Source: Paraphysomonas bandaiensis (taxonomy: Eukaryota; Protista; Chrysophyceae). Taken from it: a DNA stretch of 8,395 nucleotides. Location of the stretch: assembly GCA_965644295.1 (NCBI GenBank), contig CBFFRP010000480.1, forward strand, positions 1 to 8,395. The letters are read 5' to 3'. A model generated the notes under the pieces. That model saw nothing but the letters and a program-made list of their open reading frames with translations, was not told where the DNA came from and searched no databases. Positions 1 to 8,395 of the stretch are shown piece by piece (the first letter of the stretch is position 1; the number at the start of each line of letters is the position of its first letter). The position numbers and the translations under genes are program-made.

Positions 1-39
1 AGAATCTGTTGCAACAACTGATCAACGGCATCCAACTGT

Positions 40-60
40 AAAAGAGGAAAGCAAGGGTAG
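40..60 (+). other. Polypurine tract before long LTR (also at 3007-3027)
   Basis: AAAAGAGGAAAGCAAGGGTAG directly abuts TGTAAC. Confidence 0.7.
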
Positions 61-1615
61 TGTAACGCTGTGGCGTTCAACTATTATTCCATCGTACTCT
101 CTACTCTCTAGCGGGCATATAATGGACTACGGATGTCGAGAATGAGTGTGACTCACACCAGCGGTGATATGTTGTATTTTATGCATACTATGTTACATCT
201 ATGCTTGTTTGTACACTACACTATGTGATTGCACTGCTTATTATTATCATGGCATTTGTATTGAAGTAGTGTTATGCATGTATCACCTATACCATACACT
301 CACACCTCATACACATTACATTCACAATACATCACACCACACCACACATATATGACATATATTATACACCTTATCCATTATTGCATACATACTACACTTC
401 ACACTTATAACTCTGTATGCTGTATTGGTATTGATTCTTCTCTAGCTGCAGATAGGAGGAATTAGATATCAATATAGTGCATTCACATTCATCCATACCT
501 TCTTCTATCTCTATATGTATGTGTATTACCATCTATATCCATCATCACACTCTTGACACCTTGCATACTGTATGGCATATAGTACATGTGCTTGTATAAG
601 ATCCAAGTCTTGTCATAAGCACGATCTGCATGTATACATGACATGAATATGACGTATGTATGGTATATGTACACATTGTATCACCTGAGGGTCCATTCAT
701 CTTGTCATGAGGCCATTGGTACTCTCTGTGTGGTCTTCATATTCCTGTGGAGCGCAGTGGACTCTAACTTCTCGTGTTCATGATGTTTGGAGCCGTGACT
801 TGCGTCAGACGTCTGTCATTATGGACTTGACTAGGGTGCCAAGTGTCATCGTCTATCTCTTACTGGTTATGGAGCGTTGGCATGTATCTACAATGAGCGT
901 TAAGAGCATCATCCTCTTCAGTCTCTTCTCAACTGTTGTTTTTATCGTATGCTGTATTTACTGTATTTGCTGTATACTCCTGGATGCTACTCTGGTATGC
1001 GGGATGTATATGACCTTGTACTCCTCTGTATATACGATTGTATAATGCTGTATATGATTCTGAGTATACAGTATTGTGCTGTTGTATATTTGTATATGGT
1101 CTATAGTACAGTGACGGTATATTGTTGAGTACAAGCATATGATTGGACAATATTCTCATTTTGGTGTGCTGGAGACTCTGTTGGTTGGAGTTGGTCTTCA
1201 TAGCATTCTACGGGAGTGTTCCAGAAAACTGATATGTCCACATAATCAACCAAATCTTGTACAATCTTTTGTAGAATATTGTTCTAGATGTTATTGTGTG
1301 CTTCTAGATAGCTTGTAGAACATGAGTGGTTCTTTGTGAGTTATTTTGTGTTCTGCTTGCTGTTCAGATTTATGTTATAGTGCCTTACACCTTAACACGT
1401 AGTTAGAGGTGTCTAATTATAAGAGCTTGGGGGTGCCTGAGCTGTTGTAAGGCTTAATAACAAACATATTCTTCTTCTTCTCTTTATTGCTTCTTTCTTA
1501 CATTTCCTTATTATTCATATATAGTGGCTGCACCCGGTGTGATACCCCGGGTTTGGTTAAAGTAATTATCTTGTGTTTGCGTGGGGCTCCGTCAAGACCT
1601 TCGATGAGACCTACA
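61..1615 (+). mobile_element. Putative long LTR (LTR-A, about 1555 bp) of an LTR retrotransposon
   Basis: Starts TGTA after a PPT and ends CCTACA followed by TGG. It has a TATA-like TATAAG at 1418 and a pyrimidine-rich, U5-like 3' part. The 3' end is inferred from this single copy. Confidence 0.62.
1219..1423 (+). promoter_or_regulatory. Putative LTR promoter: degenerate heat-shock-element-like boxes plus TATA (copy at 4186-4390)
   Basis: TTCCAGAA 1219, TTGTAGAA 1269 and 1313, TTCTAGAT 1282 and 1302, TATAAG 1418. Confidence 0.4.
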
Positions 1616-1631
1616 TGGTGCTGGTGGATGC
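1616..1631 (+). other. PBS-like sequence after LTR-A
   Basis: TACA|TGGTGCTGGTGG. TGG is complementary to a tRNA CCA end. The cognate tRNA was not verified. Confidence 0.45.
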
Positions 1632-1674
1632 AGACATCGCCAAGAGGTATCCCCGCATTGTTGAATAGCATAAC

Positions 1675-1695
1675 AGAGAGAGGGGGAGGGGGCAG
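1675..1695 (+). other. Polypurine tract before LTR-B
   Basis: AGAGAGAGGGGGAGGGGGCAG abuts TGTAACG. Confidence 0.78.
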
Positions 1696-2002
1696 TGTAA
1701 CGCCGAGGCGTCAAACTAATCACATACCACAAGACCAGTGAGGTTAATAAGCTACAAGGGGAGCTCTAGTGGACTATGTGTGTATGTACAGCCTGCATCT
1801 TATCTTCGGATGAAGACACACTTCACTCTCGGATTACAAGTGCTGCTGTTTTTGCTATATGAGCAATGGAGAGATCTGATTGGTGTACTCGGGTTAGCTA
1901 TAGTAAATTTACTAGCGAAAAGCAGCTTTGAAATCTGCAGATTTTGATAACATTATTGGAAGGATATATCTACGTCAAGTTAAGACAATAGTCCCCGTTA
2001 CA
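1696..2002 (+). mobile_element. Putative short LTR (LTR-B, 307 bp)
   Basis: Perfect 7-bp inverted termini TGTAACG...CGTTACA, a PPT upstream and TGG downstream. The first 25 nt match the LTR-A start at 20/25. Confidence 0.7.
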
Positions 2003-2622
2003 TGGAACTGGCCAGCATATCTACGTTCTCTAAGAATGTGGAGGAGATTTTTGATAGACTGGAACGAAGACTGGATCAACGTCTTCAGAGGATCTCTCAG
2101 AGAACTCAAGACATGATCAGTCTACTTGTCTTAGTCTCCAAGATATGTGGGGAGATAAGGAAATCTGAACAGATGCAAGAGAACTCATCAGCTATGCCTG
2201 TTTCTTATCCAGAGGTCACTACCACCGCAATGGCCGAACAGATCCAAGAAGAGTTTTGTTCACCTCAGCAGGAGCTTTGTATGGAACCTAAGGCATCTAT
2301 GGTTCAGGAGGATGGCAATGCAGCCTCGCGGGTGTCAATTCCAGGGACAGAGACAACCACTTCTAATGCTAAACGGCTTCCTATCCACGTCCGAGTTCAA
2401 GGGGTACAGCAGCTCCGGTCCTCTCAACGTGAGATGATTTGTTCCAGTTCCGGGAGGTCCAGCTCGGTCTCAACTGAGAAGGCTTTAGGCCCTGACTCTA
2501 TACATGGAGTAGTGGGTAATTTCATGAACACTCCAGGATTTATCCAGCCTTTTACTTGGGTGATGACAATTTTTGAGGAACATGGTCCGGGACCGCCTTA
2601 TCTGGTCACAATCCAATGTTAA
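2002..2622 (+). CDS. Hypothetical 206-aa ORF in the retroelement internal region (gag position), predicted N-terminal coiled coil
   Basis: Longest ORF in this block. It begins at the LTR-B/PBS junction and has a heptad-like stretch VEEIFDRLERRLDQRLQRISQ. No gag zinc knuckle or pol motif was seen. Confidence 0.35.
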   Translation: MELASISTFSKNVEEIFDRLERRLDQRLQRISQRTQDMISLLVLVSKICGEIRKSEQMQENSSAMPVSYPEVTTTAMAEQIQEEFCSPQQELCMEPKASMVQEDGNAASRVSIPGTETTTSNAKRLPIHVRVQGVQQLRSSQREMICSSSGRSSSVSTEKALGPDSIHGVVGNFMNTPGFIQPFTWVMTIFEEHGPGPPYLVTIQC

Positions 2623-2938
2623 TTCAGGATTTCGGCTTATACAGGGCTTCTGAATGCATTTCGGCAGACATGTCCTGTTCATGCACATGTGTATCGGGTT
2701 CTCACGCATATTCTCCGGAAGATCTTGATCACGTATATTGCTCAGCCTATATCCGAAGTGAATGGTTCAGTTTTATGGAAAATAGTTCAGTAATTCAAGC
2801 ATTAATATGATGAGGAGAGCAGAAGAATTTCATCTAGAGTATTGTTCAGTCAGAAGATTTTCAGGATTTGCTATTCAGTGATTTTCAGTTGGGGGCAACA
2901 CGAGATAATGACTGATTTCATAGCATGGTTGACATGGT

Positions 2939-2963
2939 GAGAAGGAGAGAGAAAAGAGGGCAA
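2939..2963 (+). other. Polypurine tract
   Basis: GAGAAGGAGAGAGAAAAGAGGGCAA abuts TGTAC. Confidence 0.65.
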
Positions 2964-2976
2964 TGTACAGCGGCGC

Positions 2977-4528
2977 TGCAACAACTGATCAACGGCATCC
3001 AACTGTAAAAGAGGAAAGCAAGGGTAGTGTAACGCTGTGGCGTTCAACTATTATTCCATCGTACTCTCTACTCTCTAGCGGGCATATAATGGACTACGGA
3101 TGTCGAGAATGAGTGTGACTCACACCAGCGGTGATATGTTGTATTTTATGCATACTATGTTACATCTATGCTTGTTTGTACACTACACTATGTGATTGCA
3201 CTGCTTATTATTATCATGGCATTTGTATTGAAGTAGTGCTATGCATGTATCACCTATACCATACACTCACACCTCGTACACATTACATTCACAATACATC
3301 ACACCACACCACACATATATGACATACATTATACACCTTATCCATTACTGCATACATACTACACTTCACACTTATAACTCTGTATGCTGTGTTGGTATTA
3401 ATTCTTCTCTAGCTGCAGATAGAGGGAATTAGATATCAATATAGTGCATTCACATTCATCAATACCTTCATCTATCTCTATATGTATGTGTATTACCATC
3501 TATATCCATCATCACACTCTTGACACCTTGCATACTGTATGGCATATAGTACATGTGCTTGTATAAGATCCAAGTCTTGTCATAAGCACGATCTGCATGT
3601 ATACATGACATGAATATGACGTATGTATGGTATATGTACACATTGTATCACCTGAGGGTCCATTCATCTTGTCATGAGGCCATTGGTACTCTCTGTGTGG
3701 TCTTCATATTCCTGTGGAGCGCAGTGGACTCTAACTTCTCGTGTTCATGATGTTTGGAGCCGTGACTTGCGTCAGACGTCTGTCATTATGGACTTGACTA
3801 GGGTGCCAAGTGTCATCGTCTATCTCTTACTGGTTATGGAGCGTTGGCATGTATCTACAATGAGCGTTAAGAGCATCATCCTCTTCAGTCTCTTCTCAAC
3901 TGTTGTTTTTATCGTATGCTGTATTTACTGTATTTGCTGTATACTCCTGGATGCTACTCTGGTATGCGGGATGTATATGACCTTGTACTCCTCTGTATAT
4001 ACGATTGTATAATGCTGTATATGATTCTGAGTATACAGTATTGTGCTGTTGTATATTTGTATATGGTCTATAGTACAGTGACGGTATATTGTTGAGTACA
4101 AGCATATGATTGGACAATATTCTCATTTTGGTGTGCTGGAGACTCTGTTGGTTGGAGTTGGTCTTCATAGCATTCTACGGGAGTGTTCCAGAAAACTGAT
4201 ATGTCCACATAATCAACCAAATCTTGTACAATCTTTTGTAGAATATTGTTCTAGATGTTATTGTGTGCTTCTAGATAGCTTGTAGAACATGAGTGGTTCT
4301 TTGTGAGTTATTTTGTGTTCTGCTTGCTGTTCAGATTTATGTTATAGTGCCTTACACCTTAACACGTAGTTAGAGGTGTCTAATTATAAGAGCTTGGGGG
4401 TGCCTGAGCTGTTGTAAGGCTTAATAACAAACATATTCTTCTTCTTCTCTTTATTGCTTCTTTCTTACATTTCCTTATTATTCATATATAGTGGCTGCAC
4501 CCGGTGTGATACCCCGGGTTTGGTTAAA
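2977..4528 (+). repeat. 1552-bp direct repeat, copy 2
   Basis: Matches 10-1561. Identity stops abruptly after GGTTAAA (4528). Confidence 0.97.
3028..4528 (+). mobile_element. Second LTR-A copy, 3'-truncated by about 54 bp
   Basis: Near-identical to 61-1561, then replaced by unrelated sequence. The missing tail (GTAATTATC...CCTACA) does not reappear in the window. Confidence 0.65.
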
Positions 4529-4529
4529 C

Positions 4530-4713
4530 TGTGGCGGCAGTTCTGTTCAGCCTGGTTCGAAACCCTATGCCGCCACATAGAAAGCGTTTTTCTGAAAAAA
4601 AATGGAATTCAAATACTGTTAATGCTAGGCTTGGACCACATTAACACGCTATGAGGATTCCAAACCATTTTTGGGGGAATTCCTTTACAACAATGGTTTG
4701 GAACTCTCATAGC
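4530..4713. other. Cluster of consecutive inverted repeats (stem-loops)
   Basis: TGTGGCGGCA 4530-39 / TGCCGCCACA 4568-77; AGAAA/TTTCT 4579-93; TGTTAATG 4617-24 / CATTAACA 4639-46; 22-bp stem 4648-69 / 4692-4713 with 20/22 Watson-Crick pairs. Confidence 0.9.
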
Positions 4714-4848
4714 AGCCATTTTGCTATAAAACAAAACGACAAAATCCCAATTTTTATATAAAAACCTTGATTTATGCAAAAACCCTATAAAACCTTGAAG
4801 TCTAATTTAATTATAGAATATAATAATGTTGTTATATTATATATATAG

Positions 4849-6129
4849 ATGTCAATTTATACAAAGCCAAAAACAAGCAATAACGCTATTTTTAATGCAG
4901 AAAATCATAAACAGATTGAAACAGCAAGAGTAATATTAAATATGGCGGAATATGCAAGATTAGACAATGCTAAATTTACAGCGAACGTTGAAATCTTGAA
5001 TGGTAATAACTTAACCATAAACAATGAACCCCAAACAGTTGCTTTCACAGATTCAAAAAATAATATGTTGTCAGATATGAATACAAGATTATTAAACCTC
5101 ACTGAAAATGAAATACAAACATTAGACGGTATAAATACCAATGAAACTATACAATCACAATTAAATACATTAACAGCAAGTTTTAACGGTCTTGATGCTC
5201 TTCAAGATATAGACTTAATTAATATACCTAATTTACAAGCGGATGTTGCAAATTTAGAAGCCCAAGATATAACATTACAGAACAATATTAATACTAAACA
5301 GAATTTAATCGACGTGAATAATAAGTTGGATTCTTCTTTAGTTTATAACTATACATTTAATGAAACGGTTGATAATATAATTTCTAACCTGAATGCTCAA
5401 ATAGCAAGTAATGATACAGATATAACAAGCTTACAAACTCAGATTACTAATAATGACACTGATATAACAAGCTTACAAACTCAGATTACTAATAATGATA
5501 CAGATATAACAAGCTTACAAACTCAGATTACTAATAATGACACAGATATAACAAACTTACAAAGTGAAAAACATAATTTAATAGATGTAAATAATAAACT
5601 TGATTCTTCTTTAGTTTATGACTATTCATTTAATGAAACAATTGAAAACTTACTAAGTATAATAGACGGCAATATTACAACACTTGAAAATACAAAATTG
5701 AATTTAACAGGCGGAACAATGACAGGAAATATAACAACTAAACAAATAAGCGAATCAATCAGCACAACATATACGTTTTCTTCAAATGTGTTGACATATA
5801 ATTATAATAATGGTTCAATTATATATTTTAATGGTTTAACAAGTGATACAAATTTTGAACTTGATATAACGAATATTAATTCAAGTAACTTAACAAATAC
5901 AAGTTTTACAGTTTCTGTTTTAATAGACACATCAACATATAAGGCATATATAAACACTTTAAAAGTTAATACAGTTTCAGAAACGTTGAATGTGTCAGGA
6001 GGACTCGCAAATATTAATGTAGACGATGTGACAACATCAGGAGCAATATTGCAAACAATAACAATAATATATACTAACTCAGGAACATCACCAACGAAAG
6101 TAATATCAAATATAGGTTCATATTATTAA
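4849..6129 (+). CDS. Viral fibre/spike-like protein, 426 aa (coiled-coil shaft, beta-rich C-terminal head)
   Basis: Long intact ORF. It carries the fibre-type motifs EIQTLDGINTNETIQSQLN and KLNLTGGTMTGNI, 14-aa heptad repeats NDTDITSLQTQITN, and a duplicated K(Q/H)NLIDVNNKLDSSLVY module. Confidence 0.8.
   Translation: MSIYTKPKTSNNAIFNAENHKQIETARVILNMAEYARLDNAKFTANVEILNGNNLTINNEPQTVAFTDSKNNMLSDMNTRLLNLTENEIQTLDGINTNETIQSQLNTLTASFNGLDALQDIDLINIPNLQADVANLEAQDITLQNNINTKQNLIDVNNKLDSSLVYNYTFNETVDNIISNLNAQIASNDTDITSLQTQITNNDTDITSLQTQITNNDTDITSLQTQITNNDTDITNLQSEKHNLIDVNNKLDSSLVYDYSFNETIENLLSIIDGNITTLENTKLNLTGGTMTGNITTKQISESISTTYTFSSNVLTYNYNNGSIIYFNGLTSDTNFELDITNINSSNLTNTSFTVSVLIDTSTYKAYINTLKVNTVSETLNVSGGLANINVDDVTTSGAILQTITIIYTNSGTSPTKVISNIGSYY
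5410..5562 (+). repeat. In-frame 42-bp tandem repeat, about 3.6 copies
   Basis: Units start at 5410, 5452, 5494 and 5536 and encode NDTDITSLQTQITN. Confidence 0.95.
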
Positions 6130-6315
6130 AAATATTTATTCTATTCAAAATATTTTTTCAAAATAATTTATCAAAAATATTTATTCTATTCAAAATATTT
6201 TTTCAAAATAATTTATCAAAAATATTTATTCTATTCAAAATATTTTTTCAAAATAATTTATCAAAAATATTTATTCTATTCAAAATATTTTTTCAAAATA
6301 ATTTATCAAAAATAT
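6128..6315. repeat. Perfect 45-bp tandem repeat x4 plus a partial unit
   Basis: AAAAATATTTATTCTATTCAAAATATTTTTTCAAAATAATTTATC at 6128, 6173, 6218 and 6263. Confidence 0.97.
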
Positions 6316-6357
6316 ATAAAACAATTTAAAAAATATTATATATATATATTATATATC
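6315..6357 (+). promoter_or_regulatory. Putative viral promoter: 19-bp box plus TATATA leader
   Basis: TATAAAACAATTTAAAAAA at 6315-6333 is identical to 6980-6998. Both lie just upstream of an ATG. Confidence 0.6.
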
Positions 6358-6525
6358 ATGCCTAGAGAAATTAAAAGAAAGTGCAAACATTGTGATAAAA
6401 CTATAAAAAGAATAAACAATGATTGGAATTCAAGAGAATATCATAAGAAATGTTATAAAGAGATTGAAGAGATGAAGTCAATGATTATTAATATGGAGAA
6501 ATATAAGAAGATGTATAATCTATAA
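6358..6525 (+). CDS. Small putative zinc-binding protein, 55 aa (CxxC...HxxC); not in the ORF track
   Basis: MPREIKRKCKHCDKTIKRINNDWNSREYHKKCYKEIEEMKSMIINMEKYKKMYNL*, preceded by the shared promoter box. Confidence 0.75.
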   Translation: MPREIKRKCKHCDKTIKRINNDWNSREYHKKCYKEIEEMKSMIINMEKYKKMYNL

Positions 6526-6588
6526 ATTTTGTTGTCATTATAGTTAGTTAGTATTATATATACATTTGTATATGTAACGTTTCAAAAA

Positions 6589-6912
6589 TTAATAGCCTTG
6601 TTCAGGTTTAATATAAGTGCCATGTTGGTCATCATATTCTTTTAATAGCTTTTGTCTTTTCTCATAAGCTTTAGTTTTTTCAAGTTGTTCACTTGGTAAG
6701 TTTCTATTAATAGGATTCTTATAATATATTTGTTGTCTTTCACTGAGAAGTTCAACTTGTTTTTTTCGTTTCTGTATTTCTAAGTCTTTGATTAAGGCTT
6801 TATATCCTTCAATTTGTTTTACTATGTTTGATATTTCAGTTTGAACTTGAGGTTTCTTTGTCTTTGGTATTGCGAAGAGTTCATTTTTTAAACATATAAC
6901 AAAATCTGCCAT
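6589..6912 (-). CDS. Hypothetical basic coiled-coil protein, 107 aa
   Basis: Intact ORF in stop-rich AT DNA, K/E/Q-rich helical composition, TATATA just upstream of the ATG. Confidence 0.75.
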   Translation of the reverse strand: MADFVICLKNELFAIPKTKKPQVQTEISNIVKQIEGYKALIKDLEIQKRKKQVELLSERQQIYYKNPINRNLPSEQLEKTKAYEKRQKLLKEYDDQHGTYIKPEQGY

Positions 6913-6979
6913 AAAGTATATATAATAATGTTTATATAAAAAATATAGTTTTCAAATTTAATAAAAATAATAATTTTAT

Positions 6980-7026
6980 TATAAAACAATTTAAAAAACT
7001 AATTTTATATATATAATATATATATT
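6980..7026 (+). promoter_or_regulatory. Putative viral promoter: 19-bp box plus TATATA leader
   Basis: Second copy of TATAAAACAATTTAAAAAA, 28 nt before the ATG at 7027. Confidence 0.6.
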
Positions 7027-7422
7027 ATGAAAACTTTAACAATTGACATTGAAGAAATTGACAGTTTATATTCAAAGCTACAAAATGATAAAGAAATAAG
7101 ATGTATTGTATTTGAATGTGAGAGAATGAGAGAACTAAATTTAATTGATTTTGAAATTGGTTTATCATATGAAGAAGAAGAGGAAAAAGATATATTATAT
7201 GAAAAAAACAATAGAAAAATCAATAAAGTTATTTCAAGATTTATTCCCAACACTATAACACATCTAAGTTTTAATGATGAAATCCACCTTGATGAACGTG
7301 CATATAATTATTTACCTCAAAGTATACTTGAAATTCAGAATGAACATGGTGATACAATAACTAGAGATGAAATTAAAGAAATCATTAAAACTACAGAAGA
7401 ATCTTATGCAGGTTGTTTTTAA
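7027..7422 (+). CDS. Acidic hypothetical protein, 131 aa, with degenerate FNIP-like repeat(s)
   Basis: Intact ORF. FIPNTITHLSFND and YLPQSILEI resemble the IPxSVTHLxF core of FNIP repeats. Confidence 0.7.
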   Translation: MKTLTIDIEEIDSLYSKLQNDKEIRCIVFECERMRELNLIDFEIGLSYEEEEEKDILYEKNNRKINKVISRFIPNTITHLSFNDEIHLDERAYNYLPQSILEIQNEHGDTITRDEIKEIIKTTEESYAGCF

Positions 7423-7427
7423 ATATA

Positions 7428-7718
7428 TTAATTTCCAATAACTTTATCAGCGTTCAAATGTTTCAAAGCGTCTGTACTATGTGATTTAAAAGGGTTATTT
7501 GTTTTAGCATTAAATACTTTAGTTTTATTTTTTTTATTATTATTAAAATAATTTAATGATGATACAGGGTCATTACTTGTTTTAATGTCTGTTTGATTTG
7601 ATTGATTTTTTTTTAACATTTCAAAAGGTGATATTGCCTTATTAAATGTAATAACGTTTTTGGAATTCTTCCCTACTTCTTCTGTAGTTGAAGTGTAAAC
7701 TTCGCTTCCGTAGTTTTC
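7428..7718 (-). pseudogene. 5'-truncated viral-type CDS (C-terminal 96 aa)
   Basis: The listed 63-aa ORF stays open for 33 more codons upstream (ENYGSEVYTSTTEEVGKNSKNVITFNKAISPFE-M) to a stop at 7719-7721, where the composition changes. There is no TATATA leader at the internal ATG. Confidence 0.6.
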
Positions 7719-8019
7719 CTATCACATACGCACTACGTATTATGAATGAATGGATAGTATGTCACATGCATGCATATCCATTCATTGTCATCACACATTG
7801 ACATGTTTACATCAGTTGTCCTTAATATATAATATACCTTTTCTCCTCTAAAGTACTTCATACTTTAACTTGGTAGCAGATGGTTACGATAACCAACCTT
7901 ATTTATTTGTTTGTTCGCCTCCACATCACTGGTGGAATGACGGCATCAACATATGAAACAAGCCTGTCATCTGTACACAGACGAAATACACGATGTGCTT
8001 CCTTTGAACTCTGCTGTTT

Positions 8020-8140
8020 CTCGAAAACTCGAAAATCCGGGGGTTTTTGGAATCAATTTCCGGAAAATATGTACCTTTTTGTTCAAACTCGGAAAATCGT
8101 TTTTTTAAAGAGAATATTTCCGGAGAATATGCATTTTTTT
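8020..8140. repeat. Imperfect short duplications
   Basis: AACTC(G)GAAAATC occurs twice and TTTCCGGA(A/G)AATATG...TTTTT occurs twice, about 60 bp apart. Confidence 0.55.
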
Positions 8141-8395
8141 TGGGCACTGAAAACAAATCGACAGTCTGTCTGTTCCTTGTTTGTGTTCCTGCAGTGTGTA
8201 TTATATGACTTTAAGGAGATGACAGTGTATACACTAATGCACATGTCCATTCCAGCCAGTCTGATTTTGATGACTTGTCTCCACCATGTGTGCTGATTTT
8301 GACACCTTGAGACGCTTTGTCCGGTGATACACCAGGAGTGGTTAGACTTCATGTTGATGGCTGTGAATATTCTTTCGATGACTACTATTCGCCTT

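Follow-up and report, generated by a model that had tools for sequence, protein, structure and literature searches.

Tandem arrays of the TRIM/Cassandra type are built from LTRs of about 100–250 bp that are copies of one another, and the arrays are often long. Composite LTR insertions have also been described in grasses, where complex insertions flanked by a target-site duplication (TSD) and formed through template switching are documented and an origin from two co-packaged RNAs has been proposed (Sabot & Schulman 2007, PMC1950507), and in fission yeast, where insertion of cDNA at the priming site of resident elements gives rise to tandem or truncated hybrids (Li et al. 2022, PMC11042837). Here we describe a block with three LTRs (positions 10–4528) in a chrysophyte-like protist, which lies in a window comprising an entire contig of 8395 bp made up of repeats only. 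Genomic copies and junction counts were taken from the 62.5-Mb assembly.

Anatomy of the insertion and its target

The block is flanked on both sides by a 4-bp TSD, CTGT, and three empty sites were found in 98%-identical paralogs of the target (L025, L026 and L027), with all nine left-flank bases (9/9) running seamlessly into position 4533 onward. The TSD together with the three empty sites indicates that the block entered as one unit. Unequal crossing-over between two independent neighbouring insertions was considered for the outer structure and is excluded by the one matching TSD and the empty sites. Three LTRs in the order LTR-A, LTR-B, LTR-A are separated by spacers of 134 bp and 1125 bp, all segments of the block having the same orientation (Table 1). 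This agrees with a preliminary description of the DNA that recognised a composite bounded by LTR-A, with a different LTR in the middle between a purine tract and a priming-site leader. A direct repeat of 1552 bp (10–1561 and 2977–4528) is 99.3% identical, as are the two outer LTR-A copies. Their ten differences all fall at 272–503 of the upstream copy, with none outside this 232-bp stretch, and 6/10 are variants present in other family-A copies.

The best reading of 10–4528 is that integrase inserted, in one very recent event, a non-autonomous LTR element of Ty3/gypsy derivation, designated family A. The ten differences between the outer LTRs require an additional recombination or gene-conversion step, which counts against this explanation. 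The block deviates from a canonical family-A copy twice, in a left end 51 bp upstream of the LTR and in a 341-bp patch at 1562–1902, placed directly behind the upstream LTR at the priming site, and both deviations are best attributed to reverse transcription. Similarity to family-A internal sequence ends at position 10, and the left terminus of the insert, TGCAAC, matches the canonical TGTAAC at five of six positions.

The insertion target is a multi-copy virus-like element. Its paralogs extend leftwards beyond the point of insertion, and their coding capacity includes a chromodomain-bearing rve integrase as well as an HNH-NUMOD4-AP2 endonuclease. Retroelements accumulate in this endogenous virus-like element. 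No tRNA genes were found in the window, and targeting of tRNA genes was not seen around 38 related loci, where one tRNA lies about 570 bp from one element.

Table 1. Features of the insertion and its flanks, in window coordinates.
Feature	Position	Strand	Remarks
Left flank, part of virus-like host element	1–9	+	CTGT, left TSD copy, at 6–9
Left extension of insert, 51 bp	10–60	+	Identical to 2977–3027; last 51 bp of family-A internal region
Purine tract PPT2 in left extension	40–60	+	
LTR-A, upstream, 1501 bp	61–1561	+	Begins TGTAACG, ends GGTTAAA; genomic copies start at 61 and end at 1553–1565
GTAA, first 4 nt of priming-site palindrome, left chimeric junction	1562–1565	+	Compared with the canonical LTR/GTAAATTTACT junction and with internal sequence of family C
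Last 133 bp of family-C internal region	1563–1695	+	Translation matches pol C-terminus of L023
Last 34 pol codons	1564–1665	+	
Stop codon TAG	1666–1668	+	
Family-C purine tract	1669–1695	+	
LTR-B, 207 bp	1696–1902	+	Fusion of LTR-C start and family-A LTR end
Putative priming-site palindrome GTAAATTTACT	1903–1913	+	Directly after LTR-B
Family-A internal region	1903–3027	+	Collinear with copies L001–L004 and L013
206-aa ORF	2002–2622	+	Open in all eight full-coverage copies (8/8)
PPT1	2939–2963	+	Kept with the relic in 10 copies
Degenerate LTR-start relic	2964–3006	+	Conserved with PPT1 in 10 copies
PPT2	3007–3027	+	
LTR-A, downstream, 1501 bp, complete	3028–4528	+	10 differences from upstream copy
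Right TSD copy, CTGT	4529–4532	+	Empty sites read AGAAT-CTGT-GGCGGCAG in L025, L026 and L027
AT-rich virus-like element, insertion target, multi-copy	4529–7685	.	131 genome matches at 71–100% identity

Four junctions of the form GGGYAR/TGTA, reported in the preliminary description between purine tracts and LTR starts, are indeed present at 55–64, 1690–1699, 2958–2967 and 3022–3031 (four found against 0.07 expected, a count reached in 0/200 shuffles); all four follow purine-rich tracts and align with one another. The accompanying LTR ends had been placed at CA dinucleotides at 16, 1615, 2002 and 2983, and approximately 40 genomic copies place them elsewhere, fixing the end of LTR-A at 1561/4528 and that of LTR-B at 1902. 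Position 1615 belongs to the 34 codons that close the pol gene of family C, 2002 is the first base of the start codon (ATG) of the 206-aa ORF, and 16 and 2983 belong to internal sequence that every family-A copy conserves. LTR lengths once given as 1555, 307 and 20 bp are accordingly 1501, 207 and 1501 bp by the genomic copies, the spacers of 44, 80, 961 and 44 bp give way to the two stated above, and the supposed 20-bp LTR at 2964–2983 is a degenerate LTR-start relic behind an additional purine tract, PPT1. Unless genomic copies are available for comparison, a first-pass reading by TG/CA and purine-tract grammar can go astray.

Families A and C and their priming site

Family C is a 7.3-kb autonomous Ty3/gypsy (Metaviridae) element that encodes gag and a pol with RT, RNase H and integrase. 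In the 1267-aa pol of L023 the domains RVT_1 (311–439), RT_RNaseH (535–641) and Integrase_H2C2 (732–782) follow one another in the order RT, RNase H, integrase, and the copy at C388 has 829-bp LTRs (276–1104 and 6791–7619) and the TSD GTCA. Family A is non-autonomous and LARD-like, having LTRs and a TSD without gag or pol, and has its cis signals in common with autonomous family C. Canonical family-A TSDs are 4 bp long (CCTT in L001, ATAT in L002). The 206-aa ORF of the internal region matched no Pfam family and has no similarity to family-C gag. Family A has two purine tracts, and behind each stands a TG-start sequence similar to the LTR start; in the copy at C206 the left end lies exactly behind PPT1. 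The dissimilarity of neighbouring LTRs that had been noted earlier was borne out: common to both are the first 29 bp (83%) and an end region of about 380 bp (72%), to which the two families add the same purine-tract grammar and GTAAATTTACT leader. Their LTRs always begin with TG (TGTAACG), and the 3′ end varies, being AA here and CA or TA elsewhere.

In both families the LTR is followed by the palindrome GTAAATTTACT, which contains no TGG and does not match the CCA end of a tRNA. The TGG sequences proposed as primer-binding sites were wrongly identified. In the host genome, 63 tRNA genes were located. A search for self-priming of the Tf1 type found no complement of at least 9 nt to the leader within LTR-A or LTR-C, and a literature search on palindromic priming sites returned nothing relevant. 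The putative palindromic priming site is common to several families. One tentative and rather doubtful idea is that the Ty3/gypsy-like families here may prime without a tRNA, using a 12-nt perfect palindrome, AGTAAATTTACT, that straddles the end of U5 and would pair two co-packaged RNAs for priming or strand transfer. If so, AGTAAATTTACT would be a built-in hotspot for intermolecular jumps, and its pairing would account for heterologous multi-LTR chimeras like the present one and for the snap-back inverted LTRs and partial palindrome duplications at other loci. Other aberrant junctions cluster at the priming-site palindrome, at L014 (a snap-back), L016 and L018.

The patch and its possible origins

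Positions 1563–1896 are identical at 334/334 bases to a family-C copy at C372 (1927–2260 of L005) and 93–97% identical to seven other family-C copies, and all other genome matches to this stretch sit in normal family-C context. LTR-B consists of two parts, the first 201 bp of the 829-bp LTR-C (1696–1896) and the final 15 nt of a family-A LTR of the "GCTATA" type (1888–1902), which overlap by the 9 nt CTCGGGTTA (1888–1896). The GCTATA ending occurs in family-A copies only and in no family-C LTR. At the left junction the 3-nt microhomology TAA (1563–1565), common to family C, lies inside the partial palindrome 1562–1565; at the right junction the 9-nt microhomology lies 7 nt upstream of the priming site, and the end of LTR-B joins the complete palindrome at 1902/1903. 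Each chimeric junction occurs once in the 62.5-Mb assembly with up to three mismatches allowed. LTRs lying between a purine tract and the leader are also found at C507 and C206; a TSD was looked for at the C507 tandem and none was found.

We consider it probable that the block is an aberrant reverse-transcription product, namely a young family-A insertion with an upstream left end and a family-C-derived patch. From the anatomy described above we infer in which order things happened and which enzymes took part. The left end of the cDNA would have been made from the region upstream of the LTR and trimmed or recognised at TGCAAC. Reverse transcription would have started at the priming site of one family-A RNA, copied approximately 15 nt of U5 and then jumped, on the 9-nt match, into U3 of a co-packaged family-C RNA. 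The patch may have arisen within the same complex cDNA by a second jump at the 3-nt match, or it may have been added later at the identical priming site of the resident element, through homology-guided, integrase-independent insertion of cDNA with distal truncation. We slightly favour later addition because only two co-packaged RNAs are needed, whereas a single cDNA demands three RNA donors (two family-A types and one of family C), which counts against it. It counts against later addition that homology makes no prediction of a particular left junction. On the preferred reading, the block is an ordinary case of copying errors during reverse transcription and not a new kind of element. Template switching, one of two mechanisms offered in the preliminary description, is retained as the most likely origin of the inner junctions. 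The chain of complete cassettes offered with it is not: of family C, the first "internal region" comprises only the final 133 bp, and LTR-B, at 207 bp, is a deletion chimera.

An origin at the DNA level after integration is unlikely. On this view a normal family-A element already in place received the 341-bp patch, whether through the repair of a break or through template switching during replication (microhomology-mediated, with templated filler DNA), or else through ectopic recombination and deletion between genomic copies of A and C. Microhomologies of 3 and 9 nt are also typical of microhomology-mediated repair, the genomic copy at C372 matches the patch with 100% identity, and the patchy LTR differences show recombination acting on the locus or its ancestors. 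All three donors nevertheless belong to one retroelement clade and stand in the same orientation and in the order expected from minus-strand synthesis, and the junctions coincide exactly with the priming site and the U5 end, as do aberrant junctions at three other loci. Nor can LTR-B, with a GCTATA ending absent from every family-C LTR, be what two deletions left of a complete family-C element inserted at GTAA. We also think it quite unlikely that the inner junctions are an assembly or library chimera absent from the organism. They rest on a single 8.4-kb contig composed wholly of repeats, the patch is 100% identical to another locus, and four public runs, whose short contigs end at repeats, neither bridge nor contradict them; in the runs of two other organisms, the loose ends seen at 1563, 1565 and 1896 showed canonical family-C contexts only. 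Against an artefact, a graph or overlap misjoin would need overlaps far longer than 3 and 9 nt, the TSD and the empty sites validate the outer boundaries, and the junctions obey the grammar of the elements, a complete LTR end followed by GTAA and an LTR end joined to the palindrome.

The GTAA on both sides of the patch (1562–1565 and 1903–1906) has the 4-bp TSD length of these families and would suit an ordinary nested insertion in which integrase placed a short one-LTR cDNA (1566–1902) in the leader. That reading is very improbable: GTAA follows any two junctions of LTR end and leader, so that its repetition is expected without integration; the left end TTATC lacks TG and any resemblance to an att site, whereas three other extended left ends read TGCAAC, TGTACA and TGCTGG; and a hit exactly at leader +4 would be required. 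Scarcely credible is the initial proposal of a self-propagating, non-autonomous multi-LTR composite family, or of an array produced by repeated end-to-end capture of LTR cassettes. In its favour, the block is TSD-flanked and bounded by LTR-A, and three loci have LTRs between purine tract and leader. Both chimeric junctions are however unique in the genome, which argues that this is not a propagating composite family; the recurrence of segment order and junctions at other loci, also raised in that proposal, was not observed, and the other matches to 1563–1896 all lie in normal family-C context. The intact priming site follows LTR-B, and replication from there would lengthen the 3′ LTR; the LTR that ends at 4528 shows no such extension. 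The preliminary description had itself set two findings against this proposal: copy boundaries away from the CA ends, which is what the genomic copies give, and TSDs of ordinary nested insertions explaining the inner pieces, which is not what was found.

Comparison with known systems

Like the complex insertions of Angela, Squiq and Opie in grasses (Sabot & Schulman 2007, PMC1950507), the block has three LTRs, a TSD of the usual length, near-identical outer LTRs and a different or hybrid central LTR. Of the features by which that study recognises such insertions, a flanking TSD and highly similar outermost LTRs are present here. An internal LTR with two complete cores is not, the LTR being truncated (207 bp) and the first core reduced to a 133-bp pol tail and a purine tract. 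In contrast to the grass insertions, the central LTR here is a deletion chimera of an autonomous and a non-autonomous family, the switches lie at 3-nt and 9-nt microhomologies and not in the R region, and the host is a chrysophyte-like protist.

The locus also resembles the Tf1/Tf2 hybrids of S. pombe (Li et al. 2022, PMC11042837), in which an incoming LTR lies directly upstream of the resident's identical priming site, the far side of the incoming element is truncated at a short homology, and two related families are separated by a single LTR. The incoming piece here is itself a chimera of families A and C, unlike those hybrids, and its priming site is a palindrome and not a Tf1-type self-primer, with no complement in the LTR. 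The yeast insertions are marked by dependence on single-strand annealing (Rad52) and independence from integrase. With TRIM/Cassandra and other tandem LTR arrays the block has in common that its LTRs follow a purine tract, precede a priming site and are shared by neighbouring internal regions, but these LTRs of 1501, 207 and 1501 bp are far larger than those of TRIMs, they come from two families, and the structure occurs once.

The two side observations, of a palindromic priming site and of retroelements in a virus-like element, could outweigh the composite in importance, as they bear on element priming and on the control of endogenous virus-like elements in protists. In the account by Hackl et al. 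2021 (PMC8547959), Ngaro retrotransposons similarly lie inside multi-copy endogenous mavirus-like virophages of Cafeteria, a heterotrophic stramenopile flagellate; Ngaro elements are of the tyrosine-recombinase type, whereas the present ones are of the integrase type, related to Ty3/gypsy and with TSDs of 4 bp. The locus preserves a clean natural record of sequence exchange between a non-autonomous LTR element and its autonomous partner: its junctions are resolved to the base, the event is very recent and datable, and the empty site has been validated. It also adds a stramenopile protist to the grasses and yeasts in which the formation of "complex" and tandem LTR elements is known.

Outer structure of the insertion and its target

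The window comprises the whole of one 8395 bp contig in a 62.5 Mb assembly of 669 contigs, and contains a direct repeat in which positions 10-1561 match 2977-4528 at 99.3% identity. AGAAT-CTGT occupies positions 1-9 and CTGT-GGCGGCAG runs from 4529, while the empty site AGAAT-CTGT-GGCGGCAG is uninterrupted in three 98%-identical paralogs (contigs C534, C461 and C59). Given CTGT on both sides and the uninterrupted paralogs, 10-4528 is one insertion unit with a 4 bp target site duplication (TSD), the length used by both LTR element families found here, the non-autonomous family A (LTR-A, 61-1561 and 3028-4528) and the autonomous Ty3/gypsy family C (LTR-C). The outer LTR-A copies differ at ten positions, all within 232 bp (272-503 versus 3239-3470), and six of these are variants also present in other family-A copies, a pattern that suggests a recombination or gene conversion tract rather than age. 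Outside this tract the two copies show no differences, indicating that the insertion is very recent.

The AT-rich DNA to the right of 4528 is part of a multi-copy virus-like element (131 genome matches) that looks virophage- or polinton-like. Its paralogs encode an rve integrase with a chromodomain, located approximately 0.7 kb to the left of the point of insertion; the window copy encodes a 426-aa coiled-coil repeat protein, has an ORF with a weak FNIP-repeat match below the Pfam cut-off and contains a 45 bp tandem repeat (6123-6310). Directly right of the insertion lies a tRNA-like minihelix (4531-4580), whose stem (GGCGGCA/TGCCGCC) encloses a motif resembling a T-loop (GGTTCGAA); the minihelix is conserved in paralogs and ARAGORN called no tRNA at this position. 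From 7686 to 8395 the virus-like element is interrupted by another repeat family with many 100%-identical copies, which also adjoins virus-like sequence at C63, C141, C254 and C580. A small terminal-repeat retroelement is suggested by a 185 bp piece of this repeat, which recurs approximately 2.5 kb downstream in contigs C429, C63, C137 and C218.

Constituent units

The preliminary description read this region as a chain of dissimilar LTRs, bounded by purine-tract/TGTA junctions and by CA ends at 16, 1615, 2002 and 2983. The junctions were borne out: GGGYAR-TGTA occurs at 55, 1690, 2958 and 3022 (four observed in the window versus 0.07 expected), and the four sites can be aligned with one another. 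The CA dinucleotides are also present, but genomic copies place the LTR boundaries elsewhere. With unit boundaries set by the edges of 99 genome matches to window 1-4600, three units were delimited, namely family A, family C and a middle LTR, LTR-B (1696-1902).

Family-A LTR matches extend from 61 to 1553-1565 (equivalently 3028 to 4520-4528) and those of its internal region cover 1888/1903-2669 and 2937-3027; canonical copies have 4 bp TSDs (CCTT in C75, ATAT in C169). The LTR begins with TGTAACG and has a variable end, GGTTAAA in the window and GGTCACA or GCTATA in other copies, and is always followed directly by GTAAATTTACT whichever ending it has. No gag or pol domain was found in the internal region, which contains a 206-aa ORF whose ATG supplies the A at position 2002. 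This ORF has no Pfam match and no similarity to family-C gag, and is open in all eight full-coverage family-A copies (65-93% amino-acid identity, pairwise dN/dS ~0.55-1.0). The sequence from 2964, previously proposed as a 20 bp LTR and lying behind the purine tract at 2939-2963, occurs in ten family-A copies; in nine of the ten it follows this tract within the internal region. Its alignment with the start of the true LTR is weak. In our reading it is a degenerate second copy of the purine tract and LTR start. It seems to serve as an alternative left end, and one family-A copy in C206 starts exactly at its TGTACAG, adjoining unrelated DNA; the window insert starts with TGCAAC, 13 nt farther in.

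Window 1563-1896 matches eight family-C loci at 93-100% identity (334/334 at C372), and these remain similar to one another far upstream of the matched segment. Family C consists of 7.3 kb elements with 829 bp LTRs and TSD GTCA. Their gag-like ORF is 524 aa long, and their pol, of 1267 aa, carries RT, RNase H and integrase domains arranged as in Ty3/gypsy elements. As the matched segment includes the end of pol, position 1615 falls within a codon. The LTRs of families A and C have their first 29 bp (83%) and last ~380 bp (72%) in common, together with the purine-tract grammar and leader, as expected if C-like proteins mobilise family A, which we infer to be the case.

Features of the window and of related loci (C, contigs; L, retrieved loci with local coordinates)
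Feature	Position	Description
End of family-C pol	window 1564-1668	last 34 codons and stop
Family-C purine tract	window 1669-1695	
LTR-C, start	window 1696-1896	first 201 bp
206-aa ORF	window 2002-2622	family-A internal region
Virus-like element	window 4529-7685	AT-rich insertion target
Virus-like paralog gene	L026:5056-6069	rve integrase with C-terminal chromodomain
Virus-like paralog gene	L031:1184-1687	HNH-NUMOD4-AP2 endonuclease
AGTAAATTTACT sites	window 1561-1572, 1902-1913; L015:1031, 5461; L036:558, 4907; L044:2149	palindrome
C225	L014:3235-3310	LTR-A, GTAAAT, then inverted LTR-A minus last 15 nt (snap-back)
C24	L016:3240	palindrome, 11 nt of inverted LTR end, then jump into ORF
C238	L018:3310	palindrome partly duplicated
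C507	L024:2880-3788	last 78 bp of family-C internal sequence, LTR-C, full family-C element
C206	L008:1201-2388	last 333 bp of family-C internal sequence, LTR-C, family-C internal sequence

Inner junctions and the leader palindrome

At the left inner junction, complete LTR-A is followed by GTAA, the first 4 nt of a leader palindrome, and then by family-C pol, with TAA common to both. At the right, LTR-C position 201 passes into the family-A U5 ending through 9 common nt (CTCGGGTTA, 1888-1896), in which LTR-C and the GCTATA-type ending overlap. The final 15 nt of LTR-B, up to 1902, are this ending, which is found in family-A copies only, and are followed by the natural order of LTR end, palindrome and family-A leader.

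The palindrome itself, the perfect 12-nt AGTAAATTTACT, has 74 genome occurrences versus 6 for the reversed control and spans the end of the LTR in families A and C as well as in at least three further LTR families. It is not a complement of a tRNA ...CCA end, and no self-primer complement of the leader was found within the LTR. Odd junctions cluster at the palindrome in three further contigs (C225, C24 and C238). Two other loci, C507 and C206, likewise have an LTR lying between an upstream purine tract and a downstream leader. The family-C 5′ LTRs concerned represent either "extended left ends" or tandems that have been truncated; C507 showed no TSD.

Origin of the chimera

We attribute the patch between the upstream LTR-A and the family-A leader (1562-1902) to reverse transcription, since its sequence comes from one retroelement clade in one orientation, with joins that coincide with the priming site and with the end of U5. 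Less probable alternatives are repair at the DNA level, nested insertion by integrase with GTAA as its TSD, and an assembly artefact at the inner junctions, which were seen in one contig made of repeats only. Public sequencing runs, available as short contigs that end at repeats, neither span these junctions nor speak against them. The GCTATA ending of LTR-B rules out a complete family-C insertion that later underwent deletions. A propagating composite family is contradicted by the single occurrence of each inner junction in the genome with three mismatches tolerated; the composite has therefore not spread.

If the patch arose by reverse transcription, synthesis would have begun on a family-A RNA of the GCTATA type, at its priming site, and copied approximately 15 nt of U5. 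It would then have transferred illegitimately through the 9-nt match to a co-packaged family-C RNA, entering U3 and proceeding across the family-C purine tract into pol. Further switches may then have yielded one complex cDNA that was integrated whole, a process that has been documented (Sabot & Schulman, 2007; PMC1950507). Alternatively, homology may have guided the aberrant cDNA into a resident family-A element, whose priming site is identical, with truncation on the distal side; insertion of this kind has been shown for Tf1 at Tf2 elements (PMC11042837). We slightly favour insertion at a resident element because it needs only two RNAs and because the outer LTRs share an ending from which LTR-B differs.

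Both the observations and the interpretation in the preliminary description hold in part. Leads of value are the palindrome as a putative priming site and the load of retroelements carried by the virus-like element. The locus itself is a single chimeric insertion of the "complex" LTR type, a kind already known, found here in a lineage that has been little studied.

Follow-up and report, generated by a model that had tools for sequence, protein, structure and literature searches.

The segment from about 4.75 to 7.68 kb of the window (the whole 8,395-nucleotide stretch of DNA that was analysed) is very likely an endogenous fragment, at most 3 kb long, of a small dsDNA virus of the polinton-like virus (PLV)/virophage supergroup, lying in a retrotransposon-rich stretch of a probably marine eukaryote, conceivably an animal. 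The fragment is the accessory and virion end of the viral genome. Besides the genes for a fibre-like protein and for three small ones, it retains the 3' part of a lipase-like hydrolase gene. The virus lineage has so far come from marine metagenomes only. Here it is found within a eukaryotic genome between retrotransposon repeats, an arrangement previously described in several protists.

Genes and limits of the AT-rich block

GC content is 13-29% inside the AT-rich block versus 35-50% in the flanks. The block had been placed at 4529-7720 in a first-pass annotation; the block is real, but the viral DNA has narrower bounds. According to the GC profile and a promoter-like motif, viral-type sequence starts at about 4725-4800, and the left limit is placed only within this range. 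On the right, contig alignment ends viral homology at 7684, where seven independent contigs all cease to match. The block contains the following features:

4726-4848, plus strand: AT-rich non-coding stretch 5' of the fibre-like gene (TA-rich promoter-like motif, repeats, composition)
4849-6129, plus strand: intact gene for a 426-aa fibre-like protein (homology of the C-terminal domain)
6123-6315: AT-rich tandem repeat with a 45-nt unit present 4.3 times (copies 99% matching)
6358-6525, plus strand: intact 55-aa ORF (Cys-x2-Cys ... His-x2-Cys pattern)
6589-6912, minus strand: intact 107-aa ORF, helical or coiled-coil, function unknown (homologues on contigs L013, L014 and L016-L018)
7027-7422, plus strand: intact 131-aa ORF, function unknown (identity 86-89% to the Tara Oceans proteins P0028-P0030, 46% to P0031)
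7428-7684, minus strand: remnant of an alpha/beta-hydrolase (phospholipase/lipase-like) gene (homology to full-length relatives)

As first annotated, there are five compact ORFs (426, 55, 107 and 131 aa, and the 3' gene remnant). Homologues elsewhere were found for four of the five, which argues against chance ORFs. The TA-rich motif of 4726-4848 recurs in the block's remaining intergenic regions.

The fibre-like protein has a mostly beta C-terminal domain of about 145 aa and an N/T/I-rich coiled region in which a 14-aa repeat occurs four times (a 42-nt DNA repeat at 5409-5563); AF2 modelled it with low confidence (pLDDT 53). P0002, P0003 and P0004 share 48-49% identity with the C-terminal domain; they are the products of genes on contigs L001, L002 and L012 that adjoin a gene for a tail-collar-domain protein. 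In L001 and L002, an A32 ATPase gene follows the fibre homologue and the tail-collar-domain gene. The 45-nt repeat overlaps the 3' end of the fibre-like gene, starting in its last codons, and extends into the intergenic region; both it and the 42-nt repeat, already noted at first pass, are real.

The 55-aa ORF may encode a small zinc-binding protein, judging from its Cys/His pattern. Over 38 aa, it shares 95% identity with the beginning of contig L014, and its Pfam matches were sub-threshold only. The 107-aa protein is 100% identical to its homologue on L014, 79% to that on L013 and 48% to the product of the lipase-adjoining gene of L016-L018. For the 131-aa ORF, a match to the FNIP repeat remained below the cut-off (Pfam E = 0.006).

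The lipase-like gene carries a single truncation, by which the 5' part with the nucleophile motif is absent, and the retained part has no internal stops or frameshifts. Full-length relatives have 228-241 aa and PF26363 (Phospholipase-like) among their precomputed domains. The viral DNA stops on the right where this remnant stops, so that the block does end in mid-gene, as had been proposed. Differences from the metagenomic copies are mostly synonymous, with dN/dS of 0-0.2 in two genes (0.2 in the 107-aa gene) and 0.55 in a third. Together with the intact ORFs, this makes the block look young, in agreement with the earlier view of a recent, undecayed insertion.

Metagenomic relatives and class of the virus

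The 107-aa, 131-aa and lipase genes have DNA identities of 78-95% to seven independent marine metagenome contigs, which come from at least six ENA assemblies, Tara Oceans PRJEB4352 among them. All relatives in the searches made were metagenomic, and no cultured or named virus was returned as a close relative. The suggestion of an undescribed virus holds to this extent, but the lineage is large and recognisable, and its capsid protein family comprises over 1000 clusters at 50% identity.

L015, the closest of the longer relatives, runs on past the break in the window, with the remainder of the lipase gene, genes for a 179-aa, a Peptidase_C5 and a 262-aa protein, and the terminal part of a capsid homologue. 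The Peptidase_C5 protein (166 aa) matches the Pfam family (adenain) with E = 6e-5 and 23.2 bits (cut-off 21.3); as the match is one short stretch, support for a protease is moderate. Homologues of this adenain-like protease are found on L016 (40% identity) and L026.

On the 17-kb contig L016, the lipase gene adjoins the homologue of the 107-aa gene. The contig also encodes a Pox_A32 ATPase, a protein with rve and Chromo domains, a DUF5906 protein, and proteins of 574 and 293 aa. The rve (E = 1e-10) and C-terminal Chromo (E = 2e-8) matches lie in one 386-aa protein, an integrase that is known from this one relative only and is absent from the window. The 574-aa protein (P0062) is 65% identical to the partial gene on L015. 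Its model (pLDDT 92, pTM 0.91, from a 76-sequence alignment) matches the major capsid proteins of Sputnik (E = 9e-13) and mavirus (E = 1e-12), as well as many other double-jelly-roll capsids, including those of nucleocytoplasmic large DNA viruses (NCLDVs). Sequence-only searches of Pfam and PDB gave no match for it.

The Pox_A32 ATPase is present on L001 and L002 (Pfam E = 2.6e-14) as well as L016. Between L001 and L016, identities in the capsid module are 48% for the A32 ATPase, 36% for the putative capsid protein and 38% for a conserved penton-like protein of 291-293 aa. The gene for the latter, which has no family or solved-structure match, adjoins the capsid gene in L001, L016 and IMG/VR contigs. 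Nine IMG/VR contigs (4-26 kb) contain a lipase homologue; capsid or penton-like genes were found in six of these, the ATPase in four and the protease in one.

On sequence comparison and the predicted capsid fold, we assign the block to a PLV or virophage-type element, as the first-pass annotation had allowed, not to a phage or giant virus, since its relatives carry the same genes plus A32 ATPase, protease, integrase, helicase and capsid. No hallmark virus gene was found within the window, so that its assignment depends on relatives with two to three genes in common. As no contig covers 4529-6405 at high identity, the left bound and the link of the fibre gene to the rest of the block are without independent support. 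The modelled double-jelly-roll capsid protein and the A32 packaging ATPase on the relatives' contigs are marks of the supergroup; those of virophages and polintons are the rve integrase and, as opposed to most PLVs, the adenain-like protease. A strict polinton/Maverick is not indicated: no protein-primed family B DNA polymerase appears on the fetched, incomplete relatives, and L016 has a DUF5906 helicase-type protein instead.

Origin from an NCLDV (one of the options originally listed) or a bacteriophage is very improbable. The AT-rich compact genes with TA-rich upstream motifs, the sub-threshold FNIP match, the weak likeness of the coiled-coil fibre repeats to phage proteins and the NCLDV capsids among the fold matches would all fit such an origin. 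However, the relatives' contigs, at 13-26 kb, have one capsid module each, with ATPase, protease, penton-like and capsid genes, plus the rve integrase, and the best solved-structure matches of the capsid model are virophage capsids. NCLDV core genes (polymerase B, D5 primase-helicase, VLTF3 and others) are absent from the window and the relatives' contigs. A phage collection contained no real match to the block or the lipase, and PHROG matches were weak and limited to the coiled-coil region.

Flanking repeats, junctions and origin of the arrangement

The flanks of the block were annotated as follows:

10-1561, plus strand: direct repeat copy 1 (51-nt purine-tract leader plus LTR-A)
1696-2969, plus strand: LTR-B, a second LTR-like unit (purine tract, then TGTAACG; TACA end; 206-aa ORF)
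2977-4528, plus strand: direct repeat copy 2
4529-4725: spacer, 38-60% GC (composition, hairpin, inverted repeat)
7685-7875, plus strand: repeat X, 33-45% GC (match to the end of L014; right bound 7868-7875)
7876-8395: right flank, 35-45% GC, in which viral homology does not resume

The two copies of the 1552-bp direct repeat are 99.4% identical, with 10 mismatches, and identity is lost sharply at 4528/4529. By canonical marks, LTR-A extends from 61 to 1614 (TGTAACG...TACA), followed at 1615 by a primer binding site (PBS)-like site starting with TGG. The TGTAACG motif follows purine tracts (40-57, 1676-1694 and 3007-3024) at 61, 1696 and 3028; the bounds of LTR-B are inferred from such motifs alone. 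The unit 10-4528 thus has the marks of an LTR retrotransposon, namely direct repeats, TG...CA ends, a PBS-like site and purine tracts. The two longest ORFs, of 112 aa (LTR) and 206 aa (interior), have no protein-domain match, which makes the left element non-autonomous at best. A Ngaro/DIRS retrotransposon was rejected, as the sequence after 4528 repeats nothing before 2977 and no recombinase ORF is present. The observed repeat limits (10 and 1561) are, however, about 51-53 bp off the canonical LTR limits.

The spacer contains a hairpin with a 10-bp stem (4530-4577, z = -3.3) and an inverted repeat with 26-nt arms (4648-4713). It has no relatives, including in IMG/VR, and contains no tRNA; its Rfam match is weak and non-significant. 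The spacer, from 4529 to about 4725, is not evidently of viral origin. The first-pass annotation had the block replace the end of LTR-A. Under the canonical reading, copy 2 (3028-4528) does lack 53 bp at its end compared with copy 1, but the spacer of about 200 bp separates 4528 from viral-type DNA, so that the two are not directly fused.

This bears on the proposed capture of free or integrated viral DNA into the LTR by illegitimate (microhomology-mediated) recombination, with deletion of the 53 bp and no target-site duplication (TSD), an origin that we regard as unlikely. The shortened LTR (read from its TG...CA, PBS and purine-tract marks) suits such a capture, as does the fact that no LTR resumes anywhere in the window past 4528, a point on which the earlier description was correct. 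Possible microhomology is offered by the 8-mer CTGTGGCG that opens the spacer (4529-4536) and recurs near the 5' end of LTR-A (68-75 and 3035-3042), but an 8-mer match somewhere in a 1.5-kb LTR has a chance expectation of about 5%. The non-viral-looking spacer also stands against capture, and the right end is explained by repeat X, not by the LTR. Moreover, the unit 10-4528 is immediately flanked on either side by the 4-mer CTGT (6-9 and 4529-4532), as would suit an inserted unit instead; the chance is about 1 in 256 per exact placement, with 9 bases of left flank visible. The reported lack of a TSD is therefore not clear-cut, although reading CTGT as a TSD clashes with the canonical LTR limits. 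The LTR array may represent a second retroelement insertion beside or into the viral element; alternatively, the LTR would have lost its end when LTR and viral DNA were joined.

Insertion of the element straight into LTR-A by a viral rve-type integrase is quite doubtful. Position 4529 would then be close to the true left terminus, with 4529-4800 as a non-coding end before a terminal fibre gene, and an integrase with a C-terminal chromodomain, as on L016, would favour repeat-rich heterochromatin. Yet the fibre gene is not terminal in L001, L002 or L012, and 4529-4725 has no relatives and differs in composition from the remaining element. The window holds no inverted copy of 4529-4800 (the other end would lie outside), and a repeat search found no inverted repeat joining 4529-4800 with 7600-7900. 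Neither a terminal inverted repeat of the viral element nor an integration footprint was seen within the window; since the block breaks off within a gene on the right, at least one true terminus lies outside.

On the right side, repeat X is probably the short terminal repeat of another retroelement. Just past it, at 7877, lies a TGG-starting PBS-like site. The 0.5 kb visible has no reverse-transcriptase or gag ORF, so that the retroelement LTR label is one that we infer. The flank 7876-8395, with a 138-aa ORF that has no Pfam match and no exact record elsewhere, represents host DNA or else internal sequence of the X-bearing element. Positions 7753-7868 recur inverted, with 95.8% identity, at the end of the Tara contig L014, where X adjoins this virus lineage at another point; L014 is a short-read metagenomic contig and might itself be misjoined. 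Such joining at another site suggests that X acts as a mobile element with the virus as an insertion target. The evidence on this side favours insertion of a retroelement-type repeat into the viral element, and capture into the LTR by illegitimate recombination, as first proposed, has not been borne out.

The same finding argues against a contaminant chimera. An assembly artefact, in which the assembler would have linked host repeats, where a perfect repeat ends, to reads from a free virus or from a virus-infected contaminant, is improbable for the window as a whole. The left junction coincides with the exact end of a 1552-bp near-perfect repeat, a classic misjoin site, the composition changes sharply, and none of three window ORFs checked by exact sequence is recorded on another contig. 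Against an artefact, the independent Tara contig joins the virus lineage to X (96% identity) at another point and in another orientation, which implies that X and the virus share genomes in nature; the right junction cuts a viral gene and is not at a genome terminus, and seven relatives agree on this one sharp bound. Chimeric assembly is thus less likely for the right junction, whereas the left remains a candidate.

For the endogenous PLV/virophage-type fragment that we favour, chromosomal entry could have occurred via an integrase resembling the relatives' rve-chromodomain enzyme. Chromodomain integrases of retrotransposons steer insertion to heterochromatin, and such targeting would account for a landing site among LTR repeats. 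Later, insertion of the X-bearing retroelement would have interrupted the lipase gene. The remaining viral sequence may lie beyond the X insertion, outside the window, or may have been lost by recombination between dispersed repeats.

Comparison with known endogenous viral elements

Endogenous NCLDV fragments are likewise repeat-embedded viral DNA of deviating composition, and silencing and small-RNA production have been discussed for giant-virus inserts. Unlike these, the block and its relatives share only the capsid and ATPase folds with NCLDV core genes, on contigs of 13-26 kb.

The alpha/beta-hydrolase of PLVs is thought to be packaged in the particle and to aid entry. In PgVV-14T, the lipase and a tail-fibre-like protein are virion components (bioRxiv 10.1101/2022.07.28.501842). 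PLVs of the PgVV/Gezel type are likewise small AT-rich dsDNA viruses with a double-jelly-roll capsid, minor capsid and A32 ATPase (bioRxiv 10.1101/2022.07.28.501842; PMC4642659). They too encode a putative lipase of the alpha/beta-hydrolase type and a long tail-fibre-like protein, are found in marine plankton and can be integrated in host genomes. However, PgVV has a tyrosine recombinase and a TVpol polymerase-helicase (PMC4642659; bioRxiv 10.1101/2022.07.28.501842), whereas the relatives of the block have the rve-chromodomain integrase and the adenain-like protease. No search returned named PgVV proteins, and the likeness is one of shared features, not of phylogenetic placement.

Mavirus-type virophages and the endogenous mavirus-like elements (EMALEs) of Cafeteria burkhardae offer a second comparison; EMALEs are also low-GC endogenous elements in a higher-GC genome (PMC8547959). 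Like the present lineage, they encode an rve integrase, a cysteine protease and an ATPase, and have a capsid with a fold near Sputnik and mavirus, although sequence identity between the mavirus capsid protein and that of the relatives is only about 10%. In contrast to EMALEs, the relatives have a DUF5906-type helicase, and a protein-primed polymerase was not seen. EMALEs are likewise broken by recurring retrotransposons, in their case Ngaro (PMC8547959), with split direct repeats (A1-B1A2B2) unlike the LTR-like repeats of the window.

Retrotransposons inside endogenous PLVs or virophages are on record for Guillardia (PMC4642659), Cafeteria (PMC8547959) and Cymbomonas (PMC10675990). In recombinase type, the viral lineage differs from what is reported for the PLVA and PLVB groups of Cymbomonas (PMC10675990), and the retroelements of the window, without pol or gag ORFs, appear non-autonomous, unlike the LTR elements of Guillardia and Cymbomonas. 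Nevertheless, Guillardia theta (PMC4642659) and Cymbomonas tetramitiformis (PMC10675990) have the same layout, with often fragmentary PLVs, also of lower GC than their flanks, near or interrupted by Copia or Ty3/Gypsy elements.

Genes of the AT-rich block and their metagenomic relatives

GC content drops from 38-60% to 12-30% at ~4725-4740 and rises again past ~7690; the spacer at 4529-4725 therefore lies outside the AT-rich DNA. The block encodes proteins of 426, 55, 107 (minus strand) and 131 aa, plus a minus-strand frame that is open from its stop at 7430 to 7718. The 55-aa and 131-aa genes have in common an upstream motif with a TA-rich run at its end, just ahead of the ATG, and the 426-aa gene has it in part. 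Tandem repeats are present as a 45-nt unit (4.3 copies, beginning in the final codons of the 426-aa gene) and as a 42-nt unit inside that gene. Scanned against Pfam and PHROGs, the five block ORFs and the flanking ORFs had sub-threshold or coiled-coil matches only. Three ORFs of the window, looked up by exact protein sequence, had no record.

Close copies were found in metagenomes, and all copies were compared in unaltered form. The 131-aa protein has relatives with 86-89% identity on Tara Oceans contigs (PRJEB4352), and DNA matches cover 6530-7684 (91.5% identity to contig L013) and 6406-7391 (94.7% to contig L014), with 78-88% DNA identity for five more contigs. Position 7684 is the common end of all seven contig alignments. 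The viral block thus has narrower bounds than the first-pass annotation gave it, beginning at ~4725-4740 instead of 4529 and losing homology at 7684. The 107-aa gene has a dN/dS of 0.21 relative to L013 and differs from L014 at three positions, all synonymous; the frame ending at 7430 gave values of 0 and 0.06, and the 131-aa gene 0.55. As the differences are mostly synonymous, the copies must have diverged as working genes, and the copy in the window has been exposed to decay only briefly. Scans of IMG/VR proteins returned no relatives of the 131-aa or the 107-aa protein.

Comparison with L013 identifies the truncated minus-strand frame as the 3' part of an alpha/beta-hydrolase gene with a GHSLGG nucleophile motif. 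Full-length relatives of this lipase have 228-241 aa and are classified as Phospholipase-like (PF26363) in precomputed annotation. Loss of the 5' part is the one truncation in the window copy, which is otherwise without defect. A DNA pattern derived from the lipase gene had 0 matches in IMG/VR. On four ENA contigs from four different assemblies (L021-L024), the lipase homologue is called with 124 aa, starting just before the nucleophile motif and with an intergenic gap upstream; this may be a shortened or split gene variant of a sub-lineage with 78-84% DNA identity to the window.

The 426-aa protein has a beta-rich head behind a coiled region. Homologues on the metagenomic contigs L001, L002 and L012 have 48-49% identity over the C-terminal 145 aa, and two of them, P0002 and P0004, align across nearly the full length with 30% identity. 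The genes on these three contigs are its only real homologues. All three adjoin a gene for a tail-collar-domain protein, and an A32 ATPase gene follows on L001 and L002. Coiled region, beta-rich head and tail-collar neighbour together fit a putative fibre. The AF2 model of the C-terminal domain had a pLDDT of 53 and was therefore too poor for a fold search. IMG/VR matches to the fibre protein (L003-L011) chiefly cover the coiled repeat region, with only L003 extending weakly into the C-terminal domain (28% identity), and were left out as evidence of kinship. A second scan, with the C-terminal domain as query, yielded two more contigs, both short. The PLV-like contig L001, which carries one of the fibre homologues, also encodes Ribosomal_L7Ae-family and Tudor-domain proteins (629-964 and 1091-2125), cell-like genes that are unusual for so small a virus.

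Lipases of polinton-like viruses (PLVs) and virophages have been proposed to be particle cargo that opens host membranes at entry, and PgVV-14T virions contained a putative lipase as well as a tail-fibre-like protein (PMC4642659; bioRxiv 10.1101/2022.07.28.501842). The retained lipase and fibre genes may have corresponding roles, which we take over from this literature.

Hallmark genes on the relatives

The closest longer relative, L015, continues from the lipase into a 179-aa gene, a gene for a 166-aa protein that matches the adenovirus-type protease family (E = 6e-5, narrowly over the Pfam cut-off), and a 262-aa gene. At its terminus lies the end of a protein with 65% identity to a 574-aa protein of L016. 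On this 17-kb contig, the lipase gene adjoins a 48% homologue of the 107-aa gene of the window. L016 also encodes a Pox_A32 ATPase, an rve integrase with a chromodomain and a DUF5906 helicase-type protein, and a module of its genes (ATPase, 624-aa, 163-aa, 293-aa, 76-aa and 574-aa) is collinear with L001. The integrase gene (5097-6257 of L016) encodes its chromodomain at the C-terminus, as in chromoviral retrotransposon integrases, and may bias integration toward heterochromatic repeats.

At 50% identity, the family of the 574-aa protein comprises 1055 clusters. The model of this protein, built from a 76-member alignment, reached a pLDDT of 92 and a pTM of 0.91, and has its best matches among solved structures in the major capsid proteins of Sputnik and mavirus. 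In the set of predicted viral structures, the model matches the double-jelly-roll capsids of virophages and giant viruses as well as others of this fold. Fold comparison alone succeeded: the PDB yielded no match when the putative capsid and penton proteins were searched by sequence profile. A lipase homologue occurs on nine viral contigs of IMG/VR (4-26 kb, 28-40% GC); capsid or penton-like homologues are present on six of them, the ATPase on four and the protease on one. In the phage collection, the sole match was 87 bp long and fell in the repeat region; the lipase had none.

The block is therefore a piece of a small double-jelly-roll virus from the polinton-like/virophage supergroup. It is through gene sharing and synteny with these relatives that the block is assigned, the hallmark genes themselves being absent from the window. 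The lineage is known only from metagenomes and combines a protease, rve integrase and capsid fold of virophage type with a lipase and a fibre of PLV type. The view of the first-pass annotation, that the block is a recently endogenised PLV- or virophage-type fragment of a virus without a described cultured member, is upheld.

Repeats at the two junctions

The repeat X, which begins directly after 7684 and extends to ~7868-7875, has 95.8% identity to an end of L014, where it is reversed. In L014, X joins the viral DNA elsewhere and via its other end. The two X-virus junctions are independent, are less than 0.3 kb apart and occur in different copies and in opposite orientations. With both ends forming junctions with the virus in two copies, X shows the behaviour of a terminal repeat whose mobile element would have inserted in the virus. 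A site starting with TGG follows X in the window; the label "PBS-like" refers solely to a TGG located immediately behind the end of a repeat. No viral sequence resumes after X up to the end of the window, and thus the remainder of the virus lies beyond the insertion or was lost. A viral terminal inverted repeat was ruled out for X, which has the wrong orientation and composition and cuts a gene. The IMG/VR search with a DNA pattern from X gave 0 matches. Further into the right flank, 8040-8140 contains two imperfect copies of a ~45-nt motif (CCGGA[A/G]AATATG...).

To the left of the virus, the following units can be delimited.

Repeat units of the left array
10-1561 and 2977-4528: direct repeat of 1552 bp, 10 mismatches
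61-1614: LTR-A, putative canonical limits
1696-2969: LTR-B, second LTR-like unit, between the two LTR-A copies
3028-4528: putative second copy of LTR-A, without 53 bp

All 10 mismatches of the direct repeat fall inside 272-503, a CA/TA-rich low-complexity stretch, with the other ~1050 bp identical; this clustering could reflect gene conversion, slippage-prone sequence or mixing of copies by the assembler. A purine tract followed by TGTAACG occurs at three places (61, 1696 and 3028), and 61-1614 has a TACA end with TGG directly after it. On this canonical reading the second LTR-A copy is indeed shortened, as had been noted at first pass. LTR-B agrees with LTR-A in the first ~20 bases and in the purine tract ahead of them, and contains a 206-aa ORF (2002-2622). 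Neither this ORF nor the other of the two longest in the 4.5-kb array (112 aa) matched a protein family. The mini-interiors separating the LTR units are just 81 and 58 nt long, like those of non-autonomous LTR elements of very small size. A Ngaro-type structure of the left element was ruled out because a B repeat is absent; a simple tandem duplication was ruled out too, the second unit being incomplete. The 3' end of LTR-A, used as a DNA pattern, had 0 matches in JGI metagenomes.

The limits of the direct repeat are offset from the canonical LTR limits by 51-53 bp, on both sides and in the same direction. Immediately outside both repeat limits stands the 4-mer CTGT (6-9 and 4529-4532), and the 8-mer CTGTGGCG that opens the spacer (4529-4536) recurs near the LTR-A 5' end (68-75 and 3035-3042); these recurrences are either a target-site duplication, microhomology or chance. 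The CTGT makes the earlier statement that there is no target-site duplication less certain, while conflicting with the canonical LTR limits; the visible left flank comprises nine bases, too few to reconcile the two readings.

Repeat identity ends abruptly at 4528/4529. Ends of perfect repeats are where assemblers err, and the join is placed at just such an end, with no independent sequence for or against it. The virus had been described as fused into the LTR; this may need correction, since a ~200-bp spacer that is not AT-rich lies between the two. The spacer contains a hairpin at 4530-4577 (10-bp GC-rich stem, -21.6 kcal/mol, z = -3.3), whose tRNA-like look was dismissed in favour of a plain hairpin, and an inverted repeat at 4648-4713 with 26-nt arms and a GGAATTCC centre. 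ARAGORN found no tRNA in the spacer and Rfam gave no significant match, the mir-960 model on the 4648-4713 hairpin being weak (E = 0.23, far under the gathering score). No relatives of the spacer were found, with 0 matches to its DNA pattern in IMG/VR.

Comparison with known viral inserts

Endogenous virophages and PLVs are thought to give protists heritable protection from giant viruses, and work is in progress to map what becomes of them among the transposons of a genome. The locus adds one more fragment of a lineage known only from metagenomes, here tied to a host genome, and its practical value would lie in linking this virus lineage with a host. We consider it rather unlikely that X represents an LTR-type retroelement family preferring this virus lineage, while the virus, by means of its chromodomain integrase, settles in retrotransposon-rich heterochromatin, the two nesting reciprocally. 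If true, such nesting of virus and retroelement would be akin to that of EMALEs and Ngaro elements in Cafeteria, arrived at from different parts and in a different marine eukaryote.

In Guillardia theta, integrated viral DNA is interrupted by a Copia-like element (PMC4642659), in Cymbomonas tetramitiformis by a Ty3/Gypsy element (PMC10675990), and the Ngaro elements of Cafeteria burkhardae have a preference for viral DNA (PMC8547959). As viral inserts interrupted by retroelements are already known from these three genera, the general picture is unchanged: their PLV and virophage inserts are fragmentary, lower in GC than the host and interrupted by retrotransposons, and the locus described here is another such case.
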